Shown here piece by piece: positions 1 to 64,000 of a DNA stretch of 64,000 nt. Within the stretch, counting starts at the first letter, position 1. Each line of letters starts with the position of its first letter. Below the pieces are notes generated by a model. The model did not search any database. It saw nothing but the letters and a program-made list of their open reading frames with translations, and had not been told where the DNA came from. The stretch covers positions 6,423,102 through 6,487,101 of the forward strand of contig NW_002060944.1 in the NCBI RefSeq assembly GCF_000150275.1, read 5' to 3'. This DNA is from Trichoplax adhaerens. Its lineage: Eukaryota > Animalia > Placozoa. The translations under genes and the position numbers were made by a program.

Positions 1-1749
1 GACTTGACTTTGATCGGCAGTATTATTTGTAGAATTTATATCGAAATCACCGTCGTCTAGCCAATTCTTGTAAAAGGTATCATTGAGGGACATATCATCG
101 CCAAGCTCACCCAATACCGTTTCGATCATTTCATCGGAAACAGATACATCATCACTTGTAAATTTCTCATCAGGTATAGTATAAGACAAGGTTTGTTCAC
201 GTTGTTTTTGTAATAACTCTAATTTGTTATTAACGTCATTGCTAGAATCTCCTACGAGAGGTATAGTATAAAAATTGATAAAGTTCGGATTATTTTTCTT
301 TCGAAGTTAATTTAATAGACTATGATGAGTATTATATCAGGCTAAATTCTACAATATAGCATAAAATCTGATCATCATCGAATGGAGCAGTAATGATAAT
401 TAACCAAAAAAGTGCAAGTAGCATAGCATGCAACAGCATCTATCAATTTCTATAACGATTTGCGAGCAATTCGTATCATACTATAGCAAATTAATTCTAT
501 AATTAATATAAACAATTGTTAAAACGGTTTCTTGGAAAGTTCTATTTGACATTATGTAAAGTAGAATCGTGGTGCTGTCAGCACATGCTAAATACAGTAT
601 GGACTAACCGCTACATTCGTCGTTTAAAGTATTGCTGCTTTCAGTGTTTTCTTTCTCCAGTACAGACAATTTTTCATTTAATTCATTCTCTTGATTTCTT
701 AAATTTTCAAGCTAAAGTATGAATGCAGTAAAGGGCATATAAAATATTAAAGGAAAACTTACACACAGTATAATACACTTACACTTATTTATAAACGTTT
801 ATATATGCATGTAATATCTACGTCCGAGAAGCATCATATGTTGTATTTCAATAGATGATTTTGATTCTCATCATATATCGATACGATACTTTAATTAAAC
901 AACGTTTTATTATTATGTATTCAATCTTACCGTCGACATTACGTTGGATCTTACATGTTCATCTTTAACCGTCGCTAGTTGCTGATGGCGTTTCCTTATG
1001 ATTAATCACAATTGGATTAGAATTTCTCGACTAACATTTGCAATATTATAGTGGTGACAATATGACTAGGTAGGTATTACAAGTAACAAACACTATAAGA
1101 AATCTTATTTCTCGAATCCCTGTATTGATACATTCTGTTTTAAGGATGATCTAAGTCAAATAAAAAAAGTGTCCTCTCTTTCGTATTACCAATATAGCCA
1201 ATTCCTAAAACTCCCGTTATAACATGATTAATACTATCCTGTCGAAATGTTCCTGTCTGAACTGTATTTGATCTATCACAAGCAAGAGATTGAATTTAAA
1301 GCTAGTTACCTTTAATTCTGTCTATTACTATCATGCGTGTAGATTGATATTCATGAAGTTTTCTAAGTATCTGTACATCCTCTATTAGATCGATAGAGCT
1401 ATTATTACGAAGAATTATAATTACATTATTGCGGGTGTAGATGCTATAGGGGCATGTAATATACAATCTATTGCATGGGTTACCTCATCGTTTCTTGAAG
1501 AATTTGCAATTGAGATTGGACTTTCTCTTTCTCAGCTAGCACTTCTTCCGCTTTGATTGCTTGTGCAATTTGATTAATAAGATTTTGCTCATAGTCAGAA
1601 TGGTTAAAAACGGTTAAGCCAAGGGCTTTTAGCTGTTGTTGGCCATCAGCATGTGGATTGTCGACTTGTATTGTTGTATCATTTTGGATGATTTCATCGA
1701 TATCTGCCTGATGACTACAGCTTGGTTGCATGTCTTGTTGATGCTCCAT
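1..1749 (-). CDS. ERCC6: ERCC6/CSB-like SNF2 DNA repair protein, 5' exons only (gene continues beyond window start)
   Basis: Phase-compatible GT-AG exons 1749-1484, 994-931, 711-609, 251-<1. The N-terminus LKALGLTVFNHSDYEQNLINQIAQAIK resembles the CSB N-terminal motif ([26 protein letters not shown]); it is followed by a coiled coil and an acidic LDDGDFD segment. The ATPase domain is outside the window. Confidence 0.6.
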
Positions 1750-2297
1750 GATGAATCTGTCTCTCTCTCCTACTTGTCTATAATTAATTAATTGATGGTG
1801 AGAGTTTTCCAGTTCCAACAGACAGATCCGATGGTCTGCAGGTTGCAATGACAACCGCGATGATGTCAATGTTGCTCAATTCGTCTCCAATTTGAATATT
1901 GAAACTTTCAAAGAATGGATAAATAGACAATCCTCAATTACCAGCAATAGCGATAGCTTACTTATGGAATAGATGCAGCCTTAATGATGAATGAAATCGG
2001 TCTTAACTCTATGAATCATGGCCAGGAATGGAGTTTTCCGTCCAAGTTGAAGTTTCCAAGACAGGAATAGACATGATTTGAAGAAGGATTTTGCTCCTAT
2101 ACTCAACGGTCTCAGTCTATGGTATAATACACTCGTCGGTGTTCTATACAGTACACCGTATGGACGTTCATTCTACTGACTAAGTTAAAGGGACACTTAT
2201 GGGAATCTCTACAGTACACACACTGTAGCATTGCCACAGTACTGTACACTGTACACTGTACAGTATAGTACAAGCGAGCACCGAATGATGTCATTTC

Positions 2298-2909
2298 CAG
2301 ACTGGCCATCCCAGATATCCAGCTATGGCCATGATGCAAAACATTGTTGCAATCAGCATATAGTACAGTTAAATATTGGTAAATATTCTGTTGTTCTTTC
2401 GACACATGCAGCATCATGATCTGCCATGAGAACATACTGTAATGGCTAAATCCATGCAGTACACTATACTGTAGAGTTCGTCGTAGTGTACTCTAATCAG
2501 ACTGGCCATCCCAGATATCCAGCTATGGCCATGATGCAAAACATTGTTGCAATCAACAAGCATACAGTACAGTTAAATATTGGTAAATATTCTGTTGCTC
2601 TTTCGACACATGCAGCATCATGATCTGCCATGAGAACATACTGTAATGGCTAAATCCATGCAGTACACTATACTGTAGAGTTCGTCGTAGTGTACTCTAA
2701 TCAGACTGGCCATCCCAGATATCCAGCTATGGCCATGATGCAAAACATTGCAATCAGCATACAGTACTGTACAGTTAAATATTGGTAAATATTCTGTTGC
2801 TCTTTCGACACATGCAGCATCATGATCTGCCATGAGAATATACTGTAATGGCTAAATCCATGCAGTACACTATACTGTACTGTAGAGTTCGTCGTAGAGT
2901 ACTCTAATC
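2298..2909. repeat. Tandem triplication of a ~200-bp unit in the ERCC6/APN1 divergent promoter
   Basis: Units start at 2298, 2498 and 2702 (cagactggccatcccagatatcc...gtactctaat). They are near-identical, with small indels mostly in the tacag/tactg pentamers. Confidence 0.97.
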
Positions 2910-2988
2910 TACAGTACAATACAATACACGAGTAGTATATCACTGATGATGTCTGCACGCAGCTAAAACCTACATCGTTGTAACAAAC

Positions 2989-4399
2989 ATGAGGAGGAGC
3001 TCGCGATTACTTGTAAGACAAATTGCCAGCCAAACTACCCATCAAAACAATATACCAGCTGCAATCACTTCTAAAAAAAGGAAAAACAACGAAGAAACAA
3101 GCCGTAGCAAAGCCAAACTAGCTAAGAAAGAGAGTAAAAAACAATCCTCTGTGAATCATCATCATCATCATGCCAGTGATGACCTCAAGACTAGTCCACA
3201 AACCAAGAAAACGAAAACATCCAACAAGAAAGAGAAAAAGGTAAAGGATAATAGCAGCCTACACGAGAACAACCATCCATTACGTTACCAGAAATGGCTT
3301 GGAGGTCATATGTCTATCAGTGGCGGCTTATATAATGCTGCTATTGATGCACATCAAACAGGTGCTGGTGCTTTTGGACTCTTTCTGCGCAATCAACGTC
3401 AATGGGATAGTAAACCGTTACTGGATGAGGCTGCCAATCAATTTCAACAAGTTTGTAAGGAGATGAAGTTTACACCCTGGCAAATATTACCTCATGGATC
3501 TTATTTAATGAATTGTGGCTCACCCAATCCTGATACCTTACAAAAGAGTCGCAATGCTTTAATTGATGAATTAAAGCGTTGCGAAAAATTAGGTTTAATG
3601 TTATATAATTTTCATCCTGGATCATCCCGTGGCGAAATATCTCGTACGGAATGTATACAGCTTATTGCTGAAAGTATCAACATTGCTCACCGGGCTACTA
3701 ACAAAGTCATTACCGTCATTGAGAATATGAGCAACCAGAAAAATGTCATTGGTGGCTCTTTTGAAGAATTAGCCGAAATTATTAATCGTGTTGACGATAA
3801 ATCTCGAGTTGGTGTCTGTCTCGATACATGTCATACATTTGCTGCTGGTAAGCTTGCCAAATTTTTGAACTGTAAACTATATTTAATAATCTTGTCTATA
3901 GGAGCTTATGAGTAGGGTCATGGACATCGTGGTAACCAGATAGTGTATCGAAATTACTGTAGATGTGCTATAAATTCTACTATTTATATGTTTAAGCTCA
4001 ATTACCCTTTTCCTAAGTCGTAACTATTTAATTAAATTGTTATAAAATTGACCAATCTAGATATTAAAGAGCTATAGATCGATTAAACATGGTATCATTC
4101 TCTTGGTAGGTTACGACATAGCAAGTAAAAAAGGCTATAAGAAAACTATGGATGAGTTTGATAGTGTAGTAGGCTTTCAATACTTGCGTGCTATGCATAT
4201 TAATGATTCCAAAGGTGAATTAGGTTGCCACTTAGATCGACATGAAAATATTGGCAAGGGAAAGATTGGCCTCAAGGCTTTCAAGCTAATTATGAACGAT
4301 TCAAGGTTAAACAATATACCTATGATATTAGAAACACCATCTAGATTTGAGATGAACTACAACGACGAAATCAAGTTATTGTACTCATTGTGCGATTAA
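2989..4399 (+). CDS. APN1: Endonuclease IV / AP endonuclease family 2 (Apn1/Nfo-like)
   Basis: Exons 2989-3847 and 4110-4399 (phase-1 GT-AG intron). Metal-ligand motifs GGHMS, PHGSY, NFHPGS, IENM, GVCLDTCH, HINDSK, DRHENIG, ILETP. Basic low-complexity N-terminal extension. Confidence 0.95.
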
Positions 4400-5152
4400 A
4401 AATATAAGTACACATTTTACATGATATACTGTAGATGTGTTCATCTTATACTGTAGGTCATGATATCACACTAATCACAGTTCAATTCACAATCCATATA
4501 TACGCACCATATACGGCAAGTAATTATATAAGTTGATAGATTGATAAACGGTAAGTTATCTTTTGTTGCACTATTGTGTAATTCCAATTCAGAACAAAGT
4601 TGTATTTTATATTTATATCACACAGCCAACTAATATTTTAAAGCATCGATTTTATCATGAAGTATATGACGTACAATTTATATACTTGTCTTTATACATA
4701 TAATATTCGAGAATTAAAATTAAATTAATTACTTTCTTTACCAAATATATAATAATTATTCCTTTATAGTATAAATATGTCTATTTTAAAAAAATCTGAT
4801 CATAAATCATTTCGCAATTCCTATTAATAAATGTCAATTCTCAAACTCCATAAAGATAAATTGTTACATTAAGACGCTATATTGCTTTTCTGCTATATTA
4901 AGAACTTGAGCTGTTTTTTGTTAAACTTATGTTTAATTCAAAGATAGCGCCCAATAAATGGTTTAAAATAAATAGATGAAAAATTACGATCATAACTTAA
5001 AATGGTTGCTGAGTAATACATTTTTGCTATACAATACAATACAAATTCTCAGCGGTTTAGTAATAATAATTACAATTGCGAAAGTCACTAAGGATTCTAT
5101 CATTTCGAATTCACTCCTTCGCTTTCATAGAAGAAATCTTTAAAGGGAGTAT

Positions 5153-8100
5153 TTAATCCTTATCGATAACTAAAGTCGGTAATGTTTTACCACCATTGCA
5201 TAATATAGAATATACCATGCGAAAGAGTTCATAAAAATCTCTAGCAGGTTAAAATTAAATGGAGTAAATCATAATCTTATTTCTCTAGTCAATATTTCAA
5301 TAAATCGATACAATCACCAAAATCACACTCTGAGTTTCAGTACTTACTTGCTATTCGGATCCATACATTTTATTAATGGGACCGTATTGGTTGCAATTTC
5401 CTGAAATGGAAATATATAATCATCAATATAAATTATGAGGTTATGTATTATTCAGATACCTGATGCAGTCCTATTATTACGCGTAATTGTCTTCTTTCGC
5501 AGTAGTACCTTTTCAATTTTTCCTTGCATATATGTAGCTTGTGCTTCATGATAAAGGTCTACTAACTTACTTAATTCCTGATCGTTGATGAAGATGTAGT
5601 GAAACTTAATACAGTGTAAATCAATACCATTATATTACTGAAGTATATTACAGCAAATAGTATAGTAATAATTTACCGCCATGGTAGAATATGATATATA
5701 TTTTCCTGAATTAGAAGTCTCATCGCCTTTGCTTGTTCTCAATCATAATTACTAAATCATTTACTAATCCTTAAAGAATTCATCATCATAAAAAAATTAC
5801 CATTGACGGTGTTATGTACAGCAAGTGCACTATTGCAGTTGTTGCATTTACAATGGGTATAAAGGAGTTTTTCATCTATAAAATTAGGAACGAGTACTAT
5901 GCTATTACTTAAACCACTTTTAGATAAATGAATGGCTCTTTACACTATCGTACCTTTAATTATCTCCATACTTTCTGCATGTAGATCCCTAGCATCGGCA
6001 CAAAATTGTTGAAAAGCTTGAGACAAGAACGGTGAGTGAATTTTCATTTCTTCATCTATTTTTAGTATAAAAGGCACACTACATACAGTTGTTTATGAAA
6101 CAGCATTGATAATACTGTATAGATTCAACCTTCATTAATATTTTCTACGAAATGATCTACATCTTCCATAAACAGTTTGTGTTTGGTAATACAAAACTTG
6201 GATAATTTTTGTAAATCGTCAAATCCAGCCACTGAACTTGGTGTGTCAAACTTGAAAATTAAATGTTAAGGAGAAGAAATAAGAGATGAAGTAATTTCTA
6301 AACATACGAAGGTTTGCTAAAATAATATGCAGGAGATAGTATCTGTAGATACAGTTGACTCCAAGCGTGAGATAAAGTTTTCTTTCGTTTCAATATCAGC
6401 CATTTCACAAGTCTTTTTAATCTCTTCTTGTAGCCTTATCAACAAAATAGAAGAACATTGCACGGTATAAAACTGAATGTGTTTACAAATAGATATATGT
6501 TACTATTTAAAATGGTATAAGGACGAAAAATAATGCTAACTGCCTAAATTTATGGCATTGTCGCCTAAATTTGCTGGTGATGATTGTCTTGTCCAATCTA
6601 TGTTAAGCAATTATTGGAGATACAATTTCAATTAAAAGCTAAATTATATGGCTGGACTGCAATTTTTCATGTAAACATCCTATAATTATAAATTGTTTAA
6701 CTATATATTACTGTAATATTTTAGCCTCGTTCACTTCGTATTCTAGAAGTTTACGATTCTGTTTTTTAGGCTTAACAGCAGCAGTTGATACCACTGGATT
6801 TTCTTTTTTTTCATTGATAACCAATACTTTATCCGTCGATGTACTACCGTTAGATACTTTAATACGTTGTGATGAAGCTACTCGAGCGCTAGTTTTCATT
6901 CGTTTTTTATCTTCTGAAGGCTGTACTTTTTTGCCAGTAGTTGCATGTTCTTTCTTAATAGCTGTGGACTTTGCTGTTGGTTTAGATTTTGCAATTGGCT
7001 TTGAAGCTATTATGTTACGAGACATAATTTAGTTTAGGCTCACTAACTTAATTTTATCTCGTATGAAGTAGGGTATAATAGCTTACTATAAATTTCGGAT
7101 AAGCTCTTCTTTTTCTTATTGAATTTGCCTTTTACCTGCATAGACAAACCGATATTATTTTACATATTCGCTTTAATACTGTATTACGTAATAGCACAAT
7201 AGTGCAGCATTCTATTTGTTATGTTCTACTTGTAATTCATTTTCAGCAATATTTGCATTTTCAATCGCACGATTAAGTGTTTCAATAATTTCTAATTCTT
7301 CTTTTTTTCTTTCTATCGACACTTCGCTTTCTATATGATATAGATATAGTTTAATCCATTCTTACTAATACTGTATATAGATCATGAATGATCTCGGCAT
7401 TGACCAGCTTTATACTTATTTGCAGTCAATAAAATATTACTACTATACATAGTAAATACAATAAAATATTTATCTGTTGCAGTGTATCTGTTGATATATC
7501 CACTAATTATATATAAATTATGAGATAAGGGCTGCAATAATACTAGGCCCCTGTCTTATGCAATACCTTCATCTTCTACTGGCTTATCCCGCAATGTAGG
7601 CCTTATAGAACGGGAGAGAATCGAGCATTAATATTGCTTCGAACTAAAACATTGATTTCAATACTTAGCCGTTAACATACGCATAGTTACATAAATCAAA
7701 GGATCGATCACATTGTAATAGTTGACAAGACAGATCTAATGGACTTCGAAAGTACAGGATATAAACTTTTGTTACCTGATTGAAATTAATTTTTTGCAGC
7801 GCAAATAGGTTGAATTATTGAGTAATGATTGCGATTTGTCAATAGCAATGGATATCTGGTTGATTTCTTCCTGGATCCTATATGTGAGTAAAGTTAAACG
7901 AGGTAAATCAGCAGTTGAATATTTACCCTCTTGGACAAGCATGCAATTTATGAGTATGGCATAATGGATTATTACAATATTTCTCTATTTCATTAACTAC
8001 GTGAAATAATGCATATTTCTAAGTGGATAATATGAAGTGCTAAAGTGGTTTCAGGAGTAAAATTCTGAAACGCATTTTTCCTTCTTGGATACTGAGCATT

Positions 8101-8486
8101 AGTTTTAACATCAACATGAGATAGTTTGATGACGAAGTACCCCAAGATATTATATTTGCAGTGTTGCATTTATAGCAAACATGGTGAATAAGTTGCGTAT
8201 TTATGACAATAACACAAGTCGCTAACATTATAACTACTAGGTTAAGAACTCTGCAAGCACTGTCTTTATCGCTCAGTAGATTCATTTTTAGATAGAATCA
8301 GCCTAAAAATAGCTAATTTATCCATATTGGAAAGAATCCAGGTTTTACGACTTACAGAGATTTTGCAACATTGTCAATACTGTTATAGTCTATTAAGATC
8401 ATTTACGGTACGATAAATTGATTGATTGATAGAGTAACTTACACGTTGAAGGATCTTTTGCAATCAACTGCAAGTAATCGAGCCAT
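5153..8486 (-). CDS. TEDC2: Tubulin epsilon and delta complex protein 2 (C16orf59)-like, multi-exon
   Basis: Start MARLLAVDCKRSFN at 8486; KKEELEIIETLNRAIENA (~7230-7330); basic low-complexity exon ~6710-7135; C-terminus EIATNTVPLIKCMDPNSKDFYELFRMVYSILCNGGKTLPTLVIDKD*. The C-terminus resembles that of TEDC2 (LALCRAVHSLLCEGGARVLTILRDE). Some internal exon boundaries are uncertain. Confidence 0.65.
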
Positions 8487-9187
8487 CGAAAGTGGTTAAA
8501 ATATTGCAAATGTTCTAAATTATTTTAGAGCAATTTATTAGAGCAAGTTGCCTCCATGGTTGCCTTGGTTTCTTTGATCAGTTCGTAGAGTGCCTACAGT
8601 ATACTGGATAGTCAACTGCAGTCACAATACTATCTAGGCGCACAGACACCACCACAGAGCCCATAGAGAAAAAGCTTTTTCTATTATGGCCAAAATATCG
8701 AGTTTATTGCTAGTAAAATTAATGTCATCTGATTACATACAAAGAAACCCACTTACACTACAAATTGAATTGCCCTATATGACATTAGTTTTTAGCGGTA
8801 CAAGCCTCGTACGGAAGGACAGACCCCAGCTCGAATAGTTGATGGTACTATACCGCACTTCAGACAGAATTGGTAGTCAATATACCAGGTATAATGTAGC
8901 TCTTGGTACACTTGACTATAAATTTCAACTACTATCCCGAACAGTATAGTAGCTACAATACTGTCAGCACCAAGACAACGTCACGTCACACCAGCGTGCT
9001 CGTGCACTCAAGGCCCACCGGAAACGAAATCCACCATTGCATCCACGTTCCATCGGAAAATTGCTTGGAACCTGGAATTATCGTTGATAATATTGGAAAC
9101 TTCCTCCATTTCTTACCTTACTGAATGCTACTGAGCTTCTGTTCTTGGTCTACAGTACTATTGATATTATACCACGGTACAACTACG

Positions 9188-9235
9188 AGATAGGGTATTG
9201 ATTGTTGGAGGATAGGGTATTGATTGTTGGAGGAT
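9188..9235. repeat. 22-bp tandem duplication (gatagggtattgattgttggag x2)
   Basis: Exact adjacent direct repeat ~140 bp upstream of the NOL11 ATG. Confidence 0.9.
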
Positions 9236-9372
9236 ATCTGACGACCTCGCTGCTCTTGCACAGGAAAGACCCAATTTTCTTGAAATAGAGTTATATCTCA
9301 TCACTAGACTACTTGTCGAAGTATTCTTATTAACTGTGGATATTGCATGTGCAACAGCAAATAGCGACAGTC

Positions 9373-12300
9373 ATGGCTAAAATCAATGATAGTTTCTTAC
9401 TATGCCGTAATAATGCAGCGGAAGATTTTGTCGTTGGCATTGCTCAACATTCATCTCCCAATAGGATTATTGTCACCTATGCTAAAAAGGGAATCTATGT
9501 CTATGATGTAAGTCTCTATCTACTAAATGCTCATCATGCGATATTGTAGTCGTTGTATACTGTAGGGCATGCTTCTAATTTCAATTAACTTGGTAGCTAA
9601 TATTGGCATGTAGTAAACGAATCTGCAATCGATATCTCTTGCATAACTGAGATCAGTATGTTGATCTTATGACTGGCCTATCACATTGTTTGTCATTCAC
9701 ATTCGTTGTGGTACAGTTAACCCTAACACAATGCTGTACATATTCGATTGTAAGAGATATATGGTGTTGTTCTTCTAGTTTTACCAATCTTAGGATAGAT
9801 AGAAATTTCCATCAGTTAGATATAAAGTAAAAGGATATATTTTATTGTTAAAATCTTACTTGTAACACCATGGTAATGGATGAAATTGAACGTGATTATA
9901 TGTGCAATCTTGCTATAGTATGAAGAAAAAAGTGCCTACAAAAGTTGGTCCGTAGAGCAAAGATACCATGCAACAAATTATGCTATCCAAGTAGAAAGTA
10001 CCAACGATTATTACTGTGTCTTCAATGAAAAGGTTAGGCTGGGTATAGCTGTTATTATCAATATTATAATAAATTAATACTAACTCATGAGCACCAATGA
10101 GCAATAAGTATGGTTTGGAAGTAACACACTCTCAGTAAATGAAGGCTAAATGCTCCAACGAGATTATAAAATTATTGAACTACTATGGAAATTATAATTC
10201 AAACAATAACAGTAAAGACTTAACTGCTAGGATAGACCATCGTTACTAGATAATTAATTAATATTCAACGATGACATGTAGTCATAACCTACAATAGCAT
10301 CCGAAAGAATGACTTTATGTTGGCATTTTACATTTCAGGATATTTTCCAGTGGAGCGACCATTGCCCAACATTCGGTGAATTTTCTCACATTTCTGTAAG
10401 TACGCTTTAAAGTTAGATCTTGATAATATTAAGTATTCAAGTATCAAATTAGCTAGATATACCCTACGTACGGGCGTTAAATTTAATCGTTAAATTCGAA
10501 ATAAGTGATGATATTTCAATTTCATTAGTATTTACTTGGATTAAATAATACTGATTAATTAGCTTATCAGACAAATGTACTGCACGCGTATGTTAATGCC
10601 TATTGATTTGATGTCATGAAGAAATATGCTGAACTAATGCCATTGTTTCCTGCAATTGTATTCGCATGACTTATTAAAATATCTTTACGATACTCATAAT
10701 CATCAAACAACTTGTATAACGCAGGTTGAAAAGCCAGTCTATCGACTTCATGCACCAACAACTACACCCATTGTAACTTTAAACCAGCCAATTATAATCT
10801 CTACGGATGGAACTGTAGCTCTGATGTCATCTAGTAATTCCAATGGTACAATGCCCACAACCCGTAAGAGAGCTAAAAGAACAAAACCAAAGTGAGTTTA
10901 AAATTACCGTGTACATACAACGAACAAGAAATAGCTACGATGTTATAACCTATGTAGTACCAATAGATTAATTTTTGTTCAAAACTGTGAATTAAAGTGA
11001 TATACAGGTCGTTTGGAGTTCAATTTGGAGCCAAAAGAATAATTTTTTGTACGTAGGAATAATAACTTGTCGGGTAAGCAAACGATAGACTTTGAAAATT
11101 ATCCAATAAATATCTATGAAGAGATAATTTTAATGACATTTTTGTGCTAAACATTTTTATTGCCTAGGACGATGAATACTATCTTAATGTCAAAGAATTA
11201 CAAGATCAAAATCAGTCATTTGTCGATGTTCTGATGGCTAAATTATCAATCGACAAGCAGGTAATTTAGTTAACAACCTATAGCACAACTACTAATTGAT
11301 GATTTCGATTATGTGAACCTTTAGATCCAATAGTTTTCGTACAATGTATGTTAATGATGTAAAATTCTTTGTAACGTTTATACATGTACTCTAGTAGATA
11401 ATGCTAATCTTGTTCTATTCCAATCTTAGACCGATCTTCTAGCGATGGATTACAATTTTTCTCGAAATATCTTAGTCTCCCAATGTAAGAATTGAATTTT
11501 CATTAAAATTGCGATTTTTATAACTCTTTGTTTTGATCTCTGTTAAATTTCTTACTGACTCTTTATCATAGGGTCGGATAAATCATTACGCCAAAGTCCG
11601 AATATTACTAATCTATTACAAAGTAAAACTTCATTATCAGAGGAAGATAGCCGTATCAATTTACAAGTAGTACAATATAATTCCTTATCCGATGTTAAGA
11701 AAAGCCAATCTAAGGTAAATTTCTTGCATTGCTGGGTCTGTGTTGATATTAGTACAGTTATAAGATGCAATTGCTGTTGGTATAATTGTCTAGGTATCAT
11801 TAGCTTTACTTAACTCGCAATATGTTGTCAGTGCCGAGAAGAGCGTTGATGGTGATAACACAGGTATGTACCGGTTTAATTTGAACTGTGACAATACTGC
11901 AAATTTATCCAACCTATCGGATACTGACCATTATATAAATTTATAATTACAGAAGCAATACTGTCGTTATGGGATTTAACATTTGGAACTTTGCAATGCC
12001 GTCATAACTTATTGGAAAGTCTAAAGCTTGACGAAGATATTGCTCAATCTTCAGATAACACTTTACAAGTAAGTAATGAACGGCCTTTATGTAGCTTTCT
12101 ATCTTCACCTATCTGACTACCTTCAAGACACTCCTATACTTGCTTACTAAATACATTAATAACAAGTACTATTAATTTACAGCATGATTTTATATTTTTC
12201 TACGGTACTCCTTAACAATTACTCTTATTTGTTCTTATAGATTGTGAACATCTCTCCATATTTATTTATCGCTATTGATACCGCTGTGATTGTGTGTTAT

Positions 12301-15002
12301 TACGAATGTCAACCAGCTTCATTGTTGTCTGTTTTGGGTATGAAAATGCCTTCAACCAGGTTAGACTGAATTTAACGAAAGTTTATGTGACAAAGTTTGA
12401 AATCGTAGAAAATCGAATATTCTTTTGTAATGTAATAATACTGATTACGCATTAACAAATTGAATTACGGTAGTTCAAGTTTCATAAGGAAATACGACGT
12501 ATACTGACAGTACTATGGTTGTATTCTTTTAAATAATAGTGATAGCAACTCTGTATGTACAAATACCATTAATATATCGGATTGGAAGGGTCACGAGAAG
12601 GTATCAGTAGTTTTGATATTTACTACTACTACATGACTAATGATTAGTACTAGCTCTTAAAAGCTACTGTACTCAACTTCATAATGCTGTCTATTATAGG
12701 ATCAAAACTTACTACAAGCATGGAATAAGGCAGCTTCTTATTTATCAAATGAAAGTAACGTTAGTATCTATACAATAAGGCTCATAAATTTCTTAATTGC
12801 TTGAATTTAGTAGTTGAGAGAACAAAGTTATTGATTAAATCTGATACGATAAAGTAATTTAGGGTGAGATGTTAAATTTTATCTATATTCATCCTTGCTA
12901 TGCTGATAATATACACAGTATACGGCCGTGAAAAAATTCGAAAAAGCTGTTGATGAAGTCTTATCTGCTTTGAGTCCTGTAAAGGTAATCACGACCAGCA
13001 TAACCTAACAAGTCTAAAGTGTAGCTGTATAACATCATAAAATGTATGCGTAATATTTCTTTTTTTTCCGTGGATGAAGGGCTATGCCAAAGCTATGTAC
13101 TGCAACGCTTTATCTCAATTACTGCATCAGTGCATCGTTATGGAAAAGATTTGGCCAAGAAATGCTTTTATAAAACTTATTCGCGCGAATGGGATATCAT
13201 TTAGGTTATGATCCTATTAGTTTTCTCTGAATGGATTATTCTTCTGGTGCAAATGGATTGATTGTTATAAAGCCTAACCTTTATAATGCTGTTAAAAACT
13301 GATGCCATTTGTTAATTTTTAATTGTAGTGCTTGCCCATCACTCTTTCCGACTATATTCGAAAAAGATGATATGGTATTTGTGATACCCCACTCAATATC
13401 GGTGATTTTTATTAATTCCTCATTCAAATTTACTACTATTGTAATTGTAGGTTCTGTTTTTACTTGCTGTTAAAAAAATTCGCAACTTATCAGAAGCTGT
13501 TATCGTGAGAGGGATGAAATATATTCTGTTGTAAGTGCAGTGAATGTTACACCCTACCCAATAACCTTAAAAGAAAACTATTAACAATCCAGATTTTTAA
13601 AAATAAAATGCTCGTATATGTCATGATTCTATTATTCTTGCAAAATCGTGTCTTATTCTACATCATTTAGTCAAGTATCATCAATTATTTTATTTTTATT
13701 ATCGATGAGCCATGGACATGGTAATCTTTTCGTTACAGTTTAGGATAACGAACATTGTCGTAATATTATTGATTGCCGCTGTCTGGAAATTATTCCGTGT
13801 TACGGTTTCTTAATGTCTAAATATGATTATGATCACTTTCAGGGCAAGCGAATCAGTTATTACAGAAGCAGATAAAGAATTAAAGAAAAACGATGATTCT
13901 GAATTGAATGAAACATTAATTGAATTCAACGATATTCAAATCACAAAGCGAAAGGCTGAATACTTGTATCCTGTTATAAAAATTTTACTAACCCACCAAG
14001 GGTTGCTATATTTCTACGAAATATTAAAATAATGAGCGTGATAGTCCATTTTAATACCTTTCATATTTTCTGCACTCTAATTAAAAATATCTGAAATAGG
14101 GTTATTTTCTTAATATAAACAATCAGAAATTTGCTCTTGAGGCAGTTAAATAGTCATCTTTATTTTATGAATGAAGAATTGAGGACGTTCACTGTTCAAG
14201 AATGTTTGGTATGATACATTCTAATTCTGATTGATCTTAAATTATTATGGAGTGAATTGTTTCCTATATTTACTGAAGTTAAAATTTAATGTTTTTAATG
14301 GATGGCTTTATGAGTTGGAAAGCAAACTATAGAAAAATGACCGATATAAAATTAAACTTTATGTTGTCATTTTTCATTACAGGCTCTTGTACGATATTTA
14401 ATATACTTATTGAAGCTGTGTATAGATGACAAAAACCACCGAATGAAAGCTATCAAACAAACCTTGGTTAGAATTATCACATACTTACTTTACAGTCAAT
14501 GATAGTTACTAACGCAGAATGAGAAAATGTTTTGTTCTGTATTGTAACTTTATACATGCCAATAGATGTAGCTGATACTGCATAATCATAATATTTATTG
14601 ATCGTTTAACGTTTTGATTAAATTTTTATAATCCTAGGTTCTAGACTGGATAAATGCACTGTTGGATTCGCATTACATTCAGTTTACTTTATCAAAGGAT
14701 GCACATCAAGTTATTAAGGAATTATTTCAGCTTGTTCAAACGCAAGTAAGCCGGCTAAATTTGTTTTTGCCGAGATTCTAATGATACCATGTTACTGGTC
14801 TGCAAATTTTATCTTTTCTTATATCAAAGGAGAAGCTTCGATGTATACATTAAATTGATGAAATTTATTTTTGTTTCTGTAGATTCATATTTACGATAAA
14901 ATTCATCGCCTACGTGGGTTCTTAGAGTATTTTAGAGGTTCTTTTAGTTTATCCAAGCCAAAACAAATCCAAAATTATTCTATTGAAGTAATATCATTAT
15001 AA
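9373..15002 (+). CDS. NOL11: Nucleolar protein 11 (SSU processome t-UTP), many small exons
   Basis: N-terminus MAKINDSFLLC...VVGIAQHSSPNRIIVTYAKKGIYVYD; C-terminal VLDWINALLDSHYIQFTLSKDAHQVIKELFQLVQTQ and NYSIEVISL* match the NOL11 signature (IMDWICLLLDANF...YSIEVLEL). Confidence 0.85.
13966..14126 (+). other. U12-type (minor spliceosome) GT-AG intron in NOL11
   Basis: 5' site GTATCCTGT; branch-like TTTTCTTAAT at 14105-14114, ~12 nt before the AG; no polypyrimidine tract. Splicing joins KAEYL to NLLLRQ in frame. Confidence 0.75.
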
Positions 15003-18000
15003 CCTTGATGTTTAATACTACAGATATTTCAGCGTGCATTTAACTCTACCGGTAGCAGTCATGATACGAGATACTACTCTATAGCTATAGCTTTCATAAA
15101 TTTTTCAAAATTCATACGAGATATTAATATCTTATCAAATAAATGTACTGTATATTGTCTTAAAATGGAGAAGGAACGGTTACATACTTTACTCACGTAC
15201 ATTATATCGTATACATTATTAATACGTCTAAGATGTAAAAAATTACACAAATTAATCCGGACACGGAATGTCAGAGGTTATAATGCACGGTGTGAAATGT
15301 TTATAAGTTGTTATGTATACGAAATTGGAGATACGAAATGAATTTATATAAGTACTTTAGCTATTTTTACAGGTTAGGATGCTTTACAGACGTTAAGATA
15401 ACATGTTATCATTACTGATTGATAAAGTTATCTAATTGACACTTTTTATTTACAAAATGCTGTACATATAATGAATATGAAAATTCCCATATGCAAAGGA
15501 CTACATACTACATCAATAGAGATAAATGTGTGATGACCAGTTTAGTTTAGTTTAAATGTTACTGCAATGGAAATGAATATGTCGTATAGTTGTTCATGCC
15601 TCCAAAAATAACGGAAATTCTTGTAGATGTATGGTTTGCCGTCTAACGATGAATGCATTGAAAAATTTGAAACTAGAAAATTACATTGCAATTGAGTTAT
15701 TAGCTATCATAGTATGGGTATTATACTGTTACAAATAGCAATTTAAAAATCAATAATTACTTTCTATATAATAAATCACTGCAGAGTAGAAAATCGAAAC
15801 TACTGTATTTTAATTAGTTCCTTTTAACAGATTACGACGACATTAATGTGCTATTAACGTACTACTTGCATAACCTCACAAGTAGAAGTTCCATTAAAAG
15901 GCAATGTTGTTAATTCTAAAATTAATTTTCTGCGTTATATCAAACATAACTAGCGCAAATACACTTTAGTATTTGTAAGCTAGCATCAACATCTGGAATT
16001 TTAGTTTACCGTATCCTTTATTTCCTTTATTCGTGGATATCTTTATCTTGGTCAAATCAGATCATTGTCGAGCTTTTGATAGGCAAGGCATAGAATGTTA
16101 GACAGACTACCTTATAATATTAGGATACCTTTCAAAACGTTGTTGTTTTCAATAATACCCTAAGACGTTAACAAACATCAAGAAATTATGTATTGTGAAT
16201 TAGTTTTTCATAAATAGAGTGCTAGGTAAATAAACCAGTCGTTGGCCCGTCGATATTCCCGTTCTATAGATTATGATCGATAGTTAGCATATGATTATGA
16301 CTTGATTTTATCGTTATCGATGTTGTTATTTCTGAATAATTTGTATTGACAAGGATATTCTTTTTATTGCCAATATAGTAAATGTATATCGAAAATAATT
16401 CTTACATGACAGATTATTTATTTTTAAAAATCTATGAATCAACGATTACGTAGTGGGTTAATTAAGAGATTGCATTACAATCGCTGTATAAAAGTTATTG
16501 TATCTAACAATCGTCTTACTTAGTCATTTCTACCTCATTCAATATCTGTATTCAATTAGATTACAATAGCAAAGACTACATGATAGGAACTCATTTTTGA
16601 CAGTGTCAAAGAGTCTGATAAACGCCGATAAACTCTATTTTAGGCGATCCATCATCAGGTAATAGAGTAAAACATAAACTAGTTTCTTAGATAGTTACTT
16701 TATTCGATGGTGTTATTACCATAACATCAGACAATAGTAAAAAAAGATATAGATCTAATTATTGCATATAACAAAAAAGTAAGCATGGATATGCCCTTTA
16801 ACAGTAAATATATAATTACAGCGATGGAATAAGACTTGGAAAATATGTATTGATATCTGTGCCGGCAATAGTTATTGGTACTAGTTTGTCATGGTCGTAG
16901 TTGTAACTCTTGCAGGATAGAATAAGACAATGTATATCAAAGATCCATGGCTAAAATGTGATAAAATGCGATAACATGATAGGTACAAAAAAGAATGCTT
17001 AGCCAGCATTAATAATTAATTAGTCCAGATGCGTATGGGGAAGGATAAGAGCTGCACTTTATGTGTAAATAATATGGAAACAAATACTTTGTTCATCATT
17101 ATCCTAGTTTAAACTTTGAAGCTTAATGTTATCTCTTGGCATAAATTATATAAGAGTATTGAAATTAAAGATGGTCTAAATCGCAGCTATTCATTAAACG
17201 GAGGAGAAAAAAATCAATCTTGGTCATTACCCGTAGTCTAGTTATCCGTTATAATATTTATCATGGTGCAAAAATTAACCATACTAGCAAGATATTCAAA
17301 AAAGAGAAATTGTACTTGATCACTATAAGCACTAACTTTTACTTTATAAATGATCCAATAGAGAATTGATGATAATACATAATAAAGCTAGATGTAGAAA
17401 TAAGATGATAACATTAACGACATGGACAAATTTTTAAAATTAAATGATCGAACTCTATTATTCCTAGTAGTAACTTTTGAAATAAACTCAGCCAAAAAAA
17501 AGTAAGATATCAAAAGAGAAGTAGGTTTAGGATTAGTAAATTGCAATTAAATTAAGAAATGATAGATAATGTGAGGAGAAAAAATATTGTTGGTAGAATA
17601 TTCAGTATTAAGGATTTTAAAATTAGGGCAATTATATGTTATAGTTTCCATTAAGCCAATCCTATCAACTTTAAAATTATAATCATGGCATAGCTCATTG
17701 GCGAATTGTCATGAATGATATATTAAATCATTAGTAAGATTAACAATACTTATACTATCGACTAATTGGTTTTTTTTTAATACAAGGAGATAATGGTGTG
17801 AAAGGGGATCATATGCATTAAAGTATCTGTAAGGCTTTTATAAAATATAAGGAAAAGTCATCAAAGAAGGGAGAGAAAATTTTTTATAATGTCATAAAAT
17901 TATTATGAATGAAACTCGAAATAGAAATGAAAGAGATATTGGCAAAGTTTGACTACAGTAGTCATGCTATGCATGTCAATGAATCTGTCGCCAATCAATA

Positions 18001-18587
18001 ATTAAAATGGACTGTATTTTTTTGCTCTCTCTTAGTCGATAGTCGATGAAATAAGTCAAAATGAACTTTGCAATGTGATCCTATAAGTTCGATATGGTAA
18101 ACTAGACATTGGATGTAATTTAATTAACATCCAATACCATACGGAGATTTTATCTATAAAGGGAAACATTTGGGGGTATCCAACTTGCTTGCAAGTTGGT
18201 TGTTAATTATCATTCCAGATTGAATTTCTAAATCAATAATCTAATCAAGATATCGCGCGCTATATCTTTTTATTTCAATAAGAGCAGCCATGTTGGATGA
18301 CAAGACGATAATGCGGAAGAGTTGAAATGAATAAAAAAATTTACATGATGACATTAGACAGTCATCATCAAAGGATCAACAAGAAAAAAACAGTGGCAAA
18401 TCAACGAAAATACAAAACCGTTGATTTACAGTTGATGCTCAATCTTGATCATGTCAAGCAGAATGATCACATAAGAGAGTAAAATCAGTGATAGCAAACA
18501 TGCTTGATGATTATTTTCTATTTCTACACAATGATACTATCCATTAATTTTGAGTCTACATTAGACGTCGTTAGGATAAAATCATGT

Positions 18588-19244
18588 TCAATACGACCAC
18601 GATAAAGTAGAGAATAATGATGGTAACAGAGCGATGACAAGATAAGGATAGAAGTAAGCAGATGTAAAGAATTGCTTAGCATGACCGGTCTGATAGATAT
18701 TTAATAAATTTTCATAACGCTTAATGGAATAGCACTTGCCAGATTGATAACTTTGAACTTGAAATTGTCGACCTTGGCAAAATTCACGTCCATTACGATA
18801 CCAATAATAGATAGGATCACCTTTATAAGTCGCATTGATACATGCATCATAAAGATCTTGACACATATCATCGCAAATGGTTAATCGCCGATCGGCGTAG
18901 AAATCTTTTTGATCTGGTGCACAGATATAACACATAAGATAAGTTAATGATTGTCGACATTGATCATTAACATTAAATAACGGTATATTATCGGTAAAGA
19001 TAGAATCGATTTCAGCTTGATAACAACATGATTGATTACGGAACCAAGAACAGCTGGATAGCTGGGATTGGGGTCGAGCTAATCGATTATGAAAATAAGG
19101 ACAGTATTTGATCGAGGTTGTTGTATTAGTTAAAACAGTTACTTCACACTTTACTTGACGGCTAAATATGATCATCAAGGTTAGCATGACTATCCAAGCA
19201 GTCCATGTTCTGGACCAAATTGCTGTAGTAGAGCTCGATTGCAT
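18588..19244 (-). CDS. Folate receptor / riboflavin-binding protein family, single exon, probably GPI-anchored
   Basis: 218-aa ORF with signal peptide, Cys pattern CSWFRNQSCC...CRQSLTYLMCYICAP...ICDDMCQDLYDAC...EFC...CY, and a hydrophobic C-terminal tail. Confidence 0.8.
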   Translation of the reverse strand: MQSSSTTAIWSRTWTAWIVMLTLMIIFSRQVKCEVTVLTNTTTSIKYCPYFHNRLARPQSQLSSCSWFRNQSCCYQAEIDSIFTDNIPLFNVNDQCRQSLTYLMCYICAPDQKDFYADRRLTICDDMCQDLYDACINATYKGDPIYYWYRNGREFCQGRQFQVQSYQSGKCYSIKRYENLLNIYQTGHAKQFFTSAYFYPYLVIALLPSLFSTLSWSY

Positions 19245-19940
19245 TTTGAATGTATTTCCTCGATTGCAATCGAGCGATAACGCTAGCCCAAAGATAACAA
19301 CAATAATATTATCAAAGTAATTTTTTTTCGATCAATACACTGTTTATCTAATTTGTTGAGATTGTGGTTAAATCCACGTTACTGCAGAGTCATCATCGTC
19401 TTGTTGGCGTTTTTCCCCAATAAGATTATAAGATTATTGCTACCAATAGTTAATAGCTGGTTGATCAAAGTCAGTGATGAGAATGGAAGAGAGTCTTTAG
19501 AAATGCCTAATTAAATCTATTTTAGAAGTTCAAGCCCACTTCTCCCTTCTTGTTGCAGTTCCCCCTCCACCGTGAGGCTGCGTTTGATAGACGCAGCGAT
19601 ACGGGCTTTCAAAAAGCAGTAAGCGGTAGTAGTACAGTATAACGCTCAAATGAGTGATTGCGCTAGTTGACTAATTTTGATTTTTGTCCTGGATTTTCTA
19701 TAGTGTAGTCTGTCCCATCACAGTTTCTAGTATACAAGGTGTTACCGTGATAGTGATTTTAGCACTTTTATCACGTCTGAGTCTTTTCCTTGTGACAGTT
19801 AGTACCAGGGACTTCGTCGCACTCATGCGTCTTGTCCCACTGTCCGTCCAGTGTAGTTTCTTACAGTCCTGTTATCGTCAAGGTGGTATTAGCACTGTGC
19901 ACTGTACACTGTAAAAAGGACAGACCCTGCTCGAGCTGCC

Positions 19941-20410
19941 TGCAGCAGGAGCAAGGATGCTAAGCGGAGCTCCGCCATAGACAACGCAAGGCATCGTAGG
20001 AAAGTCTACCAGATACACAACGATAGCTACTTTATCAAAACAGTACTTGGTGAGAAGGTAGTTGATCTAAGCTCAATCAAAATGCCGCTAAATCATATAT
20101 TCGTCGCCATTGAATTCGGACTCAGTCTCTTTTATAGTTAGTAGTACAAGATGGTATTGCAGTAGCATAACACCCAAGGGACACACTAGTCTAGGGGGCA
20201 TGCAAACTACTCTCTTGCAACGTTGGCTTTCACCAGACCCAAGGACTATTACAGCAGTCGACAAAATAGGGTAGGATACCTGCCCAGGGAAAAGCTGCTA
20301 CAGCAGAATAGAGATTACAAACTTGTAGCAGGATACTAAATGGAGCTCCACAGTAGACAACATAGAGCAGAAAAGCCCACCCAATACACAACGACCTCTA
20401 CTTTAGAAAA
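19941..20410. repeat. Diverged direct repeat of ~90 bp (19941-20040 vs 20324-20410)
   Basis: aggatgctaagcggagctccgccatagacaac...atacacaacgatagctacttta aligns with aggatactaaatggagctccacagtagacaac...atacacaacgacctctacttta. Confidence 0.7.
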
Positions 20411-20604
20411 TGCTCCACATTCTACCGCATGGAAGATGTCCGAACTGTACAGTATGCGTAGACTCGTAGATGAAGCATAACATACTGTTTAATAAACGAT
20501 GTCTTGAATAGCAATGATAGAATGAATAGCGTATATAGATAGACTTAGTATGCATAGCAATGCCAAGTCATGATCATCAAACTCAATAAATAGAATCTTA
20601 AAAC

Positions 20605-20662
20605 CATGGACTACTAAATTTACCTTAGTAGTCCATGCTTAGGACGTTAGCTAATGTCCTAA
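20605..20662. repeat. Two adjacent inverted repeats (hairpins)
   Basis: catggactactaa-atttacc-ttagtagtccatg (perfect 13-bp stem), then the near-perfect palindrome ttaggacgttagctaatgtcctaa. Confidence 0.85.
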
Positions 20663-21761
20663 ATGATTGGTGTACGAGTATAGTCAATGAATTGACCAAA
20701 TTGAGAAAATTTTCATGTTTCCTTTACTTTCGGAGCTAATTCTATGCAAAGAAATAGATACTAGATAACTCAATTTATACTCATAATGGAACAGGCATAG
20801 AACTAAAAATAAAATCGACTAAAGTATTTACGAAAGTAGTTTATGCCGACTGAATCGCAGTAACTCACATGAGTTATACAGTATTATCATCGATATTGCG
20901 CTAAGCAATGAGACACATCATCACGGCATACTTGAAAGTCTATTCTGAATAAAGAAATAAGTTACGCATGTTGTCTTCTAATAAAGTATGTCAGCATGTA
21001 TTTACAATAACATTGGACCGATACAAATATATTTCAAACCATACAGATCTACTATTGACAACACAAGATTGGATACAAGATACTACAAGCATTCCATAAA
21101 CATCTTAATCTATCTCGATTTTAAAAGTATTACAAGCGTACGCGTACAGTTATACTGTAAAATTCTAACCCAGTCCACAAGATATACCGATAACATAATT
21201 TGCCTACATTTGTATTCGTATGATGATTGACTTTGCGACACAACTATTACAAAATATATTTCACAGGATGGCTAAAGTAATCGCACATTTAGCGTCATAA
21301 ATCCATACAAAATATTAGACGCAGATGCTAGTCAAAACACGCAAAACAATACCAAAAAGTAAGCATCATCGCCAATCGATAAAAATAGAATTCATAATCT
21401 AAATTTCATAATTTGATGACTTGAAGGTTTTCAACTCAGTCTAAATTGAGCGAATGGTACGATGTATTATTTTTACCAGTGTGAACACTGCACTTTAGCC
21501 AAGTTAACATTCTGCAATAACGTAACATTAATAACACAACAGGACAATAAGGACGATTTCAATTCTACAACACGAAATAAATTAATGAATATCAATAACT
21601 AAAGATAAATGACAGTGGTCATGAATTAGAAAGCCATAGTACCACAAATGTACGTACAGTAAAAAGTTCGCGCTGCACATCAAAAAAGAGCCGAATTTAG
21701 TAATCATTTAATTTACGTTCAACAGCAAAGGGTACACATACTCGATTATACAGTAGCAAGA

Positions 21762-23422
<1,661 letters not shown>

Positions 23423-24460
23423 TCTATGACTAGTTTTAATTAATGATTGATCGTTTTGCACATCCTCCACCAGAAAATCTCTTTTTAATTTTAAAAAATT
23501 TGTGAATAACAATATGACTAGGTAATATTTCTATTGCCTAATATCTGGCCTATACGTATCAGTCTACGCAACTATTCTAATCAAGATCAGCCAAGTCCCG
23601 CAATGGCAGGATATGAGGTGAAAATACTTCCAAAGCGAATGAAGAAAGTGTAAGATAAACCACCAATGTCGAAATGCTGATTTCCCAGCCGTATGCAGTC
23701 GTGTCGAGGATAATGGCGCTATCGCAGCTGAAATCGTTCAATTGAGAATGAAACAATTCAAATTTAAGTCTAAAATGTGATTTAGAACAACTCGTCTACT
23801 AATTTCGATGATAGCAGGAAAATAAAATGAAATTCATAGCAGCTAAACTAACTCGTGGAGGATTGCTGGAGAAGAAGCAACCAAGTCTTGTCCTCCTCCT
23901 ACAGCAGCAATTTGATGTAGTATGCTCGATACATACGAGAGTAAAGCAGAGTACAGTATAGCACCAATGATAGGCGTCGATGAACGTAAGACATGGAGGG
24001 CTCGATTTTGATGCCTATGGACTGGGTATAGTGTTAGTATAGTGTATCAAACGCTCACTCTTGTAAGCAAATACACTACGAATCTATACTAAACCTGTAG
24101 TATAATCGTATCCATGTTATACAGCAACATTCTCCGTGGATCATCAAGCCGATTAATGATGCAGCTACTTCGTTATTGCAAGAGCTCTCTATAACATATA
24201 CAAGCGAATAACCACTTTAATCGAGCACCATGATGTTGTTCATTACTTCTTCATCTGTTGGATCATCGTAGAATTGGAGGTATCAATTGCGATCATACGA
24301 ATTTAGATTAAATCCAAGTCGTTCATGATCATCCATTCATTGCAAGACTGGACCTCGTATCTGTTTAAACCATCGTTGAAATTGACATAGACACCGAAAG
24401 ATTTCAATCTCCTTCAGTAGAAACTAATACATTCCCATAATTTAGCAGGCAAATTCACAA

Positions 24461-26642
24461 ATGGCAGTGCTACATCGATATAGAACGATTTATATTTTAT
24501 TATCCTTTGTCATTGGCATATCGATTACTAATTGCACCCACAATTTACGTCAACATGATTCCCATCCCATGCAAAATTCACCGCTATATCCAGGTAACTC
24601 ATTGCTCTAGGATGCACCTTGATGGTGATAATTTCTTCTCATTTGTAAATTGAAGTGATTAGAGACTGAAACTTAATACTTATGCCTATCTTGATTAAAT
24701 CTTGTGTATGGAATAGTTTATCAGCATCTACTATACACTATATGTACATTGATAGGTTAGACTGTATCAAAATTTCTTATACGTATCATCTAATCTATTG
24801 CGTGTATATGTATTAATTTATTTGATAGATAAAAGAGACGATGGTTGTCATAAAGATGAGAATAAAAACTTAGCCTCTATCGATCGATCTGCAGCACTGG
24901 AAGGTTTTCATAGGTGCATTCATTTATAAAATAGCCTAGTCGTGTTAATTGTTATTCATTCAGAATAATGTTATGGAATGCTTTTGTGGTAATGTTATGT
25001 AATTTAGCTCGATACAGTATACCAAACGGTCATGAGTGCTTCAACTAACTGTAAATCAAAGTATACAGTATCATGTACATTAATAATAAGACGATATTGC
25101 CATCAATCTGAAAACTCGAATACTATAGTTGGAAAGCAACGAATCCAACAAAAATGTCGACACACTAATTTATAGAGTCAAGGATGAATAACAAATATTT
25201 AAAGTGTACTCTTAAAAGCTATCATAGCAATAACTTGCACTCTTAAACATATACCCTTACAATTACTGATCACCATCTACTACGTCCATAATAATCATTA
25301 TCATGTAGGGATTTAATAACCAAAATCAACTTTCGCTCCGAGGTTAAGTCAAATTTAACTTCATTTTCCGATCAATGCTCATTATTACTGGTAGAAAGGT
25401 TACCAACGGGTATTTATGTCGATTTAGACCAGGTTTTAATAGTATAAAATATCACTCTCATATAATTAATTGAAATTGAAAGAGAACCAACCTATTCTCT
25501 TCGCTATTTCTTAAAATTAGTTTATGCTCTTCATTTTATAGGTAGCAGAAATGGAAAGGCTACTTAAAGATATCTCGGTATATATTCAAATAAATATACC
25601 TATTATACACACAATTTTAATCCAAAATCATATTTCAGTCCGTAATTTAAATCTTAAGTAATTACTATTGCTACAGGTTATATCTTCTGACAGAATCGAT
25701 GTCGAAAAACCTGCTCATTTATCAACGGAGCATTTACTCCTGGTATATGCAAGAATAAACCCAATTACTGACGTAAGGTAAGTCGCGTCTTTTATTGCTG
25801 TTATCATTTTCCTTCCGTTTCCGTTAAATTTTTATCGTCATTCATTACTTAATTTGCTTCAAATAAAATGTAGTAGAAATACGCGTATTCGTGTCATAGA
25901 TGTAACTGATTTAAGTGACATGATTACATCGTTGTCATTAATTAAACAATACGACGTATAACCCCCTTGATGACAATAAATGATAAAAACGTTTTAACCG
26001 CAATTATAATTTTTAATCTTGTAATTTTGAACGGAAATACTTGCAATAGATCTACTAAGGTCTCACTTCCAATCCACCTACGTTATCACCTACCCCAGGA
26101 CGACTGGTATGGCTACACAGAAGTTGTTATGCCTCGTCCAATGTTAATACTTATCCATTGTGATAAAGGTTAGCAATTGCTTAAACTCCAATTTCCAGTA
26201 AATCGGCTGTTAACAACCAGACACTGCTAAATAACCTCTTGGTCAATTTATATATATTTAGAACTACCGGAATTCCAGTGTCAACCTAAATATACAGCTC
26301 CATGCAGCAATTCGAATAAGAGTTCTTGCGTTTGGAATCTCCTTTATGTGTGTATATACCCCTTATAACAAATATCTGCAGGCACTTAATTATTTACACT
26401 ATTGATTACTGAACCTTGTTTTTATGCACGAACTTCAGGATAATGAAAATGAAGATTCAGGCAATGAAATTATTCTTAAGGTACCTGTTGGAATTGTGAA
26501 GCATGGAGTTTTAGTCTCAATTGGAACGATTATTTCTGCAATTGCTGGAACAATTATTTTAATTATAGCTATAAAAAATGCATTCAGCGGAAAGGCAACG
26601 TACAAAGACAGGAATTACGTTTTAAAATCAAAAGTGCAGTAG
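24461..26642 (+). CDS. PIGX: GPI mannosyltransferase I subunit PIG-X/PBN1
   Basis: Signal peptide (MAVLHRYRTIYILLSFVIG); motifs EGFHR, CSLLLVERLPTGIYVD, IDVEKPA, LPIHLRYH, VPVG; C-terminal TM helix; GT-AG exons. Confidence 0.9.
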
Positions 26643-27201
26643 CTAAGTTATTTATATAACTCGCTTATATGCAATCAATTTGTTACGGAGGTCAATTAAC
26701 AAATATGTATATTTTTATAAATAGTATACAAATTAGACTCGTCTTTAATTGTATGAGTTGATCATGTTCATCACACGTATTTCAAGGCCCTATGGCGTAA
26801 ACATTCAAAGAATCCAATTTATTTGTAATAGTAAAGATAAAATGTTTACAATTTCAGATCGATATCATCTATAGAGATTATGATCATTTTCATAAATTGT
26901 ATTATTATAATAAAAGATGTTAATGCAAACTATAACCGAAGATCATAACACTATCACATTTTAATTATCTTCGTAGTAATTTCAAAGCGAGTAAAAATCG
27001 TGGTAACCGTTTAATAATCAAAAAGATTTTACATGATTGATGTATGTATTTGTCTTAGTACGAGATATAAATACTTGAATTTACAGCAACTTAGCGCCAT
27101 TCGTATAATTATGATATTGTGTTACTGCAAATTGTAGCTAAAAATTTCGAAAGTCATGCAATTAACACTACTTTAGCCCTAAATACAAACGCTGGATCAG
27201 A

Positions 27202-29053
27202 TTAAGTTTTCAACATTTTCGTTATTAATTGCTGACCATCTCCGTCAGCTTTTCGTTTGTTTACGTTTTCAAGAGGAATATTAAATTTAGTAGAAATTTC
27301 AGCTGCCCAGAGAGCTAGTTCAACTTTATGAGCGTTCCAGTTGTCTGATTCTTCTATAAAAGGTAACAAAGTGTTGTTGAATTCAGTGTGCAGCTTAGAG
27401 TATACCTGTCTGTAAAGCTACATGGATAGATGTATCTTCCTGTCACAAGTATAGTGTATGATTCCTAAGTTGACTAAAGTATCCACACTGGCGCAAACGT
27501 ATGCAATCGTTTTTAAACGCATACACGGATCTAAAGGAAGCGATACCTAACATTTATATTGTACCTATTTACGGAATGATATACTGCAGTAGTAATACCG
27601 CAATCACTAAGTAATAAAATCGATGAATATATAAAATTATCGGGATTCTCATTCCATAATATATATATATATATATAATATTTATCACTAACCCGCCTTA
27701 TTTAATTTTTTGGCACGATCAACTATCTTTTGTGTATACTTGTTAAAATATGATATATCGTATTTGATCATTCCAAGGCTAGCCACCCCAGCCATCGATT
27801 CATCAGCCATGAATGGAACGGATTCAGGACATGCAGCACATAAAATTGCTTACAAGTTTAAGTGGTAGTAACTTAATTAGACTATGGCATGAAATTATAT
27901 TTAAAGTAGGTGATCAACTTCGTTGTATATAATGATTTAAATTCTAAATTTCACTAGTGTAAATAGCTTGTATTACTGTTGTTGCTTACCGGATGCAGTC
28001 GCTGGGCCGACAGCTTTTAGTTCTGTAAGCTTATTGCAAGCAGCTAGTCTATCGGGTAATTTACTAAACGCTTCCTTCGAAATATCAATAACTTGTTTAT
28101 CTTCATTTTTCTTGATCATTTGACCTAATCCAGGTCTAAATTTACCTCGCTAAACATTACGAATAATAGCGTCAACTTATAACTTCGTATGCTACTATTT
28201 TCCTTGTTCCTTATAAAAATGTATTCTAAGTGACGGTGATAAGCAAAGTTGAGTTGACTAACCGAGAGTTTCCATTCCATTAATTTTACTAGCTCACTTT
28301 TTAGTATATGTTTCTCTTTCCTTTTATTGATAGCCTTAGGTAGTTGATTTTGATACCTGGTCATAGTAAAAGTACGCACACATACATAAAATGTATTTTT
28401 ATATCACGATAAAATATGATATGGAATATGAATGAATATACTGTGCAATTTGCAAATTTAATAATCACAACTTGTGCTGTAAATATAGTTATTATTGCAT
28501 TTTGCAACAAATAGCTGACGACTATTATAATTACATTTGACATGATACAGAATTCAGACTACAAAGTGCACTTTAAGATCACGATCCAAGATCACATCAC
28601 ATGGAATTTGTTACTGCATAATCGATAAAGATAAATGCAACAATCGACAAGCCGTACACATTTCAACGTGTGAACTACTAATGTCTACGCGAACTGGTAT
28701 TTACAGTTAATGGATGAAAATAAAGTACTACAGATACAAATGTTCAATAGCTTTATTTGCTGTATATATGAATTGTATATTAGTGCCTGTATAATGTGTT
28801 AAGATCGTTCGATTGCATTCAAAGGTACTCTTTCAGCTCAAATAAGCAGCCGAAAGTGTTTAGCGTTCATACAGCAGTTATCATATGCACACTAGCCATA
28901 TAGTCCTCCTTACCAGTTATCTAAAGCTACGACATCAGCCCTTGGTTTTCGATTTCCAGTAGCAGTAAATCTTGCTTTTAGAACATCCTCGTACCTAGAC
29001 AACGCTACTGTCCATTGAGTTAAATCGTCACTCTCGTAAAGTGCAGCAGCCAT
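27202..29053 (-). CDS. Amun-family (Drosophila Amun / zgc:112496-like) helix-hairpin-helix putative DNA glycosylase
   Basis: Five exons giving ...VVALDNWYQNQLP...ELVKLMEWKLSRGKFRPGL...LTELKAVGPATASAILCAACPESVPFMADE...WNAHKVELALWA...*; the HhH motif is LKAVGPATAS. Confidence 0.8.
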
Positions 29054-29275
29054 AATGATATGGACTAACTACTGTAATGACTGTCAGCAACAGGTATAAA
29101 CGTATAAACTATGTGCTAGAAAATAAAGAGCTAATGCTAGTAGTGCATCCAAAAAATCATCGAAATTACTAGCAGCAATCCAATCTAGACCTGATTCCAA
29201 TCCAATCAAAGCTATCAAAAAGATTACGGTCCAGAATCCTGACGTCCGATGACTATGAGCAAATTTCCCTTTACA

Positions 29276-29288
29276 TCTCCCGCCAAAA
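29276..29288 (-). promoter_or_regulatory. E2F-like site (TTTTGGCGGGAGA) in the Amun-like/NTHL1 divergent promoter
   Basis: Matches the E2F consensus TTTSGCGS; a TGACGTC CRE-like site lies nearby (~29240). Confidence 0.4.
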
Positions 29289-29554
29289 TATGCGCGTGCT
29301 CATTTCGTCTATCAGGTTGTCAATAAAGGAAGAAACAATTTTTCCTTCTTAATTCTATTATGAAAAGTCAGTAAAACTCTTTGACCGTAGAGTGAATATA
29401 CGTCATTACAAGCTATACTGGGTTAGGTAAGTTAGCATTCTATGATTCAATCTCGTCCATTAAATTGCCAGTTCGTCCATCTCCTAAAGCCAGGGAAAAT
29501 CCATACTGTGCAGTGTGCACTATGCTGAGATATTCCTTTGCCTGCACGATGCAT

Positions 29555-29655
29555 ACAGTGTACAGTACAATACTGTACTGTACTGTACTGTACTGATAGA
29601 CTAGACATTGACTCGATGTTACAGTACAGTACATACTGTTACTGTGCACTGTACA
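29555..29655. repeat. TACAG/CTGTA pentamer array in divergent promoter
   Basis: cagtgtacagtacaatactgtactgtactgtactgtactg...tacagtacagtacatactg. Confidence 0.85.
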
Positions 29656-29817
29656 CGTGCATGCTAATGTTTATTTACAGTTGGGCCCAAATGTAGAAAA
29701 GCAGAGCTGCAACTGTTACAAACTCAAGCAGTAAATAGATTACTGTCTAACCTTTAGTATCTTATAATTTAATTTCCACCGACTACAGTAGTGCCGATGC
29801 ACGTGCAATGAAAGCTT

Positions 29818-31579
29818 ATGTTATTTGTGCCGACAAATTTCTTTTGCACATTGCCAAGGTTAAGTCGACTGATTTGGAATATGGCAGAAAGCGCATCTCT
29901 TCATGCTCGACCTGAGCTGCACAATGCAAGAGCAGGTCGAAGAAAACACCTCGATATTCAGTATGAAAATGATCCCATCAAAAAAGTTAAAGGTCCAAGT
30001 CCTATTGCTAGAAAAAAACGTGTCGAGAAGGTACAAAAGCAACATGTTGATAAGGGTGAAAAGCCCTCTTGGGAGCCAAAAAACTGGCATTTACAACTGC
30101 AAAATATAAGAGAAATGCGAAAAGCTAAGGACGCTCCTGTAGATACGATGGGCTGCTCTGAATTATCGGATAGATCCGAATCTGTAGAGGTACGAGTATA
30201 TACTCGTCTACGCGTATGCAATCTTTAATTTTTTCATGCTGTACTTGAGGAGTTTCTGATACTGAGCTAGCCTGAAATGATGAACTATGGATTACTGTAC
30301 TGCAAAGAAACCTAGTAGTCTATGGTATTGCCTAAATGATACCAGATGCTTACTTTGGAGCAATTCGCGTATAAAAATTTTACTTTTGCATAGCTAATTT
30401 TCAGTATACAACTACCTTACTTTTGATGGCATGGCAAATCACTCAATAGTAAATTTTAAATTCTGTATGTAATATTTACGACGCACTCTTGTCCTGCAAT
30501 CATTAAACACTGAAAGCAGACTGCATGTCCGAATTGTGTATTGCAAACTTACGTATACGCGTATGATCAACATCTCTCAATAATTTCTTGTATCGGATAT
30601 TCTGGAATTCACTGTACTGTATAGGTGCAAAGATACCAGATCTTAATCTCCTTAATGCTATCCAGCCAAACTAAAGACCAAATCACTGCAGCAGCCATGC
30701 ATAGGCTCAAAAATCATGGTTTAACCATGGATAATGTTATGGCTACCTCGGACAAACAATTGGGAGAATTAATTTTCCCAGTCGGATTTTGGCAAGTAAT
30801 ACTCACATGCAATAATTTTAGTATCAGTAATTGTTGAGGTAGTTAGCTTAAGGTACCGGACCTGATGCATTTAAACTTATCTAATTAATACTCGGCAACA
30901 GAAATTTTATCAGTCTTTAAGTGTTGTACCTTATTGCTTATCCATTCTTATGTATTGTATTATTATTCATCAGAGAAAAGTACAATATATTAAAAGGACT
31001 ACAGCAATGTTAATCGAAAAGTACAACAAGGATATCCCACCGACGCTGGATGAATTGAAGGCACTGCCTGGGATCGGACCTAAAATGGCTCATTTAATAA
31101 TGCTTTCAGCATGGAATTCGGTTGTCGGTATTGGTGTGGATACACATGTCCATCGTATCTCCAATCGCCTAAAGTGGGTAAAGAAACCGACTACTGACCC
31201 AGAGAAAACAAGAATAGCTTTAGAAGAATGGTTACCGAGGTATGATAGATTTGTAGCTGACGTCAGCATAACCTAAAGGAATTGGGATTGAATCAATTTT
31301 ATTCGATTCGATCCAAGCTTACTAAGTACATTGTAATATACTGTAGTAAAGATAAATGTACTTTATCAGTATGCTGTACAATACTGAATCGGCTTTAAAT
31401 AAAACTACTTGATAACTCAATGGGATTACCAGTATGATCTTCCTGTTTTTAGAAATGAGTGGAGAGAAATAAATTGCTTAATGGTTGGGTTTGGTCAAAC
31501 TATATGTCTGCCTATTAATCCATTATGCGATAATTGCCTTAACAAGCCTATCTGCCCGTACGGCAAAAGAGGAAGATAG
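29818..31579 (+). CDS. NTHL1: Endonuclease III-like DNA glycosylase/AP lyase
   Basis: Exons 29818 (or 29881)-30189, 30625-30795, 30974-31239, 31453-31579. Motifs [17 protein letters not shown], Hh[21 protein letters not shown], and the 4Fe-4S motif C-x6-C-x2-C-x5-C. Confidence 0.96.
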
Positions 31580-32699
31580 AGCAAGATTTGCTACATGCAC
31601 ATATCTTTTAAAATCGTCGATACTTAAAGTCTCTTTATTTGTAATTGATAAAGTCAATGGCCTTTAACCTAATTGTTGAGATCAATGGTTAAGTTATCCA
31701 GGTGTTACTTCAGCAGTAAATTGGTTAATCAATATAATGAATAACATTTACTGTAACAATGAAAAATGTATGACGCTGCCATAGATCGATTCTGAAAAAT
31801 GATTATTATCTCTTGATTAATCAACCAAAAATATCGTTGTGTCTTACTTTATTGATAGAGTCACCTGTTTTATATCATTTTCGCTATAGACTTCATTATT
31901 ATAGCCTCTGATGCGTATTTATGCTGTACAATGCTTGCTTTACGATATCCGTTTTATCTATGGTACATGCATCTTCAAGACTGCTACGTAATTGTGTATT
32001 TGTATGAATACTGTACTTTGGCATTCGATCACACTATATCAATGCTGTACGGTGGATTGTAGACTAGTAGATTCTTTGTTCACAAATTGCCCAGCTCTAT
32101 TAATTATTGCAAAGACGATAACTACGGTAAGTTGAACCAATCTAATTAAAGAAAAATACAATATACGGTATGTTTTCCACCTATTCTATATTCGATTCGA
32201 AATTTCGAAGATTCAATTCATTTTTCATTAATGTCGCATGTTGCTTGTTAATTCCTAAAAAGTTTTCTTTTACTGTATTTGATGGCTAGTCATACAGTAC
32301 TGTATACGAGTGATGTAGGCTATCTAGCTGGGATATAGTATGCGTATATCGACAAAAAAATGTGTGCGGACCAACATTTTGTAGGGGTCTGGTGCAAATT
32401 TTCATAAATTACTATGTTCTGAGGTGTCTAGTACAAACGTTATTTATTACAACACAATGTCATTTGATAATATTATTTTCAGTATAGCGCAAGGTAAATC
32501 AGTCATATGAGACTATTGTTATAGTTTATTGTTCATACTCTCACCCAATTTTCCATACAGAATTGCAGATATGTAAATCTTTACAACCACTCAATCATTT
32601 AATTTCTGTGTAACACTGTAGTGCGTAAACATACACTTAGAAAAATTACCATTACTTTTTCTGCATTATGATCGACTCAAATAATTTTACTTCACAGGG

Positions 32700-35600
32700 C
32701 TACTTTTTGCTTGTAGTCCTACCAGAATCTTTCGTAGTAGTTGACTTCTTTTCTTCAGCTGCCTTTTTCGATGCTTCACGCTCCTTAGCCTTTGCCTCTC
32801 TTTCCTTCCTAATTATAGCTAAGCGGGCTAAATCAGCACGAGCTTCTTCTGTTTTGCCTTCGGCTCGTAATTTTTCATATTTTATGCGATCTTGTTGGCG
32901 TTTAATCTCTTCTCTAAAAACGAATTTTACATGTATAGCGCCTAGTTAGTATTTTGTAAGACTGAGAAAATGAATTTAAACCATATTCACTCTTTGCAAT
33001 GGTCAAATTCATGTAAAATTACGCCAATGTAAATACAGGATAGCATGTTACCTTTCTCGTCTCGATAATTCGACCTTGGGGGCAGCATCTGTATCTAACT
33101 GACTAACTTTTTTCACTTTAGCTTGTGCTCTATTCGGATTTTCTATATCAATTAAGCCTTCTACACCTTTAGCCTTTGAGGAACCCTAGGTATGAGAAGA
33201 CAGTTACTGTGTTAGAGTGTGTGACATCACAACATAACAACATAATTTAGGTGATAGAACAATTGTAATATTTATGTATAAACAGTCAAATTCCTTCTTT
33301 TTCATTAAATCTACTCGTGTACAAAGCCGAAGCAAATTTGTTAATGATTTAATAAATTTTTTCAATGAATTAGTTAATCATTCAAACTATAAATATCACT
33401 ATTTTTATATGCTAGTGTGTGTCAGAATTTTGTATTCTGAATAAGAATAGGAAATTGCACCTTGAGCGCCAATTTTGAACTTACATTGTTCTGATAACAT
33501 ACAATGCAATGAACTCTGCAAACACTTACTTCTTCGCCGCTAGAATTACCACTTTCTTCATCTTCTTCTTCTTCATCACTTCCTGGTGGTAAATCACGAT
33601 TCTGTATACCAATGGAAATATGAAAGAACCTAGTTTTAAAATTTTAACTAGGAAGTAACACACACCAGCTAATAATAACCATATACATAGGCTGAAGGAT
33701 GTCTTTTTAAAAGTAAAAATTAGAAAAATACTAAAGCTCATATATTGTTACATAATTAAAATTATCTTTAGCAATACAACATTTTAGTATATTGTTACTG
33801 TGTAACTTGTATACTAATTTTGCAATATACGTACGAGTAGTACATACATATCATGAATACATAAAAATCATCCATTTTTACATTTGTAAAAGTCCTCTAC
33901 TGTTTCGTTCACATTATCCTATCTGATTAGGATTACAATAGCAGTACTCAGACCGTAAATATTAGATTGCTTATAAAGCAGAGATGATACGATGGGATGA
34001 TTCGACAGAAATGGGTGTTACAGTGGTAGCTACAACCCAGACTGAGTTTACAGATGATTATTAGTTACACATCACCATTACAGCTCAAGGGACACGCTAC
34101 ATTAAGTAAAATTATAAATTAATCAATTCTTTCAACAATTTCATGCAATTATAGTCGATCTCAGTGAATTCTGTCTTAGATAGTAATTTAAGAATTTATC
34201 AACCAATATCAACAAGAAACTAATAGCAAATGTATAACATTTATTACGTAATCTTCCTACTCTACAGTAGAATAAGATCGCACTATTTCTAACAATGTTA
34301 TTGCTTATCATTAGAGGGGTGTGCTAGCAGTAGTTTAGCTGTGATTCTAGATAGAAAAGTGGTACAAATTGCAATCTAATTGTATACAATAAATAGTAAT
34401 ATCTGAATGGCATCGAATATTACTTTTTTATTTTATAGTGGGAAATTCTACTGTATAAAGGAGTATAGTTTAACCTAATTTAATTAAAAAAGTAGTAAGT
34501 TAATATAAAACATTTTGCGTATAGTATAAGGTTGTTGTCATTTTTTTGTAGTGAACTTGATGAGCATTACATACTTGACAGCTGGATGTATGGGTTTGCT
34601 AGTATAAATATTTATAATTGTCCATTTTGGCTTACTATAATTACTGGAAGATTCGAACAAAAATGAGATCAAGTTACTTACTTGTTGCGGTTTCAGCTCT
34701 TCTGGTTCGGTAGCATAAACCCTTCGTTTACCTTTATGTGATTTTCCTTTCGCTAGTAGATAGAGCAGTATAAAAAGAAGAGACAACGATCATAATATTA
34801 GTAAGTAAAAAGCACATTATTTGCATAAACATTAAAATTTGCTTGAAATATGATAGCTAATGTAGTGGATACTAATATTAGTGATAACTGTTCTTATTTA
34901 TCACACATCGTATCACACATACTGCTAATCCATTTACGCAACATGCAAAATATCAGGAAAACAGTTAATTATGCAAAGTGTCAAGGAGATTCTTCTTCAG
35001 GTGAATGAATTTAAAACCCTAATAGGTTAAGTGAAATGCTCAGGAATATAGAATGTAATTTTTCTTGATCAAGATACATTCATACTTTGTATGACTGTTG
35101 TTTTTAACGCTATCATCATTTTCAATACAAGCTATATCAAGGAAATCCTTTTTACTTTAAAGAGTATACTTATTAAGATCTATATACTTCTGGTGGAGAC
35201 TTTACTTAGTTACGCTACAATTTGATTAGAGTCATTATTAATTTAGTTGATTAATAGTGTACAGATTACGCGTATCAGCAGAGATAGTAAAAACATTATG
35301 GCTGATCGCTATTATAAGACTACTTAGGACATGTAGCAGTTCATGTTGTTAAAGTAGTAAAGATTGATTATCAACTTATTAAGACTGCAATTCTCGACTA
35401 TACTGTACTACAGTACAAGATTGTATAGGAATACTTGGGGAGGAATCTCCAAAATCGACCTACTATAAAATCTGTTGAATGTCTAAGAATCTAAGCAAGC
35501 GTTGTGCCATTTCAAGACAAAGCCATTCGCAGCATGGATAGGATGATTATATTATTTTAGCTCATACTTTTGGACTTGTTTTGAACCACAGCATCCTATC

Positions 35601-35847
35601 ATCCAATTTGCTTAGCAATGCTGACGTTTAAGTCAACTGTGGAAAGCAAATGTGTCTATTACAGTGGGCATTTTGTTGCTTTCAAAATTTAGAATGCAAT
35701 TCACATCCACCATTGAAATACCGGTGCTAAGAGCAGACAGGATACTACTACTCTACTCTACTCAATACGATCCATTGATCACTGCAAAACCGCGATAAAA
35801 ATACCAATAATAACCTACAATAGACGCCGTAACTTACATTTTGGCAT
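32700..35847 (-). CDS. PDAP1: 28 kDa heat- and acid-stable phosphoprotein (PDGFA-associated protein 1)
   Basis: Micro first exon ATGCCAAAAT|gtaagt at 35847, then [14 protein letters not shown], an acidic exon (~33530-33600), [16 protein letters not shown]...ELSRRE, and [21 protein letters not shown]. Confidence 0.93.
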
Positions 35848-36127
35848 GTTGGCAATACAGGTCGGACAAAATCAAGAGTCTTTCTAAGATAAGTTACGTT
35901 GTCGTCGTCGATTAAGAGTAATTGGGATTGAATTTTTAAATTACTACTTAAGGTTGTCTCTGCGTCAACGGAGACTTGACTACCTAGCCAGGATTGGAAA
36001 TCACCTTCAAGCCTTCTCTGTCTGCCTGATGTACGCAACCGTATTTATATACTCTTTACTATTGCACGTTGACAGAGTCGTGATATTGTATTGCTATTAA
36101 CACTATTTTGACTGCACCATCCATACG

Positions 36128-36310
36128 TAGAGTACAGTACTGTGCACTGTCGACTAGCAAATGACTGTAGACTGTAGACTGTAGAGTACTGTACTGTACG
36201 GTACTGTACTCATACAGTAGATCATAACGGTTTCCGACCGAACCGAATCTTCTCAGGTCTACAGTGTACAGTGTACAGTGTACAGTACTGTACTGTACTG
36301 TACTGTACAA
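36128..36310. repeat. TACAG/CTGTA array enclosing a TAGATCATAA-(AACCG)n-TTCTCAGGTCTA module
   Basis: Dense tactg/tacag and tacagtg iterations. The module at 36218-36261 recurs in inverted orientation at 42934-42988. Confidence 0.85.
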
Positions 36311-36973
36311 GTCAAGTCCATTACCGGGGTTGGTTGAGTCTCACCGAATTCGATTAGTCTTGCTAACCCCGGGGTTGAGTGGCGTGGGTTAACCGGGTGG
36401 GTACTGTTTCCACACCCGCTAGTGGCCTGTGGCATATCAAACACGGTAACACATAACACATGGGACGATCGCCCATGGTAATGTGCGTTGGATACGTTAC
36501 CGTAGAAAACAACGCTTAAAGCATGGACGTCAGGACGTCAGGATGGTTTAAGTGTAAAGTGAGGAAATGCATCAGCGGTAATTCATATTTGGAGTGAAGT
36601 CGCTGTCAGACAACAGGGAAAAAGCTAAAAAGACTTTGCAAATTGTCAAGACCTAGGCTAGACCGGATCACCATTTCCGATCATGTAAGTAAATGATAGT
36701 TATAATGACTTCATAATGTACCGTCATAGGGGTGGAGGATGGCTATGTTGTAATACTGCTTCATCATTCAGTGCATTGGAAGTAATATTGATGTAGTACG
36801 GCCAAAACATAAACTGTAGTGTAGAAAGTAGTCCGCTAGTAATGGAAATGAATGCCAAAGTAGAGCCAAATGGCCTAGAGGTGGTACTGCAATAGCCGAG
36901 GCTTGTCAATATCTGCTTACAGGGCCAATCAATTATCTTATTTTCATATTCAACACTTAGAAAAACTTGAAAA

Positions 36974-38989
36974 ATGGAGAGTATCATCGCCAATGTTGAT
37001 AATATCAAATTTACTATCGAATTTGAGCTCGATGACCAAATCGGAACACAGCAATTACCCTTTCCAGGAATGGATAGTAAGTAAAAAATGTATCGCTAAT
37101 TGTTCATTCCATTAAATACGATGTATAGCAGTTATAGTTTACAGTAGTACTTTTAAGTAAAGCCAGTTTGTCAAAATTCTTGATAGAAATATCTTTAACA
37201 AGATACATACATGAAATTATTAATTGTCCGCATCATACTGGATATAGATTATATTCAAATAAACCACTGTACCAGATGTATCGAGTGACACTTTTATTAC
37301 CTAATCGATGCCAACCTTGTTAATTCATGGCTATATTTTGACTAGCATGATACGAGATTGTAACTACTACTGCAGATAAACATTCATTAGCATAGAAAGT
37401 TAACTATAGCAGAGCTTAATATTTCACCCATTCAAAATCTGAAACATCTTTGTCAATGTAACGTTTTAGAATCTGGGGCAGCTGTATGCACCTATTTCGC
37501 AGAAAGTCAATGCGTAAAAGGGTCAATGTGCCCTTTCCGTCATACTAAAGGCGATAAAACTGTCGTATGCAAACATTGGCTGCGAGGGTTATGCAAGAAA
37601 GGTGATCAGTGCGAGTTCTTGCACGAGTACGATATGACCAAAATGCCTGAATGTTATTTTTATTCAAAATTTGGTAAGATCTGGCACATCCGATAATGCT
37701 TAGCAACGATACTATTGTAAGCTGACCCACAACATTGATTTATTTAGGTGAATGTAGCAATAAAGAGTGTCAGTACTTACATATCAATCCAGAAAGTAAA
37801 ATTAAAGATTGTCCGTGGTATGATAGGGGTTTCTGCAAACATGGTAAGGGAGTGTGTTAAGCATTTTCAATACACTTAAAGTTATAGCAGTTATCACACT
37901 TTTGTAATCTTATATATACACTACGTTGTCAATACAATTCTTTACCGACTTTCTATGCACTTTCTATGATAAACTCATTATAGGCCCAGCATGTAGACAT
38001 CGACACGTAAGAAGAGTTGCTTGCCTAAATTACCTTAATGGTTTCTGCCCTGAAGGATCAAACTGTAAACACGTACAGTAAGTAATGTAATACATGTATA
38101 CTCGTATATACGCGTAAATTAAGAGTTTTAATTACAAGATTTACGAGAGTATCTTATGAAAAGATAGTAAAATCCATGACAATAGTATGAGTTTTCTACT
38201 CTAGTACAAGGCCACTGGTTTAAATTTTGGAGTTCTTTCATGTTTTTTATTCTCCATTTAAAGTAGCAAATTGATTTTATTGTAAGCTGACGCAATTGAA
38301 TATAAGATACCTCAGCATAATTGATATGCTTTGCAAATTGATCATCATCCTGACCTTTTATTGTTGTACAGCTTAAGGTTTGAACTACCTACGAGAGAAA
38401 TCGATATTCATTCTGAATCTAAACGTAAACCTAGCGTAGTAGTTTGTCATAATTGTGGAGAGTATGGACATAAAGCCTCCGCTTGTCCTAATCAGCTTAT
38501 CTCTATTCAAAAGGAAGTGAGTAAAATATCAATCAAATCTAAAATAATATCGTATGTTATTGGTATTGCTCTTCTAGTTCCTAAACTTTGGTTTATTGTC
38601 ACACAGAATAGCCTAACCAATGATAATGGTAACAGCATTGGCATATCTCACGACCAAAATCAACAACAACAAAAGCGCCCTATGGATCAAGTTATCTGTT
38701 TCAAGGTATTGAAAACTGTAAATTTTCAACTTTGTCCATAGTGTGTAACGTATAGATCTGTATAAATGCATGAAATCTCACTTTAGATTAGGCTGTACTA
38801 ATATTGCGATTTTGTATCTTTAGTGTGGAGATAGAGGTCACTTCGCAAATAGGGTAAATATCTTCTCGTGTAACGCGAACTACCTAATTTAACGTCTACT
38901 CATGATTTTTTCTTTCTCACATTATCATAAAATACTTTTATTATTTTTATTTATATTAACAGTGTCCCAAACAAGGAAAGCTGAGGTGA
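36974..38989 (+). CDS. CPSF4: Cleavage and polyadenylation specificity factor 30 kDa subunit
   Basis: QQLPFPGMDKSGAAVC; five CCCH fingers ([45 protein letters not shown]...CPWYDRGFCKHG); two CCHC knuckles; stop at 38989. Confidence 0.96.
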
Positions 38990-40544
38990 TAATTACCTTA
39001 GGATCCAATTAATGAAGCTCTTTGGAGTCGTGTACCCTTCCTAACATTTTTACTTAAAATAGTCTTATTGTATATCTATGGTGCATTCATGAATGCCCTA
39101 AAGTATTATGTCAATGATCTGTATACTCATTTGAAATTATCAAGTTTGAAGCTTGTAAAGGTGTCGGAGTGATTGAAACATGTTCTAAATCCTTTTTTTC
39201 AAAATAGGATAGTTCCTCATTGAGATTCATTTACCGATAGATAGTACAGAGATCAAAATTAGATTATTTCCGCTATTGTATCATTAACAGTAATCATGTT
39301 ACATGATTACAAAATCAAGTAATGCTAAGATTGTAGCTGAAATAACTGTAACTATTTCTTTATTAAAGTATTTGTAGTGTACAGACAGATATGACTCGAA
39401 CCTCTAATCACATTATTCTGTTGTAACTTATACTTTGTCCGGCATTCATCTCTACGAAAGTATACTGTAACTAAAACTACTACTTCTCTAAATTATCTAC
39501 TAAGGCTGCAATAATTCTTAAGCAATTATTACGAAATATTGCATTTGTCGTACAAATTCTTTTCAAAACTTCTATTCGGTGTCGTCTCATTTACCCATAC
39601 GGGATGATATTCTAAATCCAGAAAACTTCACAGGTATTAGCATCGTATGACATGTACCCATCATTTCATGCTTATGACATCACCAAAATAAATTCTTTTT
39701 CATTGGTTTTATGATCTCCGTCCATAAATTACTTTTCTTTTTATGCAGGACTGCATAAAATATGCTTTCTGTCCTCTACGATCTCTTATCAATTTTGAAA
39801 TTTTGTTTCATAACAGAGTCAGTTATTTTTTTAGCCATTACACTATTGTAGATTAGAACGAGTGGTGTGCAATTACGGTCTATATACTCGTATTGTACGA
39901 GTTTATACAAATGCCATTTATTTCTAAAGGTATTTACTCCAACAATCACTAGGCGCTATCATTATCCAATGCACGTATCCAACCTACCCAATAAAAAGAG
40001 GGTTAGGCGTTAACTTTTTAACACGAATAGGAGCCAACGTTTAGAAAATGTCATCAGGCTGAGCAGCTATCGATAGCCTCAATTCTAGCTTCTAACTGAT
40101 ATCATGCAAGTAATATTCAACCCCTTCCAATAATGATTACAATAGTAGCCAAATATAAATGATCTTTATCTCAATATGGGATTAACATTATTGCATGCAC
40201 CAATTTTACACATTAATCAACACGCTAATAGGTATATGATACGTAAAATTACAAGAAAAGATTTATTTCACATTTTCTTTAAATTGCTACAGCAATTCAA
40301 TAGATCTACAAAGCACCATTGGCCGACGGGAGTCATATAAATATGAAAAACAAAGCAATCACAAAATTAGTACAACCGTGGTATAGAGTCGGTAGATTAG
40401 CGTACTGCTGTACTTTCACTTGTACGTATGGTAAGCTAAATACAAAAAAAGATATAATACTAGCTTCTATAAGTACAGATATTAAACCATCAATAATAGC
40501 CTTTAGTCTTAAATATCGACAACTACACACTATTTTAGTCTCAC

Positions 40545-42027
<1,483 letters not shown>

Positions 42028-42087
42028 CTACACGTGGAAGCAATTGCTCTGACCCCCCTCTACCACACAATGGATAATCGCGTTTTT

Positions 42088-43110
42088 GCAGTACTGTACA
42101 GTAGGTACACTGTACGGTACACTCATACTGTACTGTACAGTACTGTAGGTACTTACAGTGTACAGTACGCTATGCACAGCACACTCCATACTGTACACTG
42201 TAGGGGCATGGGCTTGATGGACTAGTTGTCCATAACTGACTAACAATGAGACTGTTTAGTACTGATACTGGTACGTACCATTTTTACCTATGAAAGCGTA
42301 GAGTACAGTATGCGGTACCATACTGCAACTTAGCAGGCTAATACCAGCTAATTTGGATGTCAATCGCAGACAGTATATAGTACCATACGCATTATCCGCA
42401 TTAGGGCTGTTGAAAACTGATGTCATGGACTCATAGTTTCCGGCTTTGGATGTATCACTCATACTCAATCCGTTGAATCACTCACTCATTACGCAATACG
42501 CAGTGGTACAAACTATAAACTACCAATAAAAGTCCGGATTCCTTGCTGAAACGTCTCCAACTGAAACAGTCCAACAGTCCAACTGTCCATTCTTGAGTAC
42601 GGTACACTGTACTGTAAATGAAATTGATTGTACTGTACAGTACAGTACAGTATAATATTGTACAGGGTTACAAAACCTTCATTTTTACTTTGTACTGTAG
42701 CGTCTCGCGTACTTTAATTAATAATTACGATGAAAGTAAACGTCGTACGTAAATTTTGATGACAGATTCGTGTAAATTAACTCTTTTTCTATAGACTGAT
42801 ATAAAATTTGTCAAAAAAAAAAAAAAAATTTAATCCATCTGTTTGCACCAAAATCATAGAAATTAGCCCGTCCACACTGTACTGTACAGTACTGTAGGTA
42901 CTGTACATTGTACAGTGTACAAGCAAGGCCTTCTAGACCTGAGAAAGGTACGGTACGGTTCGGTTCGGTTCAATACCTTTATGATCTATACAGGCCTACT
43001 CAAAATGACCAGTAGTCCATAAAAACAAGAAACAGTCATGCGTGATGCGTTGTATTTTGAGATGTCTCGCCTCTTTTTGCAGTATTTTATTAGTACTGTA
43101 CTGTACTGGT
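42088..43110. repeat. Several TACAG/CTGTA arrays in the RPS9/BUD31 divergent promoter
   Basis: Clusters at ~42090-42200, 42598-42665, 42874-42920 and 43092-43108, including the palindromic tgtactgtacagtaca. Confidence 0.85.
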
Positions 43111-43246
43111 AGCAAAGTACTGCATGATACCGTTGATACCCATACTAACTGACGCATAGCCACATTACTAACTGAAAATCGCTTGCGGTAAAAGATCACT
43201 TCGTCATCATTCAGTTCAACTTCTTCTTGCAAACTTTATTGCCGAC

Positions 43247-44834
43247 ATGGGGAAGATAAAACGTAGCAAAAAGCCTCCTCCAGAAGGTTACGAATTGATC
43301 GAACCAACACTAGAGGAATTAGATGCTAAAATGCGCGAAGGTAACGAGATTGATGAAGCCTTTTATATGTATTGACAGTATTATGAATTGACTTTAACCG
43401 TGGTATAAAATGACGGTTACAAAATACAGTCATGTCCTGTCTTGTACAACATGAACAACCTTGATACCTGTAAATTAGCTTGCTACGCAATAGCAAGCTC
43501 TTAACAGATTCAACATCCAAATACAGTATTTTACTCAAATCTAGTAACAAGATATTATCAGTTTGTAATGTAGCTGATACAATTGGAATAATGATGATAA
43601 TAGCAACAAAACTTAGCTGAAAGCAATATTATTTGCCATAGCATTGTGGAAACCTTCATACAACGTCTAATTATGCCATCTGCGTAAAGCAGTGCGAAAA
43701 CAGATCAATAAGTGTTCATGAACGTTATTAATCTCGCTATGGACTTTGAACAGTATTAATTAATTAATGAGCTGCAATACGTGTAATATCTTAAATAACC
43801 TACTATTATACGAGTTTGTGTATCATCATCAATATACTCAAAGGAATAATGTAATTCATGTCTAATCCTGTTATTAATGACGATTAAAAATTCTTACAGC
43901 TGAAGTTGACCCTCACGAAGGAAAGAGAAAGGTAGAATGCCTTTGGCCCATCTTTAGGTACTGAGAACAACATTGAAACAAATATTTAGCATTTACTACC
44001 TATGAAAACTCCAACTGTACCATAATTGTTGCCTTATAACATCTAACTCTCCCACTTAGTATTACTGATCATAATGAAACTAATGCTATATACCCCTTCA
44101 TGTCATGCAATAGGGTCCATCATCAACGATCTAGGTATATTTACGATCTGTACTACAAGAGAAAGGCTATCAGTAAAGGTATGGTCATGATTTTACTCGA
44201 AGACAGTGTGTAATAGACGTAACTGTAGCGATAGTAGTGTACGGCTACTATAGGATTGAAAAAATTTCCCTATTGTAGCTTCTAATTATAGTAATAATCA
44301 TAATCGGGCTTATGATTTACTAATGCTTCAAGCGTAATCTTGAAAATATCTTCCTTTCTATTTTACTCAATTTGTTCTGGTCTCGATAACTGATACTGCA
44401 GTAATCGTAGCTGAGTTTATAATTCCATTTCCTTCAATACGCACTTTTATTGGTCCTTATGATATATATTCGAGGACATTCAACAACTGCCGCATTACAA
44501 CTTGATTAATACCTGTAATTCTTGCATTCCTTACAGAACTATATGAATATTGTTTAAAAGAAAGTATCGCAGATAAAAACCTCATTGCAAAGTGGAAAAA
44601 GAACGGTTACGAGAATTTATGTTGCCTAAGATGCATTCAAACCAGGGATACCAATTTTGGAACTTCATGTATCTGTCGTGTGCCCAAATCTAAATTAGAG
44701 GAGGTTAGTTCTTAGATGCAGTTATATAACAATCAATAAAGGATTTGAAATCCCTTTTAATCATTCACTTATCCTTGCTTTAGGATCGTGTTATCGAATG
44801 TGTGCATTGTGGATGCCGTGGTTGTTCTGGATAA
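43247..44834 (+). CDS. BUD31: BUD31/G10 splicing factor
   Basis: Five exons: [22 protein letters not shown]...[17 protein letters not shown]...[28 protein letters not shown]...[12 protein letters not shown]. Confidence 0.97.
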
Positions 44835-45737
44835 AATGCTTGTCCAAGATTGAGTATACTATAGGCTACAGTTTAGCGTATGGTAATGTGTTATACTAAA
44901 AGCTAGTTCCTGCTAGTTTTTGACTTAAAACTACTGATAGTATTTTATGCTTTATGTAGCGGGCATGCTATCAATAACGTTATATCGACTAGTAAGTTGT
45001 GTTTGTTTTACAGTACTGTCTCACTGACAATTAGAATCGGCTTAGGGTGGCAGTGGTATCGTTTTCGTAGTAATTTTGAAACTTCATAATACGATATAAA
45101 TGTGTTCAAACATCAACTGTTATATTATTGAAAACAATAAGTTACAATACGTAGCGTCTGATCAGTTGAAACCGCAGTACGGAAGTGCGTCAAAGACTTA
45201 ATTACCAAGCTAACGAATTTGAATTAAATTTTAATATTTGTGTATCTCGAAATATTTATCGAAACCGATCCAGACTACCGGTACAACTTCCGCTATTCAC
45301 CCTATGATAAACTGTTAAGAACTGATCGGTGTAATACCGTCAATCCAAATTAAATATAATCTACAAAACGAATTTATTACCCTATTGCAAATAAAATTTC
45401 GATTTAAAATCTCTTTTCAGTTATTTTATACTTTCGGCAAAGCATCATACCTAAAATTACTCTTTTTCAATCTAATTAGTAATACACTTATATTTGAAAC
45501 TATAATGCCCCTTCAGTAGACTACTGCAGTATTAATCGCCTACCTCATCAATTAATAATATTGTACTATGAATCAATTTTATTTGTTCCTGCTATTTGTC
45601 AATCGTTAAAAAGTAAAGTAAAATATTTTATAAAATATTTATGACCTTTTAGTAAATGCTGTAGATCAATTTACGCCGTGCATATAATAAAACTTTAATT
45701 TCCATTGAATAGCAATTATTAATTACAAGATTTCATC

Positions 45738-48700
45738 TTAATCAACAGTTACAGACCAACCAACATGACGAAAACAAATAGCAAAGTACAATTTTATTTC
45801 AGGCTCAGGCAAGTACCACTCGATTGTAATCTGTCTCTCGCCGATTGTAAACGAAACTCTTAGTCTCTTTGGCATAATTTCTTGTGCACATATGCTAATA
45901 ACATTGCCACGTCGTAAAGGTGGCAATTTATTCTTTAACGCGTTCCCATCTTTGTAAATTAAGCCAGAGCTGCTGATGTAGATAGCACCTGGCTGTCTAA
46001 GGTTCCGTTGCACGAAGTCCACTCGATTATTAGCAAGTCCAATAGCATCACTTGATTCTGACTTACCGGTCCCACTAACAATTAGCGTGATTGTTTCACC
46101 TAAAATATAACAAGTGCCACTAGAGCGTAAAATTGTGGCAACTTCGCTAGAAATTCGCGTTGCTGTTCGGCCTTCACTGCTAATTTCATATTCCATCTTT
46201 GCATCGGGATCGCTACGAAAATTTTCCAACGCCCATTCTTTCACAAATTGTATCAGAAAAACGATGCTCAAAAGTTAATAATTCTTGCAGGATAAACCAG
46301 CTGTATACTCTACTATTTAAGATTTAATACACTATTGTAAACAGATAATTTAACCCTTAAAAAGCGTCAAGTCTAGCGTCAACAGATCATGCACATAGAA
46401 GGATATCATATCCAACCAGGAACTAAACTGAACTAAACTACGTATTATAAGTTCTTAATCATCTCTTATAAAAATAGTGCCGTTCCTAAAACTAACAATA
46501 CGTGTAAATATTTTTACAGTAATAAAATAACTGATATAGAATATCGAATATTTAGACCAAACTTACTGTGTGACGGAATGGCTGTACGACCTGTTTTAGG
46601 CTCGCTCCACATTCCCCAATCAGAAAAAGGGGAAGGTCGTGAACGCACGCGAAAACTGTACGTCGTTGTCGAAAGTAAATCCCTAACGACGAAATAGTTC
46701 GGCCTTCCCGAATATACTGTTTCGTATTTAACTTTACCCGGTGTTTCTTCATAGATATCACCTTCATAGATTTGTAACTGATATTCTTTGTCAGATTGCG
46801 AATTGGTATCTATGGTATCATCGTTGTGCTATATTAAGTATAGAAGCATAAAAATATATAAAACTGCCATAAAATTGTTTAGATTAGCCAATTGAAAAAG
46901 TTTAAAAGGCATACTATATCTTATCTAAAATATCATATAGCAATCTACTAAAAATTCATCTAGTTATTAAAGCCTTAGTTCTATAGAAAATACTCTCACC
47001 TCAGACCATTCAATATAAAAAGCTCCAGGCCTTTCTACCATTTTAACAATGACTGGAATTTCTGATACAAAACAGTGGGACTGAATTGCATCTAAAATTG
47101 AATTTAGATATCTATCATTCAAATTGACCAATATTGAACGCAGTTGACCACTTTGCTCATTCAAGCTATTACCACTAAGAGCAAAGAGTAAGACCCAGTT
47201 AATTTGGTTAAATCTCGCAAGATTTCACACTGCATTTACGTAATAATAGTAACTGATAACGCAGGATTTAATTTTAAAAGATTCAAGTCTACATATTATA
47301 TTACGGTTGCAAACCTCTGTTCTAAAAATTTTAAATTTTTCTGTTTGAGGGTGGCTTTATTGTTAAGAACTTCAGCATCTTTACTTTTAAGTAATAGCTT
47401 ACCTAGAAGTTTGTTAATAGTATATCCATGTTACTATAACAAGCAACGGTCTCAACCTATTTTCTAAAATTATTTTCTGTTAAGTAGTGATATACAAACT
47501 GTACATATGCATACAGCAACAAAGCATAAATAATATTTAAAGAATTTATCATGTATCTCGCTAAAGCTTCGACGTAATATATTCTTACATCATATATCTA
47601 TTATTTTTTATTAACTATTAGACTAGTTACATTATTAATGTACTTATTTGAGAATAAGACAAATTTTTCGTGCAATCGAAATGCCAAGATTACGATCAAC
47701 TATCCTATAGATGCACCAGCCAATATGTATATATATATACGCATGGTAGCGGTATAAGCTTAATGCTGTAATTAAACATATCATATATTGCACGTACCTT
47801 CTTCCATAAGTACGATTCCAGAAGCTAATTGTGTTGCTAAGTTCTCCTGTTGATTTAAGAATGGTTTGATATGTCGATGTTCCTGGGCTTCAACTTGAGC
47901 TAAAAGTGCATCTAAACGTTTTTCTAAGGCATCAACGATTGCTTTGCGCGCTGCGAATAAAAAAGGTTACAGTTGAAACCTCTCGTATACTTTAGGCATA
48001 CTCTATTAATCATCCAGCAATTAAAATTAAAATCAAACGTGTTACAGTAGATACACTTGCATAACCTTTCGTGAAATGGGCTGTTAATTGTCGTCGCGTG
48101 TCTGAAGCATTAGCAGTCATTTTAGCCACATAGTAAGCGTGTTTCCCCATTTTATCATCTATTTGATTACATACTCTCTTTACTTTGGCTAACGTATCAA
48201 ATAGCTCCACTTTACATTGCTTGACTGCCGTATTCATACCTTTATCTGCAACACCAGTCTGCCATATTTTAATAGTAACAATAATTATGTTACTAAAATA
48301 TCAAATAGGCAAGGAAAACACAATAGTATTCACATCACAGAACATATTCCTTAATGCGCATAATTGGCTCACCTAAATTTTTAAATAACCTAAGAGCGTA
48401 AGATATGATATTTATCTATATAGAAACTGTTATTTATGAGTAGAAACAACTGTATAAAGATATATCTAACCTTTCTGAACTTGCTGTGGAAATGATCATT
48501 TTTTATTAATTCTAAAAGAGAATTATGAACTTTAACATCTTTAACATTCTGTATTGCCAGTATAGATGCTTTACACATTAGAGGACAAGTTATAACTGAT
48601 GATTCTTTAATGCGGACATGTTTCTCAATGCACTCGTTGCAGAATACATGGCAACAAAGCATTAAGCGTGGCAATTTGTCATCGCTAGTTGTCAGTTTTT

Positions 48701-49819
48701 CCTTACATAGGGCGCATGTAGTTAGCTTAGCTTCTACAGGTGATAGCACAGACTTGGTTTACCATGGTTATTCGAAGCCCATAAGATTTTAAACATCGAA
48801 AAATATAAAAATTAGTAACTACCCTTGTCTACAAAAGTCCTATTGCGTCTGACAGCAAAAAGAAGATAGATTTAATTTTCCAAAATGTAATTGTCGATAT
48901 CGCATATTGAATCGTAATGATTATTATTGATATTTTACGCTTGTTTTAGCAATAGATTTGGAGTACGGTAAATGTTATAGTCTCGATTGTGCTTTGAAAA
49001 ATTTTTCAACTCCTTACGACTTTTAATCTCTTATTGTAATTGATACTGTTCACTAGTCATGCTAATATAACGAGCTAGTGGGCGTAATTACATACCTACA
49101 GTAAAGTATATGAAAGTTTATGGAGGATCAAATAAACTGATAATCTTGGTTAATAAATGATCGCTTGCATTTGGAATCTTATTTCTATGCAGGTGAATAA
49201 TAGATTAATAGGTGCAACATTTTTGATCAACAGAAAGAAGTATCTTGATCTCCCTTACTAATTATTGTTAGCAAGGGTAAAAATATCGATACGATATTGT
49301 ATAATTAGTCTATCCAATGAATATCTACAATCGATTACGCGTGCAAGTTCGAATTATTAATAACTTTATGGTAACTCACTATTAAATAGAAATGGACACT
49401 ACTGTACGATACAACACTAAGTTGCATTAAAAATTTGATCGAACGATCTAATTAAATTAACTATCTGCATCAATCGCAGGTTACAATTAGTTATTAACTA
49501 CTAGCATTCCAATTATAACAAAGTTTTTCATTTAACGCAATTATTTTGCTCTCTTCACTTTACATTGAACATGCTGTTTTAACATAAAAATAACAGATAG
49601 CATATGCAAGACGAACGCAATTAGCTGCAACGATATTATACGAATGCGAAATGTAAATTGAAGATTTAGCAAGAATAAGTATCTGTTTATGATAGTTTGG
49701 CCACGGATCTTAAGCCACTATACAGTATACAGTAAAATTGGAAAGCAAAATAGATACATTAAAAGACGAAAATCAATGCTAACCAATCTCTTATACCTTA
49801 CCTCATCGATAGGATCCAT
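45738..49819 (-). CDS. CRLF3: Cytokine receptor-like factor 3 homolog with N-terminal RING finger
   Basis: RING exon ~48750-48471; coiled coil (ANASDTRRQLTAHF...LEKRLDALLAQVE); VERPGAFYIEW; FN3 (YSFRVRSR...WGMWSEP); C-terminus LRVSF...REITIEW-like...LYFAICFRHVGWSVTVD*, resembling the human CRLF3 end (LYFGCSFFYPGWKVLVF). The start exon (MDPIDE|gtaag at 49819) is tentative. Confidence 0.8.
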
Positions 49820-51909
49820 TTGATATCTCTACGAAAGTCTGCAATAGACTATGTAAAATACTGTCGTGAAAGCAGTGGAATTATTCCAGCGTTAACTATT
49901 GCATTAAGCTAACAATAAAAAATCATAGCGATAGGTAACACGCTATTGTAATGCTTAATTCTATATGTAATATTACGTTCCTATGCTAGGGGAGAAATCT
50001 TAATATGTATCGAACGATTTATATTTACTCGTAAACTTAATGTTATATTAAAGGAAGAATAAATAAACATTATCAATTTTATACAATATTGCAACATTAT
50101 CCAATAAGGAACGGCTTACGCAGTATATTTTAGGCACAGCCTCTGCTTTATTTACACTGATACCTAAACATACAGTAGGTTAAAGTCATTACCGACTGCG
50201 TAAGTCCCGGATGAGGACATGTAAATAAATCACCTTAAAAATTGCACGTAGATTATGAATTAAGTTCAAGCGTAATTTCTAACTTTAATGATCACGTTTC
50301 ATATAATTCATATTTATATACAGTATAGTAATGTAGCACGTCTCATACACGCATGTTTTGTCCATGACGGAAGGATATAAACGACTGGTTTTCTACGTAT
50401 ACTATATATACATTTGGATATTGTCTTGATATTTCTGGGTTATTTTTTAATTGCTCCTAACCTGCAACCATTGAGGTATCCCAGAGTAATCAATATAATC
50501 TTGAAAATTACGTTTATCGTCATCATTATCGACATACGGGCTCGGGATGTATCGTATAAAATTTTCGCAGGTTATCACAAATGACATTATTAGGTATTGA
50601 TTTCTTAATCTTTATTATAATACTGTAATACTACAGTATACTAGCCCCAAGACCGTTCTAGGAACGGTTAGCCCCTTTGATTAAAATAGATTAATTTTAT
50701 TTTGTTACTGATCAATGCTAGATTCAAAGTATGAAAACTATACTGTGCTAGTTTGACAGAGTAGACAGTGTACATCAAACACACGTACACGCACAAATTT
50801 ATTTTAACACAGTAACGGATTAAGCTTGGATACCCTTGAATACATCCATAAACTTGTGGCACTTGTGCAATTTATAGGTTTTTTATTTTTTATCCGATAA
50901 TTACTTTTATTACAGTAGCTTCTAGACTTTTTTGAGCTTTCATGATGATTATGCAGACATCAATACGTATTTTTTCGCTCAATGGGCATTGTACTGGTAT
51001 AGTAAATCACACTACTTTTATATTGTTACTTTTAAGAGTATTACTACTGGTATATGAAGATATATGTCTTGTAGTATTACTTGAAAGCTATGAAAACTTG
51101 CTATGGTGTTAAGGGAAAATGCAAGATTCTTCTTTCAAGTTTTCGCTGAATGTGATTTTGGATGAGAAAATATTAAGGCTGATATAGGAATGAAAATATT
51201 GAGTGAATAGGTTTGAGGGAAGAGTATACGATGCTAAGAATTTTATTTAGTGCTACCAAACAAGATTGAGGATAGGGGCTGCAAAATGTGGTATTTCTGT
51301 TAATCCTGTTGCATGTACTCGACTATTACGATGGAGTCCATGACTAGAGCAGAGAGTCAGTGACGATCATTTTTCTCTGACATGCTTTGCTTCTGCATTG
51401 GTATTGTACCGTATTTTCTACACAGGTAGTCACGATAGATAGGTTTTATTTTATTTGCAGTCACTATCAAAATTGCAATACCTATGTTATGTGGTGTATT
51501 TGTTACAGGAATTAATATGAAAGTCCCCGATCAGAATACATAATAGTCGAATTCAAGCGACGCAGAAGCAAGATCTCCTTAAAACGTCCGACCAGGGACT
51601 ATTTGTACTAAAGCCTCCTGTTTCACTCCAAATAATCTCCGTCTCAATTCATACACAAATAGAATTAATTAATCCATTCATGATGTATATCAATATAGGC
51701 TGAGCAGCATTAGGTGAATTAGTGTCATTTTTGGATGTGGTCAAGGAGGATTTAGTCAGGGACTTTTTGCGAATTTTGAAAATTTTCAACATTGGCGATA
51801 CTCTTCTGTACCGTATGACAGATTTGGAAACACAGACCCATGACTGACGGACCTCGGACGATACGGTACAGTCCAGTTTTTTAAATGTACCGTAAGCGCG
51901 GTAACTCAC

Positions 51910-51960
51910 TTCCAAGGCGGCGAGATATCTTTGAAGTTGTGGAAACTGCTTAAACACGTA
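51910..51960 (-). other. Probable non-coding first exon of the CRLF3-like gene
   Basis: Strong donor GAA|gtgagt at 51910/51909 in a relatively GC-rich patch next to the 288-bp triplication. Assignment is inference only. Confidence 0.35.
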
Positions 51961-51964
51961 CACT

Positions 51965-52828
51965 CGAACAGTAGTTTAGTAAGAAGATATTTAGAGCTGG
52001 CCGGCAATCGTGTGTCGCTTCAGTACAGTGCTCAAACACGACCTGCACAACGTGTCGTTGCAACGCCTGACGTTTCACTGACGAACAAAATTCAATTGAG
52101 GTAAACGAGCTGCTTCAAAATATTATTAACATAGACCTTCAAGTATTTTCTCCTCTTTCTATTACGCTTGGAAGCCATTGAATCCTGCAATTACTTTGAT
52201 GTAAAAGGTCGTTGTTGATTGATTAAGTGGAAAAGTTTAAAGATAAAGATAGCGAACAGTAGTTTGGTTAGAAGATATTTAGAGCTGGCCGGCGGCAATC
52301 TTGTGTCGCTTCAGTACAGTGCTCAAACACGACCTGCACAACGTGTCGTTGCAACGCCTGACGTTTCAGTGACGAACAAAATTCAATTGAGGTAAACGAG
52401 CTGCTTTCAAAATATTAACATAGACCTTCAAGTATTTTCTCCTCTTTCTATTACGCTTGGAAGCCATTGAATCCTGCATTACTTTGATGTAAAAGGTCGT
52501 TGTTGATTGATTAAGTGGAAAAGTTTAAAGATAAAGATAGCGAACAGTAGTTTGGTTAGAAGATATTTAGAGCTGGCCGGCGGCAATCTTGTGTCGCTTC
52601 AGTATAGTGCTCAAACACGACCTGCACAACGTGTCGTTGCAACGCCTGACGTTTCAGTGACGAACAAAATTCAATTGAGGTAAACGAGCTGCTTCAAAAT
52701 ATTAACATAGACCTTCAAGTATTTTCTCCTCTTTCTATTACGCTTGGAAGCCATTGAATCCTGAATTACTTTGATGTAAAAGGTCGTTGTTGATTGATTA
52801 AGTGGAAAAGTTTGAAGATGAAGATAGC
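51965..52828. repeat. Tandem triplication of a 288-bp unit between the CRLF3-like and PALB2-like genes
   Basis: Units start at 51965, 52253 and 52541 (cgaacagtagttt...agataaagatag); near-identical, with a few SNPs/indels. Confidence 0.97.
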
Positions 52829-54381
52829 CAAGTTCGACAAGGCCGACTATTGCATGGCTTAATACAGTAAAGTTAGTTCAAGAGAGCTGAAAGATGCCCT
52901 TTCATTGGCGTCATGCTTGTGTCAATCGAGTTGTAATTTAAAAGTGGAAAAATCACTGGGTCTAAGATCTGAAAATCGAGGCGATTGTCAATTTTCTCTG
53001 CCATTTTTATCTGACAGTGAATATCGATTTCAATATGAACAAGGGAAAAGGATTTCAAGAAAAGGTAGACAACAGTACAGTAGATCTGATAAATTAATCG
53101 TTCTACATCCCACAATGTTGTGGTAATTCTGGCTCAAGCAGATGTTGTAATCTTGTAGCCTCTCTTTATCCATTAGTTGCATACTATTTGCTGATATCAG
53201 CGCTATCATTGCAAAATTGTTTATTGACTCCATTACTGTTTCGCTGTGACAGCCTAATTATTCATAAATGACCGAATTTCTGTAGTAGTTTGACTTCTAT
53301 TACCCGGATCAAGTTATAAATATCATTCAGAATTGCGCAATTCTCATTGTAAAGAACTAAATGGTGCCTGCAAAGGTTATACAGTACAAGACATATTCAA
53401 TCTTTATTCTATGCAACCAAGTAGACACACATTTACTCTTCTTGATAACCCTAACTTGACTGACTTGACACAGTATGAATAGAAATTTCTATAGCCGCTC
53501 AATCGATCCAATGACTGTCATAAATTTTCATTGCTGTAGCATAATATTAATCATATTATTATGATACTACGAACTGCAATCTTCAAATTTTTACCCACAA
53601 TCAGCACAATCTATTTTATACTAATATACAGTAGCTAAAAATGTTGACCTTGTCTACTCTTTATTATATTGGATCGTCTACGGGTCAACCAGATTAGCAA
53701 TAGAGAAGTACAGTGACGCACGTACAGTAGACAGCATAATATCGCTGCGATCATTATGCATCGATAAATATTTTATTCTTTGTTAATACGATTTGAATAC
53801 TGACGATTACGTTATGTTATTGACTAATATAAATGATTAATTGATGATCGGTCATGCCTGGCAAATTTTTCAAGCACTCATAAGCAACAGAAGTTCTCAA
53901 ATATATGCACATATACTATAAAACATGATAAATTGACAAGACAATCCGGTAATAAAAACGCATAACCCAATACTGGTTGAGCGAACAAATCTATTTCTTA
54001 GTCGATTGGACTTTGCTAACTTGTGCTCTACTGTAGAACGCTATGACTACTGCCGGAACATAATTACAGTATTTATATCATTACAAGTCCTGTTACGTTG
54101 ATGATATCCCCTTCACGGTAGCGCTACATCATGATTACTATCGTAGATTAAAGTCTAATCAATTCCATTATCCTTATTTTCTTTATTAAGATAGCTTGTC
54201 GTTCACTTAGCATTCAGGTATAGCGTAGTGCGTCATCAGCGAATACTTACTGACGCAATATAAAATAAAATAAAATATAAATAATTCTGCCTACTGCATA
54301 CGTTCATGGATTAAAACACTGAAGTATTCCCATTTTCACTGATGCACAATTAGCTTAAGTTAAACCATTTCGATATTATTC

Positions 54382-54529
54382 AATAGATAAAAAAATAAGA
54401 CTACAACACAACGTCTAAAAATATGTTGTAACTCTATCGAAACCGGTAATTTAGTAATAGATAAAAAAATGAGACTACAACACAACGTCTAAAAATATGT
54501 TGTAACTCTATCGAAACGGGTAATTTAGT
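54382..54529. repeat. 74-bp tandem duplication
   Basis: aatagataaaaaaat(a/g)agactacaacacaacgtctaaaaatatgttgtaactctatcgaaac(c/g)ggtaatttagt x2. Confidence 0.93.
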
Positions 54530-54768
54530 TATTGATCAATAAGTTGCATAATATGTAATATTAATGGAAAAATAGAAGAAATATCATATGCTAAGATGAG
54601 ATAATAGCCAGTTTTACTATCTACCAGACAGTATGATTGATTCATTATAATATACAGTACTATAGAATAGAATAAAAGTACGTTTGTTTGAAAGGCAATA
54701 CAGTAATATGTACCTCATTTAATGAGAGATTGATATCAACTATTATTTCTGATGCATATGGTACATAG

Positions 54769-57753
54769 CTCGCTAGAAGAATAGCTAAACATGAAAAGCA
54801 ATTACAGAAGCTGACCAGTTATTATCAGGTATAATTAATTACGTCAATCCGTCTCTAACTTACGTATATTTTAATTAGTAATTTAATTATCGTTTAACTT
54901 TACAAGGTAACCTATATATTTGTATACGTAGTTAAGTACACGTGTATCTAGTCTATATAATTGCTATGAATTACGTAATAGATAAGTAAAATAAAGATTA
55001 TTGTGCTTACTTCAATTAATAAAATTTTATTTTCTTAGGAAAGCACAATTTTCAAACATGCAATATTTTAACAATGTAATTTTTGATAATTTCTATTTTA
55101 CGTATTTTCGCAATAGGATTACATAAATAAGCATAAGCAATCTATCAAGCAATCTCCTAATTCAACTGATTGCTGTATTAGCGAGAATAATGATAAAACC
55201 GGAAATATATCCAAACATAATCCAGTAACATGTCCCGACGATATGATAGCCAGTCAGGATACCGCTTTGTTCTTACCTACACTACAAATGTTTGATAACG
55301 ATGATGACGATAATCAAGCATTAACCCAAATTGAAGATCATGACGGTCATATTGAAAATGATAGTCAATTAACAGGTCATGATATCGATTTGGTTAGTAA
55401 TCTACAAGGAAATGGTATGGAAACTGTTGAAGATGATAGTTTATTGATGTTGGAGGCAAAAGCAACCCCATCATATAAATGCGATAACAATGCTAGCATA
55501 AATAGCGACAACTCTCATGCCTTAAGTACTGGAAATAAAAGACAACAATCTGTAGATACCAAAATAAAATCACTTAATTGGACTATCAATAGCTGCGCAG
55601 ACGTTGATGACATAGAGAAAAGTAGTACAACGTTGTATGAATTTCAATTACAAGCATGTTTACAGGTAAATGGGCGAACAATATTATTACCAACTAAATA
55701 ATGAATTAGAATTTATTAATATTAATGCTAAATCTTAATTTCTAACGACCTTAAGGTTAAAGAACCAGTCAAATCGATCGCTTTTTCAAGTAACAATGGC
55801 AATTGTAATGACTCTATTAAGATAGCTACTTGTTCCGACCGAATAATCACTATATGGACATTATCAAAGGACGATTTTTCTGAATGGAATTTCGTAAAAT
55901 GTCTCACATGCGATAAAAACGTATATCAAACTATTGGATTTAATATAAAACAATAAAAATGATGGACAAATTAACGTTATATTTTGATTATCCTTAAATA
56001 TTTAGATGGAAAAATTTAGCGATGTTAACTTTCTCTCAACGGACACCGGAATCTGTATTTCAGTTACTGGTAAATTTCGGGCATCTCATAATAGGTAAGT
56101 AAACATAGTACAGCCTGTCAAGACTATTACGCATATTGTACAATTATCACGCGTTGATAGCAAATTTTTTTTGTAATCTTGTAACGGTGATATAACTATT
56201 TGAATATGAATATTTAGAATTTATAGAATAACAGACAAAGAAGACTTTAGTTTAGAACTTCGTAGCGGTTGTTCAAAGTAAGAGAAAAAATCCCAATAGG
56301 AATGTAGTCGAAGCGATTATACTGCACTGGTTCATCTTATTTCTTAATATACATTGAAATAATTCCAGGTTCCCGTGTAAATGTGAATATCGATCTGTAA
56401 ATTGTCCACCTGGTCACAAAAACGTTATTACTGCAATATTGAATGGAAACGATAAAAATTATTACTTTAGAAAATACTGTCTTGATGACAAATGCCAGTA
56501 AGTTTGATGTTATAGCACCTTCATATTATTACTAATATAAAATTTATTCCTTTTAACGGTAAATTGATAGATAATTAATTTATATTGTCTATATTCTACA
56601 CAGGAATTTAATATCTTGTAATGATTTCGAAAAACCCAATATATTAGAAAAGTTATCGTCTATTGTTGTAGCGCATGGATCTGAACTGATGTTATTAGGA
56701 TTATTTGAAAAGACGATTGTCCTATGGTAATAAACTACTTTGTAGAAAATATCGGATTTTTCTTATAAGGAGTACTTTATAATAATTTTTGCAAAAATAG
56801 GAATTGGAGTAACTATCAAATCACAAAGAGAATAGCGCTAGACGGGTCGTTTATTGAAAAAGAGGCTGCAAAATGTTTTCGAGTTGTAATCGAAAAGGTT
56901 AATTAGTAGCTTAAAAACAGATTCATGCATGCTTTGTTTGCATAAGTAAAATGTGAACAACAGTTTAGGAAATATTGTACGAGATTTCTTACATTTTCAT
57001 TTATATTAATACTATTATAGGACTGGCTGTTCGCAGTGATTGGTTCCAGTTTCGATAAGGTAATATAGCATAAATAATAACTGCTAAAGTCTCGGATATT
57101 GTTTATTTCTTGCCTTAGATATTTATTTATTATTGATAGCGATCGATTTTTTTTATTTTCGTTCGTCTCATTTTTACATATGTACCTGGTACCTGCAAAT
57201 AATTCTTCTTTGAAAGAATAAAGACAGCGATGCATTGATGCATAATTATTGTCTACTTGCTCTCAATCATAAAAGTAATCGTATAGTGAAGCTACAAAGC
57301 TATGGATTCCAAGAGTGCGAAAGTACCCAAAGGTTGTTAAAAAAGTTCCAGCATTTTCATCAATAAATCATTTTTATCTTATCTATCGTAACTATATTAT
57401 TTTCTGTTTTTATATCCTTGTTCTTAGAACTGATGTAGCGTTATGTTGCGTATCACAAACACACATCGCAACAGTCACTAGAAATAACACGATTTACTTA
57501 TGGAACCTCTATACATCTGCTTGCTTAGCAGAAATACCGTATCAGGGTACTGTATATTATTATGATTTACAGGGATAATAGCTTAATAAGTTTCAAAAAA
57601 ATTTTAGTAACACATAACATAACTCATTCTCTAGGTCAATATATTACTAGTATTCAATTACATCCCGAGCTTCACCTTTTTGCATTAGCAACGAATTCTA
57701 ATTGTCTTCATATCTATTCAAAAGTTAAGAAGGATGCCCAACTAAATAAGTAA
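54769..57753 (+). CDS. PALB2: PALB2-like protein (disordered acidic region plus C-terminal WD40 propeller); 5' end uncertain, possibly from ~52905
   Basis: Spliced exons give IATCSDRIITIW...EW, LLGLFEKTIVLW|NWSNYQITKRIALDGSF..KCFRVVIEK|DWLFAV and IATVTRNNTIYLWNLYTSACLAEIP...LFALATNSNCLHIY. These parallel the PALB2 WD40 ([51 protein letters not shown]). Confidence 0.55.
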
Positions 57754-60700
57754 TTATTGCAACTTTAATACATCTTAATAACTTAAAGAAAAAGAGAACT
57801 TAAAATATGCATATGAATAACTATAAAAATAAAATCTGTATTTTCGTGCTTAGTTAACATTAACTGCCATATCCTTCCGTTTAATTGAAGAGCAAGGAAT
57901 TAATATTGGCCCTTGATCGAATGAAATAATGATGACTTTACATATGGATGCTAGACTTTCAATTAGATCATAGTCGTATTATTAGAAAATAGATTTCAAT
58001 AATCCATTATGAGCGGCGCAGGTGCGAGAGAAGAATACGCGATTGTAAACACGTATCATAATCATATTTATTCTATTAAATTGAGATACTATTGATACTG
58101 TACAATAAATTTATTAAGAATTGTTAAAAAATTTTATATTGCTATCATTTTTCGAATAAATAAAAGTAAAACAATTGGGAGCCGAAATTATTTTTGAAAA
58201 GGAGTAAATAGGAAGTTTTATCTATTTGCATTTTTAGTTGTTATTCGTATAATGTTCTACCTGAGTAATGCAGGTAGGACTTACTGATGATAAATATTTT
58301 GTATAATTTATATTTTACCTCTTAAATTATCATGTGAATTACACATGATTAGCCATGATGTTTATTATATTATTTGTGATTAAGAATAATAACTGCTAAG
58401 ATTTTCATAAGTGGAATTTTTATTTTCATTGGAATAAAAATAAATGTCAAAATATTCAATTCAAGTTTTTATTAATAATGTACAATCATTTTCTTTTTGT
58501 TAAGTGTATTGATAACTGTTGACTACATGATGTCCATTCATACTATCAAATGGCTTATAACTCTAAACTGGTGTGCATACTTCAAAGTCTCTTTAAAATG
58601 AAAAGCAGATCGGCTAAAAAATTTTCAATTTTGAAAGCACTTCTAGATTTTTATGAACGATTTTGTAGGCGAACAAACACAGTACTGCAGAAGTTGTCCA
58701 CTTACACAACAGCGATACTCAACTCTAGTTCTATGATTGCATACTATTATACACCAGCATAAACAGTCTTGATATCATTGGCATTAATTCGAAAGATTAA
58801 TATACAGGGATTAAAGTTATTCAATCAAGTATAACCAATTTATATAGAGAGGTAATTATATTAAAATGAATGAATTGATATTTAACTGTGATGTGTAATC
58901 GTAGAGTATCTCGTAAATGAAAGATGAATGGCATGAATTATATTGATATTTGTTAACTGGCCTAAGTATCTTGATTCTTCACCTTCTGATTTCGTTAAGG
59001 TATGACTTATTTGCTACCTATTTATTAAATCAACGAAAATTATATTTATAACGGTCTTGTTGATGCTTCCATGGGCATTAATTATAGATTGTTAGTCTAT
59101 TTCATCCATATTAATTGATATTGCAATAACTTACAATGATGTAACCAATATTTTTCCTGTACTAATATCATTTCAGCGGTACTTGATAATAAAAAGAAGA
59201 GCTTAATGATGAAGAACAATAAAAGGCAGTATGGCGAACATTAAAAAGTTGATTATACTTAGTTTATACTATAATTAATTGCTTAAATGGTGTATTACAT
59301 TAATGAAAATAATATAATGGTCGATATATTCAAATCGCATATTTAATCCTATTGATTAAATAGAGCTATATGGATTGTTGAACTCATTCTTATATCTGCA
59401 ACTGTAAAATTGTCTTGTATTAACCTTTACGTTACCGTTACCTCATATTACGCAAACAATCCTCACTGTCTTGACACTTCTACAATGGTGATAATAACAC
59501 TCTGATGAATAATAAATATATTATTTATCATACTAAACAATAAAATTAAATATGAATACTACTTCTATAATAAGAAGAAAAATTCTAATAGTTACAGCTA
59601 TATTACGATTTAAAAAAGAGAAAGGAAAAATGATGAACTTTTGTAAAGGACTGTATCGATTTCCTTGTCCATAGCTCGATAATTTAGCTTGTATTACTGT
59701 GATCTTTGTCCTACGGTTCCTTGATCCATGGTTTACAAGAAGGAAACCGAGCCGACATTTGCCGTTTATTTATACATCCGTACGTATATTATAGGTATGA
59801 TACATATCTCTATGTATATTATATAAAGATAGATTTATATAACATACATAAATAATTTTATGATAGTATGTAACGCTAGGCAAGCAACAAAATAAAATAG
59901 GAACTTTTAGTCAATTCTAATTCACGTAGAATTTGTTAGCTGTAATTTGCCGATATGAATAAATAACAAACCCATAACAAGGGAATGAATAATAATGAGG
60001 AAAGGAATAGTATTGGCGCATGTCTATGTTTAAACCAGATTAATCTTGCCTTTGTACTACTTCACCCATAGAAATATTGCCTAATTCAATTAATCAATAC
60101 ATTTCTGTGTTTCATTTCGATGGTTATGCTAGCAAACAAAAGGCGAAAAATAAGGTAAAAATGAAAATTTAGATACTGAAAGTTGTTCATCAAAAAGCAA
60201 TGTATTAGGCGTATGCTACTGTAATTAACGTAGATAGCATGTTAACTTAATTCGGCAAGCTTACGAAAGGATGAATAGGTATTGATCCATCTACAATCTA
60301 GCAAGTTACGGTATTGGAAGCGAATATAACTGCGGTTGTTTGTCACCTGATGTAGTCGCGGCTATTATAACTTAATATGGAGTACGTAGGCTGACTCCGC
60401 TAGATAATTACGAGTCAGAAGCCCACATACAGCCATGTATTATATTATTTCTGTCATTCTGACATCAAAGAGGACTCATATCAACACTAATTATGAAGGT
60501 TATTACAAATATTCGATGCTGCTGAGTCTAAGTTAATAAAATAACCCACCTATTCTACCCACGCTACAAATAGATTACCAAATCCGTATAAAGTAACTGC
60601 AATTCTGCATTTTGACATTATTATCAATATAACAAATCCAGGATAAGATTTCGCATTTTGGGGTCTAGGTTAGACTACATAGACATTCGATAAAATTTTT

Positions 60701-63224
60701 TAAATTTATCCTTATTTTTCGTTTTATCTTGTACAAACAATATATAACTTCTTTTTGCAATGTATAATTAAGACATATACCTATAAAGCGAAGTAGCTAT
60801 ATATAGATATCAATATATTGAGAGAGAGATTTACAACCATGTATAAAGATAGCAAGATATTACTTTCGATACAGCATAGTTAAATCTCGTATAATGTTCT
60901 TGCTTAGTATTCTTCTTCAATAGTAGTCATTTACATTCTTTATACTCTCGTCTATTAGATAAGTAAATTCTTTTGAGTTGCACCAAAGTCACATTTTATT
61001 AAATATTTAATACCCGATCTAGCTTCACATGAGAACGATTTAAAATTTTGATATGCTTGATTCTTAATATTGTAGGTGAAAAATTAGATGACATTTATAT
61101 CATCAATTAGGAAGACATCGTGATCATTTGGTTTGAATCATTGCCTATCCTACTATTACTATCATCATTTTAATACAAGATTTACAAAGGGGTGCATTAT
61201 ATTCAATATAATTATTTTACTTCAAAATTTTTAACTATTGGCATTACTGGTGACTGCTATTCGAAGGCAAAAAAAGAAGAAAACCATACAAGTATATTAC
61301 GTATATATACTCGTGTGTAAGCATAGTATATATATACGTGTAGGTCATATATGCATATTTAAGAAAGAATTCTAGCCATGAGAAATAGCATTTTCGCCTT
61401 GTTAACATTACTTATTTGGCAAAGTTCCTATTGGATGATGATATTAAAGCAACAGGGTATAATAGCACTACCAAGTAAGTCCAATTCGACTAATAATCCA
61501 TAGCATCATCGATACAGTTTTAACTTTTCTTTCGTTAAATTGAATCAGTTAACTAGATACACCGTAAAATAGGTTAAATTTTTATTTATCGAGCGACTGT
61601 AAAATACGATTTTTAACTTTTATTAGATGGGCATCACTTCACCCCTGGTCGTTTTAATAAATTTATAATAGTATTGAGTTAAATTCCATCATCCTATGTT
61701 TGAATAGTCAACTTGTAATCGTTTCTATAATGATATTGACATGGTATCAAATCCTTCTGAATATCATGATATACTATCTTGAGATCAACCGTAGATGTTG
61801 TCGTCTCAATATCATAACGGATAGTGCATTTGAAACTAAAAAAATTTTCTGCTATCCCACTCCTACTAGAATGATTCATTATTGTGTCAATTCATTGATT
61901 TTTTTTCTTTCCCCTCTTCTTCCATAATAATTAATTAAAATTCAATGGGCCAATAGTTTGGTTGCTAGCAATAAATGATAAGCTAGCATTAATTAGACCA
62001 ATTTTAACTTGTATGAATTTCTATAGCTGATCGATTTCTTCATATTATCTCGTTTGCGGTAAGTTAGATTGTCTAAATATGATGATGATAGCAAACAGTA
62101 ATCGATAGAGAATCATTATGCAAGGTCAATAATTGTTATACAAAAAAGATTGAATTCGGTTCAATTGTCTAAGTTGGAAAAGTAGAATACTGTCATGCAA
62201 AGGATATAAGCAGGAAGCTAAGAATAAATAGTGAAAGATATTGCCGTCATTATCCACTAGTACGTAAGGAGTAGAGCATATAAATTTTTTTGATTTGTAT
62301 CACATGGGGCGTCTTGAAGGTGTAGCAAACTGATTGACACGATGGTCATAGAATCAAGTAGGAAGCAACAATAAATAACATCTCTTCCTCATGATTTTGA
62401 TCATTTTTTGTCCGAATACGAAGATATGGTCCATTCACGGGCCCAATAGTAATGAATGAGCGTAATCTACCTTGCCTAAAATTGTAATTGTTGTCGTTTT
62501 GGTAAGATGACACAAAATTGTCATTATTATACAATATTAGTCATTTTACAAGTCGTAGGTTACAAGAAGAATCGGCAGATGGCTCCTATTTAACAATTTT
62601 TTGAATATAATGAAAACCAATCTATTGGACAATTTCAGATGAAGAAAGTAGAATTCAATCTACTGCTATTGTTGACCATAATTATTAGTTGATCAGTTGC
62701 TTTTTAGATGTCTTCTTACCTATGGACATACAATACAAAATCTCCTAATTGTCAGTCTACCTGTATCCACTCATGCCCACGCTTAATTTACGGACATATT
62801 GCTATAGCAATCCCCCATGTCTGTAACTAATTATCGATTATTCTAGACACGCACTAATAGAATAAAAAATAATATGAATCCACCAACCCACTTGCATTTA
62901 TACGCGATACAACTGTGATATATCAGGTAATCTGATCGGTAATTTTTTTTCAAAATAATATTTATACCTTTCCATTTTATAAAAAAAATTTTTATCAATT
63001 CCTTTTTCTGCTCTTGTGAAGTTGTGCTGTAATTACTTCACGCTTCAAAATCCTTCGTTTTAAGTAACACTAAGCAAATAAAATTATAAAAAAAAATAAA
63101 TTACAAAAAAATTGCTAGCTGAAATCATTGAACATGTTACTTTCTATTCTCCAACAGGATTAGGCTTATGTATGCATAATGATATTAAATTAATAATTTT
63201 TATTCTTTTCCTAATACATTGTAG

Positions 63225-63976
63225 TATCGGATAAATGGAATAAAACTATAGCCAAAGCAATATCTCCATCATCATTGTTGCCATTATCAATAAATGATAG
63301 AAATAATCCGTCAGTTTCAGACAATCATCCACCGATAACTCATCGAACGACAATAAATTCAACTATACCACAGGAGCTATTATTAAATAGTACAATTTTG
63401 CCACCATCCGTAGACCAGACAAATTCAAACAATACCGATCATAATCAGGATCATAGCATGGTTAATAGCAATAATATCGATCATCATCGCCATCCGCAAG
63501 GTAATAATAGCCATCGTCACCAAAATAACAATGATGACAACAATAACGACAACAACTATTACATCAATACTAATCAAGTTATGGTTGTGACAACACAGTG
63601 GCAACAGCAATCTACCTCGCCATCATCTCCAGGTTTAGCAACAACTAGGACAAATACAAATCGAGGGAGGTATTTTTCTCCTCGTGAAATAAAATGTTGT
63701 AACATAGCAATGGTGAGTGGTGACCGTCATTATCCATGTAATGTTTATAGACAGACACAAGAACGAAATGATCAAATAGAACGACATAAGAAAAGCTTGA
63801 ACACTAATAATGTGAACCTTAGAAAAAAGCTAGTGAAAATATTTAAAGCTGCAATTGCAGAATTGCAAGAGGTTCAACGCTGTACTGATACTTCAAAGAA
63901 AATCCGTCATTATGAAAGATGTTGTACATCAATGAATTATTTTCGATTGGTTCGTAAGTCTAGAAAACGAGGTTAA
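63225..63976 (+). CDS. Uncharacterised protein, probable terminal exon (Asn/His/Thr low complexity, basic Cys-containing helical C-terminus)
   Basis: ~250-codon open frame following an acceptor-like ttgtag at 63224; no upstream exon identified and no family recognised. Confidence 0.45.
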
Positions 63977-64000
63977 ATAATATTGCTCAAAAAGCAATAT

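Follow-up and report, generated by a model that had tools for sequence, protein, structure and literature searches.

Base excision repair in eukaryotes is generally ascribed to a short list of well-known glycosylases. For the protein Amun, a putative glycosylase domain has been on record since 2009 (Shalaby et al., 2009; PMC2728848), as credited in a later preprint through which this work is cited here, so that the glycosylase idea, also put forward in a sequence-only reading of the present locus, is not new. Drosophila Amun is known genetically as a transcriptional/Notch modifier, and a repair enzyme need not be one. Neither an enzymatic substrate nor a base-release assay for Amun-family proteins was found in the literature searched, and the same reading had likewise named no demonstrated substrate. 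In the window, i.e., the whole stretch of 64,000 nucleotides of Trichoplax DNA analysed here, the family is represented by a gene on the - strand, and NTHL1 is its divergent neighbour. The locus adds a good gene model to a family whose putative glycosylase domain was already described. That family appears to be a concrete candidate for an additional glycosylase, given the invariant Asp at the predicted catalytic position and a confident Ogg2-like structural model.

Both genes were found where the sequence-only reading had placed them, and their models were confirmed by open reading frames, splice sites and homologues (Table 1). NTHL1, on the + strand, consists of 4 exons that bear the Lys, the Asp and the 4Fe-4S Cys motif. 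Pfam HhH-GPD and HHH were matched above cut-off across its exons 2 and 3, and exon 3, which reads GIGPK...GIGVD with 19 residues from Lys to Asp, was aligned gaplessly to the human NTHL1 structure 7rdt (E 1e-33). The Amun-like gene is composed of 5 exons with 699 nt of coding sequence (233 codons); every intron is of the GT-AG type, all five exons are tiled contiguously by homologues, and the gene is single-copy in the 105.6-Mb genome searched. Exon 2 shows 48-61% identity to orthologs (tblastn) and likewise stands as an exon of its own at six other loci. Exon 3 terminates in GPATAS, the following Ala codon being split by the intron. Exon 5 begins at 27353, because the acceptor at this position (ttttatag) is the sole one in phase with the phase-1 donor at 27693, and the homologues agree. 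A start at 27417, offered by a long open frame, was rejected, since no acceptor there fits this donor. The GP-A-...-D string that had been read from the spliced gene proved correct: Ala occupies the position of the NTHL1 Lys and Asp stands 19 residues further on, followed by Glu (Asp147 and Glu148 in the protein's own numbering). The 4Fe-4S Cys cluster is absent from the Amun-like protein, and exon 5 is free of any Cys.

Table 1. Exons of the Amun-like gene and of NTHL1 and the region that separates them (positions in the window).
Feature	Positions	Strand	Content and support
Amun-like exon 1	29053-28914	-	start codon 29053; 46 codons + 2 nt; ORF and GT donor; homologues cover 29053-28913
Amun-like exon 2	28356-28263	-	conserved LP..I..R and MEWKL; AG/GT sites
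Amun-like exon 3	28149-27990	-	RGKFRP motif; helix-hairpin LKAVGPATAS 28020-27991; Ala at Lys position 28002-28000
Amun-like exon 4	27848-27693	-	PFMADE; invariant Asp 27804-27802, Glu 27801-27799
Amun-like exon 5	27353-27205, stop 27204-27202	-	WNAHKVELALW motif and basic tail
Divergent intergenic region	29054-29880	.	827 bp; single E2F-like site 29280-29287
NTHL1 exon 1	29881-30189	+	basic N-terminal extension; ORF and splice sites
NTHL1 exon 2	30625-30795	+	first half of HhH-GPD; Pfam PF00730 27 bits vs cut-off 26.2
NTHL1 exon 3	30974-31239	+	HhH; Lys 31082-31084, Asp 31139-31141; Pfam HHH 39.4 bits, HhH-GPD 33 bits
NTHL1 exon 4	31453-31576, stop 31577-31579	+	4Fe-4S C-x6-C-x2-C-x5-C at 31505-31555; from translation

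The - strand gene is a single-copy ortholog of the eukaryote-wide Amun / zgc:112496 family, where the link to Amun rests on the NCBI names of tick orthologs and on the UniRef name 'CG2446', names that are themselves similarity-based. Exon 3 alone retrieved 118 database matches, and the coral ortholog retrieved 297 relatives whose names include zgc:112496, CG2446 and protein amun, which bears out the Amun-like identity suggested earlier; the Atlas clusters agree with it. An Atlas search with exon 3 of the Trichoplax gene returned weak leads only. The family is spread over animals (with fishes, reptiles and marsupials among the named matches), a liverwort and early fungi, and members in Gemmatimonadota and Chloroflexota bacteria were found in the present analysis. 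Likeness to the Amun (CG2446) / zgc:112496 family extends over the full length, with 40-60% identity per exon and, between orthologs from animals, E values as low as 1e-60, and the Trichoplax copy has an equal core length, all family-invariant residues and intron positions common across phyla. The arthropod members P0061 and P0107 possess long acidic low-complexity C-termini, whereas the tail of the Trichoplax copy is short and basic.

Conservation was counted over 83 full-length members, column by column, with the exons of the Trichoplax gene entered as separate alignment rows. The Asp, whose conservation in orthologs had been set as a test by the sequence-only reading, is present in 83/83, the following Glu in 82/83 and the Ala at the Lys position in 83/83. 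Equally invariant (83/83 each) are the G, P, A and T of the GPAT hairpin as well as G79, R82, P83, L85 and Y159, all of them retained in the Trichoplax gene; the W..H.VE..LW motif of exon 5 is conserved across the family and the alignment contains no conserved Cys column. The bacterial homologues, which are 189-203 residues long, keep GPATAS together with a D-E or D-D pair. Across 36 bacterial loci of such homologues no neighbour is conserved beyond close relatives, and ten neighbours that were scanned are mutually unrelated (among them ChaN, a glyoxalase-like protein, DUF188, DUF892, MgsA/RarA and an HTH protein), so that the bacterial gene context gives no functional hint.

Pfam, NCBIfam and PDB sequence searches with the Amun-like gene, exon by exon, gave nothing useful; PF00730 (HhH-GPD) was not matched by any of its exons, by 20 eukaryotic members or by 10 bacterial members, and no Pfam or NCBIfam glycosylase model rose above its cut-off on any family member scanned. 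The Ogg2 model NF002305 had no match in 20 family members or in the whole genome, and the family profile found nothing significant among PDB sequences. Below threshold, the members matched HHH, PF21790 (OGG-like), DUF6308 and mutY, with the Pfam HHH found in 17/20 members (best E 5e-5, mostly under cut-off) and mutY in 6/20. With hhalign, the family profile was aligned to NTHL1 exon 3 without gaps (E 3e-5), Ala falling on Lys and Asp on Asp, and it was aligned with identical equivalences to three Ogg2-like bacterial proteins (E 2e-4), both alignments having moderate probabilities (73% and 49%) and the second set consisting of three sub-threshold Chloroflexota proteins in place of canonical Ogg2. 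In the latter alignment the VE..LW of the Amun family falls on the DL..W helix. By these two profile alignments the invariant Asp is the predicted equivalent of the catalytic Asp and the Ala that of the Schiff-base Lys.

The structural check that had been proposed for this protein, namely prediction followed by Foldseek, returned an HhH-GPD glycosylase fold. The structure was predicted with AlphaFold2 for the coral ortholog P0040, in place of the Trichoplax protein, with pLDDT 91.7 and pTM 0.85. Nearly all Foldseek matches of this model are HhH-GPD glycosylases, other chains ranking 33rd or lower with probability <=0.12. When these matches were aligned with VIA-align, the best was MjOgg (3knt; Z 10.5, 162 aligned residues, rmsd 3.8), next came 3fhf (Z 9.9), Tm1821 (Z 9.7) and SsOgg (Z 9.4), and MagIII, EndoIII, MutY and OGG1 reached Z of about 7. 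A Foldseek-independent search over 48,161 chains placed the HhH-GPD glycosylase fold in all of the top 20, with unrelated chains from Z 5.1. The model shows the two-lobed all-helical glycosylase fold, with best Z of 9.7-10.5 against PDB representatives, and for an all-helical model a Z of about 10 lies within the range in which the tool warns of a merely common arrangement. The unbroken run of a single superfamily in the predicted model's matches argues against a chance resemblance of this kind. In the model the hairpin helix spans 126-136 and is followed by a loop of 8 residues, after which the Asp opens helix 145-149; this layout is the topology of EndoIII and MutY. Judged from the predicted structure, the Amun family belongs to the HhH-GPD superfamily and amounts to a compact core about 200 residues long, and among solved structures it is nearest to the Ogg2-type 8-oxoguanine glycosylases. 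The structural lists also hold QNG1/DUF2419 (7ulc, 7ugk, 7u07; Z 5.4-6.5) and phage PUGT (8z2m, Z 5.3). QNG1/DUF2419 is a queuosine-5'-monophosphate hydrolase, and the same fold also serves a nucleotide hydrolase and, in phage PUGT, a DNA-base transferase.

The relation to the Ogg2 type (MjOgg 3knt/3fhf, SsOgg 3fhg, Tm1821 3n0u; NF002305), which gave the best structural match to the P0040 model, is structural with a weak profile component. The match spans both proteins almost whole (model 7-203 vs chain 3-204), and both consist of two lobes of equally minimal size; the Asp of the Amun family is aligned with the catalytic Asp, and an acidic-x-x-x-Trp motif is shared in the last helix. Identity, however, is only 11-17%, the Ogg2 enzymes carry the Schiff-base Lys where the Amun family has its invariant Ala, and no Ogg model matches the Amun family, of which both the D-E pair and the RGKFRP loop are specific traits. 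The monofunctional HhH-GPD enzymes MutY, MagIII, AlkA and Mag1 share with it the fold (Z 6-7.5) and an Asp unaccompanied by the hairpin Lys, and the MutY hairpin resembles its GVGPxT; unlike MutY, the Amun family has neither an Fe-S cluster nor the MutY C-terminal domain, and none of the family models scores above its cut-off. NTHL1 and endonuclease III belong to the same superfamily, with a gapless profile alignment and an equal spacing of 19 residues from hairpin to Asp, but in the Amun-like protein both the Lys and the 4Fe-4S Cys motif are missing, and PF00730 has no match there.

From sequence and model together, we consider it somewhat probable that the Amun-like protein is an Ogg2-like, monofunctional DNA N-glycosylase of the HhH-GPD superfamily; DNA as its substrate, catalysis and monofunctionality are what we infer here. 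In such an enzyme the LKxVGPATAS hairpin would grip the DNA backbone, and a damaged or modified base would flip out and be received between the two helical lobes, in a pocket whose family-invariant lining is made up of the RGKFRP loop, a Tyr and, at the C-terminus, the W..H.VE..LW helix. Hydrolysis of the N-glycosidic bond would then be promoted by the invariant Asp, located at the N-terminus of the helix that follows the post-hairpin loop, with the aid of the adjacent Glu. An enzyme in which Ala consistently replaces the Schiff-base Lys would be monofunctional, and the abasic site would be passed to an AP endonuclease. More tentatively, and with somewhat less confidence than for the single protein, the whole Amun / zgc:112496 family might be a clade of Ogg2-related monofunctional DNA glycosylases that extends from Gemmatimonadota and Chloroflexota to fungi, plants and most animals, with a lesion specificity of its own that the D-E pair and the invariant RGKFRP loop would determine. 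If true, eukaryotic base excision repair would gain an enzyme new to it in the Amun family, and the nuclear phenotypes of Amun would be explained. The residues to mutate are now defined (Asp147 and Glu148 in Trichoplax numbering, together with the RGKFRP loop), and the small bacterial homologues should express easily.

One may ask whether the fold is used for catalysis at all. It could have been kept as a module that binds DNA or reads lesions and modifications, the protein being a non-catalytic regulator of transcription or chromatin in the nucleus, which we hold to be unlikely. A precedent would be S. pombe Mag2 (4b21-4b23, Z 6.6-7.0), one of the structural matches, which binds to abasic sites although as an HhH-GPD homologue it is catalytically inactive; yet Mag2 presumably has no catalytic Asp, whereas the Asp-Glu pair of the Amun family is conserved from bacteria to vertebrates at the frequencies given above. 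Most family members terminate in a basic, NLS-like tail, as would suit a nuclear regulator, but the bacterial members have no regulatory tail, and a dozen strictly invariant pocket and loop residues are more typical of an enzyme. Later papers present Amun as a regulator of transcription in the nucleus that modifies the Notch pathway, and as a chromatin protein that co-immunoprecipitates with Rad50, and these descriptions speak for the non-catalytic role.

Slightly less likely still, in our estimation, is an enzyme that shares this fold but has another substrate or chemistry, be it a free nucleoside or nucleotide hydrolase (QNG1-like), an RNA-acting enzyme or a DNA base-modifying transferase (PUGT-like). 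QNG1 and PUGT do occur in the structural lists, but DNA glycosylases score clearly higher, with Ogg2 at Z 9.4-10.5. The sequence of the Amun-like protein reveals no lesion specificity and the bacterial gene neighbourhoods are mostly unrelated to repair, as could be expected of such an enzyme; LKGVGPATAS, however, is a canonical DNA-backbone-binding HhH, recognized by Pfam HHH in most members scanned, and the profile alignments match NTHL1 and Ogg2-like proteins. A DNA glycosylase is the reading retained here.

What made the locus look special was its adjacency to NTHL1, from which the sequence-only reading had derived a co-regulated base-excision branch. The two start codons lie head-to-head, 827 bp apart, and of the shared promoter of less than 1 kb with an E2F-like site that had been proposed, the short gap and a single E2F-like site, TTTGGCGG at 29280-29287, were found; the site is 227 bp from the Amun-like start and 594 bp from that of NTHL1. 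The motif itself is statistically unremarkable, since the TTTSSCGS pattern occurs 2 times in the window vs 5.4 expected, i.e., with no enrichment. Recurrence of the adjacency had been proposed as a check, and it was not observed: NTHL1 was absent within 10 kb of the Amun-family ortholog in all seven other animals examined (Nematostella, Corticium, Branchiostoma belcheri, Strongylocentrotus purpuratus, Crassostrea virginica, Dendronephthya and one further animal contig), therefore the adjacency tells little about a common pathway and the locus adds little beyond its gene model. That the two genes form a co-regulated module, with an E2F-responsive bidirectional promoter serving one replication-linked base-excision branch, is very unlikely, as their close divergent starts, one E2F-like site and common superfamily fold are set against an unremarkable motif, no NTHL1 exon beside the orthologs, a vertebrate NTHL1 whose head-to-head partner is TSC2 instead, and PIG-X, rather than NTHL1, as the neighbour kept in common with a sponge, on the opposite side of the Amun-like gene. 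The head-to-head arrangement is best read as a lineage-specific feature of a compact genome, not as evidence for a common pathway. Positions 29554-29653 of the intergenic region are taken up by an inverted repeat of (TACTG)n.

The Amun-like protein encoded head-to-head with NTHL1 is best read as a putative monofunctional N-glycosylase acting on DNA. The window is AT-rich (G+C about 33%) and contains spliced genes; the complete Amun-like model comprises five exons of together 699 nt, i.e., 233 codons (see table), and a tblastn comparison of the window with homologous proteins tiled all five, the query coordinates being contiguous. A long 3′ open frame from 27417 was rejected as exon 5, since it is incompatible with the phase-1 donor of exon 4. 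Intron 3 interrupts the Ala codon following GPATAS and, read across it, the string GP-A-TASAILCAACPESVPFMA-D given by the sequence-only reading is correct. So is its NTHL1 string, with 19 residues from the hairpin Lys (the Schiff-base residue) to the Asp; exon 3 of NTHL1 aligns without gaps to the solved human chain 7rdt (E 1e-33). In the Amun-like protein the Asp likewise lies 19 residues past the Ala that occupies the Lys position, and the Cys cluster of a 4Fe-4S motif is absent from the spliced model, as had been claimed. The gene is single-copy in the 105.63-Mb assembly (1414 contigs). Exon matches revealed identical exon boundaries in cnidarian, sponge, amphioxus, sea urchin and another animal locus (L002-L006), and in the first four of these loci, exons 2-5 were matched as whole, separate exons; therefore the intron positions, including that of the intron splitting the codon right after GPATAS, appear from sequence to predate the divergence of these phyla. 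A closer relative, a 1.9-kb contig of placozoan-like source, shows 78-87% identity per exon.

Positions of the features in the window
Feature	Position	Strand	Basis or remark
PIG-X gene	25967-26642	+	Pfam PF08320 on two exons
Amun-like exon 5	27353-27205; stop 27204-27202	-	acceptor ttttatag 27354-27361, joinable to phase-1 donor 27693
Amun-like exon 4	27848-27693	-	GT-AG sites; phase-1 donor at 27693
Amun-like Asp	27804-27802	-	
Amun-like exon 3	28149-27990	-	GT-AG sites
Amun-like Ala in Lys position	28002-28000	-	
Amun-like exon 2	28356-28263	-	GT-AG sites
Amun-like exon 1	29053-28914	-	GT-AG sites; start codon at 29053
E2F-like site	29280-29287		227 bp from Amun-like start codon, 594 bp from that of NTHL1
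Inverted repeat, 34 nt	29554-29653		(TACTG)n/(CAGTA)n runs, arms 82% complementary, 32-nt gap
NTHL1 exon 1	29881-30189	+	splice sites read from sequence
NTHL1 exon 2	30625-30795	+	splice sites; Pfam HhH-GPD/HHH above cut-offs
NTHL1 exon 3	30974-31239	+	splice sites; Pfam HhH-GPD/HHH above cut-offs
NTHL1 hairpin Lys	31082-31084	+	
NTHL1 Asp	31139-31141	+	
NTHL1 exon 4	31453-31576; stop 31577-31579	+	carries C-x6-C-x2-C-x5-C

Single Amun-like exons served as queries, and none matched an entry in Pfam, NCBIfam or PDB; exon 3 as sole query retrieved 118 proteins from a library of 1.84 billion, the full-length ones of about 230-290 residues, matched at about residues 75-130. The coral ortholog P0040 retrieved 297 relatives. 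Among the matches listed, fish and shark entries carry the label 'uncharacterized protein zgc:112496' and one snake entry 'CG2446', and those of cnidarians, sponges, echinoderms, hemichordates, amphioxus, molluscs, annelids, amphibians, reptiles and marsupials are nameless; cluster look-ups gave 'protein amun' or 'uncharacterized protein Amun' for ticks, one liverwort and two fungi of the Mucoromycota, names that bear out the designation Amun-like. Marsupials, crocodilians, turtles, lizards, snakes, amphibians and many fishes are represented among the best 120 of the 297 relatives, and placental mammals and birds are not, which no more than hints at lineage loss. The uncharacterised family is already catalogued under several names; the proposal of a glycosylase domain in Amun is traced by citation to 2009, and no paper reporting a substrate was found in the literature searched, in line with the earlier statement. 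New here are a correction of the gene model, the assignment of an Ogg2-like fold from a confident model, the observation that Asp, Glu and Ala are strictly invariant, the homologues in bacteria and the finding that NTHL1 adjacency is not conserved. Among 83 full-length members (P0040 numbering), G125, P126, A127, T128, D145, G79, R82, P83, L85 and Y159 are invariant (83/83), so that the Asp is conserved in orthologs, and E146, W74 and K75 are each present in 82/83; the hairpin position is never Lys, and the Trichoplax gene retains every one of these conserved residues.

The AlphaFold2 model of P0040, built from an 88-row alignment in which the five Trichoplax exons were entered as separate rows, is all-helical and confident (pLDDT 91.7, pTM 0.85). 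The Foldseek matches in PDB are nearly all HhH-GPD glycosylases, with E-values that are weak, and a few other chains appear at rank 33 or lower. VIA-align on these matches gave MjOgg 3knt (Z 10.5, 162 aligned, rmsd 3.8), 3fhf (9.9), Tm1821 (9.7) and SsOgg (9.4), followed by MagIII, EndoIII, MutY, OGG1 and Mag2 (6.5-7.5) and QNG1/DUF2419 (6.5), where Z under about 13 may reflect a common arrangement among helical proteins. In a search independent of Foldseek, the top 20 of 48,161 representatives all have this fold and the first unrelated chain has Z 5.1. The modelled assignment of an Ogg2-like HhH-GPD glycosylase fold is convincing because the run of one superfamily is unbroken and its matches span model residues 7-210 and nearly whole targets. 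By hhalign, the family profile aligns to NTHL1 exon 3 over 42 gapless columns, Ala on Lys and Asp on Asp (E 3e-5, probability 73%), and the same equivalences recur against three Chloroflexota Ogg2-like proteins (E 2e-4, probability 49%), to whose invariant DL..W the C-terminal VE..LW of the family aligns. In the model, the second hairpin helix (126-136) is followed by an 8-residue loop, and the Asp opens helix 145-149, which is where Asp138 lies in EndoIII. That the Amun-family Asp is the catalytic HhH-GPD Asp is supported but not proven by profile and model.

Scanning bacterial and archaeal genomes for a pattern turned up 36 loci, most of them in Gemmatimonadota and others in Chloroflexota, Rhodothermales and one Steroidobacteraceae MAG. 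These homologues (L008-L043; 189-203 residues) are 27-42% identical across almost the entire core, match the eukaryote-built family profile with E-values from 1e-42 to 1e-54, occur once per genome, and give sub-threshold matches only to PF21790 (OGG-like) and DUF6308. They retain LKGVGPATAS and the acidic D-E pair (D-D once), with the pair one residue nearer the hairpin, as in EndoIII and MutY. Most of them end in a conserved GGKxG directly after the ALW helix. No conserved gene neighbourhood was found around these loci; MgsA/RarA, a replication-associated ATPase, is the divergent neighbour in two Chloroflexota loci (L008 and L025). Two contigs labelled bacterial MAGs (L044, L045) show 53-56% identity, a level well beyond that of the remaining bacterial loci, with matches spread over longer DNA; they are probably of eukaryotic origin and were misassigned to bacterial bins.

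In the proposed mechanism the hairpin would bind the DNA backbone, the base would be flipped into the conserved pocket and the Asp would assist hydrolysis; a lyase step would be absent because the Lys is absent. A non-catalytic regulator remains a rival reading: Drosophila Amun is described as a nuclear transcriptional/Notch regulator containing a glycosylase domain, it co-immunoprecipitates with Rad50, and Mag2 provides a precedent. An enzyme of QNG1-like or PUGT-like type, with another substrate or chemistry, also remains in contention, as such enzymes turn up in structural comparisons of the P0040 model.

The view that the putative glycosylase gene and NTHL1 form a co-regulated module remains as well. 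Of the claimed shared promoter of less than 1 kb, the distance (827 bp from start codon to start codon) and the E2F-like site stand, yet the pattern occurs only twice in the window vs 5.4 expected. A 34-nt inverted repeat also lies between the two genes. The NTHL1 adjacency is not conserved: no NTHL1 was found within 10 kb either side of the ortholog, by gene calls and tblastn with NTHL1 exons, in Nematostella (L002), the sponge Corticium (L003), Branchiostoma belcheri (L004), Strongylocentrotus purpuratus (L005) and an animal contig (L006), or, by gene calls alone, in Crassostrea virginica (L051) and Dendronephthya (L052). Unlike the NTHL1 side, the pair with PIG-X, tail-to-tail with the Amun-like gene in the window, looks like ancient microsynteny. 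The same convergent pair is present in Corticium candelabrum (PIG-X at L003 11476-13173, - strand; Trichoplax exon match E 2e-5). Within 10 kb of the ortholog, eIF-3 zeta (EIF3D) is found in Nematostella (L002 1-4743) and Crassostrea virginica (L051 16687-21854). In sea urchin, gene calls place the ortholog (L005 850-9977, - strand) head-to-head with a SIR2-family gene (10001-13927, + strand) 24 bp apart, which is another lineage-specific divergent partner.
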